Positions 1-64,000 of a stretch of 64,000 bases of DNA are shown here, one piece after another; positions within the stretch are counted from its first letter, which is position 1, and every line of letters starts with the position of its first letter. Under the pieces are notes generated by a model that was not told the origin of the DNA, ran no database searches, and was given only the letters and a program-made list of their open reading frames with translations. Both the position numbers and the translations under genes were made by a program. This DNA is from an uncultured Candidatus Saccharibacteria bacterium. GTDB lineage: Bacteria > Patescibacteriota > Dojkabacteria > SC72. Where the stretch lies: positions 253,240 through 317,239 of the forward strand of contig CAZSUV010000001.1 of the NCBI GenBank assembly GCA_964610125.1, written 5' to 3'.

Positions 1-556
1 TAAGATCACATTTGAGAGATGAAGATTCTACTATGCATTTAGCTTCTAATTCTCCTTGTTGAATATAGTAATCTAACAGTCTACTAGGATATGTCATAGC
101 ATATTCTAATACCTGACTACTATTTATCTCCTCCCAAAACATCGTCTCATTGACCTGTGGATATGATGTAGTAGCTATGGATATGTTTTTGTAAAATATT
201 CCAAGATCGAAGATATCCAAAAAGGATACCCCTAAATTGTATTGCTTAGATTCGGGCAACAGTTCTAAAGGAGTGATGCAAATCTGCCTAGCGAATATAT
301 TGTAATTGTTGAAAATGGTTGTTTTCTCTTTAAATTTTACATCAACAGGAAATGAAGATTTTACTTTGTAGCCCTCTGGAAATGGAAAATATCCTTCTAG
401 GCAAAACTCTTCGGTTGGTTTAATGTTTTTAGAATATTTAGATACACTTACTTGTCCTATGAGTAGTATCAGAAAAAGAGGACTAAGAAGAATAGCTATT
501 GAAAGTAGGATATATTGAAGGGTATATAGATTGTTATTCTTTGGGACAGATTTCAC
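1..556 (-). CDS. Membrane-anchored hypothetical protein. Partial: probable GTG start at 556, 3' end beyond the window start.
   Basis: Minus-strand frame stays open from the window edge to GTG at 554-556. N-terminal hydrophobic segment LQYILLSIAILLSPLFLILLIG. Not in the ORF track (edge ORF, non-ATG start). Confidence 0.3.
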   Translation of the reverse strand, partial: MKSVPKNNNLYTLQYILLSIAILLSPLFLILLIGQVSVSKYSKNIKPTEEFCLEGYFPFPEGYKVKSSFPVDVKFKEKTTIFNNYNIFARQICITPLELLPESKQYNLGVSFLDIFDLGIFYKNISIATTSYPQVNETMFWEEINSSQVLEYAMTYPSRLLDYYIQQGELEAKCIVESSSLKCDL

Positions 557-588
557 AATATATGTATTTTGAAAAGACAGATTAATGG

Positions 589-945
589 TTAAGTCTTGCT
601 TAGTACTTCCTTAACCCTAAATTCCGTTATCCTTCTTACAAGATCATATGGTATGGATTTAGCTATTACAAATTGGATTGCGCCTTTAGTAGTAACATAG
701 TTTTTTAATTCTTTTTGAAAAGCAGTTATTCCTGATGGAGTAGGATACAAACCAATATGATTTTTATATGCTGCAAAATGTATTAAGTTTTGCCCATTTA
801 ATACAAAGGTTGGCATCTGGTATTTTATAGCTTCAGTAGCTTGAGGTGCTGCTTCATGTATTATATCCCTAAACTTTTTTAAGATGTCTTGTACATTAGA
901 AGGACAATTAGAAATGTATTGATCTATGGTTGTGAATTTGTTCAT
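589..945 (-). CDS. DUF1801 (YdhG-like) domain protein
   Basis: 118 aa; N-terminal MNKFTTIDQYIS...ILKKFRDIIHEAAP is a DUF1801-like pattern. Confidence 0.45.
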   Translation of the reverse strand: MNKFTTIDQYISNCPSNVQDILKKFRDIIHEAAPQATEAIKYQMPTFVLNGQNLIHFAAYKNHIGLYPTPSGITAFQKELKNYVTTKGAIQFVIAKSIPYDLVRRITEFRVKEVLSKT

Positions 946-951
946 TAGGTT

Positions 952-1131
952 TTAGCCTAGTAAAGCTTTAAGTGCTTCATATACTAGGAATGCTGGCCAT
1001 ACAAGAGCTTTTAAAAAACCTAAGACACCAACCCAGAAGGTTGTGGCTGTAGATATGTAATATATTGCAGCACCTATGAATCCTAGGCCGTAGACTGCAT
1101 TTCCGGTGGTGTCTTTACATGGATTTTTCAT
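952..1131 (-). CDS. Small hydrophobic protein (59 aa)
   Basis: Hand translation: MKNPCKDTTGNAVYGLGFIGAAIYYISTATTFWVGVLGFLKALVWPAFLVYEALKALLG*. Below the track threshold; ATG to TAA, one to two TM helices. Confidence 0.3.
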   Translation of the reverse strand: MKNPCKDTTGNAVYGLGFIGAAIYYISTATTFWVGVLGFLKALVWPAFLVYEALKALLG

Positions 1132-1168
1132 AATGGATATTTATAAAGTTATATCTATATATTACCAC

Positions 1169-1684
1169 CTACCTCTTTGAAGAGGTATAGAGGCAAGGCC
1201 AAACGGTTGCATCTAGTATTACAGTATGGAATGTGAATAGGGAGAGACCAATAACGGAGGATACAAAGTGAATACCAGTATGCCCAGAGAATGCAACAAT
1301 ACCTAGAAGTACGAATGAACAGAAACCAACTATAATTAAAGAGATTCTTGTTAATATCCAATATATTTTTTTCTTGGTATTTATATATTTTGCCATTAAT
1401 GGAATCCAAAGGGCTGCAGATAATAATAATATGGCATATGTTAAATCGATAAAGAGTAAGCCAATATTTCCGCCTTGGAGTACAAATATATATGATGAAA
1501 ATATGAAGAAAGAAAGAGCACTAAGTAGCATTGAGCCGGTAAAGAATTTACGCCAATTCTTTGACACTCCTCCCCAGAGTAAGTCTACATTTCTGATCTT
1601 CTTTACGCCTAAGATATATGAGAGAACTACGAAGGTGCCGAGCAGGAGTATAACTATTAAAAAGAATATTTGATTTCCATTCAT
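1169..1684 (-). CDS. Integral membrane protein (multi-TM), unknown function
   Basis: 171 aa with 5-6 hydrophobic helices. The overlapping ORFs 1155..1409 and 1374..1673 are judged spurious. Confidence 0.5.
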   Translation of the reverse strand: MNGNQIFFLIVILLLGTFVVLSYILGVKKIRNVDLLWGGVSKNWRKFFTGSMLLSALSFFIFSSYIFVLQGGNIGLLFIDLTYAILLLSAALWIPLMAKYINTKKKIYWILTRISLIIVGFCSFVLLGIVAFSGHTGIHFVSSVIGLSLFTFHTVILDATVWPCLYTSSKR

Positions 1685-1712
1685 AATTTCTTAAATTATA
1701 TTTATTACCTAA

Positions 1713-3422
1713 TTATTCTACACATTCCATCTTGACTGTCTGACAACATTCCCCATTTTTGACATAGAATCCAGGGCCAGCAGCTCCGCCTGGACATTGG
1801 TCTTTCATAATTCCCATTTCGAAACAAGCTTCCATATCTTGGGCATGACAACTGTTATCGGCGGAACTAGAGGATGAACCCGAGCTACTTGAACCACTTG
1901 ATGAACTCCCACCGCTGTTAGATGGATTATATCTAGGTGTTTTAGTATTCTGTGAGTAATATGTCGTTTTTGTACATTTGTCTTTGCTTGAGCTATATAC
2001 ATATCCGTTTGGACAACACGAGTTTCCACCTATGTAGTACATACCTGTAGGACAAGTTATGGTAAGAGAATATGAAGATCGTCTTGCTTCTTCTCTTGCT
2101 TGCTCTTCTGCTTGTTCTTGTTTCTCTTGCGCAATTATTTCTTCTATCTGATTCTCAATATATTTCTTCCAAGTACTCTTGTAGTGCTTTACATATGCAG
2201 ATACCATATTGCTTGTAGATTTCCCATCTGTACCTGATATATTTAGTCCAATCTCTGATTTGTTAAGTGCAATTTGGCTAGATATGAAAACTGTATATAT
2301 GTTTGGTAGGTATCTAGAGAGAACATCGTCTTCAACATATCCTGCAGAAGAGATATGCTCTGTACCACTCAAAGTGCTTGGTTTCTGTGAGTCGGCAACT
2401 ATATATGTTTTGTTGCTCTCAAGCTTTCCTTTTTCATTTGTTCCTCTTACCCATACATCTCCTTCCCCTGCAATGAGTCTAAAAGCTCCTGTATCAAGGG
2501 ATCCTTTTCCTTCCTCATCTTTTGTTAAATCAAGAAATCTTTGCCCACCATCAAATGAGGTGTAGTATTCAGGGTGAAGTACCTGTTCTTCTGAAAGCTT
2601 TCCAGTTGTATCCCAGTGTTTTGATTCATTCCGTGCACTTGCAAATATTTCTGCTGGACCTGATGTTTTGAATATTCGGTCATTAACTTGTATAGAGAAG
2701 ATCTTCCCCTCTGGTTGTTTAATTATTCTAAAATATGCACCACCATCAAATAGCACTACTCTTGTTTCATTTTCAAATATATTTACCTGTATCTCCGGTA
2801 TCACGGCGTAGTATTTGTCAGACATTGATGTTACCGTTATGAGTGACCCGTCGGGGAGTTCAACATAGGAGTTAAGGCTCGAGTATATCTCTCCCGCCTC
2901 CTGTGCTGCAATATTTTCATATGGGGTATTAAATTGCACTTTACAGTGATTTCCAACTTCAACAGGTTCTTCACTAAGTGGTGTAGTTGTGTATTGAGAT
3001 GCTAGATCTTCTTCATCTGGTAATTCTACTATAATGACACCTCCCTCTGTTTTTGGTTCTATTTCATTTTCACCGCAATCAATATACACACTTGTAGTTC
3101 TTTCTTCAGATCGAAGAGGTGATTTTGTTGAATCCACAAATCCAAATTTAGTATATCCAGTTTCTCCATATATTTTGTATTTTGGTTCTTGGTCTCCAAA
3201 ATCTTGGGATGCAAAGTTTAGATCCATATATTCTTTTGAATCTTGAGCATATCCTTCTGGAGATACATAGTCATATTTCCTCTCATTAGAAGATGTTTTG
3301 TCCTTGTTAAGAAGGTATATGGTCAATGCTATGCCAAGGAGAATGATGACACCGAGAGGAATGCAAATATAAAGGATTTGCTTCTTAGATAGAGTTATCT
3401 TTGGAAAAATTAATTTCTTCAT
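1713..3422 (-). CDS. Signal-anchored extracellular protein with C-terminal Cys-rich repeats (paralog A)
   Basis: 569 aa. N-terminal MKKLIFPKITLSKKQIL plus a TM segment. Coiled/charged stretch EQAEEQAREEARR. Two CPTG..Y.G..CC-type Cys modules separated by an SSSSGSSSSGSSSSS linker. Homologous along its length to 4708..6234. Confidence 0.65.
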   Translation of the reverse strand: MKKLIFPKITLSKKQILYICIPLGVIILLGIALTIYLLNKDKTSSNERKYDYVSPEGYAQDSKEYMDLNFASQDFGDQEPKYKIYGETGYTKFGFVDSTKSPLRSEERTTSVYIDCGENEIEPKTEGGVIIVELPDEEDLASQYTTTPLSEEPVEVGNHCKVQFNTPYENIAAQEAGEIYSSLNSYVELPDGSLITVTSMSDKYYAVIPEIQVNIFENETRVVLFDGGAYFRIIKQPEGKIFSIQVNDRIFKTSGPAEIFASARNESKHWDTTGKLSEEQVLHPEYYTSFDGGQRFLDLTKDEEGKGSLDTGAFRLIAGEGDVWVRGTNEKGKLESNKTYIVADSQKPSTLSGTEHISSAGYVEDDVLSRYLPNIYTVFISSQIALNKSEIGLNISGTDGKSTSNMVSAYVKHYKSTWKKYIENQIEEIIAQEKQEQAEEQAREEARRSSYSLTITCPTGMYYIGGNSCCPNGYVYSSSKDKCTKTTYYSQNTKTPRYNPSNSGGSSSSGSSSSGSSSSSADNSCHAQDMEACFEMGIMKDQCPGGAAGPGFYVKNGECCQTVKMECVE

Positions 3423-3501
3423 CTTAATATGAATGAGATTATTTACTACTGTATCAATTGGAGAGAATTATGTCAAAGTGAAGTCGCAGAAGGGGGATAA
3501 T

Positions 3502-3678
3502 TTATTTATTGAAGCTTATTATTAATTTATTATATTGCCCCTTAGTTAGAAATATCCTATGAATATCCTTATCCCCTGTCTCCCCAGTAAGAGTTGCAGT
3601 ATTAGATATCCCCCAATTAACTATTTTCATATCAATGACATGAATGTCTATGAAGAAATATTCTCTATTGTTTTTCAT
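3502..3678 (-). CDS. Conserved small protein (58 aa), copy 1 of a local two-member family
   Basis: Hand translation: MKNNREYFFIDIHVIDMKIVNWGISNTATLTGETGDKDIHRIFLTKGQYNKLIISFNK*. About 85% nucleotide identity to 7371..7550 including flanks. Lies about 80 nt upstream of paralog A on the same strand. Confidence 0.4.
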   Translation of the reverse strand: MKNNREYFFIDIHVIDMKIVNWGISNTATLTGETGDKDIHRIFLTKGQYNKLIISFNK

Positions 3679-3743
3679 ACTTAATTATACCAAATATCTA
3701 CTTTTCTCACATTTCAAACAATATCATGATGATATAATTAGAT

Positions 3744-4619
3744 ATGGTAAAAAGAATAGATTCCAAATCTGCATTAAACAAACTCAACTCGAAATATCTT
3801 CCATATAATTGGGATTTAAATATCTTTAGAGGTTGTAGTCATCACTGTCAGTACTGCTATGCACAATATTCACACAGATATCTTGAGGACGGAGATTTCT
3901 TTGGCGAAATATATGTAAAAGACAATATACCAGAATTACTTGAGAAGAAATTAGCTTCAAAAAGATGGAAAGGGGAGATTATTAATTTAGGAGGTGTCAC
4001 AGACAGTTACCAGATACTTGAGAAAGATGAAAAAATAATGCCAGAGATTCTTAAAATATTAATCAAATACAAGAATCCAGTTACAATATCCACAAAGTCG
4101 AAATTAATTCTGAGAGATATTGAACTGTGGAATGAACTCTCAAAAGTTGCATCTGTAAGTTTGGCAGTTTCTCTTACAACCTTTGATTCAAATATATATC
4201 CTAAGACGGAGCCTGGTGCTTCAAAACCTGTTGAGAGATTGGAGGTATTGAAAGAGTTTAGAAAAACAAATGTTAACTTAGGTGTTTTAGCGATGCCTTT
4301 TTTACCTTTATTAACTGATACGGAGGAAAATATTGATGATTTGTTTAGTCATATATCATCAGTGCCAGTAGATTATGTTTTGTGTCAGATATTAAATCTG
4401 AGGGGTGTTACTAAGAGTCATTTTCTTGGCTTTATTGAGAGGGAGTTCCCAGAGTATTTAAAAAGATATTTAGAGTTGTATAAAAGTGGATTTGTTAGTC
4501 GGGAGTATAGAGAGATCTTCTATAATAGGGTAAGTAAGTATAAAGGAAAATATAATATACAGAACAATTATGAAATAAAGAATAGAGAGAGTGAGCAATT
4601 GACAATGGGAAATTTTTAA
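3744..4619 (+). CDS. Radical SAM protein, SplB/COG1533-like (DNA repair photolyase family)
   Basis: 291 aa; Cx3Cx2C cluster motif GCSHHCQYCYA characteristic of COG1533 radical SAM enzymes. Confidence 0.65.
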   Translation: MVKRIDSKSALNKLNSKYLPYNWDLNIFRGCSHHCQYCYAQYSHRYLEDGDFFGEIYVKDNIPELLEKKLASKRWKGEIINLGGVTDSYQILEKDEKIMPEILKILIKYKNPVTISTKSKLILRDIELWNELSKVASVSLAVSLTTFDSNIYPKTEPGASKPVERLEVLKEFRKTNVNLGVLAMPFLPLLTDTEENIDDLFSHISSVPVDYVLCQILNLRGVTKSHFLGFIEREFPEYLKRYLELYKSGFVSREYREIFYNRVSKYKGKYNIQNNYEIKNRESEQLTMGNF

Positions 4620-4707
4620 TACAAGACTTTTCTATCCTTGAAATCTGAATAATATGTGACATAATGAGTCTGGAACCCAGGATGTGCAAACTTGAGTATT
4701 CTTTGCC

Positions 4708-6234
4708 TTATTTTATTGGTTCAAGTGTTGGAGCATCTACATCAGGCATACAACATTTGTTTCCACTTAGTGTGTATTTCCCATTATTTGTTACTCCCTC
4801 TGCAGCCATCTTACAAGCCTGGTATGCCACTGTTCCAGAGCTAACACAATTGCTACCACTGCTTCCTGATGATGAAGATACCGAAGGAGTGGACGGGTTA
4901 TACGTAGGTGTTGTCTGCCCATTTGTATGTACATATGTATGACAATATCCATCAGTTCCTAGGTATGTACCTGTCTTACAACACTTTCCATCTCCAGCAT
5001 ATGATGTCCCTGTAGGACATACAGAGTATGTTGTACCTTTTGATACGGAAGCCTTGGCCTCTGCAGCTGCTTTTGCTCTTAATTCTTCTCCCTTCTCTAC
5101 CAACCCATCGTACCATTTTTGATAGTTTTCATATGCTTTAGCATATGCCATTGTATTTCCAATCACCATTTCTTGCCTTAGCTCTTTCTCTGTTGCAATT
5201 CTTTCATCCACGTATGCTTCTAGATTATTTGCAACAGTATGATAGTTGCCAAATCCATATGTTGCCTTTGTACTTTCTACTTGTGCAGTAAGGAAGTCGG
5301 CGATATTGTCCATGTAGCCCCAAGTAATTTTGTCACCATTGCCCATAAATTCAAAAGTCTCTGTTTTTGTTGTACTATCATTACTGTAGAAGGTATGTAC
5401 TTTCCCAGCATTAGCTTCATCCCAATACCACGCCCATGATCCATTTTCTGTCCAGTGACCATAATTTGCATAATCCTTATTCGTCATCATTATGATGAGA
5501 TCTTGGGTTCGCAATTTTACTTCTGCAGAACCTTCATAGAGCTCCACATGTCCCCATATTCCATTTCCACTAAAGCTACTCGATACTCCAGCAAAGAACT
5601 CTGTACCTGTTACATACATAACTCTGTCTACCATTTGTACACTAAATTTATTTCCCTCCTGTGGCGCTACTCTGTAGTAAGCATATGCATTTAGTTGGAC
5701 GATTCTTGTCTCTTTTTCATACATATTTACCTGTATAGAGGGGGAGTCTTTCGTGGAAATTGTGATTAATGAGCCATCCGGAAGTACTAAATACACATTG
5801 TAGAAATATGTCTCTTGTAGAGAATCTGGGCCATCATATTCTGCGAAGGTTAGTAAACAATGATTACTTACTTGTACGGGTTCTCTTCCTACATAATATT
5901 GTGTTTCTTTTGCCTCTGTGCCATCTGAATATGTACAGCTTTCTACCATTTCTACCTCTGGATCCTTACTTATTATATCTGCATATACCAGATATTTTTT
6001 TTCTGTATCTGCAGGCGTATATGCTTGGAGTGGTATTTCTAAAACTTGTTCAGAATCATCTGCGTATTCTTGTTTTGTTTGATTTTCTTTTGTGTTCTCT
6101 CCTAGATTTATCTTTCCCATACCCTTTAATATGAAGAACGCTGTAACAAGGAGAGCTATAACGGCTAGGGGAATGCAAATGAGAAGGATTTGCTTTTTAG
6201 ATAGAGTTATCTTTGGGAAAATTAATTTCTTCAT
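4708..6234 (-). CDS. Signal-anchored extracellular protein with C-terminal Cys-rich repeats (paralog B)
   Basis: 508 aa. N-terminus identical to paralog A (MKKLIFPKITLSKKQIL). Conserved islands LPDGSLIT, ETR.V, QPEG.KFS.Q..DR. C-terminal CPTGTSYAGDGKCC and ACKMAA...GNKCC modules. Confidence 0.65.
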   Translation of the reverse strand: MKKLIFPKITLSKKQILLICIPLAVIALLVTAFFILKGMGKINLGENTKENQTKQEYADDSEQVLEIPLQAYTPADTEKKYLVYADIISKDPEVEMVESCTYSDGTEAKETQYYVGREPVQVSNHCLLTFAEYDGPDSLQETYFYNVYLVLPDGSLITISTKDSPSIQVNMYEKETRIVQLNAYAYYRVAPQEGNKFSVQMVDRVMYVTGTEFFAGVSSSFSGNGIWGHVELYEGSAEVKLRTQDLIIMMTNKDYANYGHWTENGSWAWYWDEANAGKVHTFYSNDSTTKTETFEFMGNGDKITWGYMDNIADFLTAQVESTKATYGFGNYHTVANNLEAYVDERIATEKELRQEMVIGNTMAYAKAYENYQKWYDGLVEKGEELRAKAAAEAKASVSKGTTYSVCPTGTSYAGDGKCCKTGTYLGTDGYCHTYVHTNGQTTPTYNPSTPSVSSSSGSSGSNCVSSGTVAYQACKMAAEGVTNNGKYTLSGNKCCMPDVDAPTLEPIK

Positions 6235-6368
6235 CTTAATATGAATGAGATTATTTACTACTGTATCAATTGGAGAGAATTATGTCAAAGTGAAATCGGA
6301 AATATGTAGATGGAGTAATATATTTGTATCAATTTTGTATAGATATAATTTTACTGTAATATATAAAT

Positions 6369-7358
6369 ATGGATAAGCAAAATTTCGTTAAAGGAGTTGA
6401 ACGTTTAATTAATCCAATCGATGTGGGATCACTACACTTCATACAGTCATTTAATAAACTACTCCCTAAACCAATTCAAGAAAAACTGGTTAAATCTTCT
6501 GGTAAATCAGCACCATATATGGGATTTGTAGTAGAACCATATGCCACTTTTCTTTGCTATGAAATCTTAGATATGGAGTGGGCTCAAAAACTTCTTCCTG
6601 AGGGTTTTCAATTGATTAAAACCAAAGTGTTTGATGATGATGAACCTAAGTATACTTGTATATTTGGTTGTTTTACTTCACATACCAGTGCATTCTGGGG
6701 TTCTCGTGTTGAATTCTATATCATTGCTGAGGATACTAAGACTGGATTATTAAGCTGGATAATTGTGGACTATGATTCTAATACCATCAGCTATGACAAG
6801 CGTGATGGCTTGAGAGATCCTAATGCTACCAAGGCGGTTGTTACTACAGATTGTGAAGGTAAAATCTATGTTGATATTCCCAAGAATGATGGAAAGAGAA
6901 AGTTGATTTTTGAATGTGATTTCGAAAGTGGAAAATTTGCATCTTTAGATCAGAGATTATGGTTAGAGGGAAATCTTTCGATAGGGTATGGAAGTGAATT
7001 TGATAGGAAGGATGCGAGTATTTTTTCTTTGAAATTTAATCCTTGTGAAGTAAGGAGAGGTGTTAATATTCCATTGGGAAATGTCCGATTGGAAGAGAAT
7101 AGCTGGTACAAAGGATTGTTTAAGACTGAGCCATACAGAGTGTTGTCTTTCCCATATGCTCAGCATTTTGTATCAGATAGTCCTGGGAGTTCTAGTAGCT
7201 TGAAGAATGAAAAGGAATTAGTAGATGCTGTAGAGAGTATTGATTTTGGAAAGATAAAGGTATTTTCTACTAAATCTTTTAAAACAATGTTTATGGTTGG
7301 GAGTTTAGTTAGTCTATTGATTACAACAACCTTGGTTCTATTACTGATTCTTACTTAA
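6369..7358 (+). CDS. Hypothetical protein with C-terminal TM anchor (tail-anchored)
   Basis: 329 aa; no recognised motif; C-terminal MFMVGSLVSLLITTTLVLLLILT. Confidence 0.45.
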   Translation: MDKQNFVKGVERLINPIDVGSLHFIQSFNKLLPKPIQEKLVKSSGKSAPYMGFVVEPYATFLCYEILDMEWAQKLLPEGFQLIKTKVFDDDEPKYTCIFGCFTSHTSAFWGSRVEFYIIAEDTKTGLLSWIIVDYDSNTISYDKRDGLRDPNATKAVVTTDCEGKIYVDIPKNDGKRKLIFECDFESGKFASLDQRLWLEGNLSIGYGSEFDRKDASIFSLKFNPCEVRRGVNIPLGNVRLEENSWYKGLFKTEPYRVLSFPYAQHFVSDSPGSSSSLKNEKELVDAVESIDFGKIKVFSTKSFKTMFMVGSLVSLLITTTLVLLLILT

Positions 7359-7370
7359 TGTATGAATAGT

Positions 7371-7550
7371 TTATTTGTTAAAACGTGCTATTAGCTTATT
7401 ATATTGCCCCTTGGTTAGAAAAATTCTATATACATTCTTGTCTGATGTTTCTCCTGTAAGTGTAGCTGTATTTGATATACCCCAATTAACTATTTTCATA
7501 TTAATTACATGGATGTCTATGAAGAAATACTCTTTGTTATTGTTTTTCAT
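7371..7550 (-). CDS. Conserved small protein (59 aa), copy 2
   Basis: Hand translation: MKNNNKEYFFIDIHVINMKIVNWGISNTATLTGETSDKNVYRIFLTKGQYNKLIARFNK*. Start overlaps the stop of the upstream DUF2726 gene by 14 nt. Confidence 0.4.
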   Translation of the reverse strand: MKNNNKEYFFIDIHVINMKIVNWGISNTATLTGETSDKNVYRIFLTKGQYNKLIARFNK

Positions 7551-8052
7551 ATTGGATTATTTGTTCTATTTTATTCCTAAGATTATCTATTTGATTAATT
7601 TCTATTAATGGAATTCTAAGTAAAGGAATATTTGCTTCCTTTAATATCTCTTCAACTATTCTATCTCTTTCAATTCGATCATTCCTTGAATGAGAAGAGT
7701 CATCTAATTCTATGACTAGTAATGGTGATATATTTGTTTTGTCACATATTACATAATCTACGGATTTTCTATCTATATGGCTCAATGCACCTTTCCAGCT
7801 CTGTCCAACAATCTCATGTTCTAAAAGTGATGAAATATGGATTTGTGGAAAAATGTAATAACGATTATCCAAGATGGTTTGTAAAATATTGAGAAAATCA
7901 TGCTCGGGTTTGGTGAGTAAGTATTCCTTTTTTTTGTAAGCGTAATTCTTTGTTCCATTTGCTTTTCTATTCTTATTTATAAAGTAGGAAAGTATAGCGA
8001 GAATGGAGAATATGGGAATAAGGATGAGGAGATACAAAATAGCGTTATTCAT
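7537..8052 (-). CDS. TM-anchored DUF2726 (NERD/restriction-endonuclease-like) domain protein
   Basis: 171 aa. N-terminal TM helix. Core VDYVICDKTNISPLLVIELDDSSHSRNDRIERDRIVEEILKEANIPLLRI fits the DUF2726 pattern (D-x-V-I-c...I-E-L-D...H). Confidence 0.5.
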   Translation of the reverse strand: MNNAILYLLILIPIFSILAILSYFINKNRKANGTKNYAYKKKEYLLTKPEHDFLNILQTILDNRYYIFPQIHISSLLEHEIVGQSWKGALSHIDRKSVDYVICDKTNISPLLVIELDDSSHSRNDRIERDRIVEEILKEANIPLLRIPLIEINQIDNLRNKIEQIIQYEKQ

Positions 8053-8136
8053 ATACCAAAGTATATACGAGTGATTAGGATATAGACAAGAGGGGTATTA
8101 GAATACGGAGGATATGGCATGGTATCCGAATAGATA

Positions 8137-9258
8137 CTAATGCTTCATGCAATAATCTAATACTGGATCTTTTCCATTCATAATATCTTCTATCTTAGGT
8201 TCTATTAATATGTCCGGAAGTATATTATGCGAGTCATCATCTATCAATTTAAAATATTTTGATGAATATTGTATTTCAATCTTAGAATTAGGAAGAATTA
8301 ATTTTTTTATTTCTCCATAATGATTTACTCCTTGTCCTGTAGGCTGTCCTACTAAGATAGATTTTAACTTGTGCTTAATATCATATGTATTTAAAACTCC
8401 AGAAGAAAAGATTCTCCTATTAATTAAGCAATATATATGTGGGTTGCTAGCTCTTTTATAAGCTTTCAAAACAGATAATATGGGAGAGAAAAGAGAAGAA
8501 TCCCCTCCAGGGTTATTTCTTAGATCTAAGATTATCCTTTCAGGCTTATTCTTTAGGATAATTTTTATATCTTTTCTTAACTCCTTGATCGTGTATTCAG
8601 GATCCTCATGACATCGTGTGTACTTTAAGTACAGCGTAGTATCCTTCTCTTCTACGAAATAGTTATATTTCATATTTAAATACTTATTTCCTTCTATTCT
8701 ATAAATACTTGTTTGCTTTATAGGAGTATTTGAGTCAACCGCTTTAAGAGATATCGTTTTGTTATCTTCAAATGTGTACTTTATGTTATCTTCAGTATTT
8801 TGGGAAATGTATTCAATGATATATTCATCATTTAAAAATCTCGCTAATTCAGTTTTCTTATGCTCTTCATTATCAAAAACGATATATTTTTCCTCTTCTT
8901 TACAGAACTTTTTTATACTAATTCCATTAACTTTAATCAATTTCTTTCCTAAAGATTTCTCATAATCTTCTGGTATTATGAAAGGATAATAACCATCAGA
9001 TACCCATTCAAAATATATAGGGGCTCTTCGCCCATTTGTATATGTAGAAGTATGTGGGTCTTTGATTGCAGAGAGTATGGAGAGCAGGAGAAGATTAAAA
9101 TCTTCAGCTTTTAAGTCTTTGTCTTTTATCCTTTTAATTATAGATTCGCCAACGCTAAGAAACTTTTCTTTAGTTATCAAAGCGTATAGATTCTTATGTA
9201 GTAGAGGGAGATTTTGTACCAAATACTCTATATCTTCAATATATTTCTTCTTGTCCAT
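8137..9258 (-). CDS. S41-family peptidase (C-terminal processing peptidase-like)
   Basis: 373 aa; IILDLRNNPGGD motif typical of S41 peptidases; downstream Ser in RIFSSGV. Confidence 0.65.
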   Translation of the reverse strand: MDKKKYIEDIEYLVQNLPLLHKNLYALITKEKFLSVGESIIKRIKDKDLKAEDFNLLLLSILSAIKDPHTSTYTNGRRAPIYFEWVSDGYYPFIIPEDYEKSLGKKLIKVNGISIKKFCKEEEKYIVFDNEEHKKTELARFLNDEYIIEYISQNTEDNIKYTFEDNKTISLKAVDSNTPIKQTSIYRIEGNKYLNMKYNYFVEEKDTTLYLKYTRCHEDPEYTIKELRKDIKIILKNKPERIILDLRNNPGGDSSLFSPILSVLKAYKRASNPHIYCLINRRIFSSGVLNTYDIKHKLKSILVGQPTGQGVNHYGEIKKLILPNSKIEIQYSSKYFKLIDDDSHNILPDILIEPKIEDIMNGKDPVLDYCMKH

Positions 9259-9389
9259 AGGTAATTATATCATTAATACTAATTCGGGCGTTCCGTTCAC
9301 TATATAATCCGGAATAGAAATCCCGAACTGATTGGAATACAGGGAAAAACAATACTTTTGAAGTGTTCGGAATTATGTATTCCATAATA

Positions 9390-9464
9390 CGGAATGGAAG
9401 GGGCTCGAACCCTCAACCTTCTCAGTGACAGTGAGATGCTCTAACCAGTTGAGCTACCACTCCA
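9390..9464 (-). tRNA. tRNA-Asp (GTC)
   Basis: Cloverleaf folded by hand: acceptor GGAGTGG/CCATTCC, D-arm GCTC/GAGC, anticodon stem TCTCA/TGAGA with loop CTGTCAC, T-arm GAGGG-TTCGAGC-CCCTT, discriminator G. Confidence 0.8.
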
Positions 9465-9538
9465 TATTTCGTCAAAGAGTATATCAAACTATCATTTAAA
9501 TGACAATTCCCATATCCATGTGGTAATATATTACCCAT

Positions 9539-10459
9539 ATGGAAGAATGTCAAAAAATACTTTCTCTCTTTACTGCCGATATACTCCTGAAAATAGATAA
9601 GGATGGAAATATCTTGGGTATACTCCTAAATACCAAATACAATTTTGACATATCTGAATTAAAAACGGTATACCAAATCTTCTCCCCAGAAGAAAGAGTT
9701 CGAGTTAAAAGGGCAATAGCGATGGGTTTCAATAGTAGAAAGAAATTCATGGAAATCAATGAAAAGTTCGGAATAGATCAATATGTGGATGTCGATGTTG
9801 CAGAATACAAAAAAGGTATATATATGTTCATTAGATTTTTTGTATCAAACAGACAAAAAGAAGTAGAGTATGAAAGATATGTAGAAAACCTTCTAAACCT
9901 CTCAGAGAAAGATCCCCTTACTCAAGCATATAATAGACATGGACTTTTTGAAAAAGTTCGAAAACTCATATCTTTTAGTGACCCAGAGAAAAGAATAGGT
10001 ATTATATTTGTAGACTTGGATAACTTAAAGAAGATAAACGATGCTCATGGACACAAAGCTGGAGATAAAGCATTGTTAGCCATAACCAAAATTTTAGTAT
10101 CAACAGTGAGACAAAGAGATATTGTTGCAAGAATAGGAGGAGATGAATTTGCGGTAGTCGTTGAAGAAATGTCAGGAAGCCAAAGTACGGCGTATGGATT
10201 GTCCCAAAGGCTTGTAAAGGAATTTCAAAAACAAAAATCAAAAGACTCAGTAACTGCATCTCTCGGCGTACATGTATTTAAGATTGCAGATTTGTTAACA
10301 AATTCTAAGAATCCAGAAGAATTTGAAAAAGCATTTTCTAATGAAGTTGCGAAGGCAGATAATGCAACATATGAAGCCAAGCAAGCTGGTAAAAATCAAT
10401 CAAAAGTATCTAAAGAGTTCTCTGAATATTACAATGCAGAATCAATAGCATCTAAGTAA
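9539..10459 (+). CDS. Diguanylate cyclase (GGDEF domain) with ~140-aa N-terminal sensor-like region
   Basis: 306 aa; intact RIGGDEF active-site motif and RQRD (RxxD) I-site five residues upstream; AYNRHGL and FVDLDNLKKINDAHGH are GGDEF hallmarks. Confidence 0.8.
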   Translation: MEECQKILSLFTADILLKIDKDGNILGILLNTKYNFDISELKTVYQIFSPEERVRVKRAIAMGFNSRKKFMEINEKFGIDQYVDVDVAEYKKGIYMFIRFFVSNRQKEVEYERYVENLLNLSEKDPLTQAYNRHGLFEKVRKLISFSDPEKRIGIIFVDLDNLKKINDAHGHKAGDKALLAITKILVSTVRQRDIVARIGGDEFAVVVEEMSGSQSTAYGLSQRLVKEFQKQKSKDSVTASLGVHVFKIADLLTNSKNPEEFEKAFSNEVAKADNATYEAKQAGKNQSKVSKEFSEYYNAESIASK

Positions 10460-10749
10460 TCTTCCTTTGGTCTTAATCCTACTAAAGTATTCACTACCTC
10501 TCCATTTTTAATTACTAAAACTGTAGGGATACTCATAACCATATATTTTTCAGCCACTTCTCTTTCCTCATCAACATTCACTTTTCCAACCTTGGCTTTT
10601 CCCTCATATTCATTTGAAATTTCTTCAATAACTGGGCCTAAAGCCTGACAAGGGCCACACCATGGTGCCCAAAAATCAACCAAAGCAACACCCTCATATT
10701 TCAAAACCTCATTCTCGAAAGAATCGTCTGTAAAATGTATTAAACTCAT
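10429..10749 (-). CDS. trxA: Thioredoxin
   Basis: 106 aa; WAPWCGPC active site. Confidence 0.9.
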   Translation of the reverse strand: MSLIHFTDDSFENEVLKYEGVALVDFWAPWCGPCQALGPVIEEISNEYEGKAKVGKVNVDEEREVAEKYMVMSIPTVLVIKNGEVVNTLVGLRPKEDYLDAIDSAL

Positions 10750-10818
10750 TGTAGTAATATAATAACTTAAAAGTGTAGGAATAGTGTGTATTTCTGATAT
10801 TCCTAGTATAATTATACC

Positions 10819-11910
10819 ATGCTTCGAATAGACATAAATCAGAAAAAAGAAGAATCAATTGAAAAAGCCGTATCCATACTTAAAGATGGAGGTCTTTTAA
10901 TATTTCCTTGCGAAACCTGCTATGGTCTTGGATGTGATGCTACTAATCCCAAAGCTTTAGCAAAATTACTTGATTACAAAAAATTTAGGGGTTCAAAACC
11001 AATATCCATCGCGGTATCTGGAAGAGAGATGGCAGAGAAGTATGTGGAGATAAATGAAATGGCAGATAATCTTTACAAGAACTACCTACCTGGACCTATC
11101 ACAGTAATATCTATGAGTAAAGGTGAACTTGTTCCTCCTGTGGTATCAATTCAAGGTGCTGTGGGTGTTCGATATCCTGACTATGATTACCTATTGGAAG
11201 TGATCAAAGCCTTTGGCAAGCCAATAACCTCCACATCAGCAAATGTATCCTACAAATCCGCACCATACAATATTGATCAATTAATGAAGGATTTGCCCCA
11301 AAAAAGTAAAAATTTAGTAGATCTCATACTTGATGCTGGTACTCTTCCACAGAATCCCCCTTCAACGGTACTTGATACTACGATGAATCAACTTTCTGTC
11401 TTGAGACAAGGTAAGTTGGAATTTGAAAATGCTCTAATTAAAAACAAAAAGATTGAAGAAAAGAAAACAAAATTAACAGAAGAAACCATACGGTTAGGAA
11501 AAGAATTTGCAGACAAATATCTAAAAAATGATATTCCTATTGTTGTCGCACTTAGTGGGGAACTTGGAGCAGGAAAGACACAATTTACAAAAGGAATTGC
11601 TCAAAGCTTGAATATTACAGAGATAGTGAACTCTCCTACATATACAATTATTAATGAATATCCATATTTTAGAGATGGAAAGAAAAAGGTATTAGCCCAT
11701 ATGGATACATGGAGATTGGAGAATAATGAATTGGAGAAATCTGGGTTAATACAACATTTAGAACAAGGAAATATTGTAGTTATAGAGTGGGCTGACAAGT
11801 TCTACCAAGAAATAGCTGCGTTGTGTGATAACATGAATATACCTATGTACAAGGTAGTTATTAAATATATTTCATTGGAAGAAAGGAACATTGAAATATA
11901 TGAAGCATAA
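10819..11910 (+). CDS. t6A biosynthesis fusion protein: TsaC/YrdC (threonylcarbamoyl-AMP synthase) N-terminus + TsaE (YjeE P-loop) C-terminus
   Basis: 363 aa. N-terminal YrdC-like segment (GGLLIFPCETCYGLGCDATNP...PGPITVI). C-terminal TsaE Walker A LSGELGAGKTQFTKGIAQSL. Confidence 0.7.
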   Translation: MLRIDINQKKEESIEKAVSILKDGGLLIFPCETCYGLGCDATNPKALAKLLDYKKFRGSKPISIAVSGREMAEKYVEINEMADNLYKNYLPGPITVISMSKGELVPPVVSIQGAVGVRYPDYDYLLEVIKAFGKPITSTSANVSYKSAPYNIDQLMKDLPQKSKNLVDLILDAGTLPQNPPSTVLDTTMNQLSVLRQGKLEFENALIKNKKIEEKKTKLTEETIRLGKEFADKYLKNDIPIVVALSGELGAGKTQFTKGIAQSLNITEIVNSPTYTIINEYPYFRDGKKKVLAHMDTWRLENNELEKSGLIQHLEQGNIVVIEWADKFYQEIAALCDNMNIPMYKVVIKYISLEERNIEIYEA

Positions 11911-12976
11911 CGAACCAATAATAATTGCATTTGATACTAGTTGTGATGATACATCTGTAGCTATCCTTAAGGGCCGTAAGGTACTCTCTAGCGTAGTTTC
12001 GTCTCAAGTAGAAATACATGCACAATGGGGTGGTGTAGTTCCAGATATTGCCAGAAGAGAGCATGAGAAGAATATCCCTATGGTATATGAAGAAGCTTTG
12101 AAGAAAGCCAAGATGAAGATCGAAGATGTTGACTATGTGGCTGCTACATTTGGACCAGGACTAGCAATTGATTTAGAAGTAGGATTGGCCTTCGCAAAGG
12201 AATTGGCTATTAAATACAACAAACCATTTGTACCTGTAAATCATATGGAAGGGCATATGTTCTCTGGGTTATCTTTAAATACTAAGGGCAATGGTTTGGT
12301 CCCAGGCGAAATGAGTGAAGTTGAAAAACTTTTTCCTGCCTTAGCATTGTTAATTTCGGGTAAGCATACAGAATTAGTTCTTGTTGAAAAAATTGGGAGT
12401 TACAAAAAACTTGGAGAAACATTGGATGATGCAGTGGGTGAGGCTTTTGACAAGGTTGGTAGAATGCTTAATTTCGGATATCCTGGTGGTCCAGTGGTTT
12501 GTGAGTTTGCGAAGAAGGGTACTTCTGGAAATATTACATTTACAATACCTATGAAGAATAGTGGGGATATGAATTTTAGTTATTCTGGGCTTAAGACTGC
12601 GGCTTTGTACAAGACTAAGGAATTAAGAGAAGCTGATAAGCAAGATAAGGAATGGGTATATGATTTTTGTAGGGGTTTCTTAGATACCATTATTGATTCT
12701 CTGAATCTTAAGCTTAAAATGGCGGTAGAATCTAACCCCGGGGTTAAGACATTGTTTGTTGGTGGTGGGGTGTTTAATAGTGAAGAGATTGTTAGAAAGA
12801 TTGGGAATACTGCAAGATCATATGGGCTTAACTATATTTATTCGGATCAGGAGTATCGTGGGGATAATGCTGGGATGATAGGGGTTAGTGCATATTTTAA
12901 TATACTAAATGGTAAGTATATATCTGATGTAGATGAGATTAGGAAAGTGGATAGAGATCCTAGACTATCTCTTTAA
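11891..12976 (+). CDS. tsaD: tRNA N6-adenosine threonylcarbamoyltransferase TsaD
   Basis: 361 aa; IIAFDTSCDDTSVAIL N-terminus; VNHMEGHM metal-binding motif; overlaps the upstream gene by 20 nt. Confidence 0.85.
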   Translation: MKYMKHNEPIIIAFDTSCDDTSVAILKGRKVLSSVVSSQVEIHAQWGGVVPDIARREHEKNIPMVYEEALKKAKMKIEDVDYVAATFGPGLAIDLEVGLAFAKELAIKYNKPFVPVNHMEGHMFSGLSLNTKGNGLVPGEMSEVEKLFPALALLISGKHTELVLVEKIGSYKKLGETLDDAVGEAFDKVGRMLNFGYPGGPVVCEFAKKGTSGNITFTIPMKNSGDMNFSYSGLKTAALYKTKELREADKQDKEWVYDFCRGFLDTIIDSLNLKLKMAVESNPGVKTLFVGGGVFNSEEIVRKIGNTARSYGLNYIYSDQEYRGDNAGMIGVSAYFNILNGKYISDVDEIRKVDRDPRLSL

Positions 12977-13545
12977 TTAGTTGCTTTTAAGTCTTCTATT
13001 ATTTTTTCAAATGCAAGATTGCGATTTGCCGAGACATCATATGTCTTAATACCATATTCCTTAAACTTTTGATCAAAGTACTTATTATATTCAATGAAGT
13101 AATTTACATCTCCTCTTAATTCATCATCATTTATATAGTATGTCCAATCATCTTCAGTATCATTGTCCTTTATATTTTTAAAAAGTTCTTCGCTTGTAAT
13201 ATTGTTATACGTGAGTCCGATAATTTCATATTTCTCTTTATCTATATTGGGTAATATCCCCTCAAAATCAACATAAACTCCTTCAATAACATAGGGATTA
13301 TCATTATAAAAAACAGGTCCTTCGGATAACTCCTTTAAATATTTAGTTAGAAATGGTGCAAACCTAGTAGCGGCTTTTTTATCATTATAGTCATGTTTTA
13401 TTCCTAATTCTGGAAAAGCATCCTCTAAACCACAGATAATATTGTCCAAGTTTATAATACTGTAACCAAGTTCTTTATGAAGTAACTGCGATAGCGTAGT
13501 TTTTCCAGTTCTTGAAGCTCCAATTATTAAAATATTTTTCCTCAT
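12973..13545 (-). CDS. P-loop NTPase / predicted kinase (AAA-like)
   Basis: 190 aa; Walker A IIGASRTGKTT. Confidence 0.5.
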   Translation of the reverse strand: MRKNILIIGASRTGKTTLSQLLHKELGYSIINLDNIICGLEDAFPELGIKHDYNDKKAATRFAPFLTKYLKELSEGPVFYNDNPYVIEGVYVDFEGILPNIDKEKYEIIGLTYNNITSEELFKNIKDNDTEDDWTYYINDDELRGDVNYFIEYNKYFDQKFKEYGIKTYDVSANRNLAFEKIIEDLKATN

Positions 13546-13561
13546 TTATATTTCTTTAATA

Positions 13562-14815
13562 TTATCTCTTTAATATCTCTTCAATTTCTAACAATCTGTT
13601 GTATTTTGCCAATCTTTCTCCTCTATCAGGACCACCAAACTTACTCTGTTGTGCAGGAGTACCTACTACTAAATCAGCAATCATATCATCATTGGTTTCG
13701 CCACCTCTATGAGAAATGATAGCTGTCATACCATTATCTATAGTTAATCTAATAGCATCCAAAGTCTCAGTTACTGTTCCAATTTGATTCAACTTTATAA
13801 GTACGCTATTACATGGCTTCTCATCTATAGCCCTCTGTATTCTCAATACATTGGTAGTTAATAGATCATCTCCAACAATCTGATATTTACTTCCATACTT
13901 AGCGGTAAATGTATCCCATGTATTCCAATCCTCCTGATCAAAGATATCTTCTACAGAGAATATTGGATATTGTGCATACCATTCCTCTTGTAATGCCATC
14001 CATTCCTCGGAAGTTAATACTTTGTTCTCCCTATGTAGCATATACTTTCCATCTTTGTAGAATTCAGAAGCTGCAGCATCTATAGCTATCTCAAAATCTT
14101 CACCTGGTCTGTATCCTGCTTTTTGTATTCCTTCCATAATGATATCGAATGCTTCTTTGTTGCTCTGTATTTCTTTTGGAGCGTATGCACCTTCAAAACC
14201 TACACCAGTGGAATATTTCTTGGCTTCTAATACATCATGTATTGCATGGAATATTTGAGTTCCCGCTTTAAATGCATCTGAGAAGCTATTAAAGTTATCC
14301 ATCTTAGGAGCAACCATATATTCTTGTATATCTGTAGACCAATCTCCATGTTTGCCACCTTCTAAAACTAGAATCAATGGGCGAGGTAGTCTAAGTGAGA
14401 GTGGATTGTAATCTTTGTCTGAATAGATCATTCCAAAATATTCGTAGAGTTGTAATCCTAATGAATTTGCAGTTGCTCTACAGAATGCCATTGAGCATGA
14501 GAGGATTGTATTTCCCCCTAATTTGCTTTTTTGTGTTGTTCCATCTAAATCTATTAGGAAATCATCGAATTCTTTCTGACTTGTAAAATCTTTTTCTTTT
14601 AGGGCTTTTGCGATTACTGTATTTACATTTTCTACTGCTTTAGATACATGACCATCTTCATCTCTTAATTCTAATACCTCGTTATTTCCTGTAGATGCAC
14701 CGGATGGTACTTCTCCCTTTCCTTTATCTCCACTCCATAGTTCTATCTCTGTTGATATTGTTGGTATTCCTCTTGAGTCTAATATTTCTCTTGCGTGTAT
14801 GTTTTGGATTTTCAT
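13562..14815 (-). CDS. eno: Enolase (phosphopyruvate hydratase)
   Basis: 417 aa; MKIQNIHAREILDSRGIPT; SHRGGETNDDMIADL; whole-length enolase pattern. Confidence 0.95.
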   Translation of the reverse strand: MKIQNIHAREILDSRGIPTISTEIELWSGDKGKGEVPSGASTGNNEVLELRDEDGHVSKAVENVNTVIAKALKEKDFTSQKEFDDFLIDLDGTTQKSKLGGNTILSCSMAFCRATANSLGLQLYEYFGMIYSDKDYNPLSLRLPRPLILVLEGGKHGDWSTDIQEYMVAPKMDNFNSFSDAFKAGTQIFHAIHDVLEAKKYSTGVGFEGAYAPKEIQSNKEAFDIIMEGIQKAGYRPGEDFEIAIDAAASEFYKDGKYMLHRENKVLTSEEWMALQEEWYAQYPIFSVEDIFDQEDWNTWDTFTAKYGSKYQIVGDDLLTTNVLRIQRAIDEKPCNSVLIKLNQIGTVTETLDAIRLTIDNGMTAIISHRGGETNDDMIADLVVGTPAQQSKFGGPDRGERLAKYNRLLEIEEILKR

Positions 14816-14908
14816 ATGTGTATCTTTTCTATATTATTCTAATATTCTAGCAGAGGATTAGGGAATTGTCTTTAGCAATATTGTTTGGTAGAATCATGCA
14901 TATGCAAA

Positions 14909-14994
14909 GCCGAGGTGGTGAAATTGGCAGACACGCTACCTTGAGGTGGTAGTGGGAGTAAAATCCCTTGCAGGTTCAACTCCTGTCCCCGGCA
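14909..14994 (+). tRNA. tRNA-Leu (GAG), long variable arm
   Basis: Acceptor GCCGAGG/CCCCGGC (one A.C mismatch); anticodon stem CTACC/GGTAG with loop TTGAGGT; ~15-nt variable arm; T-arm GCAGG-TTCAACT-CCTGT. Confidence 0.75.
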
Positions 14995-15003
14995 TATTGT
15001 TAT

Positions 15004-15077
15004 GGACGACTAGCTCAGCTGGTTAGAGCATCTCGTTTACACCGAGAAGGTCATAGGTTCGATCCCTATGTCGTCTA
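15004..15077 (+). tRNA. tRNA-Val (TAC)
   Basis: Acceptor GGACGAC/GTCGTCT; anticodon stem TCTCG/CGAGA with loop TTTACAC; T-arm ATAGG-TTCGATC-CCTAT. Confidence 0.85.
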
Positions 15078-15114
15078 TTTTCTCCTCATTCATATCTCTG
15101 ATATACTGTTAGTT

Positions 15115-15675
15115 ATGACTAACTATTACAATGACCTAACCACAGATCCTAAGGAAGAATTACTATCCCATGTAGATGAAAATGATGTAGAGATGGAGGG
15201 TATTATGAGAGAAGAATGCCATAATGAGAGTATTAAACCATGGCATAGGAATTCTCATGTATATATTATCAATTCAAAAGGAGAGCTATATATTACTCGT
15301 AGATCACATACTAAGGATACTTCTCCTGATCTTTTGACTGTTACTACAGCAGGACATATACGATATCAAGAAGATCCTAAAGAATCAGCTCAAAGAGAGT
15401 TAATGGAAGAACTATGTTTAGAAGCACCTATACACTTTGTAAAGAAGTACAAAGTAGATTATGGTTTTGAAAGAGAATTCATATATGTATATTTTGGTAA
15501 AACAGATAATGTGCCTAAGATAGGGAATGAAGAAGTAGGTGAGATTATACCTATGCCTTTAGATAAGGTTGTCAGTGGTATCAAGGATGGGTCTTTAGTA
15601 CTTGCTCCTGGTGCTCAAGAGGTTATACAGATGCTAATACAAGAGAATCTATTAAGGTTGGAAATGTTTAACTAA
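15115..15675 (+). CDS. Nudix hydrolase of the isopentenyl-diphosphate isomerase (IDI type 1)-like family
   Basis: Track ORF 14968..15675 begins inside tRNA-Leu/Val; the first plausible ATG is 15115 (MTNYYND...). IDI-1-like DENDxxxxGxxxxEECH...HRxxS...N-KGELxxxRR...GH, plus Nudix box GHIRYQEDPKESAQRELMEELCL. Confidence 0.6.
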   Translation: MTNYYNDLTTDPKEELLSHVDENDVEMEGIMREECHNESIKPWHRNSHVYIINSKGELYITRRSHTKDTSPDLLTVTTAGHIRYQEDPKESAQRELMEELCLEAPIHFVKKYKVDYGFEREFIYVYFGKTDNVPKIGNEEVGEIIPMPLDKVVSGIKDGSLVLAPGAQEVIQMLIQENLLRLEMFN

Positions 15676-15710
15676 TATTTCTTAAGTGGTATATTTTATT
15701 ATATATAACT

Positions 15711-15938
15711 TTGGTATATATGATTATGAAATTTGAAACTGTAGCTATAGTTGTAATTGGTAGTATCTTAGTAGGAATACTAGGTGGTTTTGCTGCTAGA
15801 AGTATATGGATTGGTATTGGTTTACCTGTTGTTTTAATTGTTCTTGGTCTTATGTGGTTAGCTGTTAGACCTTCTGCTCCTGAAGTACCAAAGGAAGAAG
15901 AAAAGAAGGATGATACTACGCAAGTAAAGCAGGAATAG
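15711..15938 (+). CDS. Small membrane protein (75 aa), hypothetical
   Basis: Two TM helices then a charged tail PKEEEKKDD. The antisense ORF 15668..15952 is judged less likely. Confidence 0.3.
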   Translation: MVYMIMKFETVAIVVIGSILVGILGGFAARSIWIGIGLPVVLIVLGLMWLAVRPSAPEVPKEEEKKDDTTQVKQE

Positions 15939-15960
15939 GGTATAATTCTCAATGTTTAAT

Positions 15961-16033
15961 GGACGATTAGCTCAGCTGGTTAGAGCATCGCATTCACATT
16001 GCGAAGGTCATTGGTTCGATCCCAATATCGTCT
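15961..16033 (+). tRNA. tRNA-Val (CAC)
   Basis: Acceptor GGACGAT/ATCGTCT; anticodon stem TCGCA/TGCGA with loop TTCACAT; T-arm CATTGG-TTCGATC-CCAAT. Confidence 0.85.
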
Positions 16034-16036
16034 ATA

Positions 16037-16987
16037 TTATTCTTTGATTTCATCTTGAATCCATTGTTCCATATTTCCATATCCCGCCATAACTAAATCT
16101 TTTAATGAGTTACCTTTTTCAATTTGTTTCTTCCATAGGTATGCTCCTACATGGTATGCAGGTCCGTTGTTTTCTTTTAACATTTTACAAAATAACTTAT
16201 CATCTGATTCCTCAGGAATAGGTTTTCTTGTTCCCCACATATCACTAAACCATTGGATGAATGAGGGGCGAGATATAATCTCCTTATGTAATTGCTTTTT
16301 GATATTAATATCACTAGTATTGACCCATTCAGATATCGTTTTGACCCAGAATTTTGCATCTTCAAAAATTGGAGCATGATGACGAAAGTGCAGAGGTTCT
16401 ATGTATGTTGTTAACCCCTCTTCCCACATAAAACTGTAGATTTCTTCCTTGCGAGTTTCAGTTCTCTCAGGCATTTGTTTATCTAATTGCTTGAGGAACA
16501 TATGGGTTCCTTCATGAGCAGAAAAAGAAGTTATTTTTTCAAATGGAGTACCACTGGAAAATTGATTTTCTTGTAAAGCATCAATATTTATACCGCATCC
16601 TTGCCAGCAAAGGCTGGTAGCATCTCCTCGATGAGGGATATATAAAAACACAACAGGAAATGGTTTAATTTCTACTTCGGAATTTATTCTTTGAGTAAAC
16701 TCCAGCCCTTTTTTTACAGCAATTTTTGCTTCATCAAAATTAAATACACTTGATGCTGAATCCATCTCTCTTATTAAAGTATCTCTTCCTCTTCGTATTA
16801 TATCTTCATCAAAGTCATAATATCCATTAAAAGTTTTTAAAACGGTTGAGATTTCATCTGACAGAGGCGTCCCATTAGCAATGTAATCTCTAATCTGTGG
16901 AGTAAAATCATATATTCCTGGTTCCAGAGTTATATCTTTTAAAGGCTCTTCCTCTTGGTTTGTATTTGTAGTATCTGTATCAGGCAT
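16037..16987 (-). CDS. Hypothetical protein with HExxH (zincin-like) motif
   Basis: 316 aa; HEGTHMF is the only recognisable motif. Confidence 0.35.
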   Translation of the reverse strand: MPDTDTTNTNQEEEPLKDITLEPGIYDFTPQIRDYIANGTPLSDEISTVLKTFNGYYDFDEDIIRRGRDTLIREMDSASSVFNFDEAKIAVKKGLEFTQRINSEVEIKPFPVVFLYIPHRGDATSLCWQGCGINIDALQENQFSSGTPFEKITSFSAHEGTHMFLKQLDKQMPERTETRKEEIYSFMWEEGLTTYIEPLHFRHHAPIFEDAKFWVKTISEWVNTSDINIKKQLHKEIISRPSFIQWFSDMWGTRKPIPEESDDKLFCKMLKENNGPAYHVGAYLWKKQIEKGNSLKDLVMAGYGNMEQWIQDEIKE

Positions 16988-17365
16988 CTATATGTTCTGC
17001 TTAAATAGTAATACATATCCATCACTATCTTCCATAGTAAATTCTAATGTACCATAATCAGTTTTGTATAACTCTTTAATAATGATTATTCTATCTTTTA
17101 TTCCATCATATAAACTTTGTATATCTTCAACCTCAATATTCAAAACAAATGAACCCCCTAATCTCATATCCTTAAACTTAGAAACTTCTTTAGAAAATTC
17201 CTCTCTCTTAAAGAAAGAAATATGTATATCATCCTTAGCTATGGATACAAACGTAGGGTTATCTTCGGGGAATTCAAATTCTTTTTCAAAACCAAGAATA
17301 TCGGTATAGAAGGATACAGACTTTGATATATTATCTACCATTAACTCTAGAACAGCATTTTTCAT
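16988..17365 (-). CDS. Glyoxalase/bleomycin-resistance (VOC) family protein
   Basis: 125 aa; typical VOC N-terminus VDNISKSVSFYTDILGF. Confidence 0.65.
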   Translation of the reverse strand: MKNAVLELMVDNISKSVSFYTDILGFEKEFEFPEDNPTFVSIAKDDIHISFFKREEFSKEVSKFKDMRLGGSFVLNIEVEDIQSLYDGIKDRIIIIKELYKTDYGTLEFTMEDSDGYVLLFKQNI

Positions 17366-17486
17366 ATACTAATTATATACCAAACCACAGGTATTGTATC
17401 TTCCATATCCAAGATTTCTTGTCCTTCCAATATATTACCCATATTAATGGTATGATGAAGTACATTAAATTGTTATACCTACGATT

Positions 17487-17705
17487 ATGTTCGATAGCAT
17501 AAAACTAAAGTATGAGTGTCCATTCTGTCAAAAAGAATTAGAATATACCTTAAAAGAATTACAAAAAGGTAAAATTCTTAAATGTCCTCATTGTGGAAAA
17601 GAAATACAATTAGAAGAATCAGTATCTGGTTCTGTACAAAAGATGGAGAATGAGGTTAAAGATTCTTTAGAGAATATACCTAAGAAGGTAACTTTGAAGG
17701 AATAG
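17487..17705 (+). CDS. Small zinc-ribbon protein
   Basis: 72 aa; CPFC...CPHC pair. Confidence 0.4.
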   Translation: MFDSIKLKYECPFCQKELEYTLKELQKGKILKCPHCGKEIQLEESVSGSVQKMENEVKDSLENIPKKVTLKE

Positions 17706-17765
17706 CTTTCTCATTATTTTCTTATCTGATATAGATTGCCTTTATTATGGTAGAATGCATCTTCA

Positions 17766-18239
17766 ATGATCCACACATTAACAGAAAAAACAGAATTAAA
17801 AATCTTTCAAAAGGTAGTAGATATACATAGACTATGCATATCTCAATCCAATGCATCAACCTATTCTCCAGAGGTTATACAAGAATGGTTAGACGAAGTT
17901 AATGTAGAAGATACAATAGGTCAATTACAATATACCAAATGGATAGCACTAGAAAAGGATAATAATATTGTAGGATTTGCTCAATATTCCTTACCTGATG
18001 CTGAGTTATACCAAATACAAATAGATCCAAATATCCAGAGAAAGGGATATGGAAAAGAATTGTATGAATATATTGAAGAAGATTTTAAGAAGAACAATAT
18101 AAAGGAGATGGAGCTATATTCTGTACTTAATGCAATTGAGTTCTACAAGAGCTTAGGATTTAAGAAGAAGAAAAGGATATTTTTCCCATTGAAGAAAACC
18201 AAAACAGAATTAGAAGTTATGATTAAGAAACTAGGATAG
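17766..18239 (+). CDS. GNAT family N-acetyltransferase
   Basis: 157 aa; acetyl-CoA-binding-like QRKGYGKELY. Confidence 0.65.
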   Translation: MIHTLTEKTELKIFQKVVDIHRLCISQSNASTYSPEVIQEWLDEVNVEDTIGQLQYTKWIALEKDNNIVGFAQYSLPDAELYQIQIDPNIQRKGYGKELYEYIEEDFKKNNIKEMELYSVLNAIEFYKSLGFKKKKRIFFPLKKTKTELEVMIKKLG

Positions 18240-18785
18240 TATAACCATAGCTGCATTATATTTCTCTCTTACAATCTCTTGTGCTTCAGGAATCATCTTT
18301 TTAAAACTTCTTTCCAATTTATCCTTTACCATCACTTTTCCTTCCTCGAGTTCTTTCCCAAGATCAACATACACATAATAAATCATATCGGGAATACTTC
18401 TAAAATGAGCCATAGCATCTGCAGAAGCTACACATTCAGCTTCGATTGTCTCTCTTGGAATACTTTGACTTCCGCGATGAGCTATTATGCAATGTTTAAC
18501 TTTAGCAATCTTTTCTGGATCATAACCTAATTCAGTAAGATATTTTTCTGCATAGTTTGCACCATCGATATGATGAGTTTCGTTTGACCAATCTACTCGT
18601 GCAATATCATGCAGTAGTGCAGAAATTTCTACTATCTCCTCATCTGCATTTAATTTCTTTGCTAATTCTTTTGCATATTCAACAACATACTTAACATGAG
18701 TATCATACATATCCATACCCTGGGCATCTTCTCTTTCGGAATATCTTTTTAATACGTGAGCTTTGACTGTTTCTACAATATTCAT
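18231..18785 (-). CDS. HD-domain phosphohydrolase
   Basis: 184 aa; LLHDIARVD and downstream His residues typical of the HD superfamily. Confidence 0.65.
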   Translation of the reverse strand: MNIVETVKAHVLKRYSEREDAQGMDMYDTHVKYVVEYAKELAKKLNADEEIVEISALLHDIARVDWSNETHHIDGANYAEKYLTELGYDPEKIAKVKHCIIAHRGSQSIPRETIEAECVASADAMAHFRSIPDMIYYVYVDLGKELEEGKVMVKDKLERSFKKMIPEAQEIVREKYNAAMVILS

Positions 18786-18803
18786 ATTAATATTGTAAGC
18801 TAT

Positions 18804-19265
18804 TTATATGTTTTTTGCTATTTCATTTATAATCTTTTTCTTGGTAGTATTATCTCCCAATATACCATATGCTTGAGCTTCAGATTCTAATGAAAATCCC
18901 TGGATTGTTATATTGTTAATCGGTATGTCAACAATATCCTTTTTAACTTTCCAATATGTCCCATTAGAATATTCCGAACATACTTGTACTTTGGTATCAA
19001 AAATATCCATGAAGAATTCCTTCGCTTCTCCATTCGTTAAATCTATAATAGGGGAAGAGATATAATCGTTAAATATTTTTATGAAAGAATCCAAATCCTC
19101 TGAATGTATGAGAATTCCTATTTTTAAAGGATTTAAATCCAAACCTTGTAGATATAAATTGGTTTTACCAATAATAAACCATTCGATATCGAAGTTATTT
19201 AGTGAATTCGAAATGAAAGAAAGGGTTTTGTAGAAATCTTCTTTCAAAGTTATTTTCATATTCAA
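18804..19265 (-). CDS. Hypothetical protein
   Basis: 153 aa; no confident motif. Confidence 0.35.
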   Translation of the reverse strand: MNMKITLKEDFYKTLSFISNSLNNFDIEWFIIGKTNLYLQGLDLNPLKIGILIHSEDLDSFIKIFNDYISSPIIDLTNGEAKEFFMDIFDTKVQVCSEYSNGTYWKVKKDIVDIPINNITIQGFSLESEAQAYGILGDNTTKKKIINEIAKNI

Positions 19266-20018
19266 TTATATCTTAGTTATTTCAAATACCTCGGGTAATA
19301 ATCCCCCTTCGTTAACCCTAAGGACACTCTTAACATTCCAATCTTCTTTTTTAAACACTTCTCTTATCAATACCTTCTCCTGAGTAAGTAATACAATCTT
19401 ACCCTTCGTTCTTAATATCTTCTTAGCAAGTACCTCTAGGGCCTTGTATGACTCTTGGTTATCCTCATGACTACCAACCCTAATACCAAATGGAAGATTA
19501 CATATAATCTTATCTATATTCTGTTTACTAAGTTTGTTTTTCTTAATATCACATCCAAAGAGTTTATACCTATCTCCATGAATATCAGCTGCAAAAAAAT
19601 TATGCTTACTCTTCTCTATAGCATTCCCACTAATATCTGAACACATAACCCGTTTAACATTGAAATATTTTAGTGCAGTAATTGGTATTACTGATGCACC
19701 ACAGAAAGGATCATATACAATATCTGAATTTTTAAGTTCTGCAATCATACACATAATATATGCTAAAGAAGGATTAATACCCGCTGGTACATATTCAATT
19801 CTCCATTCTCTATCGGAGAGATTTAACTTTTGAGTTTCATTTTCTATATGGGTAGGAGAGTAGAGATTTCTAAATGTCTCAATAGTTGAAATCTCTGATT
19901 CAAAAACTATTTCTACCTCTGATTGAAGTTCTATTTTAGTATCAGGATATTTTGTAAGCAGTTCCTTTAGAGCATACTCTTGAGTACCTTCTAAGATTGT
20001 AAGCTTGTAAGTCATCAT
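19266..20018 (-). CDS. SAM-dependent methyltransferase (RNA m2G/N6-adenine methylase-like; THUMP/Trm11/RlmL-type)
   Basis: 250 aa; motif I VYDPFCGAS; motif IV NLPFG (NPPY-like). Confidence 0.6.
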   Translation of the reverse strand: MMTYKLTILEGTQEYALKELLTKYPDTKIELQSEVEIVFESEISTIETFRNLYSPTHIENETQKLNLSDREWRIEYVPAGINPSLAYIMCMIAELKNSDIVYDPFCGASVIPITALKYFNVKRVMCSDISGNAIEKSKHNFFAADIHGDRYKLFGCDIKKNKLSKQNIDKIICNLPFGIRVGSHEDNQESYKALEVLAKKILRTKGKIVLLTQEKVLIREVFKKEDWNVKSVLRVNEGGLLPEVFEITKI

Positions 20019-20024
20019 ATATGG

Positions 20025-20417
20025 TTATTTCTTCTCCTCCTTCTTTGCATCCTTCTGTACCATCTTCAATATCTTCTGAACGAGAAAGAATAGTACCAAT
20101 GCAGTAATGATGAAAGATATGAAGGTAGTTATGAAATTACCATAGTAGATAATTGCAGCGTTGGAAGCCTGAGCCTCTGCTAATGATGCAAACTTTCTAG
20201 AATCCAATACCCAATACAAATTTGAGAAGTCAATCCCAGATGTAAGGTAAGCAATTGGAGGAGTTAGGATATCTTTTACTAATGACGACACAACACTATT
20301 CAATGCTGCTCCCATCATAATACCAACAGCTGCACCTACAGTAGCCCCACTAAATGCAAAGGCTTTAAATTCCCCCGTTAGCTCTTTACTTTTTTGTAAT
20401 ATCTTCTTCTTCTCCAT
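20025..20417 (-). CDS. mscL: Large-conductance mechanosensitive channel MscL
   Basis: 130 aa; EFKAFAFSGATVGAAVGIMMGAALNSVVSSLVKDILTPPI matches the MscL TM1/loop signature. Confidence 0.8.
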   Translation of the reverse strand: MEKKKILQKSKELTGEFKAFAFSGATVGAAVGIMMGAALNSVVSSLVKDILTPPIAYLTSGIDFSNLYWVLDSRKFASLAEAQASNAAIIYYGNFITTFISFIITALVLFFLVQKILKMVQKDAKKEEKK

Positions 20418-21672
20418 GATTTTTGATTTTAAAAGTTAAAAATAAATACCCTAATGTTAATACAGTCAATGCTGAATATACAATAATTTGGTTATTTAGA
20501 ACTTGCATTAAATTATTGTTGTATGTAATGAATAGATACACCTGCAACACAGTCATAAAGATTAAAACAAAAATATATTTAAAACTATTTATGGATATAA
20601 AATAGTTTGCCAACATAAACACAATTGCATAACCAGTCATACACAAGCCAAATAATGCAATGTATGGAGCCACAGACAAGTATTGACTTCCTATTGTGGC
20701 ATTTATAACAAAATCTTTAAAAAGGTACAATCCCGCCGTTATAGCTAATCCTATTGCTGCAGTCCCAAGTACTGAGATAATTAAGGTTTTTCGTTTTGCT
20801 TGAATTGAAGTTTGATTGGATAATCTTGCAAACATAACCGCTGCAATTGTAATTGCTCCGAAATATACCAATTTCCCTAATAAAGAAACTGCAGAATATT
20901 CTGCCCTAAATTGGGTATTTACTAGAATTAAATCTAAGGTATATGGTGCACTCAGAAGAAGGAATGTCATTGTTATAATTAATAACTCCTTGTAGTTTAT
21001 CTTTACTTTCTTTTCTAATTTTTCTCCATTGAGTTTGATCATAGGAATTATGATTATTGTGGTAAGCAATGCAGGAATAGAATTTGAAAGCATTAAAAGA
21101 GGTAATGATCCACCCATTTTTATTGCCACAATCCCCATTATAAGCTTCAAAATTGCCTCTCCAAACATTAAAAAATTTACCATTACAATTCGTTCTGTTC
21201 CAAAAAGCATTCCCTTAGACACAGGGCTTACAAATGCTAAGAAGAGTACAATCGCAAGGTAAAGAAAAGCACTCTGTGGGACATTTGCAATTTGAGAAAT
21301 CTGAACTCTTGAGAAAAAGAAAATTGTTGATACAACTATACCCAAAGTAGAAAATATTATTAAAGATTGCCATTTAAACTTGTTTAAATCATATTTCCTA
21401 TTTTCTCCAATTCGCTTAGTTATCATTGCCTGAATAGAGGTCGCTGGGATTTGTAGCAGATACATAATAGCCATGGCTGCACTAAAGGTTCCAAATATCG
21501 AGCTATCAGTATATCTTGCAACTATGATATTAAATGCATAGTTCAATACCCCTATTACACCTCCAATTATGCCTGTAAAAAGTAAATTCTTGATAAATCC
21601 GAGTTGCTTTATCTGCTTCATCTTGGAAGTCTTAGTCAAAGTTAGATATAATAGAATACGATAAATTAACAA
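20386..21672 (-). CDS. Polysaccharide/oligosaccharide flippase-like multi-TM transporter (Wzx/MATE/MurJ superfamily)
   Basis: 428 aa, about 12 predicted TM helices. Confidence 0.55.
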   Translation of the reverse strand: MLIYRILLYLTLTKTSKMKQIKQLGFIKNLLFTGIIGGVIGVLNYAFNIIVARYTDSSIFGTFSAAMAIMYLLQIPATSIQAMITKRIGENRKYDLNKFKWQSLIIFSTLGIVVSTIFFFSRVQISQIANVPQSAFLYLAIVLFLAFVSPVSKGMLFGTERIVMVNFLMFGEAILKLIMGIVAIKMGGSLPLLMLSNSIPALLTTIIIIPMIKLNGEKLEKKVKINYKELLIITMTFLLLSAPYTLDLILVNTQFRAEYSAVSLLGKLVYFGAITIAAVMFARLSNQTSIQAKRKTLIISVLGTAAIGLAITAGLYLFKDFVINATIGSQYLSVAPYIALFGLCMTGYAIVFMLANYFISINSFKYIFVLIFMTVLQVYLFITYNNNLMQVLNNQIIVYSALTVLTLGYLFLTFKIKNHGEEEDITKK

Positions 21673-21685
21673 ATTCTTCCATATA

Positions 21686-22813
21686 ATGACAATCTACATA
21701 ATACTTGCACTAGTTGGAGGCATAATGCTTGGAGTTGGCATATTTTACTTCCTAAAAAGGGGAAATAATAATCAAGAGAGTTTAAATGAAACGCTTGAAC
21801 AGAAACTTACAGAACTCATCCCCATTGCATTGAATAAAGCAAGCGAAAACCTTGTAATGATGGCTAATGAAAAACTCTCTTCTGAGACAAAACAGAATAG
21901 GGTAGATTTAGAGAATAAACGTGAGGAAATTACCCGTTTAGTTAAAAATCTTGAGGACTATGTTAAAACTACAGAGAAAGATCGAATTGATTCCTTTTCT
22001 TCATTAAGAACTTCCTTAGATGAAAGTAAGAAAATTACAGAACAATTGTCAGTTAATACAGAAAGCCTTAAAAAGGTGCTTTCTAACAATCAATTAAGAG
22101 GACAGTTTGGAGAACAAGTCGCCGATGATCTTCTTAAGATGGCTGGTTTTGTACGAGGTGTTGATTATGAATTTAACAAAGAGCAAGCTGGTTCTGAAAC
22201 CAGGCCGGATTTCTGTGTATTTCTCCCTGATGGCACAAGAATCAATATTGATTCAAAGTTCCCATATGCCAATCTTCAGAAGATGACAGAGACTGATGAC
22301 AAAGAGATGAAGGAGAAGTTTAGAGTACAGTTTGAGCGAGACGTTAAGGACAAGATGAAGCAAGTTACAACTAGGGATTACATTAATCCTGAAGACAAGA
22401 CTGTAGACTTTGTTATACTTTTCATTCCAAATGAAATGATTTTCTCATATATCTATGAAAAGATGCCTGAGCTTTCTCAAGCAGCTATGGCTAGCAAGAT
22501 TGTGTTTGCTGGCCCATTTAGCTTCACTGCTATTTTGAGAATGGTTAAACAATCGTATGAAAACTTTAGAGTACAAAAAAATATTTACAATATCATTGGC
22601 CATGTAAGGGCTTTTGAAAAGGAATTTGTAAACTTCTCTGATTCTTTTTACAAAATTGGTGAGAAGATTGATGGATTACAAAAACAATATGATACAGTTA
22701 GTACCACTAGATTTAATCAATTAGTAAGAAGGGTAGACAAGGTTAAACAAGAAGGTGAAATAGTGGGTGAAGACGAAATTCCTCAATTAGAAATTAAGTC
22801 AGTTGAAGATTAG
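21686..22813 (+). CDS. rmuC: DNA recombination protein RmuC
   Basis: 375 aa; N-terminal TM, coiled-coil, RPDFCVFLPDGTRINIDSKFP motif. Confidence 0.75.
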   Translation: MTIYIILALVGGIMLGVGIFYFLKRGNNNQESLNETLEQKLTELIPIALNKASENLVMMANEKLSSETKQNRVDLENKREEITRLVKNLEDYVKTTEKDRIDSFSSLRTSLDESKKITEQLSVNTESLKKVLSNNQLRGQFGEQVADDLLKMAGFVRGVDYEFNKEQAGSETRPDFCVFLPDGTRINIDSKFPYANLQKMTETDDKEMKEKFRVQFERDVKDKMKQVTTRDYINPEDKTVDFVILFIPNEMIFSYIYEKMPELSQAAMASKIVFAGPFSFTAILRMVKQSYENFRVQKNIYNIIGHVRAFEKEFVNFSDSFYKIGEKIDGLQKQYDTVSTTRFNQLVRRVDKVKQEGEIVGEDEIPQLEIKSVED

Positions 22814-23864
22814 GGTTATATCCTTTATTTCTAATATATTTCATTGCATCAGTTTCTAACTCTTCACATGCTTTTATCCATGCAGTTTGTTTGTTATCTA
22901 TCTCTTTGTACCATTCTTTTCTTCTTTTAATCTCTTCTAATGCAGCCACACATACAATCTCGTCATCAGTTATGGCAAATCCAGCATTACTAATACCCAT
23001 ATCTGTTGGAGATTGATACTCACTTTGCATTAATTTTTTAACTACGCTAAATGCTTGAACATCCCTATTGTAGTTTACAGAAGGTTTACCATATGCTTGT
23101 TGATAATAGGTGTCTATGACATTCCTGTCTCCTATATCCACGGTAGCGGCCTCATACGCTAGATTAACAGGATGCTCTAGAGGAAGGTTCCATATGGGGA
23201 AGGTCTCGTATTTTGCATAATCTGATTTAAGTCCTAATACAGAATCTTTGTAAACCATACCCAGGCATGTTGAGAGTTTTCCACTATTTGAAGCTGAGCC
23301 AGTTACAATGACTAACTTGTTTTGTACAGGTATAGGGCTATCTTTGCCAAATCCTTCAGGACTTAATATCTTTTCAATATTGTCTGGATATCCTTCTATG
23401 TAATATCTAAATGAGATATTGGGATTCTTAGAATAGATATATTTTACTGCAGTCATGAATTCTTCTTTTTTGTCATCCTCAAACTTCACATTGTTAATAC
23501 ATATATATGGAGTAACTCCAAAAGTTGTTTGTAGGTCATTAACAATATTAATGGAGGAATCGATATAGTTTTCTTTGTGATTATTCAACTGTCTGTTGGA
23601 CAATATATCCGCATAGTTCATACAGAAAATAATATCGAAAGGAGTATTTAAAGATTTAAGGATATCTATCTTAATCTTTGAATCAAAACCAGGAAGTACT
23701 CTAGCAGCATGAGAATCATTAAAAAGTTTCCCACCAATTTCCAAATACAGATGTCCAGAAGAGACTTTATTTACTCTTTTCAAAATCTCTTCTGTTTGTA
23801 ATCGCTTGTAAAGCGCATTATCAAATCCTGTTTTTAAAAACACAGGGACATCATATGTATTCAT
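22794..23864 (-). CDS. Hypothetical protein, possibly DUF1846/UPF0371-like
   Basis: 356 aa; LYLEIGGKLFNDSHAARVLPGF resembles a UPF0371 N-terminal motif (recalled, not checked). Confidence 0.35.
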   Translation of the reverse strand: MNTYDVPVFLKTGFDNALYKRLQTEEILKRVNKVSSGHLYLEIGGKLFNDSHAARVLPGFDSKIKIDILKSLNTPFDIIFCMNYADILSNRQLNNHKENYIDSSINIVNDLQTTFGVTPYICINNVKFEDDKKEEFMTAVKYIYSKNPNISFRYYIEGYPDNIEKILSPEGFGKDSPIPVQNKLVIVTGSASNSGKLSTCLGMVYKDSVLGLKSDYAKYETFPIWNLPLEHPVNLAYEAATVDIGDRNVIDTYYQQAYGKPSVNYNRDVQAFSVVKKLMQSEYQSPTDMGISNAGFAITDDEIVCVAALEEIKRRKEWYKEIDNKQTAWIKACEELETDAMKYIRNKGYNPNLQLT

Positions 23865-23876
23865 TGTTTCAGACAG

Positions 23877-24491
23877 TTATTTTACAGCTGCGACAGGTTC
23901 CTTCTTTCCCCAAGCCAATATCCCCAAGAGAATATAGCTAGCTACAGGGATCAATGAAAGTAGGCCAAGCATCTTGTCGTATCCTCTCTTTTCACAGATC
24001 TTCATCAAAGCAATGATGCTTAATACACCGACTACTACTGCTCCAACGCCAGGGATCAAAAGTAAGAGTAAGAGAACAGGATTCTGCTCACCTAACTGGA
24101 ATAGTAAGACCATGTTTAATATTGGGATCCATGCAAACCATGCATTTTCATAGTCCAATCTCTTTGCAATTTTCATCAATGCCAATGAACAATATATGTA
24201 TGAACCAAGTCCAATTACAATTGAAAATACCAACATAACTCCTCCAAAAAGCATAGCTGCTAATCCTGCAAATACACCGGCTTCACCATCTGTATCGGAT
24301 AGATCATATGAGTAGCTTGAGTAACTGTCATCGTATGTATCGTAATCATATTCATCATCGTAATAGGTTGTATCATCAGGAGCAACCGTTGTGGTATCTG
24401 TCTCAGTCTGAGCAAATACGGGTGCTGCTACCATACCTAGAGGTAATAGCAACGCAATAGAAAGAATTAGGGAAGCAATTAGCTTTCGCAT
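23877..24491 (-). CDS. Secreted/membrane protein with acidic Tyr/Asp-rich region
   Basis: 204 aa; signal peptide, TYYDDEYDYDTYDDSYSSYSYDLSD, then 3-4 TM helices. Confidence 0.45.
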   Translation of the reverse strand: MRKLIASLILSIALLLPLGMVAAPVFAQTETDTTTVAPDDTTYYDDEYDYDTYDDSYSSYSYDLSDTDGEAGVFAGLAAMLFGGVMLVFSIVIGLGSYIYCSLALMKIAKRLDYENAWFAWIPILNMVLLFQLGEQNPVLLLLLLIPGVGAVVVGVLSIIALMKICEKRGYDKMLGLLSLIPVASYILLGILAWGKKEPVAAVK

Positions 24492-24586
24492 ATTAAATAG
24501 AAAAATAATTTATATATTCTATTCTGACATAATCATTTCATCGGGTCAAATTGTAAATACTATGCATTATGTGTTAATTTATATCT

Positions 24587-25174
24587 ATGGAAACTGCTCA
24601 ATTTCAGATAATCGAAGGTAAGGTACCTGTGCTACTTTCTGCTCCACATGCGCGTTCTCATCGTAGACCAACATTAATGGGTACGTATAAACTGGGAGAA
24701 CCATACACAGATGAGATAGTAAAAAGAGTAACTGCAGATTCGAGTAGCTTTGGAATATATCTTTCAAAAGAGTGTAGTTATGATCCTAATTACCACAAAG
24801 TTAGGAAAAATGAATACAAACAATTGGTTAAGGAATTGGTTACAAAGAACAAGCTTGAGAGATTTATAGATATTCATGGATTAAAAGACAATCAAGGCTA
24901 TGATATTGCTTTGTATTACCCTACTAAATTTCGTAAATCATTAGAATTAGCATATGAGATAGAAGAGGCTTTAAATCATGGATTATTAAATGGTATTAGC
25001 ATCAGGATATTCAGATTTTTGGATAATGGGCAGGAAACATTAGGAGAATATGTTGCGACAAAACTAAGAGTTCCTTCGGTACAGATAGAAATATCAAGGT
25101 ATATCCGCGATGATGAACAATTGAGGGAATCTTTCATCAAAAATTTATCTACACTTGTAGAGAAATATATATAG
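24587..25174 (+). CDS. N-formylglutamate amidohydrolase-family-like protein
   Basis: 195 aa; N-terminal VPVLLSAPHARSH resembles the FGase signature. Confidence 0.4.
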   Translation: METAQFQIIEGKVPVLLSAPHARSHRRPTLMGTYKLGEPYTDEIVKRVTADSSSFGIYLSKECSYDPNYHKVRKNEYKQLVKELVTKNKLERFIDIHGLKDNQGYDIALYYPTKFRKSLELAYEIEEALNHGLLNGISIRIFRFLDNGQETLGEYVATKLRVPSVQIEISRYIRDDEQLRESFIKNLSTLVEKYI

Positions 25175-25272
25175 AAATTATTATCGGTTCATTAAGTATT
25201 TACTTTAGGTCTTTGACTACTATTCTTTACTTTGTTATCCTAAATTATCACTAATTTTATAGTATCTCTATA

Positions 25273-26304
25273 ATGTCTAATACACCTACAGTTAAAGAAC
25301 CTGTTGTGAAAGAACCAACAGTTAGTAATGATAAAAAGAAGGCAATAGAAATGGCAGTCTCTCAAATTGAGAAGCAGTTTGGGAAGGGCTCAATCATGAG
25401 ACTTGGAAGCCAGGAGAGAGTAGAAATTGAAACTATTCCCACAGGTGCATTGTCACTTGATATTGCATTAGGTGGTGGTATTCCAAAGGGTAGAATCATT
25501 GAAATATATGGTCCTGAATCTTCAGGAAAAACTACTTTGGCTATCCATATTCTTACTGAAGCTCAAAGAAAAGGTGAAGCAGTAGCATTCATTGATGCAG
25601 AGCATGCTTTTGATCCAGTATATGCAAGAAATATCGGTTTGGATATTGATAATTTATATATTTCACAACCTGATTTTGGAGAACAAGCATTAGAGATATT
25701 AGAAACATTGGTTAGATCTGCAGCATTTGGAGTCATAGTTGTGGACTCAGTTGCAGCACTTACACCAAGAGCTGAAATTGAAGGAGATATGGGAGATAGC
25801 CATATGGGATTACAGGCAAGATTGATGTCTCAAGCATTGAGAAAAATCACTGCAATTAGTAGTAAAACTGGCACAACGATTATCTTCCTCAATCAATTAA
25901 GAATGAAGATTGGTATCATGTTTGGAAATCCAGAAACAACCACTGGTGGGAATGCTTTGAAATTCTATGCTTCCATTAGAATGGATATTAGACAGAAGGA
26001 GAAGATATTGAAGGATGGGCAGGTAATTGGACATTCTAGAACAGTTAAGGTTGTTAAGAACAAGGTGGCTCCTCCTTTCAAAGAAGCTTCTTTCAATATG
26101 ATATATCCAATGGGTATAGATAAAGAGAGTAGCATTATTGACGCAGCAATAGATCAAGGCGTCGTTGAAAAGGCTGGTGCTTGGCTTAAATATGGGACTG
26201 AGCAATTAGCCCAAGGAAAAGATGCTGCTGCAGAAGCTTTGAAAAAGGATATCAAACTTAGAGACAAGATTGTTAAAGAGGTTATCGCTAAAACCAAACT
26301 GTAA
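25273..26304 (+). CDS. recA: Recombinase RecA
   Basis: 343 aa; Walker [10 protein letters not shown]; canonical RecA throughout. Confidence 0.97.
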
Positions 26305-26306
26305 AT

Positions 26307-26960
26307 ATGATTGTAACTTTGTTAGAGTCACAGAAGAAGGATCCTTCCAGGGTTAACCTGTATATCAACGGAGAATTTAACTGTGGTATATCAGTTAATA
26401 CCATTGCTAAATACAGTCTGTATGTTGGGAAGGAAATAACACAAGAGACTTTGGATGAACTCTTTTTCTCTGAATTAGAATCTAGATTCTTTGATAGGGC
26501 AATGGGTTTTCTTGATAGAGCTCCTAAAACTGAACGGCAGGTTAGAATATATCTTAAGGATCTTTCATTCAAAAAAAGAGGTAGTTGGTTTGATAGCTTG
26601 AATACTGAAATGCTTTCAAAAATCATTGAAAAAGTAATTGAGAAACTAAATGAATACCAATATATTGATGATGAGAGATTTGCAGAGCTTTTTGTAACTA
26701 GTAGAATGAAGAACAAGCCAAGAGGAAAAGATGTTTTACTAATGGAGTTGATTTCAAAAGGGGTTGCGAAGGATACTGCGCAGAAAGTACTAACTCTTTT
26801 AGTGGAAGATGAAGCTTCGCTGCTAAAACAAACATATCAGAAGAAGTACAAAGAAGAAAAGATAACTATGAATGACAGGAAGAAGATAGATTTCCTACGA
26901 AGAAAAGGATTTAATTGGGATTTAATTGAGCAATTCATTAACAATGAGTCTGGAGACTAA
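26307..26960 (+). CDS. recX: Regulatory protein RecX
   Basis: 217 aa immediately after recA; repeated helical RecX-like modules (RAMGFLDRAPKTERQVRIYLK...). Confidence 0.6.
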   Translation: MIVTLLESQKKDPSRVNLYINGEFNCGISVNTIAKYSLYVGKEITQETLDELFFSELESRFFDRAMGFLDRAPKTERQVRIYLKDLSFKKRGSWFDSLNTEMLSKIIEKVIEKLNEYQYIDDERFAELFVTSRMKNKPRGKDVLLMELISKGVAKDTAQKVLTLLVEDEASLLKQTYQKKYKEEKITMNDRKKIDFLRRKGFNWDLIEQFINNESGD

Positions 26961-28644
26961 AAGTAATTGGAATATACCGAAAAAATTAAAGAACGATGAT
27001 CTAGTAAAATATCTACTTGAAAAAAGAGATATTAAAGATGTTGAGAATTTCCTAAGTCCTTCATTAGAAAATATCCCAAGCTACGAAAAACTTTTTAATG
27101 CAAAGAAGGCTGCGAAAAAAATTCTGAAATTTGTAAAAGCTGGGAAGAAAATTGCAATTCATGGTGACTATGATTCAGATGGAATATGCGCAACCAGTTT
27201 ACTTTGGAGTTTTCTTTACCGTGATTTGGCAAAACACTTGAATACTAAAGTAGATGTAGTTCCATACATTCCAAGTAGGATAGATCAGGGATATGGACTA
27301 ACTGAATCTTCACTCGATGATGTCATATCTCTTGGTGCAGATCTTTTAATATCTGTAGACTGTGGAGTAAGAGATAAAGTATTAATTAACAAATACATTG
27401 AAGAAAAGAGATTAGACTTTGTAATCACAGATCACCATCAACCTCCAGAAGATATTGCTTCAGATTTGAATTACATATTAGTACATCAAATGTATCCTGG
27501 AAAAGAATATCCAGACAGAGAAATATGTGGAACCACAGTAGCATTTCTACTTGTACAGGCCTTAAAAGCTGAAGCTGGTATGAGTATTGAGATTGATGAA
27601 AATACTAATGGCTTAGATCTTGTAGCACTTTCGACTGTCACAGATATGATGCCTTTAGTTGGAGTTAACCGCATATTTGTAACCTATGGCCTTAAGCAAT
27701 TACAGAAAGGGACTCGATTAGGTTTTAGAATGTTAGCCCTTAGAGCTGGTATCGAGCCCAAAGATATTGATACATATCATTTAGGGTATGTCATAGGACC
27801 AAGAATCAATGCAGCTGGGAGAATAGGGTCTCCATTAGAAGCGGTAAAACTCCTAGTAAGTACGGATGAAAAACAATGCCAAGAAATTGCCAATGATCTT
27901 AACGATGTGAATTTCTCAAGACAGAAAATGACTTCAGATATCTTGGAAAATGCCAAGATGAATATTGTAGAAACAGATAACCTCATATTTGTATTAGGAA
28001 ATGGTTGGCACGAAGGAATCATAGGGCTGGTAGCTGGAAAACTAGGTGAGGAGTTTTACAAACCTGTATTAGTAGCTACGAATAACGAAGGAGTGGTAAA
28101 AGGTTCTGCAAGAAGCATAAAAGGATTCAATATTACTAAAACATTAGAGAAGTATGGGATGTATCTTGAGAGATTTGGAGGCCATGAACTTGCTGCAGGT
28201 TTTACAGCTAAATTAGAAACCATAGAAGAATTTAGAACAGAGATTACTAACTATGCAAACGAAACTATAACCAAAGAAAATCTTACTCGGGATGTACAAA
28301 TTGATTTGAATCTAGATGCAGAAGATGTGTCGTATCAGTTGATAAACAACATGAAGGCATTGGAACCATATGGATATGGTAATCCTAAACCATTGATATA
28401 TCTAGAAGATTTAATAGTTGTAAAAAAATATATCATGGGTAAGGAAAAATCACATATGAAGCTCATGGTAAAGGGAACAGGTGTAGAACTTCTCAATATT
28501 GTCCTCTTCAACTGTTTTGAAGATACAGAGAAAATTAATGAAAATGATTCAATAGATGTAATAGGGTATCCAAGTGTGAATGTGTGGAATGGGAATGAGA
28601 CGATACAATTTCAAGTTAAGGAGTGGCGTAGGCACAGGGACTAG
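26944..28644 (+). CDS. recJ: Single-stranded-DNA-specific exonuclease RecJ
   Basis: DHH motifs HGDYDSDGICA and ITDHHQP; DHHA1 region. The track start at 26926 is TTG; the first ATG is 26944. Confidence 0.9.
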   Translation: MSLETKSNWNIPKKLKNDDLVKYLLEKRDIKDVENFLSPSLENIPSYEKLFNAKKAAKKILKFVKAGKKIAIHGDYDSDGICATSLLWSFLYRDLAKHLNTKVDVVPYIPSRIDQGYGLTESSLDDVISLGADLLISVDCGVRDKVLINKYIEEKRLDFVITDHHQPPEDIASDLNYILVHQMYPGKEYPDREICGTTVAFLLVQALKAEAGMSIEIDENTNGLDLVALSTVTDMMPLVGVNRIFVTYGLKQLQKGTRLGFRMLALRAGIEPKDIDTYHLGYVIGPRINAAGRIGSPLEAVKLLVSTDEKQCQEIANDLNDVNFSRQKMTSDILENAKMNIVETDNLIFVLGNGWHEGIIGLVAGKLGEEFYKPVLVATNNEGVVKGSARSIKGFNITKTLEKYGMYLERFGGHELAAGFTAKLETIEEFRTEITNYANETITKENLTRDVQIDLNLDAEDVSYQLINNMKALEPYGYGNPKPLIYLEDLIVVKKYIMGKEKSHMKLMVKGTGVELLNIVLFNCFEDTEKINENDSIDVIGYPSVNVWNGNETIQFQVKEWRRHRD

Positions 28645-28646
28645 TA

Positions 28647-29951
28647 TTACAACAATCCTTTCTTTTCAACTACTTCTGGTGCAGGCTGTACAATCTTGTT
28701 TTGTACATTATCATAGTCTATAGCTGGATAGTAGAAATCAAACTCTCCTTTTGTATCATTACTAAATATGACTTCACCAGAAATTACATATACAGGTTGT
28801 AAGTATTGTTGCTCTGTTGCAGATTCAAAATATGTTAGATTGACGTAAAGGATAGTAAATTTCTTAACAGATCTAGGAGTGTAATCTACAACTGTATCTC
28901 CTTTGGTATCATTCAAATATACAAGACTACCTTCCCCAGCTTGAATTTTCTCAATAGCAATATTAGGATTTATTAACTCGTATGTGCCACAAGCTGTTTC
29001 TTGAATCGGCCAATAGGTATAATCCATCTGATATATTGCAGAAAGATATTTCTCGTTTTTGTTTGCAGCTACACCAACATATACAGAAATATTACTCTTA
29101 CTAGTATTTAAGAAAGTAACTGCGGTATTGAATGTATATATATCAATTCTTTCATCATTGATAATTGTAGATTCTGTTGTAGGTTCACCAAGAGTCTTCT
29201 TGAAAGTATCAACCATAGTACTAGCGCCAACAATATTTGAGGGAATAGTAATCATGGATTTGTTTCGGTTGAAATCTACTCTAACTAACTCTGCTTCTGA
29301 AAGTGAGCTTGCTTCACTGTAGGAACCATCAGGATTAACGTTTATAAGCGTTGTAGTTGGTGTACCATTAGAATAGTCATTGGTAGAGAAACCAATACTT
29401 CGAAGGAAATTAACAGCTATTGATTTTGCCTCTTGCTCACTTGGAGTAGTTCCTGTTGCTGCAATCTTCTTAATATATGTAGGATTGGTCTTTAATGTGA
29501 AGTTCAAATTCTTTGAGAGTACAACCAATGTTCTATTGCCATCTGTCCATGAATAGCTTTCAGTACCATTTCTAACAATTTTTTCTGCGGTAAACCCAAA
29601 CTTAGTAGCCAATATCTTGGCATCTGCTTGAGAGCTCAATGATTGAATTGGATTTTCAAACTTGTATACATTTATGATATCTGGAAGTGCATCTATCTTC
29701 CCTGAGTCTGTCTGTAACTCAAAGTACATGTTGTTACCATTTGCTAGCTTCAATGAGGGGATACTAAGTTTGTTAGTTAGGAAAGCTTCTTTCTCCTCTG
29801 TACAAGCAAAATTCGCTGAGATATATTGTGGAAGAATATTCTTTTTAGATGATGACGTGAGGATTATGACTACGATACCAAAGATACCAAGCATTGCGAG
29901 AGCTATAACCCCAAATCTTTTTGTCCAGAATGCCGCTTCTGTTAATGTCAT
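28647..29951 (-). CDS. Membrane-anchored extracytoplasmic hypothetical protein
   Basis: 434 aa; N-terminal TM; no motif recognised. Confidence 0.45.
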   Translation of the reverse strand: MTLTEAAFWTKRFGVIALAMLGIFGIVVIILTSSSKKNILPQYISANFACTEEKEAFLTNKLSIPSLKLANGNNMYFELQTDSGKIDALPDIINVYKFENPIQSLSSQADAKILATKFGFTAEKIVRNGTESYSWTDGNRTLVVLSKNLNFTLKTNPTYIKKIAATGTTPSEQEAKSIAVNFLRSIGFSTNDYSNGTPTTTLINVNPDGSYSEASSLSEAELVRVDFNRNKSMITIPSNIVGASTMVDTFKKTLGEPTTESTIINDERIDIYTFNTAVTFLNTSKSNISVYVGVAANKNEKYLSAIYQMDYTYWPIQETACGTYELINPNIAIEKIQAGEGSLVYLNDTKGDTVVDYTPRSVKKFTILYVNLTYFESATEQQYLQPVYVISGEVIFSNDTKGEFDFYYPAIDYDNVQNKIVQPAPEVVEKKGLL

Positions 29952-30007
29952 GGTATAATCTTAGCACAGTTTAATATCGATCAACATTATATATTACATA
30001 CATAATA

Positions 30008-31630
30008 ATGAGAACACCAGAGGAAAATATACAGTTAGCAAATATCCTTTTTCCAGAGGTTAAAGAAACTCCTGAGGATGTAGAAAAGAAGTATCCCAAG
30101 CGAAATTTAAAGGAAGGAGAGATGGTGTTGAGATTTGCTCCAAGCCCAACCGGATTCTTACATATCGGAAGTGTATATATCAGTATGATAGACAGGATAT
30201 TGACTAATCAACATGGTGGTACATTCATACTTAGAATTGAAGATACAGATAAGACAAGAGAGGTAGAGGGTGGAATAAATATGATAGTTAAAGGACTTGA
30301 GGGATTTGGTATTAGCTTTGATGAAGGAATGATTAATGATAACGAATCTAAAGGGAAGTATGGTCCATATCTACAAAGTAAACGATTAGATATTTACAAG
30401 GTATATGCTAAGGATATGGTTGCTAAGGGGAATGCATATCCATGCTTCATAACCGAGGAAGAGCTGGGCGATATTAGAAAGAAACAAGAAGAAATGGGTG
30501 TTAGAACCGGTTACTACGGGAATTGGGCTAAATGGAGAAATGCCTCTTTAGAAGAGATACAGGAAAAATTAAACAGTGGAGAGAAATTTGCAATTAGATT
30601 GTATTCTACTGGAAACTTAGAAAACTCATTCAAAATACAAGACTTAATCAAAGGTAATGTTACTCTACGAGAAAATGATGTGGATACTGTTTTGTTAAAA
30701 TCAGATGGCTTTCCTACATATCATTTTGCGCATCCAATTGATGATCAACTTATGCAGGTTACTCATGCTACTCGTGGTGAGGAATGGTTTGCATCTCTTC
30801 CTTTGCATGTTGAGCTATTTAAAAAGCTTGGATTTGAATTACCTCAATATTGTCATTTCTCAACATTAATGAAGTTAGATAACGAGGGGAAGAGTAAACG
30901 AAAATTAAGTAAACGAAAAGATCCTGAAGCTGATGTGCAATACTACATTACTCATGGATATCCTAAGGAAGGTGTAAAAGAATATTTACTAAATGTTGCT
31001 AACTCTAATTACTATGATTGGAAGATTCAAAATCCTGAAAAACCTTCAACAGAATTTGTATTGAAATTAGAAAAATTTAATAAAGCCGGCGCACTATTTG
31101 ATATCGTTAAACTTAACGATATGTGTAAAGACTATATCGCTACCTTAAATGCACAGCAGGTATATGATATGTCATTGGAATGGGCAGAGGTATACAACAA
31201 AGAGATTGCTGAATTACTAAAGAATAACAAGGAATATTGTATTAATATTTTCAATATTGAAAGAGAAGGAAGTAAGATTAGAAAGGATTTAGTTAAATTT
31301 GAAGATATTATTACTCAATTAGATATTTTCTTTGATGAATTACTAGAAAAGGAAATGGTAGAAGATATTTCTGAGAAGGTTTCTAAAGAAAAACAAAATG
31401 AAATTCTTAAAGAATATATTGAGATATATGATATTAATGATAATCAAACAAAATGGTTTGAGAAGGTTAAGGGATTGGCAAGTAAATTGGGTTATGAGAA
31501 GGTTGGGGATGTAGCTATGGTTATTAGAGTAGCATTAACACATAGAACAAAGAGTCCAGATTTGTACCAAGTTATGAAGGTATTAGGTAAGGAAAAAGTA
31601 ATACAGAGATTGGAGAAATACATAGGGTAG
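30008..31630 (+). CDS. gltX: Glutamyl-tRNA synthetase (likely non-discriminating) with C-terminal extension
   Basis: 540 aa; HIGH motif in RFAPSPTGFLHIGS; KMSKS as KLSKRK. Confidence 0.9.
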   Translation: MRTPEENIQLANILFPEVKETPEDVEKKYPKRNLKEGEMVLRFAPSPTGFLHIGSVYISMIDRILTNQHGGTFILRIEDTDKTREVEGGINMIVKGLEGFGISFDEGMINDNESKGKYGPYLQSKRLDIYKVYAKDMVAKGNAYPCFITEEELGDIRKKQEEMGVRTGYYGNWAKWRNASLEEIQEKLNSGEKFAIRLYSTGNLENSFKIQDLIKGNVTLRENDVDTVLLKSDGFPTYHFAHPIDDQLMQVTHATRGEEWFASLPLHVELFKKLGFELPQYCHFSTLMKLDNEGKSKRKLSKRKDPEADVQYYITHGYPKEGVKEYLLNVANSNYYDWKIQNPEKPSTEFVLKLEKFNKAGALFDIVKLNDMCKDYIATLNAQQVYDMSLEWAEVYNKEIAELLKNNKEYCINIFNIEREGSKIRKDLVKFEDIITQLDIFFDELLEKEMVEDISEKVSKEKQNEILKEYIEIYDINDNQTKWFEKVKGLASKLGYEKVGDVAMVIRVALTHRTKSPDLYQVMKVLGKEKVIQRLEKYIG

Positions 31631-31652
31631 GTGATATAATCATGGCTGTTAT

Positions 31653-31723
31653 TGCCGGATCGTCTAATGGTAGGACGATTGCCTCTGGAGCAGTTAATCA
31701 TAGTTCGAATCTATGTCCGGCAA
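31653..31723 (+). tRNA. tRNA-Gln (CTG)
   Basis: Acceptor TGCCGGA/TCCGGCA with U1-A72 (bacterial tRNA-Gln trait); anticodon stem ATTGC/GCAGT with loop CTCTGGA; T-arm CATAG-TTCGAAT-CTATG; 22 nt downstream of gltX. Confidence 0.75.
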
Positions 31724-31725
31724 TT

Positions 31726-32307
31726 CTAACGCTCATCGTCTGCTTTTAGCTTATCCTCGGCGTATTTAATTGCACTATCATCCATTGAGAATGGCAAAGA
31801 ATCTTCTTCAACGAGAAGTTCATTCTTTTTCTTGTCATACGTTACTTTTATAGGGTCTTTTTTTGAAAATATTAATGGTACTGAAAAAAGCATTTTTTCT
31901 TCTGTTTCTGCCTCTGGAGGTATTAAATCTAAAGTTATATTCCTTTCAGGAATTGGTCGTTTATCGTCCTCGTAATAAGCTAAATCTACGAGTGTGGTTG
32001 TAGCTTTATGGTTGAAAATGAGTAATCTATGTATCAAGCCATCGTCTTCTTGTCTGAATGTGGCAATACATGGTAGATCAAATGAGCTTATCTGATTATC
32101 ATCATTAAAAAATTCCCCCTGCTCACTTAAACGCTGTTCTAATTTATATTTTGCTAAAGCCTGAACAAAGGCCTGTTCTTCCTCTTTCCATATAGGGACG
32201 TTTTCGTTCAGATACAATCCCAACTCATGTAACAGAGCATCTTTTGCAGTTGAACCAGAATTAGCAGCTTCATTGTTTTCTTTATCTTGGTTGTTAAAAT
32301 CGTCCAT
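31726..32307 (-). CDS. Acidic hypothetical protein
   Basis: 193 aa; no motif. Confidence 0.4.
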   Translation of the reverse strand: MDDFNNQDKENNEAANSGSTAKDALLHELGLYLNENVPIWKEEEQAFVQALAKYKLEQRLSEQGEFFNDDNQISSFDLPCIATFRQEDDGLIHRLLIFNHKATTTLVDLAYYEDDKRPIPERNITLDLIPPEAETEEKMLFSVPLIFSKKDPIKVTYDKKKNELLVEEDSLPFSMDDSAIKYAEDKLKADDER

Positions 32308-32318
32308 TGTAGTAGTAA

Positions 32319-34079
32319 TTATAACTTATCTAATAACGTTCTAATCTCTTCAATACCATTATTCCAGAACTCTTTTTTAGTAATATCTATTCCAATACCT
32401 TTAAACAATTCTTTAGGTGATTGTGTAGAACCAGATTCCATAAACCTCTTAACATATACTATATTCTTTTTATCATCCTTTACCATCTTTTGTAAAGCTT
32501 TAGATATTAACAATCCACTAGCATATGAATATACATAAAAGAACCTTCTAAAATGACTAACATATATCCATCCATTCCTCATACTTTCATCTTCTAATAC
32601 TGCATCACCAAGATATGACTTCATATGCTTACAGAACAGATCAGAGATATATTCTTTAGTTAGGAATCCTTTCTCTCTGAAATCATGATGTAATTCAGTT
32701 TCAAAATTGTAGAATGCCACCTGCCTAAATATAGAAGCAGTATCATCATGTATTTTTTTGTCTAAGATGGCCTGTATAACTTTTTCATCGGTTGTTTCTT
32801 TAAGTATTTCAGTTAATACAAAATCCTCAAAGAATGTACTAGCTATTTCTGCTAAAGATGTCGGATATCCGTCATTCAAGGCATCCTGTTTCTTTGCTAA
32901 CTCTGTATGTACCCCATGACCACTTTCATGAGCAATAGTTAAAACAGATTCTAATTGATTTTTGTGATTAAGAAGAATAAACGTAGGTAAATTCCTGTTA
33001 ATGGATGTACAAAATGCGCCCCCAGTTTTTCCCTTTGAAGGATATACATCATACTGCCCATTCTTCAAAAAAGTATTAACGATTTCTTCAAATTTAGAAT
33101 CAAGATTCTTGAATGTTTTTTTTACAAGCTCCATAGCTTCAGGAAATTCATATATCATTGATGCTCCCTGTAGAGGGACATTGCGTTCGTGGTATCCTAA
33201 TTGTTTTACACCCATTAATTCTGCTTTTCTCTTGTAATATGCTCTTGTGACATCAAAATTCTCAGTTACTGTTTTTACTAATGTATCTACTACCTCTGAC
33301 TCAATATCATCTGCTATATGTCTTGTTAAATCTGGCCTTGATATCTTTCTGTAATCATCTGAAATCTTTTTGTCTTCCAATACTGAATTAATCTCAAATT
33401 CAGCAATTTCTACATATTTACTATTTATTTTGTTTTGTTCTTTTGCAGCATAATCTCGAACTTTTTTGTTTTGAGAATCAAGATATTTGTTTACTTCATT
33501 GTAGGTGATTTCCTTCTTTTTAAGCTCTTCATCAAGCACGACCATTTTCTGCTTACTGAGTAATTCTGTAAGCATATTAACCCAGTTTGAATGGGAAGTT
33601 TTAGAAGTTAGATTAAAGACTTTTTCCTCTTTGTCAGAAAGGATATATTTTGATGACAAGAAGGATTGCTCAAGTAAGTGTCTGTATGGTTTTAATCCTT
33701 CGTAGTTCAAGAATTTCCCCTGTCTTGATTTAGGTATTTTTGAAATATTTAAATAGAAGAATTGTATTTCGTTTACTAGTTTTGTATATATATCTTCTAT
33801 TTGATTTAGTCTAGCCTTTATAACTGAATCTGTCTGGTCTAGCTCATTTCTAAGTATGAAGTAATATATGGGTTTGTCACATATTCCTGTGGTTGCACTT
33901 AATTTCTCGGATTCATCTAATGCTTTTCTTAATATTGCTGGATCTTTAGTATATTCCTTGTTAGTTTTCCATTTCTTTACAAAGGTATGTACGTTCTTAG
34001 TGGAGAGATCTATATCCTTTTGGATTTGAGGATCAGTTTCTGATTTATATAGTAGTTTTAGATTCCATTTTTCTATCAT
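32319..34079 (-). CDS. pepF: Oligoendopeptidase F (M3B family)
   Basis: 586 aa; HESGHGVH zinc motif; M3B architecture. Confidence 0.85.
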   Translation of the reverse strand: MIEKWNLKLLYKSETDPQIQKDIDLSTKNVHTFVKKWKTNKEYTKDPAILRKALDESEKLSATTGICDKPIYYFILRNELDQTDSVIKARLNQIEDIYTKLVNEIQFFYLNISKIPKSRQGKFLNYEGLKPYRHLLEQSFLSSKYILSDKEEKVFNLTSKTSHSNWVNMLTELLSKQKMVVLDEELKKKEITYNEVNKYLDSQNKKVRDYAAKEQNKINSKYVEIAEFEINSVLEDKKISDDYRKISRPDLTRHIADDIESEVVDTLVKTVTENFDVTRAYYKRKAELMGVKQLGYHERNVPLQGASMIYEFPEAMELVKKTFKNLDSKFEEIVNTFLKNGQYDVYPSKGKTGGAFCTSINRNLPTFILLNHKNQLESVLTIAHESGHGVHTELAKKQDALNDGYPTSLAEIASTFFEDFVLTEILKETTDEKVIQAILDKKIHDDTASIFRQVAFYNFETELHHDFREKGFLTKEYISDLFCKHMKSYLGDAVLEDESMRNGWIYVSHFRRFFYVYSYASGLLISKALQKMVKDDKKNIVYVKRFMESGSTQSPKELFKGIGIDITKKEFWNNGIEEIRTLLDKL

Positions 34080-34549
34080 TGCTTATTATACCTTAATGTA
34101 AAGACTATGGGAAAGTATTGACAGGATAAAGTTTTGTATAAGTGTGGCGAGGACGCTCACAAAAAGCTAGCACAGAAGGGTGTGAATGGTTAGAGTTAAA
34201 ATACATCTAAACGAGCGAATTTTGCTCTCTTATTTATATTTAGATTCCAATTCACACTCCTCTCAAGAACTTCTGTAGCCTTGCACAATCTCACATATCC
34301 TCTATACATCAATGTTTTTGTGATATAATTACCCACTTTCGCAGAGGAGAGGAAAATAAAACATAACTACGTTGGGTAACAAAGAAATGTCAGTACGAAA
34401 TTCGCTAACAACGTATTATGTTTAGATCTAAAATTGAAAGAATCTGTGAAAAACAAAGGACGGGGGTGCTCATATGAGAATTAGGATTTCATTTCCTAAC
34501 TTTTCTTTCAAATTCACAACACCCCTGTCCATCTTTTCATTTTCTCTCA

Positions 34550-34776
34550 TATATCTGATATAATCATCCTTAATACTTAGATCCAGTAATCACTGGGGAG
34601 TAGTAGAAAGAAAGTATTTCTAAAAAAGAATATGAGTAGAATCTACCGTATGTAAACGAAATATACACAAATGAGAAATAAATAGGGTGGTACCGCGTAC
34701 ACAATGTTCGCCCCTTTCTAAAGATTAGTATATATTAAATATGTATATACCAGTTTTTAGAGAGGGGCTTTTTGTT
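34550..34776 (+). promoter_or_regulatory. T-box riboswitch leader (antiterminator/terminator) upstream of ileS; 5' boundary approximate
   Basis: AAATAGGGTGGTACCGCG at 34681-34698 matches the T-box consensus AGGGUGGNACCGCG. Followed by terminator GCCCCTTTCTAAAG(34710-34723)...TTTTTAGAGAGGGGC(34754-34768) and TTTTTGTTT. Candidate specifier AUC(A) in GUAAUCACUGG near 34587. Confidence 0.6.
34710..34776 (+). terminator. Intrinsic terminator of the ileS T-box leader
   Basis: 14-bp stem with two G.U pairs, 30-nt loop, then a U-tract; the 5' arm is shared with the antiterminator partner of the T-box sequence. Confidence 0.55.
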
Positions 34777-34795
34777 TAAATTAACGATTAGAAAT

Positions 34796-37678
34796 ATGGA
34801 AGATATAAAGATAAAGAAAAATGAAATGATGCCTAATTTCCCTAAAACAGAGGGCGACATATTAACCTTTTGGAAAGAAAAAAATATCTTTCAAAAATCC
34901 ATAGATCAAAGAGACAAAACCAATCCATTTACCTTTTACGATGGACCAATAACCTCAAATAACAAACCACACTACGGACATGCACTAACAATGGTCATCA
35001 AAGATGTAGTTCCAAGGTATAAAACTATGAAAGGATATCATGTAGATAGAAGTCTAGGATGGGATTGTCAGGGAATACCTGTGGAATATGAAGTAGAGAA
35101 GACATTAGGTTTTGAACAAAAAGAAGATATTGAGAAATTTGGTATTGAAAAATTCAATCAGCTTTGTAGAGAATCTGTACAAAAGTATCAAGGAGAAATA
35201 TTTGCACTAACTGAAAGAATGGGAAGATGGGTAAACAAAGATGAAGAATATGCAACCATGGACCCGGCATATATAGAGAGTGTATGGTGGTCATTAAGTG
35301 AGCTTTACAAAAAAGGTCTCCTCTACCAAGGGTACAAAGTAGTTCCTTACTCAACTCGAGCAGGAACTACTCTTTCTAATTCAGAGGTAGCACTTGGTGG
35401 ATACAAAGCCATAGTAGACCCAGCTGTAACAGTCAGCCTAAAATTAAAAAACAGTGATACCTACCTCCTCATATGGACTACAACCCCATGGACTCTACCT
35501 GGAAACCTTTTGGTAGCAGTAGGAAATGATTTTGAATATGTAGAAGTTGAACACAAAGGACGAAAATATATCGTTGGAAAAGCATTGGGGGAGAAAATCT
35601 TTGGAGAAGATTACAAGGTATTGAGTGAAATGTTAGGTAAAGATTTAGTTGGGAAGGAATATGAGCCATTGTATCCATACTATGCCCAAAAGAGTAGCGA
35701 AGGTTGCTTCAGAGTAGTACATGCTGAGCATGTAACTCTCGAAGATGGTACAGGATTGGTACATCAAGCACCATATGGAGAAGAAGATTTCGCATTAATG
35801 ACAGGTATGGGAATTGAGATGTTTGACTACCTTGATGATCAAGGGAATATGAAAGATGAGATTACTCAATTTGCAGGAATGTTCTACAAGAAGGCAAACA
35901 AATATGTAATGCAAGATTTGGAAGAAAGAGGATTACTCTTTGCACATGAAGATCATGAACACCAAATGCCAATGTGTTGGAGAACAGAAACACCATTGAT
36001 ATACAAACCAATTAAGAGTTGGTATGTAAGAGTCTCAGAAATTAGAAAGCGAATGACAGAGGAGAATAACGAGATAAATTGGATACCAGAGCATATCAAG
36101 GATGGAAGATTTGGGAATTGGTTAGCAGATGCAAGAGATTGGGCTTTAAGTAGAAACAGATATTGGGGAACACCACTTCCTGCTTGGATTTGTGACAAGT
36201 GTGGAGCAACTGAAGTATTAGGATCGTTTGCAGAGATTAAGGAAAAATCAGGAGTAGAAATTACAGATCCACACAAACCATTTGTTGATGAAGTTAAATA
36301 TGCTTGTTCAAAATGTGATGGAGAAATGCACAGAGTGACTGATGTCATTGATGTATGGTATGACTCAGGATCAATGCCATTTGCTAGATTCCACTATCCA
36401 TTTGAAAACAAAGAAAAATTTGACCAAAAGTATCCTGCAGAGTTCATAGCTGAAGGAGTAGATCAAACCAGAGGTTGGTTCTATACATTACATGTATTAG
36501 GTACTGCACTCTTTGATCAAAAAGCTTTCAGAAATGTTGTTGTAAATGGTTTAGCTTTGGCTTCAGATGGATCAAAGATGTCGAAGAGTAAACGAAATTA
36601 TACCGATATTAATATAGTCATAGATCAGTTAGGAGCAGATTCAATGAGACTCTACTTCTTAAGTTCTCCAATTGTTCATGGGGAAGAAGTAATTTTCAAT
36701 GAGAAGTTCTTAAAGGAGATAATGACATCTGTAATGCTTCCATATTGGAATTCTGTTAAGTACCTTTTAAGCTACCAGAGTGAGTCAAAGCTTAAGAATA
36801 TCAGTGAACTAGATTTAAGTAATGTAATGGATAAATGGATTGTAGCGAGGCTTCACAAGACAATAGGGGATGTTACAACAAATATGGATGCATATGATTT
36901 ACAACCAGCTACAAAGAGTATCTTTGATTTAATTGATGATCTTTCTAAGTGGTATATCAGAAGATCAAGAGAAAGATTTGTAAATGGAGATGTTAATGCT
37001 TTAGATACACTGCGATATGTATTGGTAGAAATCTCCAAGCTATTAGCTCCATTTGCGCCATTCCTTGCTGAATCTGCATACCAGACATTGGTATCTGGTG
37101 AAAAAGAATCTGTACATCTTGAAGATTTTTCAGTTGTGGAGGGAAGCAAACTGGATGAAAAACTTCTAACAGATATGGATAATATTAGAAAGATATGTTC
37201 ATTAGGATTAAACATCAGAGATGAGAACAGGATAAAGGTACGACAACCATTAGCACAAGCATTAGTACCTGTTGAAGATTCAGAATTACAAGAAATTGTA
37301 AAAGGAGAACTAAATGTAAAAGAGGTTGTCTATTCTAAAGAAGCCAAAGAAGGAGAAGGATTAAAATCTCAAAATGATGGAACAGTATTTGTTACATTAG
37401 ATACAAATATATCGGATGAACTTAAAGCAGAAGGATTCTTAAATGAACTAACCAGAGGATTACAAGTAGCTAGAAAAGAAAGTGGATGCCAAGTAGGTCA
37501 GGATATTACCGTTAAATATCAGACTGAGAGTAAAGAAATTGAAGAACTAATATCTTCTCATCTTGAAGAACTTGAAAAGGTAGTATTAGCAAAATCATTC
37601 GAGAAAGTTAAAACTTTGGAGAATGGTATAAAGCTTAAACTAGCAGAAGTTGAAGTCTTTGTAGAGATAATAAAATAG
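34796..37678 (+). CDS. ileS: Isoleucyl-tRNA synthetase, type 2 (archaeal/eukaryotic-like)
   Basis: HIGH as PHYGHALT; GWDCQGIPVE; KMSKS as KMSKSKRN; CDKCG...CSKCDG zinc motif. Track start 34772 is TTG inside the terminator U-tract; the first ATG is 34796. Confidence 0.92.
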   Translation: MEDIKIKKNEMMPNFPKTEGDILTFWKEKNIFQKSIDQRDKTNPFTFYDGPITSNNKPHYGHALTMVIKDVVPRYKTMKGYHVDRSLGWDCQGIPVEYEVEKTLGFEQKEDIEKFGIEKFNQLCRESVQKYQGEIFALTERMGRWVNKDEEYATMDPAYIESVWWSLSELYKKGLLYQGYKVVPYSTRAGTTLSNSEVALGGYKAIVDPAVTVSLKLKNSDTYLLIWTTTPWTLPGNLLVAVGNDFEYVEVEHKGRKYIVGKALGEKIFGEDYKVLSEMLGKDLVGKEYEPLYPYYAQKSSEGCFRVVHAEHVTLEDGTGLVHQAPYGEEDFALMTGMGIEMFDYLDDQGNMKDEITQFAGMFYKKANKYVMQDLEERGLLFAHEDHEHQMPMCWRTETPLIYKPIKSWYVRVSEIRKRMTEENNEINWIPEHIKDGRFGNWLADARDWALSRNRYWGTPLPAWICDKCGATEVLGSFAEIKEKSGVEITDPHKPFVDEVKYACSKCDGEMHRVTDVIDVWYDSGSMPFARFHYPFENKEKFDQKYPAEFIAEGVDQTRGWFYTLHVLGTALFDQKAFRNVVVNGLALASDGSKMSKSKRNYTDINIVIDQLGADSMRLYFLSSPIVHGEEVIFNEKFLKEIMTSVMLPYWNSVKYLLSYQSESKLKNISELDLSNVMDKWIVARLHKTIGDVTTNMDAYDLQPATKSIFDLIDDLSKWYIRRSRERFVNGDVNALDTLRYVLVEISKLLAPFAPFLAESAYQTLVSGEKESVHLEDFSVVEGSKLDEKLLTDMDNIRKICSLGLNIRDENRIKVRQPLAQALVPVEDSELQEIVKGELNVKEVVYSKEAKEGEGLKSQNDGTVFVTLDTNISDELKAEGFLNELTRGLQVARKESGCQVGQDITVKYQTESKEIEELISSHLEELEKVVLAKSFEKVKTLENGIKLKLAEVEVFVEIIK

Positions 37679-37691
37679 GATTCTAATTGAA

Positions 37692-38216
37692 TTAGTATTC
37701 AGAAAGGGATACTTTAAGTCCTGTAATTTTTGCAAATTGTTCATTTGCTTGATCCATAGTCTTGTCTGAAGCAACAGCCAACTCCCCAACAATATTCTTA
37801 ACTGCTTCTTCAAGCTGTTTCTCAATACTGGTAGGAATTAATCTTCCTTCTTTCTCTCTTTGCTTTCGAATGAAGTTACAATACTGAATAATCTCCATAG
37901 TGGATTTTATATCAGATTTGCCCTCTAATTCCTTAAACATATTCAACATAATATTGAAATCTGTAACTTTAGGATTCTTAGAAGGAGATTTTTTCAGTAT
38001 CTTAATCTCTTCTGTGATTTGTTTAACAGACATAACCTCTCTAATACCCAAAGAATCAATATTATCAACAGGAGTAGAAATACTTAATGGATTTGTAATT
38101 AACTCAAACTCAAAATATTTTTTAATTTCCCCATTAAATTCAATATCTTTTTGACCCTTAACCTTACCGGCACCATGTGATGGATAGAAAACTTTTGATC
38201 CGACTTTAAGTTGCAT
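37692..38216 (-). CDS. CarD/CdnL-family RNA-polymerase-binding transcription factor
   Basis: 174 aa; N-terminal KVGSKVFYPSHGAGKV (CarD_TRCF RNAP-interacting domain pattern). Confidence 0.65.
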   Translation of the reverse strand: MQLKVGSKVFYPSHGAGKVKGQKDIEFNGEIKKYFEFELITNPLSISTPVDNIDSLGIREVMSVKQITEEIKILKKSPSKNPKVTDFNIMLNMFKELEGKSDIKSTMEIIQYCNFIRKQREKEGRLIPTSIEKQLEEAVKNIVGELAVASDKTMDQANEQFAKITGLKVSLSEY

Positions 38217-38279
38217 AATAGAGGAATGTTGTTATATTAACATGCCATTATACCACGAAAGTGCTATACTTTCCTTAAT

Positions 38280-39305
38280 ATGAATATAGTAGTTATAGGG
38301 GGGGGCACAGGCTCCACAGTAGTACTAGAAGGCCTAAAGAAATATAGAGAACTTCATCTTAGTGTAATCGTTGGTATGATGGACGATGGAGGAAGCAATG
38401 CAGTTGTAAGAGATGAGTTTGGAATGCTTCCTCTTAGTGATGTTAGAAAATCCATACTTGCACTGTCCGAAGATAATGAAAGCAACTATCTTAGAAAACT
38501 CCTTACATACAGATATTCAGGATGTGACAACTTAAGTGGTCATACACTAGGCAATCTCTTAATGGTAGCCATGTCAGATATTTTGGGTTCTGAGATAGAG
38601 GCAATTGATACCCTTTCCCAAATGTTTGGTGTAAGAGGAAGTGTAATACCAGTTACCTTAGATGATGTAAGACTTGTAGCAGAATATGATGATGGAACCA
38701 AAATTGTAGGAGAACACTATATTGATGAGCCAGAGAAGGATATTAATATTGTTAAATTCTATCTCAATGGAAAAGCTAAGGCATTTCCAAGGGCAATTCA
38801 GGCCATCAAAGAAGCAGACTATATTATTCTTGGTCCTGGAGATCTATATACCACTTTACTCCCAAACTTACTTGTTGAAGGTATGGGTAAAGCTATTAAA
38901 AAATCCCATGCGAAGACTGTTTACATCTCAAACCTAATGACGAAGATAGGGCAAACTAGACATAAAAGTGTGAAAGATATTGTAAATATAATTGAGGGAT
39001 ACATTGGAAGAAATCTAGACTATGTATTACTAAATAACGGAAGGATACCTCAAGAAGCATTTCAAAGATATATTGAAGATGGAGAGAACCTCATAAAAGA
39101 TGATATTGATGAAAGCAAAGGACATACTATTATCAGAAAAGATTTAGTTGCAAATGACGATATAAAGCAAGAAAAGGGAGATACTTTAAAACGAAGTTTT
39201 GTTAGACATGATTCGCGAAAGGTAGGGAAAGCCTTGTATCGTATATTCACGAAAAGTCCTCTAGGAAGATTTTTTAGAAATATTTTTGGCCAATATATTG
39301 ATTAA
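38280..39305 (+). CDS. YvcK/CofD-like (UPF0052, gluconeogenesis factor family) protein
   Basis: 341 aa; N-terminal IVVIGGGTGSTVVLEGLK. Confidence 0.75.
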   Translation: MNIVVIGGGTGSTVVLEGLKKYRELHLSVIVGMMDDGGSNAVVRDEFGMLPLSDVRKSILALSEDNESNYLRKLLTYRYSGCDNLSGHTLGNLLMVAMSDILGSEIEAIDTLSQMFGVRGSVIPVTLDDVRLVAEYDDGTKIVGEHYIDEPEKDINIVKFYLNGKAKAFPRAIQAIKEADYIILGPGDLYTTLLPNLLVEGMGKAIKKSHAKTVYISNLMTKIGQTRHKSVKDIVNIIEGYIGRNLDYVLLNNGRIPQEAFQRYIEDGENLIKDDIDESKGHTIIRKDLVANDDIKQEKGDTLKRSFVRHDSRKVGKALYRIFTKSPLGRFFRNIFGQYID

Positions 39306-39980
39306 GTCAGTACCATATTCATCGGCTTTGGTTTGAGTTTCAAAACCATTCTCATTTAGAAGCTTTATTATGTTCTTGGAATTGCCGTTATTAATAGGGT
39401 GATATTCAATAAGAATATTTTTTACATATTTTAATTTATTTGATTCAATAAGCTCTTTTAATACTTCTGTCTCTGCTCCCTCAATATCCATTTTTAATAT
39501 ATCAATCTCTTCGGTTATATATTTACTTAATCGTTCACATTTAACATTTATAGGTGTGGATTTTTGTGTTCCATTCCAAGCATCTTTACTAAAACTTCCT
39601 GTGGAGAAAGCATCATTCCCAGAATTATCTATGTAAAAAATTCTAATCTCATCCTTGCTTCCTACCGCAATATTATGCAATTCAACATTGGTTAAATGAT
39701 TGTATTCCATATTCTCTTGCAGTATTGGGAATATATTTGAATTAGGCTCAAATGCAACAATCTTTGAATCAGGGTATTTAATCTTGAAGTACAGAATGGA
39801 AAGGCCTATGTGTGCACCAAGATCAAATATAACGGGAACGTTGTTCATTTTTCCATTCTTTTGGACTAAATCAACATTGTATATCTCCTTATTGAATATC
39901 TCATCCTTAAGAATATTGAATTCTTCCTTGTTGGTATATCCAATTTCATATCCTTGTATTTTAGAAATCATTGCTTGCAT
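39261..39980 (-). CDS. FkbM-family SAM-dependent methyltransferase
   Basis: 239 aa; DLGAHIGLSILYF motif I region. Confidence 0.55.
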   Translation of the reverse strand: MQAMISKIQGYEIGYTNKEEFNILKDEIFNKEIYNVDLVQKNGKMNNVPVIFDLGAHIGLSILYFKIKYPDSKIVAFEPNSNIFPILQENMEYNHLTNVELHNIAVGSKDEIRIFYIDNSGNDAFSTGSFSKDAWNGTQKSTPINVKCERLSKYITEEIDILKMDIEGAETEVLKELIESNKLKYVKNILIEYHPINNGNSKNIIKLLNENGFETQTKADEYGTDLINILAKNISKKSS

Positions 39981-39991
39981 AGTGGAAGTTT

Positions 39992-40023
39992 AACAAAAAA
40001 GCCCTGGAGTTATCCAGGGCTTT
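39992..40023 (-). terminator. Intrinsic terminator for the 40030..40662 gene
   Basis: AAAGCCCTGG-ataac-CCAGGGCTTT hairpin with T6 on the minus strand. Confidence 0.5.
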
Positions 40024-40029
40024 GATCAA

Positions 40030-40662
40030 TTACATAGCCTCAATCTTATTCATTACTGATTGTACCTTCGCAGCCCAGTTATTAGCTGATGGAGGACAAT
40101 ATGAATATGAGATACTTTTTGGAGTAGTCATACCCTTTGCATAGTATTTGGAAATACCCTTAGATACTGTCCATATACCTTCCTCCCAACTTGAGAATCC
40201 AGATTTACCCCATCCCCATGCATTGTAAGGTTTAAATGTATGCTTACCACCTTCAGATTCAATTACAGATATAGCTGCAACAATGTTGTAGTCTATACCG
40301 TATGTATCTGCAGCAGCTACAAATTCTTTAGCATAATCAGCAAGAGGAGCAGCTCTTTGACTTAAATATGCTTTAATTTTTGCAACTCTAATATCGGCAA
40401 CTTCATTTATAGTGATTTCTGCACTGTCAACAGAGATATACTCTGTACTTACAGCAGATACCTGACCTTGGTCAGCTAAGACTAAGTTTACAGGCATCTT
40501 GTCACTTATAACGTTCGCTACTAGGCCGAAACCTAAAACACCGACAATTACGCCTAATGTCTTTCTACCTTTTATAAATAATACTTTCATAGCAGTTAAT
40601 TTCAAGTTAATACCTATTTCTAGGTAAGTTATATTATACCATAAAAGCCCTATAGTAATCAA
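40030..40662 (-). CDS. Membrane-anchored peptidoglycan hydrolase (glucosaminidase/FlgJ-like domain)
   Basis: 210 aa; IESEGGKHTFKPYNAWGWGK resembles the AlaLESgWGkS...NNlFGiK glucosaminidase motif. Confidence 0.5.
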   Translation of the reverse strand: MITIGLLWYNITYLEIGINLKLTAMKVLFIKGRKTLGVIVGVLGFGLVANVISDKMPVNLVLADQGQVSAVSTEYISVDSAEITINEVADIRVAKIKAYLSQRAAPLADYAKEFVAAADTYGIDYNIVAAISVIESEGGKHTFKPYNAWGWGKSGFSSWEEGIWTVSKGISKYYAKGMTTPKSISYSYCPPSANNWAAKVQSVMNKIEAM

Positions 40663-40663
40663 A

Positions 40664-42373
40664 ATGGCAATATCGCAATGGGTGGTATATCATTTATCTA
40701 TGAAATCCATGGTGATTAATGATATTAAATACAAAAGACCTCCAAAAGGGCGAATCTCTATGTACGCCGCTATCCTTGCTCTGTTTTTTGCTTTCTTGTT
40801 TTTGTATATTCAGAACTTCAATACAGTAAACATTTTAATTGGTTTTAAAATCTTTAAGGTCAGATATGATACATATACTGTAGCTTTTGAGGGAAATGTC
40901 CCTGAGGAATACAAGACACTTGCAAAGGATAATGTTAAGGATATGGTATTTAACAAGAAGGAGAGGTTTAAGTTTGTAGATAGTAAAGCAGATATAACTA
41001 TACAATCGGAAAAGACAGATACTAATGTAGAAGTATTAAGTGAGACTTTAATACCAGTAGGCCATCTGTATTCACTAAAAACTGCTACGGATGAAGAAAA
41101 TATTAAAAGCATGAATGTCTATGTCTTGAGTGATACATATATCAATTTCCTAAAGGATCAATACGGGATTAATGCACAAAAGATAGATAATGTAGATGCT
41201 TTGGTAGCGAAGATGAAAGAATCAGATAGTAATGTTGGATTAATAACATATGATAGTCTCAACTTTAGTATGAAGATATTGAAGGTTGGGGATAAATATT
41301 ACTTAGATGATCATGATGCTGGTATACATATTCGTTTCTATGCTACTTTGGCTAAGGGAGTGGATTCATTTGCCTTGGATATATTGAAAAACAATATCTC
41401 AACCGATAGCAAGGTACCAGATACGGCAAGTCTTTTGAAGTTGAATATGTCGGGTGTTGTCGCAATATCAAGAGATTTGGGTGCTAAGATGAATTCGCTT
41501 CAAAACTATGACTATCCTGCCGAAAAGTTAGGTCCTTTCCTTTCGGATGCGGATTTAACACATATCTCTAATGAGGTCTCATTTGTTGATGGATGTGTGG
41601 TTGCTGCGGGTATGAGATTTTGTGCTAGGGATCAATATATGGAAAGTATTACCGCAAGTGGAGTAGATATTGTTGAATTAACAGGAAATCATAACAATGA
41701 CTATGGTAGTGCGAATAATGGTAGATCTATTGAGATGTATAAGGCTTTGGGTATGAAATACTTTGGTGGAGGATTGAATAATGAGGATGCTTCTAAGATA
41801 TTGTATGAGGATGTAGATGGTACTAAATTGGCATTCATTGGTTACAATTGGTACGATACTACTTACAAAACGGGAGCTATAGCTTGGAATGATAAACCTG
41901 GAGCTAATGAATATTCTTTGGAGAAGATGACTGCTAATATTGCTGAAGCTAAGACTAGTGCAGATGTAGTTATTGTTGATTTCCAATTTCAGGAGTGCTA
42001 TTGCTATCCTGATGGTGATGTTGTTTATCCTATTTGTTACAAACCTCTTGGTAATCCAGATCAGAAGGGCGTATTTAGAAAGGCTATTGATTTAGGCGCT
42101 ACCATTGTTCTTGGTACTCAAGCGCATCAACCTCAAACTTATGAATTGTATGGTGATGGTGTTATATATTACGGTTTGGGTAATTTGTATTTTGATCAAT
42201 GGAATTGGATTGGTACTAGGCAGGCTATGATTCTTACTCATTATTTTGATGATGGAAAGTATATTAATACTAAACTTACACCGATATATATGGATAGGAG
42301 TATGCAACCTGATTTTGCTACTGATGCACAGGCGGATCAGTTATTGAAATCACTTAAAACGGCTAGGGATTAA
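40664..42373 (+). CDS. CapA/PgsA-family metallophosphatase-like protein (poly-gamma-glutamate/capsule family) with N-terminal extension
   Basis: 569 aa; GNHNNDYGSANNGRSIEMYKALGMKYFGGGLNNEDA matches the CapA core; N-terminal TM; start codon uncertain. Confidence 0.65.
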   Translation: MAISQWVVYHLSMKSMVINDIKYKRPPKGRISMYAAILALFFAFLFLYIQNFNTVNILIGFKIFKVRYDTYTVAFEGNVPEEYKTLAKDNVKDMVFNKKERFKFVDSKADITIQSEKTDTNVEVLSETLIPVGHLYSLKTATDEENIKSMNVYVLSDTYINFLKDQYGINAQKIDNVDALVAKMKESDSNVGLITYDSLNFSMKILKVGDKYYLDDHDAGIHIRFYATLAKGVDSFALDILKNNISTDSKVPDTASLLKLNMSGVVAISRDLGAKMNSLQNYDYPAEKLGPFLSDADLTHISNEVSFVDGCVVAAGMRFCARDQYMESITASGVDIVELTGNHNNDYGSANNGRSIEMYKALGMKYFGGGLNNEDASKILYEDVDGTKLAFIGYNWYDTTYKTGAIAWNDKPGANEYSLEKMTANIAEAKTSADVVIVDFQFQECYCYPDGDVVYPICYKPLGNPDQKGVFRKAIDLGATIVLGTQAHQPQTYELYGDGVIYYGLGNLYFDQWNWIGTRQAMILTHYFDDGKYINTKLTPIYMDRSMQPDFATDAQADQLLKSLKTARD

Positions 42374-42431
42374 ATTCTATGTTACTCATCGAGGACGAAA
42401 TTGGATTCTCGTCCCCGATGTCTTGCAAATG

Positions 42432-42746
42432 CTATCTCTGTAAAATTTCTAGGAGTGATTCCTCTGGGGTAATTGAAGCAATTCGGTTCTGCTTCAGTAG
42501 TTCTAAGAGAAAAGTTTTTAATTTCTGAGTTTTCTCTTTTTTATTATCCCCGTCAATTGGAATTAGTGGCTCATTTTCTTTTTTCACCAAAATATCGATG
42601 TTATTAGGAGCTTTATCAATTGCTGATAAAACCTCTGATAATGGGGTGAATTGTAGGAAATATTCTTTCCCAGGCACAACAGATACTTTGACAAAGAGCT
42701 TTTTTCTTTCCATGTGCTTTCTCTCCTCCAGAGTTGTAAATGACAA
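42432..42746 (-). CDS. Hypothetical protein
   Basis: 104 aa. Confidence 0.3.
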   Translation of the reverse strand: MSFTTLEERKHMERKKLFVKVSVVPGKEYFLQFTPLSEVLSAIDKAPNNIDILVKKENEPLIPIDGDNKKEKTQKLKTFLLELLKQNRIASITPEESLLEILQR

Positions 42747-42835
42747 GAAGCCTCATTATACAACCCATAGAAAAGGTATTCAACAAAAAAAGGCAGGATG
42801 TACCTGCCTTTCTGAAATCACCCTTGAGAAACCTT

Positions 42836-43282
42836 TTACTTTATCTCAATCTCCTTAGGTTTAACCTCATTAGCTTTTGGCATCTTTATGGATAGTACTC
42901 CATCCTTAAATTCAGCCTCAGCCTTATCCGGATCTACCTTTGTAGGAAGATTAAATGATTGCTCATATGAAGATTCCATACTTCTGTAGTAATACTTCTT
43001 ACTCTCATCATCCGATTTTTCTTCCTTCTTGGTTTGTCCAGAGATTGTTACACAATCAGCCATAATATTAATCTTTATATCCTCTTTTTTAATACCTGGC
43101 ATAGCCATTTTTACAAATACATCATCTTTCTCTTCCCATAGGTCTGCAGAAAGCGATGGAGTATTAAAGAATGTAGGAGTTTCCCATACAGAAGGAGTAA
43201 AGAAATCATCAAATACCGATCTAATGGGGAAGAATGAAGATCGAAGAGGTCTTTCATTGTTATCTCTTGTTATAATTTTCAT
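42836..43282 (-). CDS. Hsp20/alpha-crystallin small heat-shock protein
   Basis: 148 aa; alpha-crystallin domain pattern (VFVKMAMPGIKKEDIKI...). Confidence 0.85.
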   Translation of the reverse strand: MKIITRDNNERPLRSSFFPIRSVFDDFFTPSVWETPTFFNTPSLSADLWEEKDDVFVKMAMPGIKKEDIKINIMADCVTISGQTKKEEKSDDESKKYYYRSMESSYEQSFNLPTKVDPDKAEAEFKDGVLSIKMPKANEVKPKEIEIK

Positions 43283-43347
43283 ATGTTTTTAATATATTAA
43301 AAATTAATTAGCAAATGATAATCCTGAGTGCTAACACTGTCAAGAGT

Positions 43348-44112
43348 CTACTTAATCCTGTAATATTCAAATAGATATTGTCCTGCTATACCAGCATATT
43401 TACCAAAATACTCTGTATACCACTTAGATATATCTTCATTCTTTGCATATGGTACTTGGTATATATCCTTAGCTATGTTGTACATCCATCTATCAATTGG
43501 AACTGTATCTAGATATCCAAGAGAGTAGAGTAATATACAATCTGCAACCTTTGGACCAATGCCAGGCATAGAAATTAGTATCTTCCTAATATCTTCCTTC
43601 TTCTTTGGTAATTGTATATCAGAAAGCAATTTAGATGTCTCCTTAAGATATGGAGCCCTGTACCCAATACTAGCCTTTTTAAGGTCCTCTATGGGGGCTA
43701 AGGCTAATGATTTAGGGGTTGGGAAGGTATTGTGTATGGTACCTGGAATTGGTGTCCCATATATTTGAGAGAGTACTCGAATACTTTTTCTAATGGCTGG
43801 GATATTTTTGTTGGTAGCTAGTATATATGATGTGGTTGTTAGGAGGAAATCTTGTTTCAATACTGTTATATTCTTTATGTGTTTTATTGCTTCATCAATA
43901 TGTTTATCCTTATTTATTTCTTTTTTAATGTTTTCATAGTCTAGGTGATTACCTAGATATTCATCCATATCTACCTTTTCATTAATCTGGGTTATCTTTC
44001 CTTGATCAATGATGATTAGGCCATTATGGGTAAAACCGTAATATTTGTTATCAATATAATCCCAGTTAAAGGCTTGACCGCCTAAGAGGGTTGTTTGAAG
44101 GTTTAGGTTCAT
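43348..44112 (-). CDS. HhH-GPD DNA glycosylase (Ogg/AlkA-like N-glycosylase/DNA lyase)
   Basis: 254 aa; HhH plus GPD: ISMPGIGPKVADCILLYSLGYLDTVPIDRWM. Confidence 0.7.
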   Translation of the reverse strand: MNLNLQTTLLGGQAFNWDYIDNKYYGFTHNGLIIIDQGKITQINEKVDMDEYLGNHLDYENIKKEINKDKHIDEAIKHIKNITVLKQDFLLTTTSYILATNKNIPAIRKSIRVLSQIYGTPIPGTIHNTFPTPKSLALAPIEDLKKASIGYRAPYLKETSKLLSDIQLPKKKEDIRKILISMPGIGPKVADCILLYSLGYLDTVPIDRWMYNIAKDIYQVPYAKNEDISKWYTEYFGKYAGIAGQYLFEYYRIK

Positions 44113-44167
44113 GATTGATTATACCGTATTGCCAATATGGAGATATAACGATATATTATAAGTTGTT

Positions 44168-45352
44168 ATGTCAGAAATGGATGCCGAACTACAACAAAAT
44201 TCGAGTGATATAATCTATTCTTCATTTGATCAAGCTGCAATTGAAGAAAAATATTATTGTAAAATAGATATAGATAGGGCTGAACAGGTCCTTTCTGCAG
44301 CGCTTTTCGAATATACCGATAATGAGCTTGGTTTTTTTAAAGAAAAGAATCAGGCGGAAGAAGAATTTATAAATTTCCTTAAAGAACAAAGAGAAACAAA
44401 GCAATTCATAACAACGTTTATCTTTCTAACAAGCATGATAACCTTTGGATCAGATAGTCAGATATTCTATGATACTTTGGTAAGAAAGAAAGGACAGTAT
44501 AAAAACTACCGTTGGCTTTTTGTTCCTGAAGAGGTTTGCAAAAGTAAATTATCTAGAAAAAAACAAAAGTGGGAGAAAGTTAATGGAGGAACGACCCTTT
44601 TCCCCAAAATCTTTATCACAGACCAAATGTTCAATGAACCTGAGGCAAACGGCTTTTTCCCTCATGATGAGGATGCTCTAGATTTTAACAAAGAATGGGA
44701 AAGATATATTGAACCTCACGGTCGTCAGGGAGATGCAATGATAGGGTGGTATCATAATTGTTGTGTTTTACATAAAACCTACCACGACAACATTTTTGAA
44801 TATTTTAATGCACATAATAATGATGCAAAAAAAATTCATGAAGCTTTGATTTTTAAACCCGGAGGAAAAACATCGAATAAAGAATTTAAAAGATTTGATA
44901 AGAAATTAGCTTCGCTATTTCTTCAGTGGGTGGGTAGATATGAGTTATATCCTCTAAGTAATCTAGATGAATTTGGGTTACCTATTGATCTTCATTTGTG
45001 CAGAATTGCTATGCAAACAGGAATTATAAATCCACAAATTGATCTTCCAAGAAAGGTTCTTGCATATGAAGTATTTTGGCCAATTGTAAACTATTTATGT
45101 AAGAAGAATAGTGATAAAGGTTGGAGACCAGCTGCAGTATCCGAAGCTTTGTGGGTTATTGGGAGTAGAGGATGTACACCGGATCAGAATGCATTGGCTC
45201 CATATTATACTTGTCCATTAAAAACGAAATGTATAGGAGCTATAAAGAAATTACCTAACGATGATGCTTTCTACCCAAGCCTTGAGACAATTAGAAAAAA
45301 TAAAAAAATTAATGCGTGGGGAGATTACAAAGAACTTCCATCTGGGAGTTGA
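44168..45352 (+). CDS. Hypothetical protein with HhH-like segment and 4-Cys C-terminal cluster
   Basis: 394 aa; KPGGKTSNKEF...FGLPIDLHLCRIAMQTGI resembles the EndoIII HhH-to-Asp region; C-terminal Cys at YLC, RGC, TCP, KCI. Confidence 0.35.
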   Translation: MSEMDAELQQNSSDIIYSSFDQAAIEEKYYCKIDIDRAEQVLSAALFEYTDNELGFFKEKNQAEEEFINFLKEQRETKQFITTFIFLTSMITFGSDSQIFYDTLVRKKGQYKNYRWLFVPEEVCKSKLSRKKQKWEKVNGGTTLFPKIFITDQMFNEPEANGFFPHDEDALDFNKEWERYIEPHGRQGDAMIGWYHNCCVLHKTYHDNIFEYFNAHNNDAKKIHEALIFKPGGKTSNKEFKRFDKKLASLFLQWVGRYELYPLSNLDEFGLPIDLHLCRIAMQTGIINPQIDLPRKVLAYEVFWPIVNYLCKKNSDKGWRPAAVSEALWVIGSRGCTPDQNALAPYYTCPLKTKCIGAIKKLPNDDAFYPSLETIRKNKKINAWGDYKELPSGS

Positions 45353-45383
45353 TGTAAATAATTATTAGTTATAAGCTAGATGC

Positions 45384-46442
45384 ATGGATATGCCAACTGA
45401 TTTAGAAAAAGAAGTATATGTGCAACCAATGCCTAAGATCTCTTTGAGAGACTTTCTTGAGAGCGCTGATCCTGACATTATACGAAGAGAGACCTTTCTG
45501 GTATCAGTAGAGGATGTAGTTTTTGCAGATAATATACGTCCGTTCGATGGAGAATTCATAGGTGAGTTAGCTAAAAATATTCTTGAGCAAGGACAGCTTC
45601 AAGAATGTATTGGGGATATTATTACAGATGAAAATGGGAATTTAAAAGTTAGAATTATTGCAGGGCAACATAGGAGTATGGCAATAATAAAGATTAATGA
45701 AGACGGAATACCTCTCCCAATTCGTATTAGTGTTGCCAATTGTACACTTTCCCCCGAGAAAGTTATTGAAATCCAAATGTCAGAAAATTTACATAACAAG
45801 ATGACGGCAGCTCAGGATGCAACAATTATTGTTGGGTACTGGAAGCGATACAATGAAATAAAGGAAGAAGCCAAAGAAAGAAAAATGTCTATAACTGACT
45901 TAGCGAGGAAAGTGGGTAGGAGCGTAGATACTGTTAAGAATGCAATAAAGTATGTTGAAGGTTTGAACCCCATCGTACAAAAGATGGTCGATGCAAAACT
46001 TCTTCCATATGGGAATGCAATTCTTCTTACTGAATTAGAACAAGGGGAAGGATATTATGATCAACAGGTGGTTTTGGCTGAACGTTTTGTTCGTGGTCGT
46101 TGGAGTACCAATCAAGCGAAGAAATATATGCAAAAACTTAAAGCAGAGAAACAATTTGCAGGACCACTATTTGGTGAAGCATGGGAGGGAATTAAAGCTG
46201 TACAAAGAATAATTGCAATAAAAACGGAGGCGGATCGTAATGGAAGAAGGGCATCTGGATGGCTTGTTAGTATGATGAAATTAGCAGAAATACTTGCTAA
46301 AAATAATTCTAAAGTTGATGTCTCTGAGGGAATTCAAAATGCTGTTGCTGAGTATGGAATTGGCTATACAGAATTTAAGGAATTTATGCGACCATTTATG
46401 ACAGAACATGATTTTAACAAACTATTTGCAAAAATTAAGTAA
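45384..46442 (+). CDS. ParB/Srx-fold (DGQHR/DUF262-like) N-terminal domain protein with ParB-type HTH
   Basis: 352 aa; VRIIAGQHRSMAI (DGQHR-like); HTH region SITDLARKVGRSVDTVKNAIKYVEGLNPIVQKMVDAKLLPYGNAILL. Confidence 0.6.
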   Translation: MDMPTDLEKEVYVQPMPKISLRDFLESADPDIIRRETFLVSVEDVVFADNIRPFDGEFIGELAKNILEQGQLQECIGDIITDENGNLKVRIIAGQHRSMAIIKINEDGIPLPIRISVANCTLSPEKVIEIQMSENLHNKMTAAQDATIIVGYWKRYNEIKEEAKERKMSITDLARKVGRSVDTVKNAIKYVEGLNPIVQKMVDAKLLPYGNAILLTELEQGEGYYDQQVVLAERFVRGRWSTNQAKKYMQKLKAEKQFAGPLFGEAWEGIKAVQRIIAIKTEADRNGRRASGWLVSMMKLAEILAKNNSKVDVSEGIQNAVAEYGIGYTEFKEFMRPFMTEHDFNKLFAKIK

Positions 46443-46461
46443 ATAGAAGTAAAATTATATT

Positions 46462-46902
46462 ATGAAATCCCTAATCATATATGATTCCTTCTTTGGTAAT
46501 ACCAAATTACTTGCTGAAACCATAGGTAAAGAATTAGGTAATGATACCAAAGTAATACATGTCTCTGACTTTAAACAAGAAGATCTAAAAGGTATAACCC
46601 TATTAATTGTTGGTAGTCCAATCTTAGGCTGGAGACCTTCAGAAAAGACAACAGCCTTCTTAATGAGCTTTGGTAAAGATCAATTAAAAGGTATAAAGGT
46701 CGCAACATTTGATACAAGAGTTAAACTATTTTTCCATGGGGATGCGACTAAAAAAATGTCTGAAATGCTTTCAAATCTAGGAGCCGAAGTCATAGTTGAA
46801 CCAAACTGGTTCATAGTTACCGGTAAGGAAGGACCATTAGCGGACGGAGAACTTGAGAGAGCAAAGGAGTGGGCTAAGAAAATATATGAAATAGTTGATT
46901 AA
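46462..46902 (+). CDS. Flavodoxin-like protein
   Basis: 146 aa; MKSLIIYDSFFGNTKLLAETI. Confidence 0.75.
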   Translation: MKSLIIYDSFFGNTKLLAETIGKELGNDTKVIHVSDFKQEDLKGITLLIVGSPILGWRPSEKTTAFLMSFGKDQLKGIKVATFDTRVKLFFHGDATKKMSEMLSNLGAEVIVEPNWFIVTGKEGPLADGELERAKEWAKKIYEIVD

Positions 46903-46916
46903 CCTCTTTTTTCACC

Positions 46917-47199
46917 ACATCCTTTTAGTGGATATTCCTCACAAAGTGCTCTAGAGAATTCAGTGAAAAAATTACACATATGCTTATCATCCTCTGAATG
47001 TGGAATTTCAAGTACTACCCAGATATGATCCTCTCTAAGGGTTCTTGGCTCTATGCCATGTAGGGTAACGATATTGGGATCGGTTATTATGGAAATATCA
47101 TTGAATGCAGAATTTTCCTTTTCTATTAGCCCAGATAGAATTTCAAGGTACTCTGGTGATAGGGTACATGAAAGATATTTTGGATCTAAACTATTCGAA
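46917..47199 (-). pseudogene. Start-less ORF (~94 codons); possible frameshifted gene remnant
   Basis: Minus-strand frame is open from the TAG inside the end of the upstream gene to TAA at 46917-46919, with no ATG/GTG/TTG for about 75 codons. A short out-of-frame ATG-ORF (MYPITRVP*) overlaps its 5' end. Confidence 0.25.
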
Positions 47200-47442
47200 C
47201 TATTTATGTAGTAATCTTCCTAAGAATATGAGCACTACAGCTCCTATTACAGCTACAATTAAGCTGTATATATTAAAGCCTGTTACTCCGACTTGACCAA
47301 AGAAATTCATAATCCAACCACCTACTACGGCACCTATGATACCTAGGAGTATGTCTTCCAACATTCCATGGTTACTCTTCATTATTAATCCTGCGATCCA
47401 TCCTGCTACTGCTCCTAACACTATCCAAAGTAATATACTCAT
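47200..47442 (-). CDS. GlsB/YeaQ/YmgE-family stress membrane protein
   Basis: Track ORF 47200..47514; family-typical core starts at MSILLWIVLGAVAGWIAGLIMK...GIIGAVVGGWI. Confidence 0.7.
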   Translation of the reverse strand: MSILLWIVLGAVAGWIAGLIMKSNHGMLEDILLGIIGAVVGGWIMNFFGQVGVTGFNIYSLIVAVIGAVVLIFLGRLLHK

Positions 47443-47507
47443 TTCCTTATCCTTCCTTAAAATTATTTCCATTCCTAATACTCTAACAGTACAGGTAAGG
47501 AGAGAGG

Positions 47508-48119
47508 GTGTCAATGAAGGGAAAAGTTTGTATAATGGAATCTATGAAATCTATTGTAGCAATCATAGCCATTGTTATAGCGATAGCAGGATATATTCCA
47601 TACATTAGGGATTGCATAAAGGGCACGACTAAACCTCATGTCATTAGTTGGTTTACATGGGCGTTAGTGTCATTCATTGCATTTGGAATTCAATTATTAA
47701 ACAAAGGTGGTTCAGGATCATATATCAATCTCGTAATGGGAATTTTATGTACTATTGTTTTCTTCTTCGGACTAAAGAATGGCACTAAGAATATTACAAA
47801 GACAGATTGGATTGCTTTTGGTTTAGCAATTGTTGCTATTATCCTATGGTTAATTGTTAAGCAACCTTTGTTATCTATTATTCTTGTTGTATTTATTGAT
47901 TTTATGTCATTCCTTCCTACATTATTAAAGGGTTGGAAGAAACCTTGGTCTGAAACGATCGTTACATTTGGTGTAAGTGCTATAAAGAATGGACTATCCA
48001 TATATGCTTTGAGCACATATTCCGTAGTAAATATATTATTCCCGGCATACAGCTTCATAGCTTGTACATACTTTGTAATAGTGTTGATATTAAGAAGGAG
48101 AGTGATAAAGAAGGAGTAG
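47508..48119 (+). CDS. Integral membrane protein, hypothetical
   Basis: 203 aa, about 6 TM helices. Confidence 0.45.
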   Translation: MSMKGKVCIMESMKSIVAIIAIVIAIAGYIPYIRDCIKGTTKPHVISWFTWALVSFIAFGIQLLNKGGSGSYINLVMGILCTIVFFFGLKNGTKNITKTDWIAFGLAIVAIILWLIVKQPLLSIILVVFIDFMSFLPTLLKGWKKPWSETIVTFGVSAIKNGLSIYALSTYSVVNILFPAYSFIACTYFVIVLILRRRVIKKE

Positions 48120-48165
48120 AAAGTTTGATTTCCAAACAAATCCCATAGGCGTATAATAATATATT

Positions 48166-49032
48166 ATGAGCAATTGGGCAGATTACAAAGTAGGTATGTC
48201 TTCTGAAGAGCTTGAAACATCAGGAATAGCCTTTGAAAGAAAACCTTGGGATATTGAAGGAGAACAATTCATAGGAATGTTATTTTCTGATCTCGTCCCA
48301 ATCCTATTAAAAGAATCTAGATTTTCCTATAATCGCTTCACTCCTCCCGATTGGATAGGTTCATATCAAGGAGGAATAATAGAAGCAACATTGAAATATT
48401 ATGGAATTAATCCTCACGAAGAAACATCTGAAGAACGAAAGACAGGTGAAGGGAAGGAACAGCTATACTGGCCAGTTGCGGTATTACCTGATGGAAGTAT
48501 GCGTGTCCCAGTAGGTACAATTCAAGACCTCTTCGCGGGAGGAGAAGATTCAGCCGTAGCATTAACTTCACGAGTTGTGTTAAATAATTTAAGTAGACCT
48601 GGGGAATATGGTGGAATAGCTCATTTCCCAATGTTAGATATTGTACATAGCCCTACAGAAGAAAATATAAAGTATTTGATAACAGCGGTAAGAGAGAAAT
48701 GTGGGTTAGAAAATTTCTTTGTAATACAATCTTCAGATAATGGAATGATGATTATTGGGGCGGAGCTATTTGATGAAGAGAATTTCGTTGCTTTACTGAT
48801 GGATTCCTTATTAATAAATCATGTAGAAACCAAGGGTATAGATGGTTTCTGGGTAGATGATAGATGGAATGCCCGTAGTACACAAAATGGTGTGGTAGAA
48901 ACTGGTGATAGATTAAATAGATGGAGATTCAATGGTGTATTAAGAATGGTTGCTAGTCTGCCAAATAAACCATGCAGACCATTTGTAAAAGCGGCTTTTT
49001 TAAATGGAGTTGTTTACGGGGTGTCCTGTTAA
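48166..49032 (+). CDS. Hypothetical protein
   Basis: 288 aa; no motif. Confidence 0.4.
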   Translation: MSNWADYKVGMSSEELETSGIAFERKPWDIEGEQFIGMLFSDLVPILLKESRFSYNRFTPPDWIGSYQGGIIEATLKYYGINPHEETSEERKTGEGKEQLYWPVAVLPDGSMRVPVGTIQDLFAGGEDSAVALTSRVVLNNLSRPGEYGGIAHFPMLDIVHSPTEENIKYLITAVREKCGLENFFVIQSSDNGMMIIGAELFDEENFVALLMDSLLINHVETKGIDGFWVDDRWNARSTQNGVVETGDRLNRWRFNGVLRMVASLPNKPCRPFVKAAFLNGVVYGVSC

Positions 49033-49086
49033 TTACCTTCTTTCGAAGAAAAATATCGGGACACCCCTCACTCTAAAAATCAAATA

Positions 49087-50274
49087 CTATTCTGTACTAA
49101 GCTTGGGCTTAAAAGCACAAGCTATTAAGGATATTAATCCTAGTACAGCAAATGCTACAAATACTCCTTTGCTATCTACTAGCATTCCTACAAAAGGATT
49201 GAATATTGTAAGCATTAAACGCTTAATCATACTTACAAATGAAAGTACTGTTGCTCTTTGCTCATCCGCAATTTCTTCGTTAATCTCTTTAGACAAGAGG
49301 GTTGGAATTTGTAGTCCAAGTCCACCTGCAAAGATCAGTACGAATAGAATCCCAATGGTATTATGCAGTAACGCTCCCATCAGAAATCCTGTGGCTACGA
49401 GACTGGCTATTAGTATGAATACTAGCTTTGGATTGAGCTTTCTCATTAGGCGAGCAAGAACGAACATAGAGAATACCTCTCCTCCCAAAAGTATGATTCT
49501 ATATACCCCGAATAGACTTTCAGGTACGGAGAGAACTCTCAGCCCTTCTTGGTAAAGCCATATAACAAAGTAGCTTGTTGAACAAAGAAGACTGATATAT
49601 ATGGTTAGTTTTCTTAGATTGATACTACCCCTTAGTATCTTTAAACCTTCCTTTACTGTTTTTAGGTATTCTGGCTTCAAACCATTTCCTTTGGTATCTG
49701 TAGAGGGTATGAAGAATCCATATATTATTAATGCAATGACACTTGGTATGGCACCTAATCTAAATATCTCTTGTATTGTAAATCTGTTACTTACAAAGAT
49801 ATATATGAATGATGCGAGTACCATTCCAACGATATGCATTGTACTGCTAACTAGTGATATGGTTCTAAACCTTTTCTCTATACCGTATCTCTTGGATATA
49901 TCATATACCCAGGCCTCTCTAGCTCCAGATACAAATGCTAAGCCTAGCGCCAGAATGAACTCTGATATGAGGAATAGGTAGATATTTGGATAGAGGGAGT
50001 AGGTTATTGTTCCAATAAAATAGAGGATGTATCCGATGATTACAGAACGTTTTTTGCCATGTACATCTCCGAATACTCCTGTTGGAACCTCAAGTACAAA
50101 TACCCAGAATGTAAACCAACTTTGTATTGTTTGTGTTTGTGTCTGAGATAGGCCTCCCCAATCTCTAAAGAACACTAGTAGTATGGATCCGATTAATTCC
50201 ATTCCAAGGATTAGATCTGCTACCCAGAATAGGTATATTTCCTTGGGCCAACTAAAGATATTTTTTGTTCTCAT
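49087..50274 (-). CDS. MFS transporter
   Basis: 395 aa, 12 TM helices; GVFGDVHGKKRS loop 2-3 motif. Confidence 0.75.
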   Translation of the reverse strand: MRTKNIFSWPKEIYLFWVADLILGMELIGSILLVFFRDWGGLSQTQTQTIQSWFTFWVFVLEVPTGVFGDVHGKKRSVIIGYILYFIGTITYSLYPNIYLFLISEFILALGLAFVSGAREAWVYDISKRYGIEKRFRTISLVSSTMHIVGMVLASFIYIFVSNRFTIQEIFRLGAIPSVIALIIYGFFIPSTDTKGNGLKPEYLKTVKEGLKILRGSINLRKLTIYISLLCSTSYFVIWLYQEGLRVLSVPESLFGVYRIILLGGEVFSMFVLARLMRKLNPKLVFILIASLVATGFLMGALLHNTIGILFVLIFAGGLGLQIPTLLSKEINEEIADEQRATVLSFVSMIKRLMLTIFNPFVGMLVDSKGVFVAFAVLGLISLIACAFKPKLSTE

Positions 50275-50385
50275 TTTTCTCCTTTTGAAATATGAATGAA
50301 TATATTTGATTTTTAAGAGCTATTACCTCTCAATATTTAAATTTGAGGGTGTACAGCTTCCAAATACAATTAGCTTTTAAAGGGA

Positions 50386-50413
50386 AAATAAAAAACCTCC
50401 AGTATTTGGAGGC
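50386..50413 (-). terminator. Intrinsic terminator (minus strand)
   Basis: CCTCCA-gtatt-TGGAGG hairpin followed on the minus strand by TTTTTTATTTT. Confidence 0.4.
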
Positions 50414-50439
50414 TATTCACTGACAATTTTGATTAGGAA

Positions 50440-50550
50440 TTATGCAATAGAAAGGTCTCCAATATAGTGTGTTGCGTGTAGAACGTAACCACACATAGAT
50501 GGCTTGGTTGGAGTGAACTTTTCAATTTGTCTATCGTTTATGTTTTGCAT
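50440..50550 (-). CDS. Candidate small ORF (36 aa)
   Basis: MQNINDRQIEKFTPTKPSMCGYVLHATHYIGDLSIA*. Upstream TTGCAT-16nt-TATATAAT promoter-like sequence; terminator about 25 nt downstream. Confidence 0.2.
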   Translation of the reverse strand: MQNINDRQIEKFTPTKPSMCGYVLHATHYIGDLSIA

Positions 50551-50757
50551 AATGGGGAGATTATATACTCATTTAATATGGGAATGCAAGAAAACAATTA
50601 AACCTTTATTCCTCTTTTCTTTATTTCTTCTAAAATCTTTCCTTCTAACTTTCTACATTGACAGTTTCTAGCATGTTCTACATGCCATTGTACTCTTTGA
50701 TCTAAGGTAGGATTCTTAGGCATTCTATTAGCTAAATGCCATTCTTTATTTATCATA

Positions 50758-50985
50758 TTATTTGTATTTTAATAATCTAAATAATCCTTTCTCTGGTTTG
50801 TACACTGTATCTGGATATTTCTCTATTAACTTCCATACACATCCATTAATTGTTTTAGGATGGAAGGATGGATATGAGGTTTGAATCATGGTTAATAGTT
50901 CTGACCAATGTATTCCTTCTGGATTTTCTTCTAATATCTCAAATATTTTTGTATATATTTGTCCTGTGATTGTTGGTTCCTTCAT
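50758..50985 (-). CDS. Small winged-helix (Mrr_N-like) DNA-binding protein adjacent to the R-M genes
   Basis: Track ORF 50758..51291 overlaps the methyltransferase start. The first ATG giving a non-overlapping 75-aa product (MKEPTITGQIYTKIFEILEENPEGIHWSELL...KGLFRLLKYK) is at 50985. Confidence 0.45.
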   Translation of the reverse strand: MKEPTITGQIYTKIFEILEENPEGIHWSELLTMIQTSYPSFHPKTINGCVWKLIEKYPDTVYKPEKGLFRLLKYK

Positions 50986-51202
50986 ATATACAATTATAGA
51001 AGAAAGGAAAAATATGGCAATGGGAATAAAAAAACTCCCCTTACAGGGCATACTTAGGAACCTTGTTTTAAATGTTGAATTGAATTGGCGGGGTATAAAC
51101 AAGATGCTTAATTTTGCTGTATAACCTTTCAATATATTATACACAAGGTCTGATATTTGTGAAATTGGATGAAAAAACTTCTTAAATAGGATAGTATAAA
51201 GT

Positions 51203-52270
51203 ATGGTCAAAAACTTAGAGGTTATAAAATTCATTGATCTTTTTGCAGGGATTGGGGGGATTAGAATCGCTTTTGAAAATGTTGGAGCCAAATGTATTTA
51301 TTCTTCCGAGATAGAACCTAATTGTCGTCAAACATACTTTGAGAATTTTGGAGAAGAACCGCATGGTGACATTACGCAAATAGATCCAAAGAATATTCCA
51401 GATCATAACATTCTTTGTGGGGGATTTCCCTGTCAGCCTTTCTCTATTAGCGGAAAACAAAAAGGTTTCCTTGATACTAGGGGGACTTTGTTTTTTAATA
51501 TTATGGAAATAGTAAAAGCTAAAAAGCCAGAGATTGTATTTTTAGAAAATGTTAAGAACTTATCTAAACACGATAGTGGAAATACTTTGAAAGTTATAAT
51601 AAAAGCCCTTGATGATGAAGGATATTCTGTAAAGGTTAAGGTTTTAAACGCAAAAGATTATGGAGTTCCTCAAAATCGTGAAAGAACAATAATAGTAGCC
51701 TCCAGAATTGGAGAATTTGATTTCTCAAAAGTGGAACTAGCCCCAAGGAAACCTGTTATAAAAGATATACTTAGCCAAAGTGAGAAATTTGAATATCTTA
51801 AACCCGAAGAGTATACAATTCTGGATAAAAAATATTGGAAAACACAAATAAGTGGGCTGATTTTCTGTGGATATAGAAATAAAAAAATTAGAACAAATGG
51901 TGTTCGTCCAAATACCGAACATTTATCTAGAGTTCATAAACAACCTAATAGAATATACTATTATGAAGGTACGCACCCAACAATTCCATCACAAGAATTA
52001 TCAGGAAGGTTTTGGATCTATGATGGAAAGAGAGTAAGAAAACTCACTATCAATGAATGCTTCAGATTGATGGGATTCCCTGAAGAATTTAAGAAAATAA
52101 GCTCTACACCTCATTTATATAAACAAATTGGTAATTCTGTTGCGATACCAATGATACAAGCGGTATCATCACAAATAATGTTACAATACTTCCCATATTT
52201 ATATGAGAAAGAAAAAATAAATCTATTTAAAAATCCACAACTATGTATGATGAATATGCTAGAGAATTAG
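51203..52270 (+). CDS. DNA (cytosine-5)-methyltransferase
   Basis: 355 aa; motif I DLFAGIGG; motif IV GGFPCQPFS; motif VI ENVKNL. Confidence 0.92.
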   Translation: MVKNLEVIKFIDLFAGIGGIRIAFENVGAKCIYSSEIEPNCRQTYFENFGEEPHGDITQIDPKNIPDHNILCGGFPCQPFSISGKQKGFLDTRGTLFFNIMEIVKAKKPEIVFLENVKNLSKHDSGNTLKVIIKALDDEGYSVKVKVLNAKDYGVPQNRERTIIVASRIGEFDFSKVELAPRKPVIKDILSQSEKFEYLKPEEYTILDKKYWKTQISGLIFCGYRNKKIRTNGVRPNTEHLSRVHKQPNRIYYYEGTHPTIPSQELSGRFWIYDGKRVRKLTINECFRLMGFPEEFKKISSTPHLYKQIGNSVAIPMIQAVSSQIMLQYFPYLYEKEKINLFKNPQLCMMNMLEN

Positions 52271-53364
52271 GAAGAATTTATGAACAATCATTAAAGAAAG
52301 TAAAAGAAAATGGTTTTTCAGCGATTCCAAACGGAATCTTAGAGCCAACTATGAAAGGGAATATAGAAAAGCTAATAGATAGGGTTGATAATTTTAAAGC
52401 AGTTACAAGTGTTACTATAACAAGTACTCTTAAGAAAATTATTACTCCTGATCAAGATATAAGATTGCATAAAGTAGAATTTGAGAATGGTTATTCAGGG
52501 AGATCATTAGATACGGCTGTGGTTACACCATTTTTGAAGGATAATAATTTGAAATGTATGGCTGAAAGTGGTTGGTTGACTCGTTCATTGGAACAGACCC
52601 ATCCTTTTAGTTTAGATTTCCCTGGTGCTATAAGAGATCAAGAGATCAAGGATGCTTTTCTACAGATTATCAATGATATAGAAACAAAGGGAGCAAATGC
52701 TGAAGCTATTTTGGACTATCTATTGCAGCTTTTAATAATTAAAAGAGAATCGGAAAAAATTGAAATTAGAAAGATTGAAAATGCAGATATATACATATCT
52801 GAAATTATTGAAAAATTAACTAAACATTTCAAAGAAAGCAATTCTTCTGGGACAGCTAGATTGCCGGTATTGGCTGTTTATTCAATTTATGAATGCTTAA
52901 TGAATCAAATAGCTAGATTTCAAGGGAAGGTTCTTAAACCCTTGGAAAGTCATACCTCTGCCGACCTTCGTTCAAACAGTATTGGGGATATTCAGGTTGA
53001 CAATGGAGAGGGAACTCCATTTGAAGGAGTTGAGGTTAAGTATGGGAAGCCAATTACACACTCTATGTTGGAAGATGCATATGGCAAATTTGGATCCCTT
53101 CCTGTAAAAAGATATTACTTGCTGAGTACGGCAGAACCAGAAGAAGATGAGAAAAAACTTATAGAGGATATGATAAGGAAAATAAAGGAAGAACATGGTT
53201 GCCAGGTTATTGTTAATGGTTTACTGCCAACTATTAAGTATTATCTAAGACTTTTGGAGGAACCAACACCATTTTTAAATAAATATACTGAGAATGTACT
53301 AAATGATGAAGTGGTAAAGTTGGAACATAAGCAATTGTGGAAAACAATATTAGAGAACTCTTAA
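52243..53364 (+). CDS. Putative Type II restriction endonuclease (partner of the C5-methyltransferase)
   Basis: 373 aa; overlaps the methyltransferase stop by 28 nt; PD-(D/E)xK-like arrangement D..(11)..EGVEVK. Confidence 0.45.
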   Translation: MYDEYARELGRIYEQSLKKVKENGFSAIPNGILEPTMKGNIEKLIDRVDNFKAVTSVTITSTLKKIITPDQDIRLHKVEFENGYSGRSLDTAVVTPFLKDNNLKCMAESGWLTRSLEQTHPFSLDFPGAIRDQEIKDAFLQIINDIETKGANAEAILDYLLQLLIIKRESEKIEIRKIENADIYISEIIEKLTKHFKESNSSGTARLPVLAVYSIYECLMNQIARFQGKVLKPLESHTSADLRSNSIGDIQVDNGEGTPFEGVEVKYGKPITHSMLEDAYGKFGSLPVKRYYLLSTAEPEEDEKKLIEDMIRKIKEEHGCQVIVNGLLPTIKYYLRLLEEPTPFLNKYTENVLNDEVVKLEHKQLWKTILENS

Positions 53365-53427
53365 AGTATTTAAGAAATGTCGTCTTGACGCAAAAAAATG
53401 GGATATATTATTTAAAAATATAGATTC

Positions 53428-55272
53428 TTAATCGCAGGATATTTTTGTCCATGAAGTATTTAATGTGAATGAAATCAAATCCTTAATATTCTTTTTTGTT
53501 TCAGCTTCAAGATTATTAAAACTTAGTTTGGATGTTAAACATAAAAACTTGTAAGCCAATGCTTTTTTGTTATATTTTTTTAATATCACAAAAGAGGAGT
53601 TTGACATTTTGTTGTATTTAATAGAATCATCATCCTTCAAATCCTCACCCAGTACATATTTCTGAAAATCTTCTTTTGAAAAGATGTCCTCTATCCCAGA
53701 ATCAGAATTCTTTTTATAAGGAGGAATCGTATACATTGTCTTTGATTCTATTCCATAATCCTCTTCTAGTAATTTACGATAGTTAGTCTTTGAATTTGTA
53801 TCTAAAATAACTTTGAAATTAAGACCTTGAGAAATAACAAAAGGAACAATAGTTAACATTGAGCTATCACCCCGAGCAGGAAGAATATTTGTTATGTTAG
53901 TATTTTTTGTTAGTTTTGCCATCGCTCTAATGTAATATAAATCAGAAAGGCCTTCAGTAATAACGACCTTATCATTGATTTTAAGCTGATTTATATACTT
54001 TAAGCCTATCGCTTCCGCAAGTGGTTGTAGTGAGAGATATTCGCCTTTTTTCGTGATTTCGTTTCTAAAATCGTTATAAACAAGTAATTCGTTGTTGTGA
54101 TCTTTCGTCATTCTTCTAATATTTTCTAAAAGATCATAATCAATCATATATTCTGAATGAGTTGACATAATTACAGTGTTCTTGAGAGATAATTTCTTGA
54201 GATAGTTTAATAAATCAAATTGTGCTGTAGCGTGAAAGCCATTATTCGGTTCGTCAAAAAGTAATATTCCATTATTTATTTCATTCACCTTGGCATAAAG
54301 ATAATAGTGGAATAGAAACTTTGTGTTATCAGATAAATGAAAGAAAAAGGAAGACTTGTTTTGTGTTCTTGTTGTGATTTGCAACCCTTGGTTTCGTCTA
54401 ACGGTAATTTCTAAAAATTTAAACTCAGACTCATTTAGTAATTTCTTTAGTTTATCGTTAAATTCGTTTTCCAAAGTCTCATGTAGATCTTGGTCTGAAC
54501 TTCCTAAATATTTTTTAAGATTTTCAATGCCAAGAAATTCTATGAATGTTCTTATGAGTTCTGGTTGATTATCAAAATCATTGATATTCTCTAGGATAAT
54601 TTGGTTTGGTAAAGAGGCGGTGAAATCAAATTCCTTATCAAAAAAATCTATTTGAGGAAATTGCCTAAATAACAAATTCTCAATTGTCAACGCCGAAAAA
54701 TTTAAAGGGAATGTTCTATTTTCAATTCTAATGAACCTCTTGTCTTGTTGTATATAATTAAACAAATGGTTAATTATCTCAGTTAATGAACTTATTCTCT
54801 CTAAGTATTTGTCATTATTTCCAAATATGTAATCACCATTTTTCAGTTTGATAACAGGAATCTCTTGTCCAAAACCTTTAATAAATTCTTTATATATTGA
54901 CTCTAAAGATAAGAAAAATTCTTGTAAATTAGGATTAGAGTCTATAATGGCTTGGTCAATCCCTATGGGTAAAAATAATTCTTCTTTAATAAATCTTATC
55001 TGTGTTTTTACATCAATATCATTCTTTTTAATCTGGAATACTGCTTCTAATCTTGAATCTTCGCCAGTATCTTTGTAATTTTGAAATGATGGATTGTTCT
55101 CAGGGATTAAATCATATTCAAAATTGCGGATTGCCTTTAATAGGGAGGATTTTCCAGAACTATTTCTTCCAATTATATAATATAATTCTTCCTTATTTTT
55201 TGTTTCAAACTTAATTCCCCCAGAGTCTTTGAAACCAAAACAGTTGTAGATTCGGAATGACTTTAATCTCAT
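53428..55272 (-). CDS. OLD-family ATP-dependent endonuclease (ABC-type ATPase + C-terminal TOPRIM)
   Basis: 614 aa; Walker A GRNSSGKSS; Walker B/D-loop ILLFDEPNNGFHATAQ; TOPRIM VVITEGLSD. Confidence 0.75.
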   Translation of the reverse strand: MRLKSFRIYNCFGFKDSGGIKFETKNKEELYYIIGRNSSGKSSLLKAIRNFEYDLIPENNPSFQNYKDTGEDSRLEAVFQIKKNDIDVKTQIRFIKEELFLPIGIDQAIIDSNPNLQEFFLSLESIYKEFIKGFGQEIPVIKLKNGDYIFGNNDKYLERISSLTEIINHLFNYIQQDKRFIRIENRTFPLNFSALTIENLLFRQFPQIDFFDKEFDFTASLPNQIILENINDFDNQPELIRTFIEFLGIENLKKYLGSSDQDLHETLENEFNDKLKKLLNESEFKFLEITVRRNQGLQITTRTQNKSSFFFHLSDNTKFLFHYYLYAKVNEINNGILLFDEPNNGFHATAQFDLLNYLKKLSLKNTVIMSTHSEYMIDYDLLENIRRMTKDHNNELLVYNDFRNEITKKGEYLSLQPLAEAIGLKYINQLKINDKVVITEGLSDLYYIRAMAKLTKNTNITNILPARGDSSMLTIVPFVISQGLNFKVILDTNSKTNYRKLLEEDYGIESKTMYTIPPYKKNSDSGIEDIFSKEDFQKYVLGEDLKDDDSIKYNKMSNSSFVILKKYNKKALAYKFLCLTSKLSFNNLEAETKKNIKDLISFTLNTSWTKISCD

Positions 55273-55374
55273 ATTGTTGAATTGGAAATAATATATTATT
55301 TACCTTCCTATAGCATGATTATATCACTTGAACCTTTGCTTTATATACATTTGATTATATAATGCAATATGTTA

Positions 55375-55538
55375 CCTAAACCTATTTATTTAGGCATGGT
55401 GATGAAAATCAAATCCAGGTCAGTGCGTTAGGCGGTCTTCCGTCTTGCAATCACTGACCTGGTTACTAGGGGAAACTCTAGTAGGTGAAGTAGCAATACT
55501 CACCTGTGAGCGGGAGACCACTTGTCTCAAAGCTCACA
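55375..55538. other. Highly structured ~165-nt element: five consecutive hairpins (candidate ncRNA or 5'-UTR element)
   Basis: Hairpins: CCTAAA/TTTAGG; CCAGGTCAGTG...CACTGACCTGG (11 bp, inner GGCGG-tctt-CCGTC); TACTAG/CTAGTA; GGTGA/TCACC; TGTGAGC...GCTCACA (inner GAGAC/GTCTC). Confidence 0.3.
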
Positions 55539-55573
55539 AACAATTAAATATATAACTTGGTCAGAGGATATAT

Positions 55574-56617
55574 ATGAAAAAGAAAACGAGTGTGAAGAAA
55601 AGTCGCCTATTTCTAAGATATTTAGCTTCTCCGCTTTATTTAATGATCCCTTCTACCATAAGGATCATCATCCTCTTTCTAGGAATAGAAGCCTACGATC
55701 TAATCGCAAGAATAGATTTCAAGGTTATTGTAATCCTGATATTGCTTGGTGTTGTTTCAATTCCATTAACATTTTACATACTGTACGGAATTGGTGCGGG
55801 GTTATTTTATTTAGGGAAAAAGATAATGCAGTTTTCTCCAAATAAGATAGTATTTTGGATTGTATTTTCTCTTTGTGGAATTAGCTTCTTAGATATGTTT
55901 ATTAAAACTAATGCTAATTTAGATCCTGAAACTGCTGTAGTTCCACTAGTTGTAGATATAATAGTTACAATTCTAATTATGACTGTATATGGAATAGGTG
56001 GATATGTCCGAAGCAAAGAGGAGGAAGAGATGGCTATGCAAACAGCTTCAAAACTTGCAGATGAATCAGTGGATAGTGGACTTCCAATTGATATGGGACA
56101 AATTGCCATAGGAGAGGACAAGGAGATTCAAGAAACACTTGAAAACATTGAAAGATTAAAGGAAAGTTCACACTATCCTTTTGTACACCATATTCTTAGA
56201 GACTTAGCATTAAAAGACCCAGGTGTTTTTTCTAAAATGGTTGTTGAAGCACATAAATCTTCTAAAGATAATGCATTTATAGAGCTATGGGAAAGGGTAG
56301 GTGGGTCAGCAGATGAATTAGAAAAGGATTCTCTTGTACCAAGATTTTTACAGCTAAGAAATAAAGAAGTGTTGATTGCAATGAAGATGCCCAAAGTAAA
56401 GAATCAAAACGAAGCCTCATTTATAGGTGTGAACTTACAAACCAAAAGAACACTAAGTTTTTATACACTTGAGCTTACAAAGAAAAAGAAATATGCATTA
56501 TGTAAATGGGAATATCCTTCATTGTTTAGTGATGCTGAGCATTCTTATTTGAAAGACGGACTTGAATCAAATTTAGAATCTTTCCATTGGGCTATAGCGG
56601 ATCTAGAGAATAATTAG
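55574..56617 (+). CDS. Membrane protein (4 TM) with ~200-aa cytoplasmic domain, hypothetical
   Basis: 347 aa; ATG at 55574 preferred over the overlapping track ORF 55522. Confidence 0.5.
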   Translation: MKKKTSVKKSRLFLRYLASPLYLMIPSTIRIIILFLGIEAYDLIARIDFKVIVILILLGVVSIPLTFYILYGIGAGLFYLGKKIMQFSPNKIVFWIVFSLCGISFLDMFIKTNANLDPETAVVPLVVDIIVTILIMTVYGIGGYVRSKEEEEMAMQTASKLADESVDSGLPIDMGQIAIGEDKEIQETLENIERLKESSHYPFVHHILRDLALKDPGVFSKMVVEAHKSSKDNAFIELWERVGGSADELEKDSLVPRFLQLRNKEVLIAMKMPKVKNQNEASFIGVNLQTKRTLSFYTLELTKKKKYALCKWEYPSLFSDAEHSYLKDGLESNLESFHWAIADLENN

Positions 56618-56652
56618 AGTATAATAAGAAAAGTTCTCGGGAGAGAATATAT

Positions 56653-57342
56653 ATGTTTAAAACAGATAAACTATACTTAAAGAAGAACTGGGACATTCCT
56701 ATTGAATATCACCCCACTAATACCAAAAGAATGATTATTTGCATTCCTGGGGCAGATGGGAGCGTCAGGGGGTATAAGAATAAGTACCTGAACCTAGGCA
56801 ATTATATCCAAGAAAAGAACATAGCCTCTTTCGTTAGAGTTCCAAATGATAGACCTCAAGAATTCATTGATTCTGCTGAACACTTTATTCAATATTGCTT
56901 AGATCATTCTGAAGAAATATGTGGAGAAAAGGTCTGCCCTGAGATATGGTTAATGGGATTCTCTGCGGGTGGGGCATCTATTTTATTAACTGCATGGGAA
57001 TACCCATGGGTAACAAAAATATTAGCAATCAACCCATTCTTAGGAAATGATATATTTAGAGAATTAGAGACATATTTACCCTTGTATATGGGAAAAGTAT
57101 TTGTTGTCATAGGTGAAGACGACAAAATCTGTGATCCCAATTTTACAAAGAAATATATTGAAGATAATGCTATCAAAAAGAAAGAACCTCAGATACATAT
57201 ACTTCCTAATTGTGATCATCAACTAAAAGGGGAAACAAATTCTAGAATATTATCCCAATTACCTGAATATTATTTTCTTGATAAGTATAAAACTGAACCA
57301 TTCCCAGATGGGAACAAAGGTATAAATTTATTGGATTCATAA
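56653..57342 (+). CDS. Alpha/beta-hydrolase fold esterase/lipase-like protein
   Basis: 229 aa; nucleophile elbow GFSAGG; His near the C-terminus (CDHQ). Confidence 0.6.
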   Translation: MFKTDKLYLKKNWDIPIEYHPTNTKRMIICIPGADGSVRGYKNKYLNLGNYIQEKNIASFVRVPNDRPQEFIDSAEHFIQYCLDHSEEICGEKVCPEIWLMGFSAGGASILLTAWEYPWVTKILAINPFLGNDIFRELETYLPLYMGKVFVVIGEDDKICDPNFTKKYIEDNAIKKKEPQIHILPNCDHQLKGETNSRILSQLPEYYFLDKYKTEPFPDGNKGINLLDS

Positions 57343-57343
57343 A

Positions 57344-57742
57344 GTGAAGATCTACTTAGACATTGATGGTGTAATGGTAACTTCTCATCATAAACAAATG
57401 CCATATCTTAAAGAGTTCTTAGACTTGGTATTTACAATATCAAATGGAGAGGTATATTGGTTAACTACTCACTGCCATAATGGAGATAATACAAGAGCTT
57501 TAGACTATCTCCATCTTCAAGTAGACCCAGAGATATATGAAATGTTAAAAAAGCTAAAAGCTACTAAATGGGAAACTCTTAAAACAGAGGGTATTGATTT
57601 GAACGAAGAATTTCTTTGGTTTGATGATAATATATTTGAAGTTGAATACAAAGAATTAGAGAAGGTAGGAAAAGAACATTGTTTGATTAAGGTAAAGGAT
57701 AATTTAGAAGAATTAGTTGAGCTATTAAAGGAGGAAATATGA
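57344..57742 (+). CDS. Mini HAD-superfamily phosphatase (capless, PNKP/NT5C-like)
   Basis: 132 aa with a GTG start; motif I YLDIDGVMV; motif II WLTTH; motif IV WFDDN. Confidence 0.5.
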   Translation: MKIYLDIDGVMVTSHHKQMPYLKEFLDLVFTISNGEVYWLTTHCHNGDNTRALDYLHLQVDPEIYEMLKKLKATKWETLKTEGIDLNEEFLWFDDNIFEVEYKELEKVGKEHCLIKVKDNLEELVELLKEEI

Positions 57743-58269
57743 GAGGTGCAATCATTGGAGATATTGTAGGTTCTACAAGAGAATTTGTTGAAAGAGTAAC
57801 GACAAAGGAATTTGATCTATTTCCCTATGGAAGTACATTCACAGATGATACAGTATTAACAATCTCTGTATATGATGCTTTACATAACCATATCCCATAT
57901 GATGAGGCTTTCATGAAGTGGATAGAGAAGTATCCAAACCGTGGCTACGGAGGTATGTTCTTTCAATGGATTCTTAGTAAAGAAAAGAAGCCATATGGCA
58001 GTAAGGGAAACGGAGCTGCAATGAGGGTATCTGCAGTTGGTTGGCTATTTGATACAGAAAAAGATGTTCTAGATGAAGCTAAGAAATCAGCAGAAATAAC
58101 GCATGATACTGAAGAAGGGATATTCTCAGCTCAGGCAGTAGCTATAGCAATCTATATGGGAAGGAATAAAAGAAGTAAAAAGGAAATAAAGGAATATATA
58201 GAAAAGAATTTCAAATATGATTTAAGTAGGACTATGGATGAAGTAAGGAATGAATATGAGAATTACTAG
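57739..58269 (+). CDS. ADP-ribosylglycohydrolase (ARH/DraG)-family protein, N-terminal half only
   Basis: 176 aa; GAIIGDIVGS, TDDT and GNGAAMR are ARH motifs; the second metal-site half is absent. Confidence 0.5.
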   Translation: MRGAIIGDIVGSTREFVERVTTKEFDLFPYGSTFTDDTVLTISVYDALHNHIPYDEAFMKWIEKYPNRGYGGMFFQWILSKEKKPYGSKGNGAAMRVSAVGWLFDTEKDVLDEAKKSAEITHDTEEGIFSAQAVAIAIYMGRNKRSKKEIKEYIEKNFKYDLSRTMDEVRNEYENY

Positions 58270-58567
58270 GGAACAGTACCAAGAATTATCAGAAAAGTAT
58301 TCTAAAAAACAGAAAGAATTTGAAAGGAAACTGGCAAATCTACTAGATACAAATAAAGACTACTATGACACAGCTTGTGACATATTAGATTTAGCTTCAA
58401 GGGCATATGAACTGTATTTAGGTTCTGAACTTAATGAAAAAAGGGAGATTTTGAATTTACTATTTCAGAACCTGTATTTGAAAGATGAAAAGCTAGTCTA
58501 CAAGCTGAATAAACCGTTTGATAGTATACTCGTCTGCAATGATCGTCTTGAATGGCTCCCCGAGTAG
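58250..58567 (+). CDS. Small helical hypothetical protein
   Basis: 105 aa; overlaps the previous gene by 20 nt; its last 14 nt overlap tRNA-Asn. Confidence 0.35.
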   Translation: MNMRITREQYQELSEKYSKKQKEFERKLANLLDTNKDYYDTACDILDLASRAYELYLGSELNEKREILNLLFQNLYLKDEKLVYKLNKPFDSILVCNDRLEWLPE

Positions 58568-58629
58568 GATTCGAACCTACAACCGAACGGTTAACAGCCG
58601 TTTGCTCTACCATTGAGCTATCGAGGATT
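58554..58629 (-). tRNA. tRNA-Asn (GTT), CCA encoded
   Basis: Acceptor TCCTCGA/TCGGGGA; D-arm GCTC/GAGC; anticodon stem AACGG/CCGTT with loop CTGTTAA; T-arm GTAGG-TTCGAAT-CCTAC; discriminator G followed by CCA. Confidence 0.85.
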
Positions 58630-58674
58630 AACAACAACAGCTATTATATCCACTCAAACCCTATTCTGCAACAT

Positions 58675-59376
58675 CTATTTCTTTCTACTATTAGGATGTC
58701 TTGTACCTAATTGCATACGAATATATGCTCCAGAACCATGGGATGCACTACTAGGAACATCATAAGGGATTGGGGTAATAACAATAGCAGCACCATTAGA
58801 GAGTATTACTTTATTATCAACACTATTGCTATTTTCTGTTTGATTCTTAATTCTTGCTATTTCATTGTTAATATCATCTAAGAGCTGGAATACCTTAGTA
58901 TCTTTGTTTTTTGTAAGTCTTAAATCCCATATATTAAACCAATCCGACTTAGATTCTAATGTATACAAATATCCACCTATTGATGGGAATTGTGCTGATA
59001 TTCCATTATTCTCCGTAGGAAGGTTTCTTTGAGTTGCAAAAAATCTTGTTCTTGTGCTATCCAATGGTAAATCTTCATTACATTCATCCTTTTCTAAGTA
59101 CCAATTTACAGAATCAATTGTTACTTGATCAAAACATTTCCCATATTCTCGCATTAAAGCCTCTGTCCCTGACATATATTTATCTGTTACTGCATTCATC
59201 TGTTCCGTAATTTCTGGCCTTTGCCATATTGGTACGAATCTATGCTTAAATGGTTCTTCTACATAAGGTTCTTCGCTTGAAGGAACATTAATAATTGGTC
59301 CAGTGGAGGTTTCGGTTCTAGTAATAGATTCTTCTTGCTTAGTTGGCTCTTGAGGATCTAGTTGTGAGTCTGGCAT
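58675..59376 (-). CDS. Hypothetical protein
   Basis: 233 aa. Confidence 0.4.
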   Translation of the reverse strand: MPDSQLDPQEPTKQEESITRTETSTGPIINVPSSEEPYVEEPFKHRFVPIWQRPEITEQMNAVTDKYMSGTEALMREYGKCFDQVTIDSVNWYLEKDECNEDLPLDSTRTRFFATQRNLPTENNGISAQFPSIGGYLYTLESKSDWFNIWDLRLTKNKDTKVFQLLDDINNEIARIKNQTENSNSVDNKVILSNGAAIVITPIPYDVPSSASHGSGAYIRMQLGTRHPNSRKK

Positions 59377-59462
59377 AAATATATATAACCCTAAAATTAT
59401 ATTTGCTCTCTTTGTATTACCAATATATCATTAAATATATATAACTTGTAAGGGTAAAGAAT

Positions 59463-60065
59463 ATGGACAAAAAGATCATACAAGTATCATTTGTAGGAAT
59501 GGATCCTACTGAGGCATTAAAGAAATATGCTCTAGAGAAGATATTAAAGAAGGAAAACCTCTTAGAAGAAGCAACAAAAGTAGAGGTGGTATTAAAGGAA
59601 CAAACATACAGTAGAGGTATAGAAAATGATTTTAGAGTAAATATTGATGTATATCTTCCCAAAGCATTGGTAAGAGTAGAGGAAAATGGTCCTGAGATGT
59701 ATGCAAATATAGATAAAGCAACAGATGTATTGTTTAGAAGGTTGAAACGATACAACGATCAAAAAGCACACTGGGAAGGACAAGAATCATGGAGAGTACT
59801 AGAAGCCGAGGTAGCTCAACAATCACTCTCTAATGGGCCTGAGATCGATTTAGAAGACTATACCGACTATGTACCTAAGATAGCTAAGAGGAAGATAGCA
59901 GATGATATGTCTCCACTTGAAGAGGGAGAGGCTATAGAGCGGATGGAACTAATGGGATATGATCAATACCTATTTAGAAGTAAAAAGACAAACAAAATAT
60001 CAATGATATATAGAAGAAAGCATGGAGGATATGGTTTGGTGGAACCACCTGATGATCTAGTATAA
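59463..60065 (+). CDS. hpf: Ribosome hibernation promoting factor (long HPF/RaiA)
   Basis: 200 aa; N-terminal S30AE fold pattern plus C-terminal dimerisation extension. Confidence 0.8.
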   Translation: MDKKIIQVSFVGMDPTEALKKYALEKILKKENLLEEATKVEVVLKEQTYSRGIENDFRVNIDVYLPKALVRVEENGPEMYANIDKATDVLFRRLKRYNDQKAHWEGQESWRVLEAEVAQQSLSNGPEIDLEDYTDYVPKIAKRKIADDMSPLEEGEAIERMELMGYDQYLFRSKKTNKISMIYRRKHGGYGLVEPPDDLV

Positions 60066-60076
60066 TATGGATTAAC

Positions 60077-60108
60077 AAAAAAGGAGGCTTTAGGCCTCCT
60101 TTTCTTTT
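60077..60108 (+). terminator. Bidirectional intrinsic terminator between hpf and the convergent gene
   Basis: AAGGAGGC-ttta-GCCTCCTT hairpin flanked by A-run and T-run. Confidence 0.55.
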
Positions 60109-60123
60109 ACATATTCAATATAT

Positions 60124-60978
60124 TTATTTAGCTGTTAAGTTCTTAAATATATTTGCTGTAGTACTAAACAAGCCATACTTTGGTTTGCTTGTAGAGTTAT
60201 CCTGTACTTTGTAATCAGCTTTCTTTCCAGACAACCATGTAGCCTTATTATTGGATACCTGTTGCTGAACATAGAATGTTGTTGTTTGAGCTTTGTATGT
60301 GTCAAAGTCTAACTTTGCACCTGTTTCTAATGCAGCTGTTTCTGTTGGGAACATCTGAGCACTATATTGATTGAAGAAACTCTTCAGATCATCATCGGTA
60401 TATGTGATTGTAGGTGTAAGTAACTTTGTTGTTAAGATATCTAATTGAATTTCTTTCTTAAGCTCGACATCTGTTAAGTTGTTTGCCTTCAATGCTGCTT
60501 CATATTGTTCTTTTCCACCAAGACTTGTAATGATCTGATCTACTTGTGATTGAATCTCTTCATCAGATGCAGTTACCTTTGCTTTCTTAGCTTCCAATTT
60601 GATTATTTCATTTTCAATCAATTGTGTTGCTGCTGTTTGTCCATATGCCTGTTGTAGAAGCTTGTTCCACTCAGACTTAGAGATTCTTGTGCCATCAACA
60701 ATAGCTACACTGTAGTCATTGTTAAGGTATTGAACACCAAGATCAATTAATGCAAATGAACCAACGACTATCAATACAAGTCCGACAATCTTTAAAACTG
60801 TTTTTGAAGTTTTAGATTCCTTCATCTGAGCAAACATTTTTTTGAAATCTGGCATCTTTACCTTGATCTTAATATTTGAAAGATTTGGTTTCTTTACTAC
60901 AAATTTGACCTTTGCAGGTGCTATTGGGGCTTTTGTTTGAGGCTTTTTAGTAGAACTCTTTTTCTTATCTTTAGACAT
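60124..60978 (-). CDS. SurA-N-domain/PpiC-like periplasmic chaperone-like protein
   Basis: 284 aa; Lys-rich N-terminus, TM anchor, SurA_N-like helical region. Confidence 0.45.
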   Translation of the reverse strand: MSKDKKKSSTKKPQTKAPIAPAKVKFVVKKPNLSNIKIKVKMPDFKKMFAQMKESKTSKTVLKIVGLVLIVVGSFALIDLGVQYLNNDYSVAIVDGTRISKSEWNKLLQQAYGQTAATQLIENEIIKLEAKKAKVTASDEEIQSQVDQIITSLGGKEQYEAALKANNLTDVELKKEIQLDILTTKLLTPTITYTDDDLKSFFNQYSAQMFPTETAALETGAKLDFDTYKAQTTTFYVQQQVSNNKATWLSGKKADYKVQDNSTSKPKYGLFSTTANIFKNLTAK

Positions 60979-61049
60979 TGTAAGGACATATCTATGAATT
61001 TATTAATACCTAGTTTAGCAGAATATCCTGTAAGAGGAAAGGGGGAGAG

Positions 61050-62363
61050 TTATTGTAGGTGAAGGTATATTGAAACCATCCCATTGCTATGATGTACTTC
61101 GGCATATTTCCCACCACATACGGTTTCTGTTCCTGTAAATAGTTCGCCTGCCATAATAGGATATACGGTAGCTCCTTCATTTTTATATCCCCATGCATTT
61201 TGACTATATGAGACCATATCAATAGCGTTTCCTTGATGTTCTGTCTGTGTCATCAAAATGTAATTACCTGCTAGAGGAAGGCGTGTAGATCCTGAATACA
61301 GAAGTGGGGAATACCAGTTATCTGCAGACCAATATAAGAATGAATTACCACCTTTTCGAATATAACCATTAGAGAAAAGATTTATATCACTATAAAAATA
61401 TCCCCAACCTGAATATTTTTTACCACTATTTAAGCCAAAATGTAGATGGGAACCTTCTGAACAACCTGTGTTTCCCATTCTTCCAATCGCGTCTGAGGTC
61501 CCAACCCATCCTCTTTGTGCAATATTCCCAGGGTGATTATTGATCCATGTGATAATTGCTTTATCTAAATCCGACAATTTTTGCATATTTTGTTGGTATG
61601 CAGTAACTAACTGGGCCTCCTTTATTTTTGATTGTTCCAAAAGATTATTTTTTTCTATAACTTGAGAATTTAATGTGTTGTTTTGGTTATTCAAGTCCGT
61701 TTTTTCTGAAACAATAGCATCTTGTTTTGTTTGCAAGTCTGTTCTTTGAATGGAAAGCTCGTCCTCCTCTTTTTTTAATGCAGTTGCTTTTTGCGAATAG
61801 TCTTCTAACGAAGCAATATCTTGCGCCCTTGTAACCACTAAATATTTAGTTTTTCTTAAAATATTCGAAAAGCTTTTTGAGTCTAAAAATAGATCAAAGG
61901 GACTTAAGAAAGAATATTTATATGATTCTGTGATTCTTTGGTTCACAGTACTTTCTAGAACAGAGATTTCTTGTTTTAGAATAGAAATAGAATCGACTTT
62001 TTCTTGAATATCTTCTTCGAGAAGTTTTATTTCAACATTATGAGCGGCAATTTCAATTTCTAAGGATTTTATTAAATTCTCAGTCTGGGAAATTTGATTG
62101 TTAATATAAGAAATCTTTTCTTCTAGGGATAGCTGTTTGTATTGTTCATCATTTAACTGACTTTGAATTGTTCCTTGCTGTTTTTGTAATAAAGCAAGCT
62201 GGTCTCTTAAATAATTAACGCATGCCTGAGAGTTCGGATCCATCGAAGATGGGCATGAAGCTGCTGCGATAATTGGTTTATCCTTATACACCATCAACCC
62301 AATGAAAAAGGTAGCTAACAATATCGTAACCAAAGTTGTTGTTACTAACTTTTTAATATTCAT
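61050..62363 (-). CDS. Coiled-coil + M23 (LytM) peptidase, EnvC-like
   Basis: 437 aa; long coiled-coil; C-terminal M23 motifs GNTGCSEGSHLHFGL and SIYLHLQ; directly downstream of ftsX. Confidence 0.7.
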   Translation of the reverse strand: MNIKKLVTTTLVTILLATFFIGLMVYKDKPIIAAASCPSSMDPNSQACVNYLRDQLALLQKQQGTIQSQLNDEQYKQLSLEEKISYINNQISQTENLIKSLEIEIAAHNVEIKLLEEDIQEKVDSISILKQEISVLESTVNQRITESYKYSFLSPFDLFLDSKSFSNILRKTKYLVVTRAQDIASLEDYSQKATALKKEEDELSIQRTDLQTKQDAIVSEKTDLNNQNNTLNSQVIEKNNLLEQSKIKEAQLVTAYQQNMQKLSDLDKAIITWINNHPGNIAQRGWVGTSDAIGRMGNTGCSEGSHLHFGLNSGKKYSGWGYFYSDINLFSNGYIRKGGNSFLYWSADNWYSPLLYSGSTRLPLAGNYILMTQTEHQGNAIDMVSYSQNAWGYKNEGATVYPIMAGELFTGTETVCGGKYAEVHHSNGMVSIYLHLQ

Positions 62364-62365
62364 AT

Positions 62366-63292
62366 CTATTTCAAATATCTCTTCACAGCACTAAAACTAC
62401 TAACTACACCAAGAAGTGCACCAAACACTAGGTGAGAGACGTAGTATATAGGGAGGAAGATAATACTAGGAGTTCTTAAGAAATTTAAACCAAAATCAGA
62501 AAGCATCTGATTCAACCAAGTAGCAAAATCAGTACCTTGGGTATATGCAACAACAATATACCAAGGAATTATTATCAGGGATGCTGCCAAGAATCCACCA
62601 ACAAGACCGTAAAATGCTCCCTCTAAGATGAATGGAGTCTTTATGAAGGAGTTTGTAGAACCTACTAAGTTCATAATCTGAATCTCATCCTTATGTGCAT
62701 TGATATTAAAGCCAATGGTAATTCTAATGAGGAAGAATGAGATTATTAACAATCCGGATATCAAAACAATCGCACCAATATTTATAATTCTAGATAATGT
62801 CTTTAGATTATCAACTACATCCTTAAAATACATAATCTCGTCTATACTAGGGTTGGTATCCTTTTCTTTGTTTACATTAGTAATTACCTGAAGCAAGCCA
62901 TCAATATTGTATGCTCTAATCTCAAGGCTAGGGGGAAGTGAATCTGCTGTTACAGTGGATATTAAATCAGGATTATCAGCAAAGTCTAGCTTGTAAATTG
63001 ATAGGGCATCCTCTTGAGAGACATATTTAATATCCGATATGAGAGTAGGGTCGTAAAGCTTGTCTCTTAAGGTGAGGATATCTGCTTCTGAAGTGTCTTT
63101 TTGGAAGAAGATTATAACCTGGGATCTTTGTTCATAGTATTTAACTGCAACTCTACTTAATATTGCAGCACTTACAAAGAAAGAAGTTATAGCTAAAACA
63201 ATTGTGCTAACAAATATCGTAGCAAATGAAAGCCATCGGTTTCTTCTCACATTCTTTTTAGTTGTATCAAAGACTTTTGATGTTTTAGTCAT
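62366..63292 (-). CDS. ftsX: Cell-division ABC transporter permease FtsX
   Basis: 308 aa; 4 TM with large periplasmic loop; overlaps ftsE by 8 nt. Confidence 0.8.
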   Translation of the reverse strand: MTKTSKVFDTTKKNVRRNRWLSFATIFVSTIVLAITSFFVSAAILSRVAVKYYEQRSQVIIFFQKDTSEADILTLRDKLYDPTLISDIKYVSQEDALSIYKLDFADNPDLISTVTADSLPPSLEIRAYNIDGLLQVITNVNKEKDTNPSIDEIMYFKDVVDNLKTLSRIINIGAIVLISGLLIISFFLIRITIGFNINAHKDEIQIMNLVGSTNSFIKTPFILEGAFYGLVGGFLAASLIIIPWYIVVAYTQGTDFATWLNQMLSDFGLNFLRTPSIIFLPIYYVSHLVFGALLGVVSSFSAVKRYLK

Positions 63293-64000
63293 GTTTTTCT
63301 TTATTTAAATAATTTTTTACATATTTTTCTAAATCATCTTTTTGTTCATGTGAGAAATTTAAATTCCCCAAATCGGTATCTGTGAGATTCAAAACCATTT
63401 CCATATCAGCTATCTTAGCTTTCTCTAGAATTTCATTTATATCTTTACTTAAACCTTTAAATTTTTGATTTTTCTTTTCTTCGTCTTTCTTTTTGTCATC
63501 TTCTGTCTTCTTTGGAGTTTTGATTGTATCGTAGTCTCCATGGTTATCAGAGATTACCTTCCCTTTATCCATTCTTACGACTCTAGTTTTCATCTCATTA
63601 ACAATACCCCTGTCGTGGCTGATTATCATAACAGTAGTTCCACCTTTGTTTATCTTCTTTAATATATCTAACACTTGGAAAGCATTGTCGGGATCTAAGT
63701 TCCCAGTAGGTTCATCAGCTATGAATAGCTCTGGATTGTTGGCTAAAGCTCTAGCGATAGCGCCTCTTTGTTGTTCCCCGCCAGATAGCTGATGTGGGAA
63801 AAGATTTCTTCTATCCTGCAATCCAACTGTTTCAAGTAAATAATCGGTAGTTTCTTTAATCTCTTTATCTTCTTTTCCTAAGATATCTAAAGCAAAGTTA
63901 ATATTCTCCTCTAATGTTTTAGAGCTAAGTAATTTAATATCTTGGAATACTATTCCTAATCTTTGTCTGTATGTAGGTAATAGTTTGTTTGGAATGTTTG
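63285..64000 (-). CDS. ftsE: Cell-division ABC ATPase FtsE (5' partial; N-terminus beyond window end)
   Basis: ABC signature LSGGEQQR and Walker B FIADEPTGNLD; the frame stays open to the window end. Confidence 0.85.
   Translation of the reverse strand, partial: NIPNKLLPTYRQRLGIVFQDIKLLSSKTLEENINFALDILGKEDKEIKETTDYLLETVGLQDRRNLFPHQLSGGEQQRGAIARALANNPELFIADEPTGNLDPDNAFQVLDILKKINKGGTTVMIISHDRGIVNEMKTRVVRMDKGKVISDNHGDYDTIKTPKKTEDDKKKDEEKKNQKFKGLSKDINEILEKAKIADMEMVLNLTDTDLGNLNFSHEQKDDLEKYVKNYLNKEKHD

Follow-up and report, generated by a model that had tools for sequence, protein, structure and literature searches.

Paralogs A and B, two membrane proteins encoded in the window (the whole 64-kb stretch of DNA analyzed here), end in cysteine-rich modules that, taken as a whole, are best explained as disulfide-stapled distal binding tips, a reading to which we assign a probability of about 0.5. 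A Lys-rich 12-residue tail together with a transmembrane (TM) helix anchors the protein in the membrane, followed outward by a FecR/PupR-like beta domain and a charged helix of roughly 50 residues. Beyond the helix lie module 1, then the TPxYxPS motif with a flexible Ser/Gly tether, and module 2 at the very C-terminus. Intramolecular disulfides would rigidify these Gly/Tyr-rich mini-domains, which would then form the membrane-distal contact surface. Their ligand, probably located on a partner cell, would be either a glycan or a protein on the surface of the host bacterium. We infer this role in adhesion or binding from the position and conservation of the modules.

Paralogs A and B and their membrane topology

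The gene of paralog A (1713..3422, minus strand) is an open reading frame for a 569-aa protein, predicted to cross the membrane once (N-in) and to carry a FecR-like ectodomain, a helix and the Cys modules; the gene of paralog B (4708..6234, minus strand) encodes a 508-aa protein of the same architecture. The two are true paralogs (BLASTP E-value of 9e-35, 29% identity). Paralog A is a 100% match to P0001, encoded on a 454-kb NCBI contig, and has orthologs in Ca. Dojkabacteria MAGs (56-77% identity), and orthologs of B (78-89% identity) are encoded in loci L003, L006-L008 and L010. The region upstream of A (3423..3486, minus strand) contains the promoter-like sequence TTGACA-17-TACAGT and is identical to the region upstream of B (6235..6298, minus strand), where the second copy of this sequence is located. 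Together, these proteins define a small, lineage-restricted, membrane-anchored family. A homolog search with a broad family alignment yielded no new members, and no module-bearing proteins beyond the family were detected in a scan of the window and of related loci totaling about 110 kb. Literature searches covering cysteine-rich Dojkabacteria proteins, PF04942 and Patescibacteria surface proteins found no publication on the family.

In A, the cytoplasmic tail consists of 12 residues, is Lys-rich and precedes the TM helix (aa 13-40; 3303..3386, minus strand; KKQILYICIPLGVIILLGIALTIYLLNK), which was modeled as a helix over the same residues by AF2 and in which K13 and K14 are invariant in the ortholog alignment. 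An extracellular location of the modules is supported by the short Lys-rich N-terminal tail, the single TM helix and the FecR-like ectodomain, and A and B are best explained as membrane proteins of type II (N-in, C-out) that span the membrane once, in a cell of Candidatus Dojkabacteria (Patescibacteria).

The ectodomain of A (aa 81-363; 2334..3182, minus strand) is beta-rich and has a FecR/PupR-like fold; the FecR periplasmic fold was recognized in the ectodomain of the family proteins. The likeness to the FecR/PupR periplasmic domain (PF04773; PDB 6ovm, 4m0h) is confined to the protein body. Unlike FecR proteins, A and B lack the cytoplasmic anti-sigma domain, with a 12-aa tail in place of the sigma-binding domain of about 80 aa, whereas the C-terminal helix and the Cys modules are absent from known FecR proteins. 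With so short a cytoplasmic tail, an anti-sigma factor role of the FecR-like body was rejected. No sigma factor and no TonB-dependent transducer or receptor was found among the neighboring ORFs scanned.

The body is connected to the modules by a long charged segment (aa 401-450, ending in EKQEQAEEQAREEARR; 2073..2222, minus strand), for which AF2 predicts helical secondary structure over the entire length (H401-450, pLDDT 32-69). The coiled, charged stalk that had been proposed for this region is thus retained as a long charged helix, predicted with low confidence, whereas a coiled coil is unsupported.

Make-up and conservation of the cysteine modules

The earlier note described two Cys-rich C-terminal modules separated by a Ser/Gly linker in both paralogs, and the peptides that it quoted are indeed present at these positions. 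In A, module 1 (CPTGMYYIGGNSCCPNGYVYSSSKDKC, aa 457-483; 1974..2054, minus strand) contains C457, C469, C470 and C483 in a double CPxG hairpin. It is followed by the TPxYxPS motif, conserved in the alignments, and a disordered Ser/Gly linker (aa 484-524; 1851..1973, minus strand; pLDDT about 27-28), and then by module 2 (CHAQDMEACFEMGIMKDQCPGGAAGPGFYVKNGECCQTVKMEC, aa 525-567; 1722..1850, minus strand), with C525, C533, C543, C559, C560 and C567 and a CPGG...CC...C hairpin core. In B, module 1 (CPTGTSYAGDGKCCKTGTYLGTDGYC, aa 406-431; 4942..5019, minus strand) is likewise a double CPxG hairpin, with C406, C418, C419 and C431; a TPTYNPS motif and Ser/Gly linker, recognized in the sequence and alignment, occupy 4849..4941 (minus strand), and module 2 (CVSSGTVAYQACKMAAEGVTNNGKYTLSGNKCC, aa 463-495; 4750..4848, minus strand) precedes a 13-aa Pro-rich tail. 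Module 2 of B has four Cys (C463, C474, C494 and C495; C..C..CC) compared with six in A. Against a background of 0.92% Cys in the long ORFs of the window, the probability of at least 10 Cys in 113 aa is 1.2e-7.

The modules had also been regarded as repeats of each other. They do share the hairpin core CPxG...Y..G.CC, but module 2 is no plain repeat of module 1: the hhalign comparison of the two gives a probability of 60% and an E-value of 9e-5 over 11 columns, and second-domain matches are weak.

Both halves of module 1 begin with CPxG and an aromatic residue, and this module is best read as two Cys-bounded CPxG beta-hairpins in succession, C-x11-C | C-x12-C. In this reading the hairpins are back-to-back, with the CC doublet as their junction. 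In two independent runs, AF2 predicted two beta-hairpins in module 1, strands in module 2 and a disordered linker, albeit with low confidence (pLDDT of 50-68 for the modules; mean pLDDT of 50.9 for the model of the C-terminal 125 aa). A Foldseek search of the PDB with the latter model returned only noise (E>3). Residues 470-483 of A (CPNGYVYSSSKDKC) match, end to end, an outside HMM built from hairpin repeats that occur in unrelated proteins and having the consensus CPSGYSYNSSTDKC (17.3 bits, E-value of 6e-5 over the window ORFs). Given this match and the AF2 secondary structure, the small disulfide-knot module suggested by the earlier note is unsupported, consecutive CPxG hairpins being the simpler reading.

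Whether the cysteines vary among orthologs was examined as well, and they were found to be conserved in both types: 10 of the 10 module Cys are retained in 10 A-type orthologs with 56-77% identity, and 8 of the 8 in B-type orthologs. Each module has an even number of Cys, and in 24 of the 25 complete family members the extracellular Cys number is even, with totals of 6, 10, 12, 14 or 18. Ectodomain Cys are present only as conserved sets, and outside the modules the ectodomain of about 400 aa has a single conserved pair (C116/C160 in A). Module 1 is the best-conserved region of the A-type orthologs, apparently under purifying selection, with 83% identity (80% when Cys are excluded) versus 66% overall; the Ser/Gly linker, at 40%, is the least-conserved part. 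Module 1 behaves as a unit, with zero, one or two (tandem) copies in family members, whereas module 2 is always at the extreme C-terminus. Module 2 of A shares about 91% identity with that of P0022, a protein of a different paralog type whose identity is 33% elsewhere; the comparison of these proteins shows what appears to be a mosaic exchange of module 2, the putative tip, between paralogs.

The strong conservation of module 1 is as consistent with a function in structure or assembly as with one in binding. That the modules serve assembly or anchoring, through intermolecular disulfides, oligomerization or a distal tie to the S-layer, cell wall or pilus, rather than binding a foreign ligand, is nonetheless unlikely. 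Module 1 has few variable positions, the long helix could oligomerize, and the terminal location of module 2 is invariable, all compatible with such a role; yet the even Cys count in every module suggests self-contained pairing, the copy number of 0 to 2 and the module 2 swaps are more in keeping with a tip that can be exchanged than with a fixed interface, and no conserved partner gene was found nearby. Nor did any ligand or conserved neighborhood hint at A/B function.

Relatives of the CPxG hairpin

The earlier note could not map the modules to any named domain, and the searches agree: no curated Pfam threshold was reached, no profile of an established domain matched at threshold, NCBIfam searches were negative, and PDB sequence searches, for which profiles of the full-length protein, the module and the broad module were used, gave no significant match to the modules.

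The Pfam CC domain (PF04942), described in nematodes, is a short 4-Cys domain with a CC doublet, and the A/B module likewise has four Cys and a CPxG...G.CC signature. That the modules are true homologs of CC or of the CBM14 peritrophin-A domain, binding chitin-like or GlcNAc-containing glycans, appears distinctly unlikely. Sub-threshold PF04942 matches do occur in 8 of the 16 family members (best E-value 0.0055), but A scores 14.1 bits (E-value 0.052) against a gathering cutoff of 20.6 bits, B has no match, and only model positions 19-34 of 34 are aligned (CPTGMYYIGGNSCCPN). The CC doublet ends the domain in the PF04942 model, whereas it lies mid-module (C...CC...C) in A and B, and the PF04942 host is a nematode protein, in contrast to the Patescibacteria membrane proteins A and B. 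Module profile A5 retrieves two small secreted proteins, P0019 (E-value 8e-10) and P0023 (E-value 1.3e-6), which are barely above the CC cutoff (20.9 and 22.0 bits); it also retrieves hairpin-repeat proteins scored as partial CBM_14 by Pfam, and most of its other module-bearing matches have no PF04942 match. The conserved Tyr and Gly resemble carbohydrate-binding hairpins, but short Cys hairpins arise easily by convergence. Among the 16 family members, CBM_14 (PF01607) has no match with an E-value of 1 or lower, and the six-Cys CBM14 pattern is missing, the modules having 4 or 6 Cys that are spaced differently; CBM14 and module 1 of A have only the single hairpin CPxGYxY..C in common.

Single hairpins are found in TraN-like and CBM14-like repeat proteins, to whose consensus, CPxG[YF]x[YF][ND]x5C, residues 470-483 of A conform throughout; all these proteins, A and B included, are Cys-rich and extracellular. 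TraN-like proteins, however, contain long hairpin arrays, whereas module 1 of A and B consists of two hairpins joined by the CC junction and lacks the 6-Cys CBM14 fold. In the TraN-like proteins P0018 and P0027, only the hairpin repeat resembles the A/B module. The F-type TraN profile (PF06986) has no match in the family, which places A and B outside that group, and the anchors differ as well, with TraN located in the outer membrane and A and B held by an N-terminal TM helix in a monoderm-type cell. The surface protein TraN is rich in Cys, all of them predicted to be in intramolecular disulfides; it mediates cell-cell contact, and its tip binds the partner cell (PMC9246713). By analogy, the arrays of A/B-type hairpins in TraN-like proteins may be taken to support the binding-tip model.

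The best PDB sequence match to the first hairpin is the non-significant one to an EGF domain of LRP6 (CPTGVKLLENGKTC, E-value 0.39). The C-terminal hairpin of EGF-like domains (CxCPxGxxLxxxGKxC in LRP6) is, like those of A and B, a Cys-bounded CPxG hairpin, but the six-Cys pattern and the preceding CxC are missing in A and B. Pfam EGF has no match in A, B or the family, which we do not count among EGF proteins.

The modules are not peculiar to the A/B surface proteins. In an exhaustive profile search of 1.84 billion representatives, the double hairpin was also found, with E-values down to 2e-14, in unrelated secreted proteins of nematodes, a chytrid, an ichthyosporean and unknown bacteria; its hosts include Patescibacteria surface proteins, nematode C-type lectin proteins, and chytrid and ichthyosporean secreted proteins. 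Because the same hairpins occur in unrelated proteins, the A/B modules are an unnamed version of a widespread disulfide-hairpin motif rather than a unique invention. Pfam contains no model dedicated to the double hairpin, and no solved structure was matched. It is possible, if doubtful, that the pattern C-P-x-G-x-[YF]-x5-9-C-C-P-x-G-[YFW]-x-[YF]-x5-7-C represents a genuine unnamed cross-kingdom mini-domain that in Dojkabacteria serves as a modular host-recognition tip, duplicated, lost and recombined between paralogs.

Cysteine chemistry and significance of the modules

Judging from their parity and conservation, the module Cys are most likely paired in intramolecular disulfides. In the predicted strand register, the two Cys that bound a hairpin are not directly opposite, so the connectivity may be either 1-2/3-4 or 1-3/2-4.

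The relatives of A and B come largely from anaerobic reactor MAGs (AnMBR in the records), and in such habitats extracellular disulfides are less obviously stable, which counts against the disulfide model, as does the lack of a Dsb or VKOR gene among the annotated ORFs, a negative confined to 64 kb of the genome. The anaerobic origin is compatible with the modules coordinating a metal (Zn, Fe or Fe-S) through thiols that remain reduced there, as metal-stabilized knuckles or a surface redox or metal sensor, and this alternative, very unlikely in our estimate, could also draw on the four or six conserved Cys per module and on the failure to find a disulfide oxidoreductase in the annotated part of the window (no Dsb or VKOR gene among about 20-28 annotated ORFs). 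However, Zn and Fe-S sites typically have CxxC or CxxH knuckles, which are missing from the C-x11-CC-x12-C spacing, both residues of an adjacent CC rarely ligate one ion, there are no conserved His or Asp co-ligands, and the nearest sequence relatives are secreted Cys-hairpin repeats (CC, CBM14-like, TraN-like), that is, proteins of the disulfide type.

A radical SAM gene (3744-4619, plus strand) lies between the A and B genes, and SCIFF and ranthipeptide precursors typically have Cys-rich C-termini, but modification of the A/B C-termini by this enzyme (RiPP-like, of the thioether or sactionine type) is barely credible: the enzyme belongs to the Rv2578c/PA0069 type, with scores of 232 and 189 bits that fall short of the equivalog cutoffs and with no SPASM or twitch domain detected, its gene is on the strand opposite to A and B, no homolog of it adjoins family members in 11 other loci, and the would-be substrates are 500-aa membrane proteins with an extracellular Cys region. 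The RiPP link was thus rejected on the grounds of missing synteny, enzyme type and strand, and membership of the SCIFF, ranthipeptide and sactipeptide class for the lack of a short precursor with a co-conserved SPASM-type maturase.

As a simple motif of a familiar type, the double CPxG hairpin offers a limited conceptual advance. Lacking a dedicated profile, it goes unannotated in many secreted proteins, and a curated double-hairpin model would close this small annotation gap. A lifestyle attached to other microbes is assumed for Patescibacteria and, to our knowledge, the molecules that mediate these contacts are largely unknown, type IV pili excepted. The A/B family provides concrete candidates for studies of attachment and recognition in Dojkabacteria.

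Anatomy and topology of the C-terminal modules

Two minus-strand ORFs of the window encode the surface proteins A (1713-3422; 569 aa) and B (4708-6234; 508 aa), paralogs with 29% identity (BLASTP, E 9e-35). Each ends in two cysteine-rich modules parted by a Ser/Gly linker, as the earlier note had observed, and the C-terminal peptides quoted there match both ORFs exactly. In A, module 1 occupies aa 457-483 (nt 1974-2054; CPTGMYYIGGNSCCPNGYVYSSSKDKC) and module 2 aa 525-567 (nt 1722-1850; CHAQDMEACFEMGIMKDQCPGGAAGPGFYVKNGECCQTVKMEC); the equivalent segments of B are aa 406-431 (nt 4942-5019; CPTGTSYAGDGKCCKTGTYLGTDGYC) and aa 463-495 (nt 4750-4848; CVSSGTVAYQACKMAAEGVTNNGKYTLSGNKCC). Because cysteine accounts for only 0.92% of the residues in the long ORFs of the window, the occurrence of 10 cysteines within 113 residues at the C-terminus has a binomial probability of ~1e-7.

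Module 1 follows the pattern C-x11-CC-x12-C, and both of its halves open with C-P-x-G and an aromatic residue. The second half in A, CPNGYVYSSSKDKC, is matched end to end (17.3 bits; E 6e-5 among all window ORFs) by an HMM of 14-residue hairpin repeats taken from unrelated proteins (consensus CPSGYSYNSSTDKC). AlphaFold, run on the full-length protein and again on its last 125 aa, predicted each time, with low confidence (module pLDDT only 50-68), two beta-hairpins in module 1 followed by a disordered linker. Given the half-module match and these predicted hairpins, the CC doublet, previously read as the sign of a disulfide knot, is best explained as the probable junction of two consecutive Cys-bounded hairpins.

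Modules 1 and 2 are repeats only in part: the core CPxG...Y..G.CC is common to both (hhalign probability 60%, E 9e-5, 11 columns), and the likeness proposed earlier does not extend beyond it. Weak second-domain HMM matches also join the two modules. The cysteine count of module 2 is six in the A type and four (C..C..CC) in the B and C paralog types. A conserved TPxYxPS motif follows module 1.

In the full-length model of A (mean pLDDT 56.9; beta core 70-85), a 12-residue Lys-rich tail leads into a TM helix at aa 13-40; the ectodomain that follows (aa 81-363) is beta-rich, and aa 401-450 form a long helix. This predicted topology puts the cysteine modules outside the cell, at the membrane-distal end. 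The protein body has a FecR-like fold, but a FecR-type regulator was rejected, as the cytoplasmic tail falls far short of an anti-sigma domain in length and the neighbouring ORFs scanned include no sigma factor or TonB-dependent transducer.

Conservation within the family

A search of 5.8 billion proteins yielded only 15 relatives, and 11 loci emerged from the 185,579 species genomes scanned. Most records are titled Candidatus Dojkabacteria, the others Candidatus Saccharibacteria, Muribaculaceae or 'uncultured bacterium', and several family records come from anaerobic reactors. We suspect that the mixed titles reflect loose binning of Patescibacteria MAGs. Two contigs titled 'uncultured Muribaculaceae' (L004, CAZKSN010000003.1; L005, CAYRHA010000010.1) encode clear family members with tandem module 1; these bins are likely mis-assigned or contaminated.

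The module cysteines, on whose conservation in orthologues the earlier note had staked its proposal, are all retained: 10 of 10 in ten A-type orthologues (56-77% identity) and 8 of 8 in the B-type orthologues. Outside the modules, the ~400-residue ectodomain contains a single conserved cysteine pair (C116/C160 in A), and the extracellular cysteine total is even (6, 10, 12, 14 or 18) in 24 of 25 complete family members. Among the A-type orthologues, module 1 is the best-conserved segment, with 83% mean pairwise identity (80% without the cysteines) versus 66% overall, and the Ser/Gly linker is the least conserved (40%).

The ends of these proteins are modular. Module 1 is absent from L009, L011 and P0015, single-copy in types A and B, and duplicated in tandem in L004/P0021, L005, P0022 and P0030; module 2 always lies at the extreme C-terminus. 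That the modules serve assembly or cross-linking appears rather unlikely.

Genomic neighbourhood and mosaic gene ends

Between A and B lies a plus-strand radical SAM gene (3744-4619) of the Rv2578c/PA0069 type, whose product, with 232 and 189 bits, falls short of the equivalog cutoffs. No SPASM domain was detected in it, and no counterpart adjoins family members in the 11 other loci; for these reasons, a RiPP-type link to the modules was rejected. Downstream of A is a 171-aa multi-TM ORF (1169-1684, minus strand), whose homologue in L001 (60% identity) lies ~6 kb from the A-type gene, and divergent from B is a 329-aa ORF with a C-terminal TM helix (6369-7358, plus strand); neither has a Pfam or NCBIfam match. 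The minus strand beside the locus encodes an S41 peptidase-like protein (8137-9258) and a DUF2726 (nuclease-like) protein (7537-8052); homologues of the latter also adjoin family members in L002 and L004. The rest of the window is ordinary chromosome (enolase, RecA, RecX, RecJ, TsaD, GluRS, a GGDEF protein and tRNAs). An intergenic LOOT RNA (Rfam RF03000; 55373-55504, plus strand; 59 bits, gathering score 46.4) lies upstream of ORF 55574-56617.

The 5' ends of A and B are spanned by a 170-nt direct repeat on the minus strand (3317-3486 and 6129-6298; 88% identity). Over the 62 nt upstream of the two start codons, A and B do not differ, and this stretch contains a promoter-like TTGACA-17-TACAGT with TG; only two differences occur in the first ~55 coding nt, so that the first 17 residues are the same. 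This identity suggests strict co-regulation or a gene conversion in which A took the B-type promoter and 5' end, the latter because the N-terminus differs in A-type orthologues elsewhere. At the other end, module 2 of A (1722-1850) shares ~91% identity with its counterpart in P0022, which represents another paralog type (33% identity overall), and is unlike that of the nearest A orthologues, which indicates a probable recombinational swap of the C-terminal tip. The shared A/B 5' end and the A/P0022 likeness together point to an exchange of gene ends between paralogs.

Immediately 5' of the start codon, a short stretch (3423-3467 and 6235-6279) is conserved across species in the B-type and C-type genes of L006-L011. 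In frame it would encode ..IDTVVNNLIH.K, but a stop codon stands before it and no ATG, GTG or TTG start lies within it. The stretch, which shows no obvious Shine-Dalgarno sequence, is probably a promoter or 5'-UTR element.

Relatives of the module and its likely role

An exhaustive search of 1.84 billion representative proteins with the module-1 profile gave 26 matches at E<=1e-3, six of them family members (P0002, P0021, P0022, P0026, P0030 and P0031). The same C...CC...C double hairpin occurs in non-family proteins of differing architecture: a Steinernema carpocapsae C-type lectin protein with several copies (P0017, E 2e-14) and the similar P0039, a chytrid protein (P0033), an Abeoforma protein (P0040), a marine transcript (P0028), and small or basic proteins from unknown bacteria (P0019, P0023, P0036, P0038 and P0041). 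Further matches are long single-hairpin arrays, as in the TraN-like P0018 and P0027; those of P0024, P0025, P0028 and P0029 are scored by Pfam as repeated partial CBM_14. Because double and single hairpins recur in unrelated proteins, the motif falls within a class of simple Cys-bounded CPxG hairpins that is widespread. The scattered double hairpins may be homologous or convergent, the sequences being too short to tell.

The modules match no named domain at threshold in Pfam and none at all in NCBIfam, in agreement with the earlier note, whose interpretation is upheld in part. The Pfam CC domain (PF04942) scores 14.1 bits against A (cutoff 20.6); its matches in 8 of 16 family members (best E 0.0055) are all sub-threshold and cover model positions 19-34 only. 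Among the outside proteins, only P0019 (20.9 bits) and P0023 (22.0 bits) barely pass the CC cutoff, and in most others the module region lacks Pfam annotation. That the modules are true homologues of CC or CBM14 domains and bind glycans is improbable. Three different profiles, searched against PDB sequences, gave nothing significant, the best match being the CPxG hairpin of an LRP6 EGF domain (E 0.39), and Foldseek with the low-confidence C-terminal model returned noise only. The double-hairpin form is without a dedicated family model or solved structure. Metal coordination by the module cysteines we consider quite improbable.

The best-supported reading is of a membrane-anchored surface protein whose stalk and flexible tether would end in small hairpin modules; these, most likely stapled by disulfides, would form a tip for contact or binding. 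We infer the disulfides, their connectivity and the binding role. In the Cys-rich TraN, disulfides are predicted for all cysteines, and the tip binds the partner cell (PMC9246713); the likeness of this protein to the modules of A and B is a resemblance only. The modules, borne by a narrow Patescibacteria family, represent a new, unnamed version of a familiar kind of motif.

Follow-up and report, generated by a model that had tools for sequence, protein, structure and literature searches.

t6A is a universal tRNA modification, and TC-AMP is its labile intermediate. The closest described systems are the stand-alone TsaC (YrdC, type 1) and TsaE (YjeE) of E. coli, B. subtilis, and T. maritima, which share families, motifs, and folds with the protein analyzed here. 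In those systems TsaC and TsaE are made as two proteins, and TsaC does not belong stably to the TsaBDE complex (PMC6009658). In the solved TsaBDE complexes, ATP-bound TsaE is located at the entrance to the TsaD active site with tRNA excluded, TsaB contacts TsaE in every case, and ATP hydrolysis by TsaE resets TsaD for the next turnover; TsaB was reported in almost all bacteria (PMC6009658). According to the model of Missoury et al. (2018), TsaE prepares TsaD for TsaC, which is followed by ATP hydrolysis and then by tRNA binding, and the TsaE-bound TsaD was proposed as the state that receives TC-AMP from TsaC (PMC6009658). The route by which TC-AMP reaches TsaD was stated to be unknown (PMC10484737).

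Adenylate-forming modules covalently tied to the transfer machinery are known from TobZ and HypF (YrdC-like plus Kae1/TsaD-like) and from Pandoravirus TsaN (TsaD-TsaC-SUA5-TcdA), and the rationale given for these fusions is the protection or delivery of the labile acyl-adenylate (PMC10484737; PMC6009658). In TobZ, the TsaC-like module and the place where TsaE binds are on opposite sides of the TsaD-like module (PMC6009658). The archaeal Kae1-Bud32 fusion (MJ1130, HVO_1895) joins the transferase to an ATPase/kinase-like accessory subunit of the same pathway and was read as evidence of functional linkage (PMC4615747), although Bud32 has no relationship to TsaE and occupies a different face of TsaD/Kae1 (PMC6009658). 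Finally, Sua5/TsaC2 proteins consist of an N-terminal YrdC-type synthase followed by an alpha/beta domain of a size similar to that of TsaE.

The gene described here combines the synthase with the regulatory ATPase, whereas in TobZ, HypF, and TsaN the partner of the synthase is the transferase itself. TsaD, the same pathway partner as in E. coli, B. subtilis, and T. maritima, adjoins the fusion and, unlike in TobZ and HypF, remains a separate ORF. The pathway-internal fusion resembles Kae1-Bud32 in type, but has different partners and belongs to another domain of life, and it differs from Sua5/TsaC2 in carrying a TsaE P-loop ATPase in the place of the SUA5 domain. It was found in a stretch of 64,000 nucleotides (the window) from a member of Candidatus Dojkabacteria (WS6, Patescibacteria/CPR), which has a small genome. 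Beyond one end of the window lie prfA and one gene of unassigned function. The relevant features were as follows:

10804..10812, + strand: TAGTATAAT, a conserved -10-like element that ends 6 nt upstream of the fusion ATG
10819..11910, + strand: tsaC-tsaE fusion gene, 363 aa plus stop codon, defined by the ORF and by Pfam and NCBIfam domains
10831..11421, + strand: TsaC (YrdC, type 1) domain, aa 5-201, the span of the TIGR00057 match
11422..11475, + strand: inter-domain segment, aa 202-219, Lys/Glu-rich, ALIKNKKIEEKKTKLTEE
11476..11907, + strand: TsaE (YjeE) P-loop ATPase domain, aa 220-363 (PF02367, TIGR00150)
11881..11888, + strand: Shine-Dalgarno-like GAAAGGAA inside the 3' end of the tsaC-tsaE gene, 12 nt upstream of the tsaD ATG
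11900..12976, + strand: tsaD (t6A transferase) from its conserved ATG; TIGR03723, 329.5 bits against a cut-off of 296.1
58553..58627, - strand: tRNA-Asn(GUU) with U36-A37 and the anticodon loop C-U-G-U-U-A-A, an example of a t6A pathway substrate in the same window

The original prediction had read the 363-aa ORF as a YrdC/TsaC-like N-terminus joined to a C-terminal TsaE, with the reservation that the C-terminal half might be a SUA5 domain instead. Annotation with the Sua5_yciO_yrdC and TsaE HMMs bore out the reading, and both domains exceeded the curated cut-offs. Sua5_yciO_yrdC (PF01300) spanned aa 20-198 with an E value of 2.7e-42 and 144.7 bits (cut-off 25.1), and TsaE (PF02367) spanned aa 220-333 with an E value of 2.2e-29 and 102.4 bits (cut-off 26.6). 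In NCBIfam, the TC-AMP synthase model TIGR00057 matched aa 5-201 with 160.7 bits (cut-off 123.2), and the TsaE model TIGR00150 matched aa 222-333 with 90.0 bits (cut-off 60.1). The Pfam SUA5 C-terminal domain (PF03481) had no match in the fusion at E ≤ 0.01, and the HypF model TIGR00143 reached 30 bits, far under its cut-off of 466. A SUA5 identity of the C-terminal half was consequently rejected in favor of TsaE, for which both the profile and the motifs speak.

The TsaC domain carries a shifted KxR motif (K54..R57), LPGP at 90-93, R118, T139-S140-A141-N142 (SxN), and R196. In the TsaE domain, whose motifs have described roles (PMC6009658), the P-loop LSGELGAGKTQF occupies aa 245-256 and includes the Walker A motif G247-ELGAGK253-T254, followed by S272-P-T-Y-T276, H294-M-D296, and E323-W324. 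One polypeptide thus unites a type-1 TC-AMP synthase (TsaC) with an entire TsaE ATPase through a short tether. By family membership, the TsaC domain is predicted to produce TC-AMP from threonine, bicarbonate, and ATP, and the TsaE domain is predicted to bind TsaD-TsaB in an ATP-dependent manner with stimulated ATPase activity.

The fusion was modeled as a single chain with AlphaFold2 and compared with solved structures using Foldseek. The model had a pLDDT of 94.9 and a pTM of 0.80. Its TsaC half superposed on E. coli YrdC 1hru with a TM of 0.85 and an rmsd of 2.7 Å (1k7j, TM 0.86), and its TsaE half on the TsaE structures 5np9, 1htw, and 6n9a_E with TM values of 0.76, 0.76, and 0.74, respectively. 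Confidence was lowest at the inter-domain segment (pLDDT of about 73 at aa 201-210), the second half of which was modeled as a beta-strand (aa 210-217), the first one of the TsaE domain. The least confident part of the TsaC domain was the KxR loop, with a pLDDT of 83.

The survey of related genomes that had been suggested was carried out on database clusters, genomes, and metagenome contigs. The best 120 clusters at 90% identity came from JGI, ENA, NCBI, and Logan assemblies, and every one of them showed both Pfam domains in a single unbroken ORF of 353-376 aa. At the 50% identity level, both domains were retained in at least 83 clusters, whose identity to the window protein was 29-63%. The fusion was also present in 27 GTDB species genomes, each with tsaD directly downstream, and a scan with a 7-sequence alignment revealed the fusion ORF in about 35 further metagenome contigs. 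Among 61 fusion loci, tsaD followed immediately in nearly all, and it kept this position next to fusion homologs of 33-46% identity whose neighborhoods were otherwise wholly different. At E ≤ 1e-10, 11,237 cluster representatives were obtained, only 240 of which reached the range of the two-domain proteins (E ≤ 1e-30); these counts fit the earlier statement that most bacteria encode TsaC and TsaE separately.

The functional residues were retained together with the architecture. Across 84 fusions, K54, R118, T139, R196, G250, G252, K253, T254, S272, H294, D296, E323, and W324 were invariant, S140-A141-N142 was at least 90% conserved, and the Walker A, SPTYT, HxD, and EW motifs of the TsaE domain were invariant or nearly so. 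The KxR motif was canonical in 58 of the 84, and in the other 26 the Arg occupied a shifted position, the window protein reading K54-K-F-R57. The spacing from R196 to T223 was 14-28 aa, with a median of about 19.5. As judged from these comparisons, Candidatus Dojkabacteria and related CPR lineages share the fusion and have kept it linked to tsaD, even where identity falls to about 30%, and this conservation argues that the fusion is under selection and is not an artefact.

The adjacent TsaD carries the metal-binding motif HMEGH (HxxxH type) and the GDNAGMIG motif. A 20-nt overlap of the two genes had been proposed from the longest tsaD ORF, which opens at TTG 11891. While the direct succession of the genes stands, the length of the overlap does not: the TTG was missing in 11 of 27 related loci, where the reading frame opens only past its position, whereas all 27 have an ATG giving an overlap of 8 or 11 nt with the fusion gene. 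Because the ATG is kept throughout and TTG 11891 is not conserved, the comparison places the true tsaD start at ATG 11900, with an overlap of 11 nt (11900-11910). The fusion gene and tsaD constitute a two-gene operon. The codons for the conserved Glu-Arg356 fall on the Shine-Dalgarno-like GAAAGGAA, which makes coding and ribosome-binding constraints inseparable here; GAAAGGAG/A was found in most close relatives, and AGA-containing versions occurred instead in some.

Upstream of the operon, TAGTATAAT was located 6-13 nt before the ATG in most of 24 aligned upstream regions. Since there is no Shine-Dalgarno sequence between TAGTATAAT and the ATG of the fusion gene, transcripts of the operon probably have no leader or almost none. 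A generic promoter and terminator scan returned nothing above the shuffled expectation, and it missed TAGTATAAT because a good -35 element is absent.

The remaining component, tsaB, was sought using E. coli TsaB (identical to PDB 4wq4_C), a 3-sequence TsaB HMM, and a 120-sequence mini-TsaB HMM, as well as phmmer with the window TsaD and with E. coli TsaB, tblastn, and a motif regular expression. E. coli TsaB and both HMMs matched only tsaD in the whole 64-kb window, and a six-frame search of the window for a GPGSFTG-type TsaB motif found none, in agreement with the original prediction that no tsaB lies nearby. The search was also extended elsewhere, to 61 fusion loci totaling 751,697 bp, or about 2-10% of each genome, in which again only tsaD was matched and neither TsaB nor mini-TsaB was detected. 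As a control, the mini-TsaBs of other lineages scored 112-159 bits with the same profiles. In one fusion locus (L040), two nearby 104-aa ORFs had been suspected to be mini-TsaB, but they were membrane proteins.

Other CPR lineages showed different arrangements of the same genes. Three proteins from CPR-like low-GC contigs (P0256, P0257, and P0270) carried the same two domains in one chain in the opposite order, TsaE-TsaC, with both domains above the NCBIfam cut-offs. These reverse fusions were followed, with a 4-nt overlap, by a mini-TsaB of 101-105 aa, whereas the window fusion is followed by tsaD. In further CPR contigs tsaE and tsaC were separate and adjacent, and mini-TsaB adjoined either this pair or the reverse fusion. 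Among the best 120 of 1591 mini-TsaB matches, no cluster had a longest contig equal in length to a fusion-bearing contig. These lineages keep at least the dimerization half of TsaB. The two domain orders indicate that TsaC and TsaE have been fused at least twice.

The reading that we prefer, with a probability of roughly 0.6, is that the fusion keeps TC-AMP synthesis tethered to TsaD in its TsaE-bound form. From the published TsaBDE structures it is a reasonable inference that the synthase is physically linked to the transferase complex through the fusion, and the encounter of TsaC with TsaE-bound TsaD would become obligatory. With the TsaE domain docked on TsaD, the TC-AMP synthase would sit only a few nanometres away from the vacant acceptor site, and the labile TC-AMP could be loaded onto TsaD with little loss. 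ATP hydrolysis would then release the whole TsaC-TsaE protein, after which tRNA would bind TsaD and the threonylcarbamoyl group would be moved to A37. The 11-nt gene overlap would help the co-production of the fusion protein and TsaD. A functional link between TsaC and TsaE is supported by the reverse fusions, the adjacent separate genes elsewhere, and the short tether (14-28 aa). A tether of 10-20 residues may be incompatible with a TobZ-like channel, and therefore the benefit may be mere proximity. Also weighing against this reading are the KxR Arg displaced by one residue in the window subclade and the failure to find TsaB, the TsaE contact of the solved complexes, in the window or near the 61 fusion loci.

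A less probable account is that a stop codon was simply lost between pathway neighbors during genome compaction, with the domains behaving just like the unfused proteins and without any kinetic or channeling gain. CPR genomes are compact and their genes overlap, so the fusion of neighboring genes could be nearly neutral; the adjacent separate tsaE and tsaC of other CPR contigs are an obvious precursor state, linker length and sequence vary, and some homologs tolerate large insertions. Against this, the fusion has persisted down to about 30% identity in 83 or more 50%-identity clusters, it has at least two origins with opposite domain orders, the tether stays short and the model compact (pTM 0.80), and no reversion to split genes was seen inside the fusion clade among the loci examined. 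We consider it more doubtful still that the clade has a minimal system lacking TsaB, in which TsaD would form a homodimer like mitochondrial Qri7, the fusion would dock on the TsaD-TsaD interface, its ATPase domain would bring the synthase to the transferase, and the fusion and tsaD would be the whole pathway. Such a system is suggested by the lack of any TsaB-sized or mini-TsaB ORF in the window and the 61 loci, including the slot after ftsE-ftsX-M23 peptidase, which is the home of the mini-TsaB block in other lineages and holds no tsaB in the window; mini-TsaB adjoins tsaE/tsaC genes in other CPR lineages, and Qri7 functions without partners (PMC6009658). However, the loci searched represent about 2-10% of each genome, bacterial tsaB is often unlinked to tsaD, other CPR lineages retain part of TsaB, and TsaB is found in almost all bacteria and touches TsaE in every solved complex (PMC6009658).

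The remaining two explanations concern the identity of the protein. That it is an ordinary Sua5/TsaC2 whose SUA5 was mistaken for TsaE, or that its N-terminal half is a YciO-like paralog without TC-AMP synthesis, is highly improbable. While Sua5/TsaC2 chains ranked top in Foldseek, their two-domain alignment had an rmsd of about 15 Å, with the YrdC half alone fitting, and the SUA5 Pfam model did not match where TsaE scored 102 bits with invariant Walker A, SPTYT, HxD, and EW motifs. A YciO-like half would accord with the KxR shifted by one residue in the window subclade, but the protein passed the TIGR00057 equivalog (160.7 vs. 123.2) and conserves SxN, R118, and K54. An assembly or sequencing frameshift, or a mis-called ORF, has a negligible probability: nothing favoring it was found, and it is excluded by the best 120 clusters, the 27 species genomes, and the roughly 35 metagenome contigs.

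The literature searched mentioned neither a TsaC-TsaE fusion nor t6A genes in CPR, and the sole "TsaE-TsaC" string was an engineered expression cassette. The fusion sequences are already public, and are named only "L-threonylcarbamoyladenylate synthase" or only "TsaE"; with such single-function names, genome inventories would wrongly score one function as missing in the clade. The transfer of TC-AMP from TsaC to TsaD and the purpose of the TsaE ATP cycle are acknowledged open points (PMC10484737; PMC6009658). If the system did lack TsaB, it would represent a third bacterial solution to t6A synthesis beside TsaC plus TsaBDE and the CPR mini-TsaB form, and a natural stable complex for visualizing the TC-AMP hand-off. 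The confidently predicted 363-aa fusion could yield a stable synthase-ATPase-transferase complex, which the separate proteins have not. Two independent TsaC/TsaE fusions in both orders, one linked to tsaD and the other to mini-TsaB, are classic "Rosetta-stone" evidence, and indicate that TC-AMP synthesis and the TsaE-bound transferase share one step, as Missoury et al. proposed.

The ORF under study lies in low-GC DNA (31–37% GC in the window) and carries both domains that the original prediction assigned to it, with tsaD as the next gene. Pfam placed Sua5_yciO_yrdC at aa 20–198 (E = 2.7e-42) and TsaE at aa 220–333 (E = 2.2e-29), and the protein passed the NCBIfam equivalog cut-offs for threonylcarbamoyl-AMP (TC-AMP) synthase (TIGR00057, 160.7 bits against 123.2) and TsaE (TIGR00150, 90.0 bits against 60.1). 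A C-terminal SUA5 domain instead of TsaE was checked as the alternative, with a negative result: the C-terminal half is TsaE, and Pfam matched no SUA5 domain in the fusion protein. The following ORF scored 329.5 bits with the TsaD model TIGR03723 (cut-off 296.1), and its product contains the HMEGH and GDNAGMIG motifs. Each part was assigned to its known family, with a deviation in KxR spacing and with TsaB not found in the searched sequence. In the window's subclade, the KxR motif of TsaC reads K54-K-F-R57 (aa 54–57, window 10978–10989), with the Arg one residue later; the canonical spacing was kept in 58 of the 84 fusions aligned.

10819–11910, + strand: TsaC-TsaE fusion gene, 363 aa
12973–13545, − strand: P-loop kinase-like protein gene, convergent with tsaD

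The AlphaFold2 model of the fusion, built on the 84-sequence alignment, had a mean pLDDT of 94.9 and a pTM of 0.80, with a sole dip at aa 201–210 (about 73). Foldseek comparison with the PDB matched the N-terminal half to E. coli YrdC (1hru, TM 0.85, rmsd 2.7 Å) and the C-terminal half to TsaE of B. subtilis, H. influenzae, and T. maritima (TM 0.74–0.76). Full-length alignments with Sua5 chains had an rmsd of about 15 Å, and no solved chain with both TsaC and TsaE domains was retrieved. Since the segment from R196 to T223 spans only 14–28 residues (median about 19.5 in the 84 fusions) and includes the TsaE domain's first β-strand, the tether between the domains is predicted to be short.

The same architecture recurred when relatives were surveyed. 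In a database of 5.8 billion proteins, the best 120 clusters were inspected for Pfam domains; all contained both domains in 353–376 aa except a truncated 265-aa fragment, which also had both, and the named members were Candidatus Dojkabacteria or candidate division WS6. Among 1.84 billion cluster representatives (50% identity), 11,237 matched at E ≤ 1e-10 and only 240 at E ≤ 1e-30, so that two-domain proteins account for only a small fraction of the relatives of TsaC and TsaE; the best 150 matches were mostly full-length and contained both domains, with identities reaching down to about 30%. Six homologs (P0134, P0139, P0149, P0175, P0216, and P0226) reach 434–483 aa, their Pfam matches to TsaC or TsaE being split or separated by insertions of about 70–120 aa.

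Using one representative genome per GTDB species, the fusion was found in 27 species loci at 47–97% identity, every one with tsaD directly downstream, and a metagenome scan added about 35 loci with the same pairing. Homologs of 33–46% identity in unrelated neighborhoods (suf genes, leuS, ribonucleotide reductase) still had tsaD immediately 3′. Residues K54, R118, T139, R196, G250, G252, K253, T254, S272, H294, D296, E323, and W324 were invariant in the 84 fusions, and S140-A141-N142 was at least 90% conserved. An assembly artefact was ruled out by the pairing across clusters, species genomes, and metagenome loci, which, together with the conserved residues, shows that both domains and their link to tsaD have long been under selection. 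In seven loci of distant fusion lineages (L047, L050, L053, L063, L064, L065, and L070), a gap of between about 40 nt and 2 kb set tsaD apart from the fusion, or tsaD was absent from the sequence examined (e.g., L065, 17.5 kb). The coupling is thus very common, not universal.

The predicted 20-nt overlap with tsaD derives from the longest ORF, which starts at TTG 11891, and did not hold. This TTG was missing in 11 of the 27 related loci, where the reading frame begins only past that position, whereas an ATG overlapping the fusion 3′ end by 8 or 11 nt was present in all 27. On this conservation, the tsaD start is assigned to ATG 11900, giving an 11-nt overlap. A GAAAGGA(A/G) stretch about 12 nt upstream of this ATG coincides with the codons of the conserved Glu-Arg356, and its retention as a ribosome-binding site cannot therefore be told from coding constraint. 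The conserved element TAGTATAAT (window 10804–10812) lies 6–13 nt before the fusion ATG in most relatives, with no Shine–Dalgarno sequence in between, which suggests a leaderless or near-leaderless transcript. Since the gene after tsaD is convergent, the operon would comprise two genes.

Elsewhere in the window, a GGDEF diguanylate-cyclase-domain protein (306 aa, 9539–10459, +), encoded in a reduced CPR genome, overlaps at its 3′ end a convergent thioredoxin gene (10429–10749) by 31 nt. A mechanical ORF at 14968–15675 reads through tRNA-Leu(GAG) and tRNA-Val(UAC) (14909–15078); the real gene encodes a NUDIX hydrolase and probably starts near 15115. Two paralogous large proteins (1713–3422, −, 569 aa; 4708–6234, −, 508 aa) have nearly identical N-termini (MKKLIFPKITLSKKQIL...) and flank a radical-SAM-like gene. 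A C5 DNA methylase (51203–52270) and a SacI-like restriction enzyme (52243–53364) adjoin an oppositely oriented gene for an ATPase of 614 aa (AAA_15/AAA_21; 53428–55272), with Pfam names taken from the identical Logan contig; together they probably form a restriction-modification and defence islet.

Other CPR lineages carry the two domains in different arrangements. Three proteins of 335–340 aa (P0256, P0257, and P0270) have the opposite order, TsaE-TsaC, with both domains above the NCBIfam cut-offs, and each gene overlaps a downstream mini-tsaB by 4 nt.

L034:1345–2367, L035:10001–11008, L036:10001–11017: TsaE-TsaC reverse fusions (P0256, P0257, P0270), low-GC CPR-like contigs
L034:2364–2678, L035:11005–11307, L036:11014–11322, L038:6001–6336, L039:6001–6315: mini-TsaB genes

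The mini-TsaB proteins following the reverse fusions (101–105 aa) contain the TsaB hallmark GPGSFTGLRVG, align with E. coli TsaB over its residues 1–95, and carry an xxVY motif at the C-terminus. They match the N-terminal domains of solved TsaB structures and cover positions 1–90 of the 212-position NCBIfam model; the best 120 of 1591 relatives in the protein database were all 100–116 aa. Mini-TsaB consists of just the N-terminal (dimerisation) subdomain of TsaB and the short xxVY motif. Because its scores (52–77 bits) lie around or below the NCBIfam TsaB cut-off of 69.3 bits, marker-gene and annotation pipelines may count it as missing. On further CPR contigs, ftsE-ftsX-M23 peptidase is followed by separate tsaE, tsaC, and mini-tsaB in a row. 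Given the two domain orders and these adjacent genes, TsaC and TsaE were fused at least twice, independently, with tsaE-tsaC adjacency as the likely precursor state.

ORFs of 40 aa or more in all six frames were searched with E. coli TsaB (identical to PDB 4wq4_C), a small TsaB HMM, and a 120-sequence mini-TsaB HMM. The window yielded only tsaD in profile searches, and the TsaB motif expression found no match there. The 61 fusion loci (751,697 bp, a few percent of each genome) likewise gave only TsaD-sized ORFs, at least three of them truncated at a contig end. No tsaB follows ftsE-ftsX-M23 peptidase at the window's right end, where the tsaE-tsaC-mini-tsaB block of other lineages sits. The boldest reading, a TsaB-less two-gene t6A system of the fusion and TsaD, is rather unlikely in our estimate.

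TsaC makes the very unstable TC-AMP, from which TsaD moves threonylcarbamoyl to A37, and the delivery route has been described as unknown (PMC10484737). ATP-bound TsaE, in contact with both TsaB and TsaD, sits at the TsaD active-site entrance and keeps tRNA out, its SPT(F/Y)T loop dipping into the site; in the scheme that Missoury et al. proposed, TsaE "prepares" TsaD for TC-AMP from TsaC, after which ATP hydrolysis frees TsaE and tRNA binds (PMC6009658). Both domain identities and their conservation are established; for the hand-off, our best explanation is that the fusion probably hard-wires this loading step: docking of the TsaE domain would carry the synthase to an empty TsaD site, TC-AMP would be loaded with little loss, and ATP hydrolysis would take both domains off together, freeing the tRNA site. 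As the main rival to this reading, a near-neutral fusion brought about by genome compaction is possible, if somewhat doubtful. A true channel from TsaC to TsaD is a different matter; in TobZ, the TsaC-like module and the side where TsaE binds are on opposite faces of the TsaD-like module (PMC6009658), and this geometry, with the short tether, would count against it.

The new element is the architecture, a synthase joined to a regulatory ATPase, with every part from a known family. In contrast, Sua5 joins the synthase to SUA5; TobZ, HypF, and TsaN join it to a transferase; and the archaeal Kae1-Bud32 fusion unites a different pair of partners. Open-access t6A reviews and structural papers list other t6A fusions with no mention of TsaC-TsaE, and no discussion of t6A genes in CPR bacteria was found in the open-access literature. 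The sequences have long been public under names that reflect at most one of the domains. Unsurprising in kind, the fusion bears directly on the open mechanistic question and gives a practical handle on it.

Follow-up and report, generated by a model that had tools for sequence, protein, structure and literature searches.

A T-box riboswitch with an ultrashort Stem I and a putative transcription-attenuation switch upstream of type-2 ileS in Dojkabacteria

In the 64-kb window analyzed here (the whole stretch of DNA, 64,000 nucleotides), ileS, a gene for a type-2 isoleucyl-tRNA synthetase (IleRS), lies on the forward strand at positions 34796-37678, starts with an ATG at 34796, and encodes a canonical HYGH signature. 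The product matched NCBIfam model TIGR00392 with 871 bits (cutoff, 621 bits) and contained the Pfam domains tRNA-synt_1 and Anticodon_1 and the type-2 C-terminal domain DUF5915. Compared with structures in the PDB, the protein scored 782 bits against the Thermus thermophilus enzyme, 747 to 777 bits against eukaryotic enzymes, and ~710 bits against Priestia megaterium IleRS2 but just 272 to 331 bits against IleRS1 structures, being closer to IleRS2 and eukaryotic enzymes than to IleRS1. The family model, the DUF5915 domain, and the structure matches all favored the type-2 assignment made in the original prediction. The closest IleRS homologues were from Candidatus Dojkabacteria/candidate division WS6, so that the description of the genome as CPR-like was also right. 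The distance between ileS and the upstream gene is 692 nt when counted to the TTG proposed by the ORF finder (34772, in frame) and 716 nt when counted to the real ATG. The features assigned to this region and to the start of ileS are as follows (positions are those of the window).

34121-34149 and 34321-34329, promoter-like sites in the upstream spacer
about 34170-34272, hairpin of ~100 nt in the spacer, 86% conserved with the relatives L004 and L006 (z = -2.7 versus shuffles)
34213-34227, terminator-like hairpin in the spacer
34336-34555, spacer segment behind a duplicate extended -10 motif, folding with z = -3.9 versus shuffles
34556-34564, forward strand, extended -10 promoter TGaTATAAT, with a predicted transcription start at ~34570-34572
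34571-34777, forward strand, T-box leader, ~205 nt, directly 5' of type-2 ileS
34574-34602, forward strand, ultrashort Stem I, 29 nt in all (from the Rfam alignment and covariation)
34574-34576 with 34600-34602, forward strand, base helix of Stem I
34580-34581 with 34598-34599, forward strand, K-turn-like GA/GA of Stem I
34582-34586 with 34593-34597, forward strand, distal helix of Stem I, 5 bp
34587-34592, forward strand, hexanucleotide apical loop UAAUCA of Stem I
34589-34591, forward strand, Ile specifier AUC, followed by the conserved 3' purine A at 34592
34603-34646, forward strand, Stem II (from the Rfam alignment), with base helix 34603-34606/34643-34646
34607-34613 and 34634-34642, forward strand, S-turn strands of Stem II, AAAGAAA and GAGUAGAAU
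34614-34619 with 34628-34633, forward strand, distal hairpin of Stem II
34647-34649 with 34656-34658, forward strand, Stem IIA
34651-34654 with 34664-34667, forward strand, pseudoknot IIB, UGUA with UACA
34668-34683, forward strand, unstructured linker in place of Stem III, keeping the purines GAG (34673-34675) and AA (34680-34681)
34684-34715, forward strand, antiterminator, with the T-box sequence AGGGUGGUACCGCG at 34684-34697
34684-34687 with 34712-34715, forward strand, helix A1, almost invariant
34688-34694, forward strand, 7-nt bulge UGGUACC
34695-34697 with 34709-34711, forward strand, helix A2
34710-34777, forward strand, intrinsic terminator (hairpin 34710-34768 and U tract TTTTTGTTT at 34769-34777)

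When the window was scanned with Rfam at gathering thresholds, only tRNAs and a LOOT RNA were returned, and no T-box. A permissive Rfam scan matched the T-box family RF00230 to positions 34569-34718 with 47.8 bits, compared to a gathering score of 93 bits. The E value was 2.6e-9 when the region was searched by itself and 2.1e-7 when the full 64-kb window was searched with all 4,227 Rfam families. No other T-box match was obtained within the window. The alignment was good over Stem II, IIA/B, and the T-box/antiterminator, the 74 model positions of Stem I were collapsed to 4 nt, and Stem III was reduced to nothing; the score remains below the threshold because Stem I is ultrashort. RF00230 scores of nine relatives ranged from 42 to 57 bits and were likewise below the threshold, with the same collapse of Stem I from 74 positions to 4. 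The search with RF00230 that had been suggested as a check thus had an outcome that depends on the threshold used, since the E value is highly significant but the gathering score is not reached. The predicted element was present, but its proposed start at 34440 was ~130 nt too far upstream, as the element begins at ~34571. The leader belongs to the ultrashort-Stem-I class and is missed by standard annotation.

The distribution of the leader was surveyed in Dojkabacteria, using one genome per species, which provided 36 ileS loci. A strict regular expression for the core (TGGNACC) found the leader in 9 of the 36 and missed those with UGGUAAC bulges; with looser patterns and reading of the sequences, a leader was found 5' of ileS in 32 of 36 genomes, the exceptions being L023, L025, L027, and L037. 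Further leaders were obtained by a pattern scan of metagenomes, and 48 unique leaders were aligned with MAFFT (alignment A1). The alignment was structurally consistent except for distal Stem II and IIB, which were analyzed by anchored extraction. The structure of the antiterminator state (Stem I, Stem II, IIA, the extra hairpin present in relatives, Stem III, A1, and A2) was paired in 94.8% of cases over the 48 unique leaders, and 26 of its 36 pairs were changed on both sides. None of 500 shuffles reached the observed values, and slid controls were 36 to 50% paired. Together, the Rfam match and this strong covariation bear out the prediction of a T-box upstream of ileS, and at the level of sequence its identification as a real T-box riboswitch is confirmed. 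A similar leader with an ultrashort Stem I and a terminator was present on contig L062 before a truncated ORF at the contig end; the arginyl-tRNA synthetase of this contig groups with those of Nomurabacteria/Paceibacterota, from which it follows that the architecture is not confined to Dojkabacteria. In the literature searched, which excluded the primary papers on ultrashort T-boxes, nothing relevant was found on T-boxes in Patescibacteria or Dojkabacteria.

In Stem I, double changes were found in 7 of 8 pairs, for example in columns 5-33 (C-G in 35 leaders and U-A in 13) and 17-24 (G-C in 43 and A-U in 4); columns 13-28 were paired in just 20 of the 48 leaders. The K-turn dinucleotides were GA/GA in 30 of 48. 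All 48 leaders precede genes whose products score above the cutoff of the ileS equivalog model, and in all of them the loop of Stem I reads NNAUCA, in which AUCA is invariant. In the window, GUAAUCACUGG at 34586-34596 holds the AUC and the A that follows it, so that Stem I displays a codon for the amino acid used by the product of the regulated gene, with a purine next to it. The Ile specifier had been guessed at about 34587, and it was indeed found there. Stem I is of the ultrashort type for which a comparison with actinobacterial leaders had been recommended.

The base of Stem II covaried as well (columns 35-78, U-A in 44 and C-G in 4; columns 36-77, G-C in 33 and A-U in 14), and its distal hairpin was paired in every leader with varied pair types. 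The S-turn strand AAAGAAA was present in 47 of 48 leaders, and AGUAGA was near invariant. Stem IIA covaried in columns 82-91 (G-C in 23, U-A in 14, and A-U in 8), and pseudoknot IIB was found at one position with many complements (UGCUA/UAGCA, UACUC/GAGUA, GGUCU/AGACC, GGUAA/UUACC, and GAUA/UAUC). The K-turn, the S-turn, and IIA/B would be expected to form the corresponding three-dimensional motifs.

The T-box sequence named in the original prediction, AGGGTGGTACCGCG, was found exactly at 34684-34697; it agrees with the 14-nt T-box sequence AGGGUGGNACCGCG, and A1 and A2 were 100% paired in the 48 leaders. The first pair of A2 (columns 176-201) was A-U in 26 leaders and G-C in 22. The bulge reads UGGUACC in 21 leaders and UGGUAAC in 27, with UGGU invariant, in line with the proposed pairing of UGGU with the ACCA end of tRNA-Ile; the invariance of UGGU predicts A73 on tRNA-Ile. 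A search for a tRNA-Ile gene, from which the anticodon and discriminator base could be read, found none in the window and none in the 24 loci scanned. The terminator hairpin had a minimum free energy of -33.6 kcal/mol, compared to -6.7 kcal/mol for the constrained antiterminator fold. Folding of the whole leader gave a z of -6.4. Over the alignment, 96.8% of terminator cells were paired, with double changes in 14 of 20 pairs (slid controls, 45 to 58% paired). The sequence GCCCC at 34710-34714 is the 5' arm of the terminator and also the 3' strand of A1/A2, so the terminator uses the 3' strand of the antiterminator helices. The triplet of columns 176, 201, and 260 reads A/U/A (26 leaders) or G/C/G (22 leaders), without a single mixed case. 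Column 201 changes together with its partner in each of the two folds, and this is direct evidence for selection on both of these mutually exclusive structures. This three-way covariation shows that the alternative pairing of GCCCC with the T-box, postulated from the window only, is a real switch.

In the aligned leaders, a run of at least 5 U's was conserved directly 3' of the hairpin, as is characteristic of intrinsic terminators; in the window, the hairpin stops 28 nt short of the ATG, the start region is uncovered, and no Shine-Dalgarno-like sequence was found at 34778-34795. A U tract thus follows the hairpin, and no Shine-Dalgarno sequence is covered, which points to transcription attenuation. 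Control of translation through sequestration of the ribosome-binding site, the mode of the actinobacterial ultrashort ileS T-boxes, would be highly improbable. Precedent speaks for such control, since T-boxes of classes III and IV "mostly regulate translation" (PMC10482949), and transcriptional T-boxes generally need a long Stem I with an elbow platform, translational control being associated with an ultrashort one (PMC7583486); together with bioRxiv 10.1101/2023.02.28.530422, these accounts present ultrashort T-boxes as mostly or entirely translational. The 3' arm of the hairpin is also purine rich (AGAGAGGGG at 34759-34767). However, this arm is too distant from the ATG to be a ribosome-binding site, and the conserved U run, the 28-nt gap, and the lack of a Shine-Dalgarno-like sequence in that gap all argue against sequestration.

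No Stem III hairpin was found in the leader of the window or in 14 others (15 of 48). The linker of this clade (24 to 25 nt; 34659-34683 in the window) had a minimum free energy of 0.0. The other 33 leaders contained a covarying Stem III of 7 to 9 bp with the loop AGUAAU, and 32 of these 33 also had an extra hairpin between IIA/B and Stem III. All 15 leaders without Stem III read RAG-N4-AA-NN-AGGG, and with both purine flanks retained in 15 of 15, the deletion is a clean one. The leaders of the window clade also lack a G-U wobble at the bulge-proximal end of A2: this pair was G34695-C34711 in the window and, over the 48 leaders, G-C in 22, A-U in 26, and G-U in 0. According to a review (PMC7583486), Stem III is integral to the discriminator, which cannot do without it, and the aminoacyl group is sensed sterically, primarily by the G-U wobble at the base of A2. 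We therefore considered whether the element of this clade is a crippled T-box that is blind to charging and functions as a constitutive attenuator, or as one that depends merely on tRNA abundance. The reported need for Stem III in binding of the tRNA 3' end (PMC7583486), the unstructured linker, and the G-C at the first A2 pair would fit such an element; yet the RAG and AA flanks, which make the actual contacts, were kept in every leader without Stem III, and UGGU, the bulge, and AUCA are invariant. In 13 leaders of the window clade, the aptamer was 98.3% paired and the terminator was 100% paired, with compensatory changes present, and the flanking proteins of the most distant members of the clade were just ~65% identical. 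Helices maintained by compensatory changes across such lineages, and 85% identity combined with 98 to 100% pairing, would not be expected of a decaying element. We consider a crippled T-box quite unlikely, and, judging by their helices, the leaders without Stem III are not decaying.

Of the 48 unique leaders, 47 have an extended -10 motif TGnTAnAAT located 3 to 8 nt 5' of the aligned part, and all 48 have a TAnAAT; transcription would start ~6 nt after this promoter. As the conserved promoter lies directly 5' of Stem I, the leader is ~205 nt long and the remaining ~450 nt are separate. The intergenic region had been noted to exceed twice the length of a normal T-box leader; the region is long, but the leader is not. 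Positions 34132-34555 are a variable noncoding spacer outside the leader. Conservation of the spacer was lacking even between relatives whose IleRS proteins are 97% identical, and its length varied from ~370 to 1,500 nt (L002, ~370 nt; L004 to L006, ~480 nt; L003, L007, and L100, 1.25 to 1.5 kb); in many relatives, the genes are separated by just ~300 nt in total. The sole part shared with relatives is 34170-34269, in two of them (L004 and L006), where the counterpart of the 34170-34272 hairpin ends a longer noncoding insert. No ORF of more than 46 amino acids, and no conserved one, was found when a small protein gene was sought in the upstream spacer, and Rfam families gave no match at an E of ≤0.01, either in the spacer itself or in the longer inserts that relatives carry. 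The possibility that 34132-34555 is a tandem duplicate of the leader that has since decayed was rejected, as local alignments scored no better than shuffled sequences.

The two promoter-like sites in the spacer, and the better-than-shuffled folding of its segments (z = -2.7 and -3.9), would be compatible with transcription of the whole 716-nt intergenic region as one long leader in which the upstream hairpins form a second layer of control. We regard this as very unlikely: essentially every leader retains the promoter adjacent to Stem I, the upstream sequence is unconserved in length and, apart from the segment common to two relatives, in sequence, many relatives have a whole intergenic region of ~300 nt, and the terminator-like hairpin at 34213-34227 intervenes.

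The explanation that we favor is that the element is a tRNA-Ile-responsive T-box of ultrashort-Stem-I (class III) architecture that very probably controls ileS by transcription attenuation. Transcription would start at the promoter adjacent to Stem I, and the nascent RNA would fold into Stem I, Stem II with its S-turn, and IIA/B. By analogy with the solved actinobacterial ileS T-boxes, Stems I and II may clamp the anticodon stem-loop of tRNA-Ile(GAU) onto the AUC specifier; the tRNA elbow would not be contacted. If the tRNA is uncharged, its 3' ACCA would pair with UGGU and stabilize the weak antiterminator (~-7 kcal/mol), allowing read-through and synthesis of IleRS. Otherwise, the 3' strand of the antiterminator would join the terminator (~-34 kcal/mol), and transcription would stop at the U tract near 34773-34777. 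The sequence motifs, the helices, the pseudoknot, the two exclusive folds, the position of the promoter, the association with ileS, and the conservation across the phylum were observed directly, whereas we infer that tRNA is bound, that its charged and uncharged forms are told apart, and that transcription does terminate. Against this explanation stand the lack of an elbow platform, of Stem III, and of the A2 G-U wobble, and a score below the gathering threshold.

Class III T-boxes are defined by a short Stem I without an elbow platform, a penta- or hexanucleotide specifier loop, a K-turn, an S-turn, and IIA/B (PMC10482949), and all ultrashort T-boxes regulate ileS (bioRxiv 10.1101/2023.02.28.530422). 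The short-Stem-I model of TBDB was run only on Actinobacteria and on truncated class I matches (PMC7778990). The leader of the window has a short Stem I with a hexanucleotide loop, retains the K-turn, S-turn, and IIA/B, and precedes ileS; it is therefore like the actinobacterial class III ileS T-boxes (Mycobacterium tuberculosis, M. smegmatis, and Nocardia farcinica) by the published definition. It shares with them the absence of a double T-loop platform, an AUC in a hexanucleotide loop, the K-turn, S-turn, and IIA/B, a GAG/RAG purine linker before the discriminator, the canonical bulge, and a type-2 ileS. It differs from them in that its expression platform is an intrinsic terminator with a U tract and not a Shine-Dalgarno sequestrator, in its CPR host, and in that the window clade has no Stem III and most of its relatives carry an extra hairpin. 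With class I T-boxes (Bacillus subtilis tyrS and the bulk of RF00230), the element has in common the competition between antiterminator and terminator, the 14-nt T-box sequence, the UGGN-NCCA pairing, the S-turn, and IIA/B, whereas it lacks both the Stem III of class I and the G-U wobble that class I has at the base of A2. The class II glyQS T-boxes (B. subtilis and Geobacillus kaustophilus) are likewise minimal transcriptional T-boxes with the same antiterminator/terminator logic; these drop Stem II and IIA/B and keep a long Stem I and Stem III. The element of the window does the opposite: Stem II and IIA/B are retained, the long Stem I is gone, and so, in this clade, is Stem III.

The leader family was found in front of three IleRS lineages, which were mutually 36 to 39% identical in the comparisons made, all passing the ileS equivalog cutoff and carrying the type-2 domain. 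These lineages are as follows.

Group a (window), canonical HYGH; T. thermophilus and eukaryote-type structures score highest
Group b (L054 and others), GVHH; P. megaterium IleRS2 scores highest
Group c (L040 and others), HYAS/HYGS; eukaryote-type structures score highest

The leader subtype did not follow the IleRS group. Synteny was identical in every case (GlxRS, then an M3 peptidase on the reverse strand, the leader, ileS, CarD on the reverse strand, and CofD), and the neighboring proteins of loci with a replaced ileS were 58 to 71% identical to those of the window; the identical synteny and the identity of the neighbors indicate that the ileS ORF was replaced in situ. The GVHH of group b apparently represents the GxHH signature of mupirocin hyper-resistance, and a GxHH swap was shown experimentally to raise the Ki of mupirocin up to ~1,000-fold (PMC10485003). 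That IleRS2 variants have been exchanged in situ downstream of the leader suggests that natural inhibitors of IleRS exert selection in these communities.

T-boxes are the textbook example of one RNA being read by another. Current models distinguish transcriptional switches with a long Stem I, which need to capture tRNA fast via its elbow, from translational ones with a short Stem I, and they also hold Stem III to be essential to the sensor of aminoacylation. An ultrashort Stem I combined with an intrinsic terminator, and a subclade without Stem III, would test both of these textbook rules with natural sequences. We tentatively suggest, with confidence falling a little short of even, that these leaders include the smallest natural T-box (~142 nt from the base of Stem I to the end of the antiterminator); that it may work cotranscriptionally without elbow contact, Stem III, or a G-U sensor; that it may be widespread in CPR (Dojkabacteria and at least one Nomurabacteria/Paceibacterota contig); and that it may serve as a fixed regulatory socket for exchanged ileS genes with HxGH, GxHH, and HY[A/G]S signatures. 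If charged tRNA is discriminated, the elbow platform would be unneeded for kinetic (transcriptional) control, and of Stem III the purine flanks would be needed and the helix would not. As a very small scaffold, the element would also be of use in structural studies and in engineering. To our knowledge, gene regulation in CPR/Patescibacteria is almost uncharted; the leaders described here suggest that these bacteria use tRNA-sensing riboswitches, which are systematically missed by threshold-based Rfam annotation.

Behind the leader, ileS encodes type-2 isoleucyl-tRNA synthetases (IleRS2) of three lineages, groups a (that of the window), b and c, all preceded by one leader family in identical synteny. 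L-numbers denote the loci of other genomes or metagenome contigs compared with the window.

Window 34796-37678: IleRS2 of group a, signature motif HYGH
L054:944-3823, L069, L074, L077, L112, L061, L085 and L079: IleRS2 of group b, signature motif GVHH
L040:619-3588, L052 and L107: IleRS2 of group c, signature motif HYAS/HYGS

Mutual identity of the three lineages was only 36 to 39%, and the genes flanking ileS were 58 to 71% identical across the same loci. The low identity of the synthetases, taken together with the identity of their neighbors and the unchanged synteny, indicates that the ileS open reading frame (ORF) was replaced in situ behind the leader. The GVHH motif of group b is the swap linked to mupirocin hyper-resistance (PMC10485003).

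The leader itself varied within Dojkabacteria. In an alignment of 48 unique leaders (A1), most Dojkabacteria leaders carried a Stem III whose loop, AGUAAU, was conserved, and between this stem and the IIA/B pseudoknot lay an extra hairpin supported by covariation.

A1 columns 107-129: extra hairpin (example, L010:2263-2476)
A1 columns 137-156: Stem III (same example)

The extra hairpin alone was missing from the leader of L036, Stem III alone from those of L040 and L052, and both from the clade of leaders to which that of the window belongs. Upstream of ileS in four Dojkabacteria genomes, the leader was gone altogether; in two of these (L023 and L037) a spacer of ~110 nt with its own promoter-like site precedes ileS, and in the other two (L025 and L027) ileS lies directly 3' of another gene. 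Leaders with an ultrashort Stem I were also present on non-Dojkabacteria contigs (L062:13419-13659, L057:6091-6400, and L070), complete with the AUC-A loop, Stem II S-turn, T-box core, and terminator. The ArgRS of L062 clusters with Nomurabacteria/Paceibacterota.

Two further features of the window were recorded. A LOOT RNA (RF03000, Rfam) at 55373-55504 (+) scored 59 bits, above the gathering threshold of 46.4. The gene for an M3 oligopeptidase lies on the minus strand (32319-34079). Its promoter, TTCCCA-17-TATAAT, falls within 34077-34113 (-), and the distance of only 5 nt from the end of the -10 element to the ATG suggests a leaderless mRNA.

The spacer, the intergenic DNA upstream of the leader, holds additional elements in the window and its relatives.

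L007:768-2262, L003:985-2227, L100:277-1562: non-coding DNA of 1.25 to 1.5 kb at the spacer position
Window 34459-69 and 34520-30: arms (GGACGGGGGUG and CACCCCUGUCC) of an 11-bp stem within 34321-34555
Window 34170-34272: long hairpin of ~100 nt

The three inserts, from close relatives of the window (IleRS identity, 96 to 97%), have in common a block of 570 to 850 nt with 75 to 83% identity. They contained no ORF of >79 aa and no Rfam match at an E value of ≤0.01, and could represent a large RNA of no recognized family, a pseudogene, or a mobile remnant. At the start of segment 34321-34555 the extended -10 motif recurs (TGATATAAT, 34321-29), and the 220 nt after it gave a folding z of -3.9; the segment had no ORF, no Rfam match, and no homologue among the relatives' loci compared. 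The hairpin at 34170-34272 (arms at 34174-87 and 34250-63) encloses a terminator-like inner hairpin (34213-27), and a promoter-like site, TTGACA-17-TATAAG, lies upstream (34121-49). Counterparts of the hairpin, at 86% conservation, occur in L004 (2158-2253) and in L006, and in both they form the 3' end of a non-coding insert of ~480 nt; the hairpin of the window may represent a small RNA gene, either intact or as a remnant.

What the first reader, a model, noticed from the sequence alone, without database searches (positions are those of the whole stretch)
44168..46442. Gene pair: HhH/4-Cys-like 394-aa protein + ParB-fold (DGQHR/DUF262-like) HTH protein, next to an HhH-GPD glycosylase
Gene 45384..46442 has a ParB/Srx-fold N-terminal domain with AGQHR in place of chromosomal ParB's GERRxRA. 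This resembles the DGQHR/DUF262 clade linked to DNA-modification/restriction systems (DndB, DpdB, GmrSD N-domain), and it is followed by a bona fide ParB-type HTH. No parA is nearby. Its upstream neighbour (394 aa) carries an EndoIII-like HhH-to-Asp stretch (PGGK...FGLPIDLHLCRIA) and four C-terminal cysteines reminiscent of a [4Fe-4S] loop, but matches no glycosylase family cleanly. A canonical HhH-GPD glycosylase sits just upstream on the opposite strand. Together these suggest a DNA-modification or modified-base recognition/repair module not matching known Dnd/Dpd/GmrSD layouts.
Basis: inference. Interest (0 to 1): 0.6.

Follow-up and report, generated by a model that had tools for sequence, protein, structure and literature searches.

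The report
Hypervariable glycosylase-like plus orphan ParB gene pair
A candidate-phyla (Patescibacteria) bacterium carries a two-gene unit, a very divergent endonuclease-III-like base-excision enzyme followed by a ParB-type DNA-binding switch protein with no ParA, and in close relatives each gene has been swapped for a very different version while the flanking genes stay about 90% identical, which suggests a DNA-targeting module under diversifying selection, not ordinary repair or chromosome partition.

Summary

The 352-aa protein is a ParB/Noc-type protein (profile against Noc, 2e-13). It has a ParB N-domain, the ParB HTH and a helical C-terminal domain. Its Box II reads G-x-H-R. It has no ParA-binding motif, no parA neighbour, and no match to DndB or DUF262.

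The pair lies close together on the same strand in 14 distinct lineages, adjacent in 12 of them, with X identity down to 32%. The OGG neighbour is kept only in close relatives.

Unexpected result: in genomes whose flanking proteins are 87-96% identical, X drops to 43-49% and ParB to 32-50%. The alleles also reassort (X types A/B/C with ParB types 1/1'/2).

Best reading (about 0.45): a ParB-partnered DNA glycosylase module under diversifying selection. Its substrate and biological role are untested.

The parts
44168..45352 (+). X: 394-aa divergent HhH-GPD (EndoIII-like/Qng1-like fold) glycosylase-family protein
44558..44677 (+). X residues 131-170: low-confidence, highly variable insertion
   Evidence: pLDDT below 50. 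Gapped or variable in the alignment. 2-29% identity in the diverged X alleles and distant orthologues, but 86-90% in type-A alleles.
44825..45016 (+). X residues 220-283: HhH element with a 15-residue P231-to-K246 spacer, Lys246 (44903-44905), and Asp274 (44987-44989) in PIDLHLCRIA
   Evidence: D274 is invariant and K246 at least 90% conserved in 63 sequences. In the Cys4 subgroup the segment aligns to EndoIII LPGVGVKTASL...PVDTHVHRV. Codons checked.
45140..45232 (+). X residues 325-355: SEALW (W329) base-pocket helix and Cys loop C336-x2-D339-x9-C349-x5-C355
   Evidence: C336, C349 and C355 are invariant and W329 at least 90% conserved. Collinear with E. coli Nth W178, C187, C197 and C203; a His in most relatives sits at the Nth C194 position.
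45384..46442 (+). Orphan ParB/Noc-type protein, 352 aa
45486..45803 (+). ParB/Srx N-domain (residues 35-140): Box I NIRPFD (R52), C-motif G70, Box II AGQHR (45660-45674), Box III ENLHN (E134, N135)
   Evidence: Invariant N50, R52, G70, G94, H96, E134 and N135. Alignment to Noc. Motif variants across loci.
45804..46439 (+). ParB-type HTH (residues ~141-258) and helical C-terminal domain (~259-352); this part is replaced in L026-type relatives
   Evidence: HTH_ParB covers 161-253. AF2 helices. Against L026 the identity is N-domain 79%, HTH 43%, CTD 26%. DNA similarity to L026 stops at 45820.
44129..44157 (+). Promoter-like site (TTGCCA-17-TATATT) 10 bp upstream of the X start
   Evidence: Consensus scan only, and not enriched over shuffles. 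Inferred operon start.
46462..46902 (+). Short-chain flavodoxin, 19 bp after the ParB-like gene; possible third gene, not hypervariable
   Evidence: Flavodoxin_1 1.2e-9. Follows ParB in L012, L013, L026 and L031. Lies directly upstream of X in L015, which lacks ParB. 87-93% identical in close relatives.
43348..44112 (-). OGG-type HhH-GPD glycosylase; conserved left border of the variable locus, not itself variable
   Evidence: TIGR00588 5.7e-34. 93-94% identical in L012, L026, L029, L031 and L037. Absent next to X in more distant lineages.

Best explanation
X and the ParB-like gene form one co-transcribed, functionally coupled module. X is a catalytically competent member of a previously undescribed, EndoIII-related branch of the HhH-GPD glycosylase superfamily. 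It keeps the Lys/Asp pair at the positions used by bifunctional glycosylase/AP-lyases, an aromatic base-stacking Trp, and a three-Cys metal loop (Fe-S or Zn). The partner is an orphan ParB/Noc-type protein. It most likely binds a nucleotide triphosphate through its retained Box I Arg, Box II Gly/Arg and Box III Glu-Asn, recognises DNA through its ParB HTH, and dimerises through its C-terminal helices. It would then target, load or activate the glycosylase on DNA, much as ParB-fold partners serve other DNA base-processing enzymes (DndB, DpdB, ParB-dependent 5mYOX). Both genes are replaced by deeply divergent alleles between near-identical genomes, so the module is probably under diversifying selection, as expected for a self/non-self or anti-mobile-element function. 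Shown here: fold, conserved residues, domain architecture, synteny, allelic replacement. Inferred: catalysis on DNA, nucleotide binding, physical or functional coupling, biological role.
For: Fold and catalytic residues of X.
Family features that fit DNA binding: canonical G-x-G-P-K hairpins, basic Cys loops and a median pI of 8.6 in relatives. Distant members are named endonuclease III by JGI, or are fused to the YaaA-like DNA-lesion-binding domain DUF6884 (PMC11701544).
ParB/Noc-type architecture with retained nucleotide-pocket residues and no ParA motif.
Operon-like layout: same strand, 12-65 bp gaps, no terminator.
The pair is kept in 14 lineages down to 32% X identity, although upstream and downstream neighbours differ.
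The ParB allele is replaced exactly between the X stop and the flavodoxin start.
The ParB of L012 is 87% identical to that of L031, while their X proteins are 49% identical, so ParB stayed next to X through reassortment.
Flanking proteins are 87-96% identical, against X 43-49% and ParB 32-50%.
Precedent for ParB-fold activators of DNA-modifying enzymes: PMC13229309. Orphan ParBs are widespread: PMC12704722.
Against: There is no biochemical evidence and no complex prediction could be run. X relatives outside this clade stand alone in housekeeping-looking contexts. Three X-clade loci lack ParB nearby (L001, L015, L018), and one ParB-like gene lacks X (L024), so the coupling is not obligatory. 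The window's X has a degenerate HhH hairpin (RFDKK instead of G-x-G-x-K), a non-basic Cys loop and pI 6.3. Its best structural match is Qng1, a nucleotide glycosidase and not a DNA glycosylase. ParB alleles only 34% identical pair with near-identical X, which argues against a tight, allele-specific protein-protein interface. There are no PADLOC hits and no methyltransferase or nuclease inside the module.
Confidence: 0.45

Rival explanations
1. Regulatory link only. The ParB-like protein is a KorB/VirB/Noc-like DNA-binding switch that acts as a transcription regulator or nucleoid-organising factor, possibly autoregulating the operon. X is an ordinary repair glycosylase that needs no partner.
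For: Canonical ParB HTH and KorB/VirB-like structural matches. Orphan ParBs with regulatory roles are known (PMC12704722; VirB, PMC10770331). X relatives function without ParB in other lineages. Very different ParB alleles sit next to the same X.
Against: A housekeeping regulator or repair enzyme is not expected to be replaced by alleles of 32-50% identity between genomes whose flanks are about 90% identical. No palindromic operator was found near the operon. ParB stays next to X through independent allele swaps.
Confidence: 0.2
2. Neighbours by descent only. Two unrelated fast-evolving genes lie side by side in a recombination-prone variable region of Dojkabacteria-like genomes.
For: All pair-bearing loci come from one Patescibacteria lineage. 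The surrounding region is itself variable: HSP20/orf104 are absent in relatives, there are HEAT-gene and 301-aa insertions, the AEP-like gene is present or absent, and MFS is 57-58% identical. A defence cluster lies 5-10 kb away.
Against: Adjacency survives where both flanks differ (HSP20, DUF7483 or other genes upstream; various genes downstream) and down to 32% X identity. The genes are on the same strand with short gaps. The linkage is retained through reassortment.
Confidence: 0.15
3. X is a Qng1-like nucleotide or nucleoside N-glycosidase that salvages a base (7-deazapurine or other). It does not act on DNA. The ParB-fold partner binds or senses the nucleotide.
Against: hhalign against Qng1 gives probability 3%, and there is no PF10343 hit. 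The Qng1 hallmarks Asp-Tyr, Asp298 and the C-terminal carboxylate tail (IFY/IYY) are absent. Qng1 has no conserved EndoIII-type Cys loop. The partner carries a DNA-binding HTH. No tgt or que genes were found among the neighbours scanned.
Confidence: 0.12

Closest known systems
Endonuclease III (Nth) / HhH-GPD [4Fe-4S] DNA glycosylases
   Different: No hit to PF00730 or TIGR01083. X is about 180 residues longer, with an N-terminal extension and a 40-residue disordered insert. There is a 15-residue spacer within the HhH, and the hairpin glycines are lost in the window's protein. Only three Cys are conserved; the fourth ligand position is His in most relatives, Cys in some, and possibly Asp339 here. 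Cys spacing is C-x12-C-x5-C, not C-x6-C-x2-C-x5-C.
Qng1 / DUF2419 queuosine-5'-monophosphate glycosidase
   Different: No sequence-level relationship (hhalign probability 3%). X lacks Tyr after the Asp, Asp298 and the C-terminal carboxylate tail. X has a conserved Cys metal loop. X is paired with a DNA-binding protein.
ParB/Spo0J and Noc (CTP-dependent DNA clamps)
   Same: ParB/Srx N-domain plus ParB HTH plus a C-terminal helical domain. Profile E is 2e-13 to Noc. Box I Arg, C-motif Gly, Box II Gly and last Arg, and Box III Glu-Asn are conserved.
   Different: Box II is G-x-H-R, with the catalytic Glu position variable (Q/R/E/K/D/N). The Box III Arg is missing. There is no ParA-binding motif, no parA, and no parS consensus in the window. 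Scores fall below the TIGR00180 and TIGR04285 cut-offs. The gene is swapped between close relatives, unlike chromosomal parB.
ParB-fold partners of DNA base-modifying enzymes (DndB, DpdB, ParB of ParB-dependent phage 5mYOX thymine dioxygenases)
   Same: A ParB-fold protein encoded next to an enzyme that acts on DNA bases. There are partner-dependent and stand-alone subclasses of the enzyme (PMC13229309). Here the ParB-linked X clade stands beside stand-alone relatives.
   Different: The enzyme here is a glycosylase-fold protein, not a TGT, sulfur-transfer or dioxygenase enzyme. The ParB keeps a canonical HTH, which 5mYOX-ParBs lack. There is no sequence match to DndB/DGQHR or DUF262 models. 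The setting is chromosomal, in Patescibacteria, with no other modification genes.
Restriction or defence glycosylases (R.PabI, Brig1)
   Same: The shared idea is a glycosylase used against foreign DNA. This locus is hypervariable and lies in a variable region near a Type II R-M and an OLD/AbiL-like ATPase.
   Different: The folds are unrelated (HALFPIPE, UDG-like). No cognate methyltransferase is in the module. No PADLOC match and no phage link were found.

Membership tests
HhH-GPD glycosylase superfamily | Two-lobe all-helical fold shared with EndoIII/OGG/AlkA/MutY | tested here: met
HhH-GPD glycosylase superfamily | Helix-hairpin-helix followed by an invariant catalytic Asp | tested here: met
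   D274 is invariant in 63 sequences. The PVD(F/V)(H/Q)V.R motif aligns to EndoIII PVDTHVHRV. The hairpin is canonical (GFGPK) in relatives but degenerate (RFDKK) in the window's protein.
HhH-GPD glycosylase superfamily | Match to Pfam PF00730 at the gathering score | tested here: not met
   No Pfam family at E<=1 for X. One distant relative gives a weak 4.5e-4 hit.
Bifunctional glycosylase/AP-lyase class (Nth, OGG1) | Lys at the HhH position of Nth K120 / OGG1 K249 | tested here: met
   K246 is at least 90% conserved and aligns with the Lys of GVGVK in D. radiodurans EndoIII-1. Lyase chemistry itself was not tested.
Endonuclease III (Nth) family | Cys-x6-Cys-x2-Cys-x5-Cys [4Fe-4S] loop and TIGR01083 membership | tested here: not met
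   X has C336-x12-C349-x5-C355, with only three conserved Cys. No TIGR01083 hit. Metal content is not testable here.
Qng1 / DUF2419 (PF10343) | Sequence membership, Asp-Tyr dyad, Asp298/Trp302 deazaguanine clamp, C-terminal carboxylate tail | tested here: not met
   No PF10343 hit. hhalign probability 3%. X has D274-L275 and S325/E326...W329, and a different C-terminus (features from PMC9881137).
Chromosomal ParB/Spo0J (TIGR00180) | ParB N-domain plus ParB HTH architecture | tested here: met
Chromosomal ParB/Spo0J (TIGR00180) | GERRxRA Box II, ENLQR Box III, model score above cut-off | tested here: not met
   AGQHR and ENLHN. TIGR00180 scores 31.2 bits against a cut-off of 58.45.
Chromosomal ParB/Spo0J (TIGR00180) | parA partner, ParA-binding motif (L/F/I)G(K/R)G(L/F/I), parS nearby | tested here: not met
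   No ParA-type gene in the neighbours scanned (and locus gene calls). The motif is absent in all 10 alleles. No parS within 3 mismatches in the window. The rest of the genome was not available.
Noc (TIGR04285) | Model score above cut-off | tested here: not met
   25.8 bits against a cut-off of 315.
ParB-CTPase switch | CTP (or other NTP) binding and hydrolysis | not testable with these tools
   Pocket residues R52, G70, G94, R97, E134 and N135 are conserved. The catalytic Glu position is variable and the first Arg of RR is an invariant His. Specificity cannot be predicted from sequence (PMC12704722).
DndB / DGQHR / DUF262 (GmrSD N-domain) clade | Match to DndB, DGQHR or DUF262 models | tested here: not met
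   No such family at E<=1 in Pfam, NCBIfam or PADLOC. The nearest relatives are Noc and ParB.
Known anti-phage defence systems (PADLOC-DB 2.0) | Significant match of either protein to a defence-system model | tested here: not met
   Only noise: DndH 0.007 at 11.9 bits, mad1 0.003 on the HTH. Alleles from L031 and L012 give none.

The most novel reading that the evidence does not exclude
The pair is a previously unrecognised two-component conflict system of Patescibacteria. An orphan ParB-type NTP-gated clamp recognises particular DNA (foreign, modified or sequence-specific) and directs or activates a dedicated EndoIII-like glycosylase/lyase to damage or process it. Both components diversify by allele exchange, as in an arms race. 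In effect it would be a 'ParB-guided restriction glycosylase'.
Probability: 0.22. Interest if true: 0.8.

Novelty: new variant of a known kind. Interest (0 to 1): 0.62.

Why it matters
If the coupling is real, the repertoire of ParB-fold partner proteins would extend from DNA-modifying enzymes (Dnd, Dpd, phage 5mYOX) to a base-excision enzyme. It would add an uncharacterised family, mostly from candidate phyla, to the HhH-GPD superfamily, one that sits structurally between EndoIII and the nucleotide glycosidase Qng1. It would also give a concrete, testable example of an orphan ParB whose DNA-binding half is exchanged between strains. The allele-swapping pattern is a rare signature in the small, streamlined genomes of Patescibacteria and may mark a lineage-specific immune or self-recognition system. 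If the genes are merely neighbours, the result is still a new glycosylase family and one more orphan ParB, which is of moderate interest.

Tried and rejected
- Sequence searches of X alone or as a 16-sequence profile against Pfam, NCBIfam, PHROGs, PADLOC and PDB gave nothing meaningful. Only structure and a wider profile placed it.
- hhalign of the 63-sequence family against human plus S. thermophilus Qng1 was not significant, so Qng1 membership was rejected.
- The DGQHR/DUF262/DndB idea was rejected for lack of any hit.
- The canonical chromosomal ParB reading was rejected: motifs, cut-offs, no ParA motif, cassette replacement.
- Phage origin: no relatives of X or ParB in IMG/VR, and only a halovirus EndoIII in BFVD.
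- A search for a parS site or nearby palindromic operator found nothing convincing.
- The AFDB Foldseek library was unavailable.
- Wide alignments were too diverse for contig scans.
- The third word-index search with the wide alignment returned only the known clade.
- Paper PMC3763556 (Iyer 2013) is not held.
- Neighbour genes in the ParB-only locus, in L017 and in L008 gave no informative domains beyond Fic, HEAT and UvrB/UvrC/MutL.
- I could not read model coordinates, so the geometry of the Cys site and the surface charge of the cleft were not examined.
Full report
OBSERVATION. The window has about 34% G+C. Its housekeeping genes include recA, recJ, gltX, ileS, carD and cofD. The closest named relatives of the two proteins come from Candidatus Dojkabacteria and 'Patescibacteria group' MAGs.

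ORF 44168..45352 (+, 394 aa, 'X') and ORF 45384..46442 (+, 352 aa) are present exactly as described, 31 bp apart. A flavodoxin gene follows 19 bp later. An OGG-type glycosylase gene lies divergently upstream at 43348..44112. The quoted peptide motifs are present. A promoter-like site sits just before X, and no terminator-like site separates X from the ParB-like gene. These are consensus scans only.

WHAT X IS. X gives no hit in Pfam, NCBIfam or PDB by sequence, alone or as a 16-sequence profile.

A profile search of 1.84 billion cluster representatives found 242 relatives at E<=1e-3 and 70 at E<=1e-10, nearly all without Pfam domains.

In a 63-sequence alignment with mean column identity 17%, four residues are invariant: D274, C336, C349 and C355. 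K246, W329 and G332 are at least 90% conserved.

Most relatives carry a canonical hairpin (R/G-F-G-P-K), then PVD(F/V)(H/Q)V.R, then ALW.(I/L)GS..C. A subgroup with four Cys gives weak profile hits to D. radiodurans and Bacillus EndoIII and to Thermotoga Ogg2. In those alignments LPGFGPKITSL...PVDVHVQR pairs with LPGVGVKTASL...PVDTHVHR. JGI annotators named members of this subgroup 'endonuclease III'.

Local alignments to E. coli Nth (sequence verified against 2abk) are collinear:
- X 177-210 corresponds to Nth 72-104.
- W329...C336 corresponds to W178...C187.
- C349 and C355 correspond to C197 and C203.
- The His found in most relatives (C-x4-H-x2-C-x5-C) falls at the Nth C194 position.

So K246 and D274 sit at the positions of the catalytic Lys and Asp of bifunctional glycosylase/lyases, and the Cys loop corresponds to the EndoIII iron-sulfur loop. 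In the window's clade the fourth ligand is neither Cys nor His. An invariant Asp339 sits where the four-Cys subgroup has its second Cys. Whether the site holds Fe-S or Zn cannot be decided here.

X is not a Qng1 family member. hhalign against human plus S. thermophilus Qng1 gives probability 3%. The Qng1 hallmarks listed in PMC9881137 (Asp-Tyr, Asp298, C-terminal carboxylate tail) are absent.

X does share some features with Qng1. It has a long spacer within the HhH just before the Lys: 15 residues from P231 to K246, against 17 in StQng1 and 5 in Nth. It also has an (S/D)xxLW motif and an acidic pI. The X clade has pI 5.1-6.3, a hairpin whose Gly is replaced by Asp or Glu in most members, and a Cys loop without net positive charge. 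The rest of the family has median pI 8.6 and basic loops.

Two domain fusions in distant relatives point in different directions:
- DUF6884 is a YaaA-like domain proposed to bind DNA lesions (PMC11701544).
- dTMP kinase points to nucleotide metabolism.

I therefore regard 'acts on DNA' as more likely than 'acts on a free nucleotide', but it is not established.

WHAT THE SECOND PROTEIN IS. Single-sequence hits are weak: HTH_ParB 2e-6, ParB_N 0.016, TIGR00180 1.7e-7 below cut-off, and PHROG 'ParB-like partition protein' 7e-11.

A 19-sequence family profile hits Noc (2e-13), M. xanthus ParB (1.7e-9), B. subtilis Spo0J (1e-8) and the H. pylori, Thermus and Caulobacter ParBs. The match runs over residues 21-248, that is N-domain plus HTH.

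Nucleotide-pocket residues:
- Conserved: N50, R52 (Box I Arg), G70 (C-motif), G94, R97 (Box II), E134 and N135 (Box III).
- Changed: the first Arg of RR is an invariant His, the catalytic Glu position varies (Q, R, E, K, D, N), and the Box III Arg is missing.

Nucleotide binding is therefore plausible, while canonical CTP hydrolysis is doubtful. Kaljevic et al. show that specificity cannot be read from sequence (PMC12704722).

No allele has a ParA-binding motif. No parA is nearby, and no parS-like site occurs in the window. By the definition in PMC12704722 this is an orphan ParB.

SYNTENY. I collected 43 loci. ParB-like genes lie next to or near X in 14 distinct lineages:
- Directly downstream on the same strand (gaps 12-65 bp): the window, L013/L030, L012, L026-28, L029, L031, L016/33/34, L010/11, L004/5/14, L035, L037 and L006/7.
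- One opposite-strand gene inserted between them: L008.
- About 3 kb away, with a Fic gene and three others between: L017/L036 (32% X identity).

ParB is absent within the available flanks in three loci: L001, L015 (where X carries an in-frame stop) and L018. It is also absent near all more distant X relatives, which sit after ftsEX-M23, after rplJL, or beside an integrase.

One ParB-like clade occurs without X, between an RRM gene and uvrB, with uvrC and mutL nearby.

Upstream neighbours differ among pair-bearing loci: OGG, HSP20, DUF7483 and others. OGG is adjacent only in the close relatives.

HYPERVARIABILITY (new). Several contigs come from close relatives of the window's organism. Their flanking proteins compare with the window as follows:
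- CarD 96-99% identical.
- CofD 87-96%.
- PGA_cap 88-93%.
- OGG 93-94%.
- Flavodoxin 87-93%.

Against these same contigs the two genes behave very differently:
- X is 89% (L012), 87% (L026), 84% (L029), 49% (L031) and 43% (L037).
- The ParB-like protein is 34% (L012), 50% (L026), 33% (L031) and 32% (L037).

At the DNA level:
- Window against L012 is 85-89% identical through OGG and X up to position 45380. It shows no similarity across the ParB ORF, and resumes at 46461, one base before the flavodoxin start.
- Against L026, similarity continues through the ParB N-domain to 45820 and is then lost. Domain identities are N-domain 79%, HTH 43% and CTD 26%.
- Against L031 and L037 the flanks are 83-88% identical, but X aligns only in 66-71% patches and ParB not at all.

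The alleles reassort. L012's ParB is 87% identical to L031's and 81% to L037's, although their X proteins are only 49% and 43% identical to L012's. This gives at least three X types: A (window, L012, L013, L026, L029), B (L031) and C (L035, L037). There are at least three ParB types: 1, 1' and 2. The observed combinations are A+1, A+1', A+2, B+2 and C+2.

X types differ from one another as much as X orthologues do between lineages whose flanking proteins are only 46-68% identical. The catalytic residues are kept in all types.

This pattern needs at least two independent allele replacements by recombination. It is not expected for a housekeeping repair enzyme or a chromosomal partition protein. 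The wider region is also plastic:
- Insertions occur between OGG and X (a HEAT-repeat gene in L012, a 301-aa ORF in L031).
- The AEP-like gene is present in some relatives and absent in others.
- The MFS gene is divergent.
- A Type II cytosine methyltransferase and an OLD/AbiL-like ATPase lie 5-10 kb downstream.

MECHANISM. The best-supported reading (confidence about 0.45) is a coupled module. The ParB-type protein binds DNA through its exchangeable HTH/CTD half and is probably nucleotide-gated. It targets, loads or activates the EndoIII-like enzyme, which excises a base and may nick the backbone through K246.

The weakened intrinsic DNA-binding features of the ParB-linked X clade fit a partner-dependent subclass. 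This parallels the ParB-dependent and ParB-independent subclasses of phage thymine dioxygenases (PMC13229309). That parallel is inference.

The allele turnover suggests a conflict or self/non-self role, but nothing here shows defence. There are no PADLOC hits, no phage relatives and no cognate modification gene.

The rivals are a purely regulatory ParB (0.2), neighbours by descent in a variable region (0.15) and a Qng1-like nucleotide glycosidase (0.12).

COMPARISON AND NOVELTY. X is a member of the HhH-GPD superfamily by fold and catalytic motif. It fails the sequence-model tests for PF00730, Nth and Qng1, so it represents an undescribed family. The partner has ParB/Noc architecture but fails the chromosomal ParB, Noc and DndB tests. 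It is an orphan ParB with a G-x-H-R Box II.

I found no paper describing a ParB-glycosylase pairing. The library searched is incomplete.

I rate this a new variant of a known kind: a ParB-fold partner plus an enzyme acting on DNA bases. Interest is 0.62, mostly because of the reassorting hypervariable alleles in a streamlined Patescibacteria genome.

LIMITS.
- There is no biochemistry, no complex modelling, and no access to whole genomes or model coordinates.
- Taxonomy rests on names attached to a few relatives.
- The loci are metagenomic contigs, though each allele combination apart from the window's own is seen on at least two independent contigs.

Noticed in passing
window 51203-53364: A C-5 cytosine DNA methyltransferase (PF00145 1e-95; PADLOC Type II MTase 2.5e-111) overlaps by 28 bp a 373-aa ORF with no family hit. 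The second ORF is probably the cognate restriction endonuclease of a Type II R-M system.
   Followed up: partly
window 53428-55272 (-): A 614-aa AAA_15/AAA_21 ATPase matches AbiLi (1e-17), OLD (4e-16), AriA, PtuA and GajA models. It is an OLD-family defence-type ATPase-nuclease. An ADP-ribosylglycohydrolase fragment lies at 57739-58269. Together with the R-M system this looks like a small defence island 5-12 kb from the pair.
   Followed up: partly
window 48166-49032 (+): A 288-aa ORF has a weak archaeo-eukaryotic-primase-like hit (PF24387, 7e-5, below cut-off). It is present in the window, L031 (88%) and L037 (68%) but absent from L012 and L026, so it is a variable accessory gene.
   Followed up: partly
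window 49087-50274 (-): An MFS transporter is only 57-58% identical in relatives whose other flanking proteins are about 90% identical. This is a second divergent-allele gene in the same region.
   Followed up: no
window 42432-43282 (-): HSP20 and a 104-aa ORF lie between PGA_cap and OGG. They are missing at this position in L012, L026, L031 and L037, although HSP20 sits directly upstream of X in more distant lineages (L004, L010).
   Followed up: partly
L012 8838-9968 (-); L031 7014-7919 (+): Different genes are inserted between OGG and X in close relatives: a 376-aa HEAT-repeat protein in L012 and a 301-aa ORF with no family hit in L031. The OGG-X intergenic region is an insertion hot spot.
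   Followed up: partly
L015 9995-11092: The X homologue is split by an in-frame stop into two ORFs. This locus lacks the ParB-like gene and has flavodoxin directly upstream of X. It may be a decaying copy.
   Followed up: no
proteins P0151/P0193 and P0126 (distant X relatives): Domain fusions occur in distant X relatives. The X-like domain is fused to C-terminal DUF6884 (YaaA-like, proposed DNA-lesion binder) in P0151/P0193. In P0126 an N-terminal dTMP kinase is fused to the X-like domain.
   Followed up: partly
L024 4484-5455: A short (323 aa, AGRHR) ParB-like clade occurs without X. It is convergent with uvrB and lies within 5 kb of uvrC and mutL, which is a DNA-repair neighbourhood.
   Followed up: partly
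window 46462-46902 and L015 9507-9929: Flavodoxin is linked to X in two layouts: X-ParB-Fld, and Fld-X where ParB is absent. This raises the untested possibility of a redox partner for the Cys-loop metal site.
   Followed up: no
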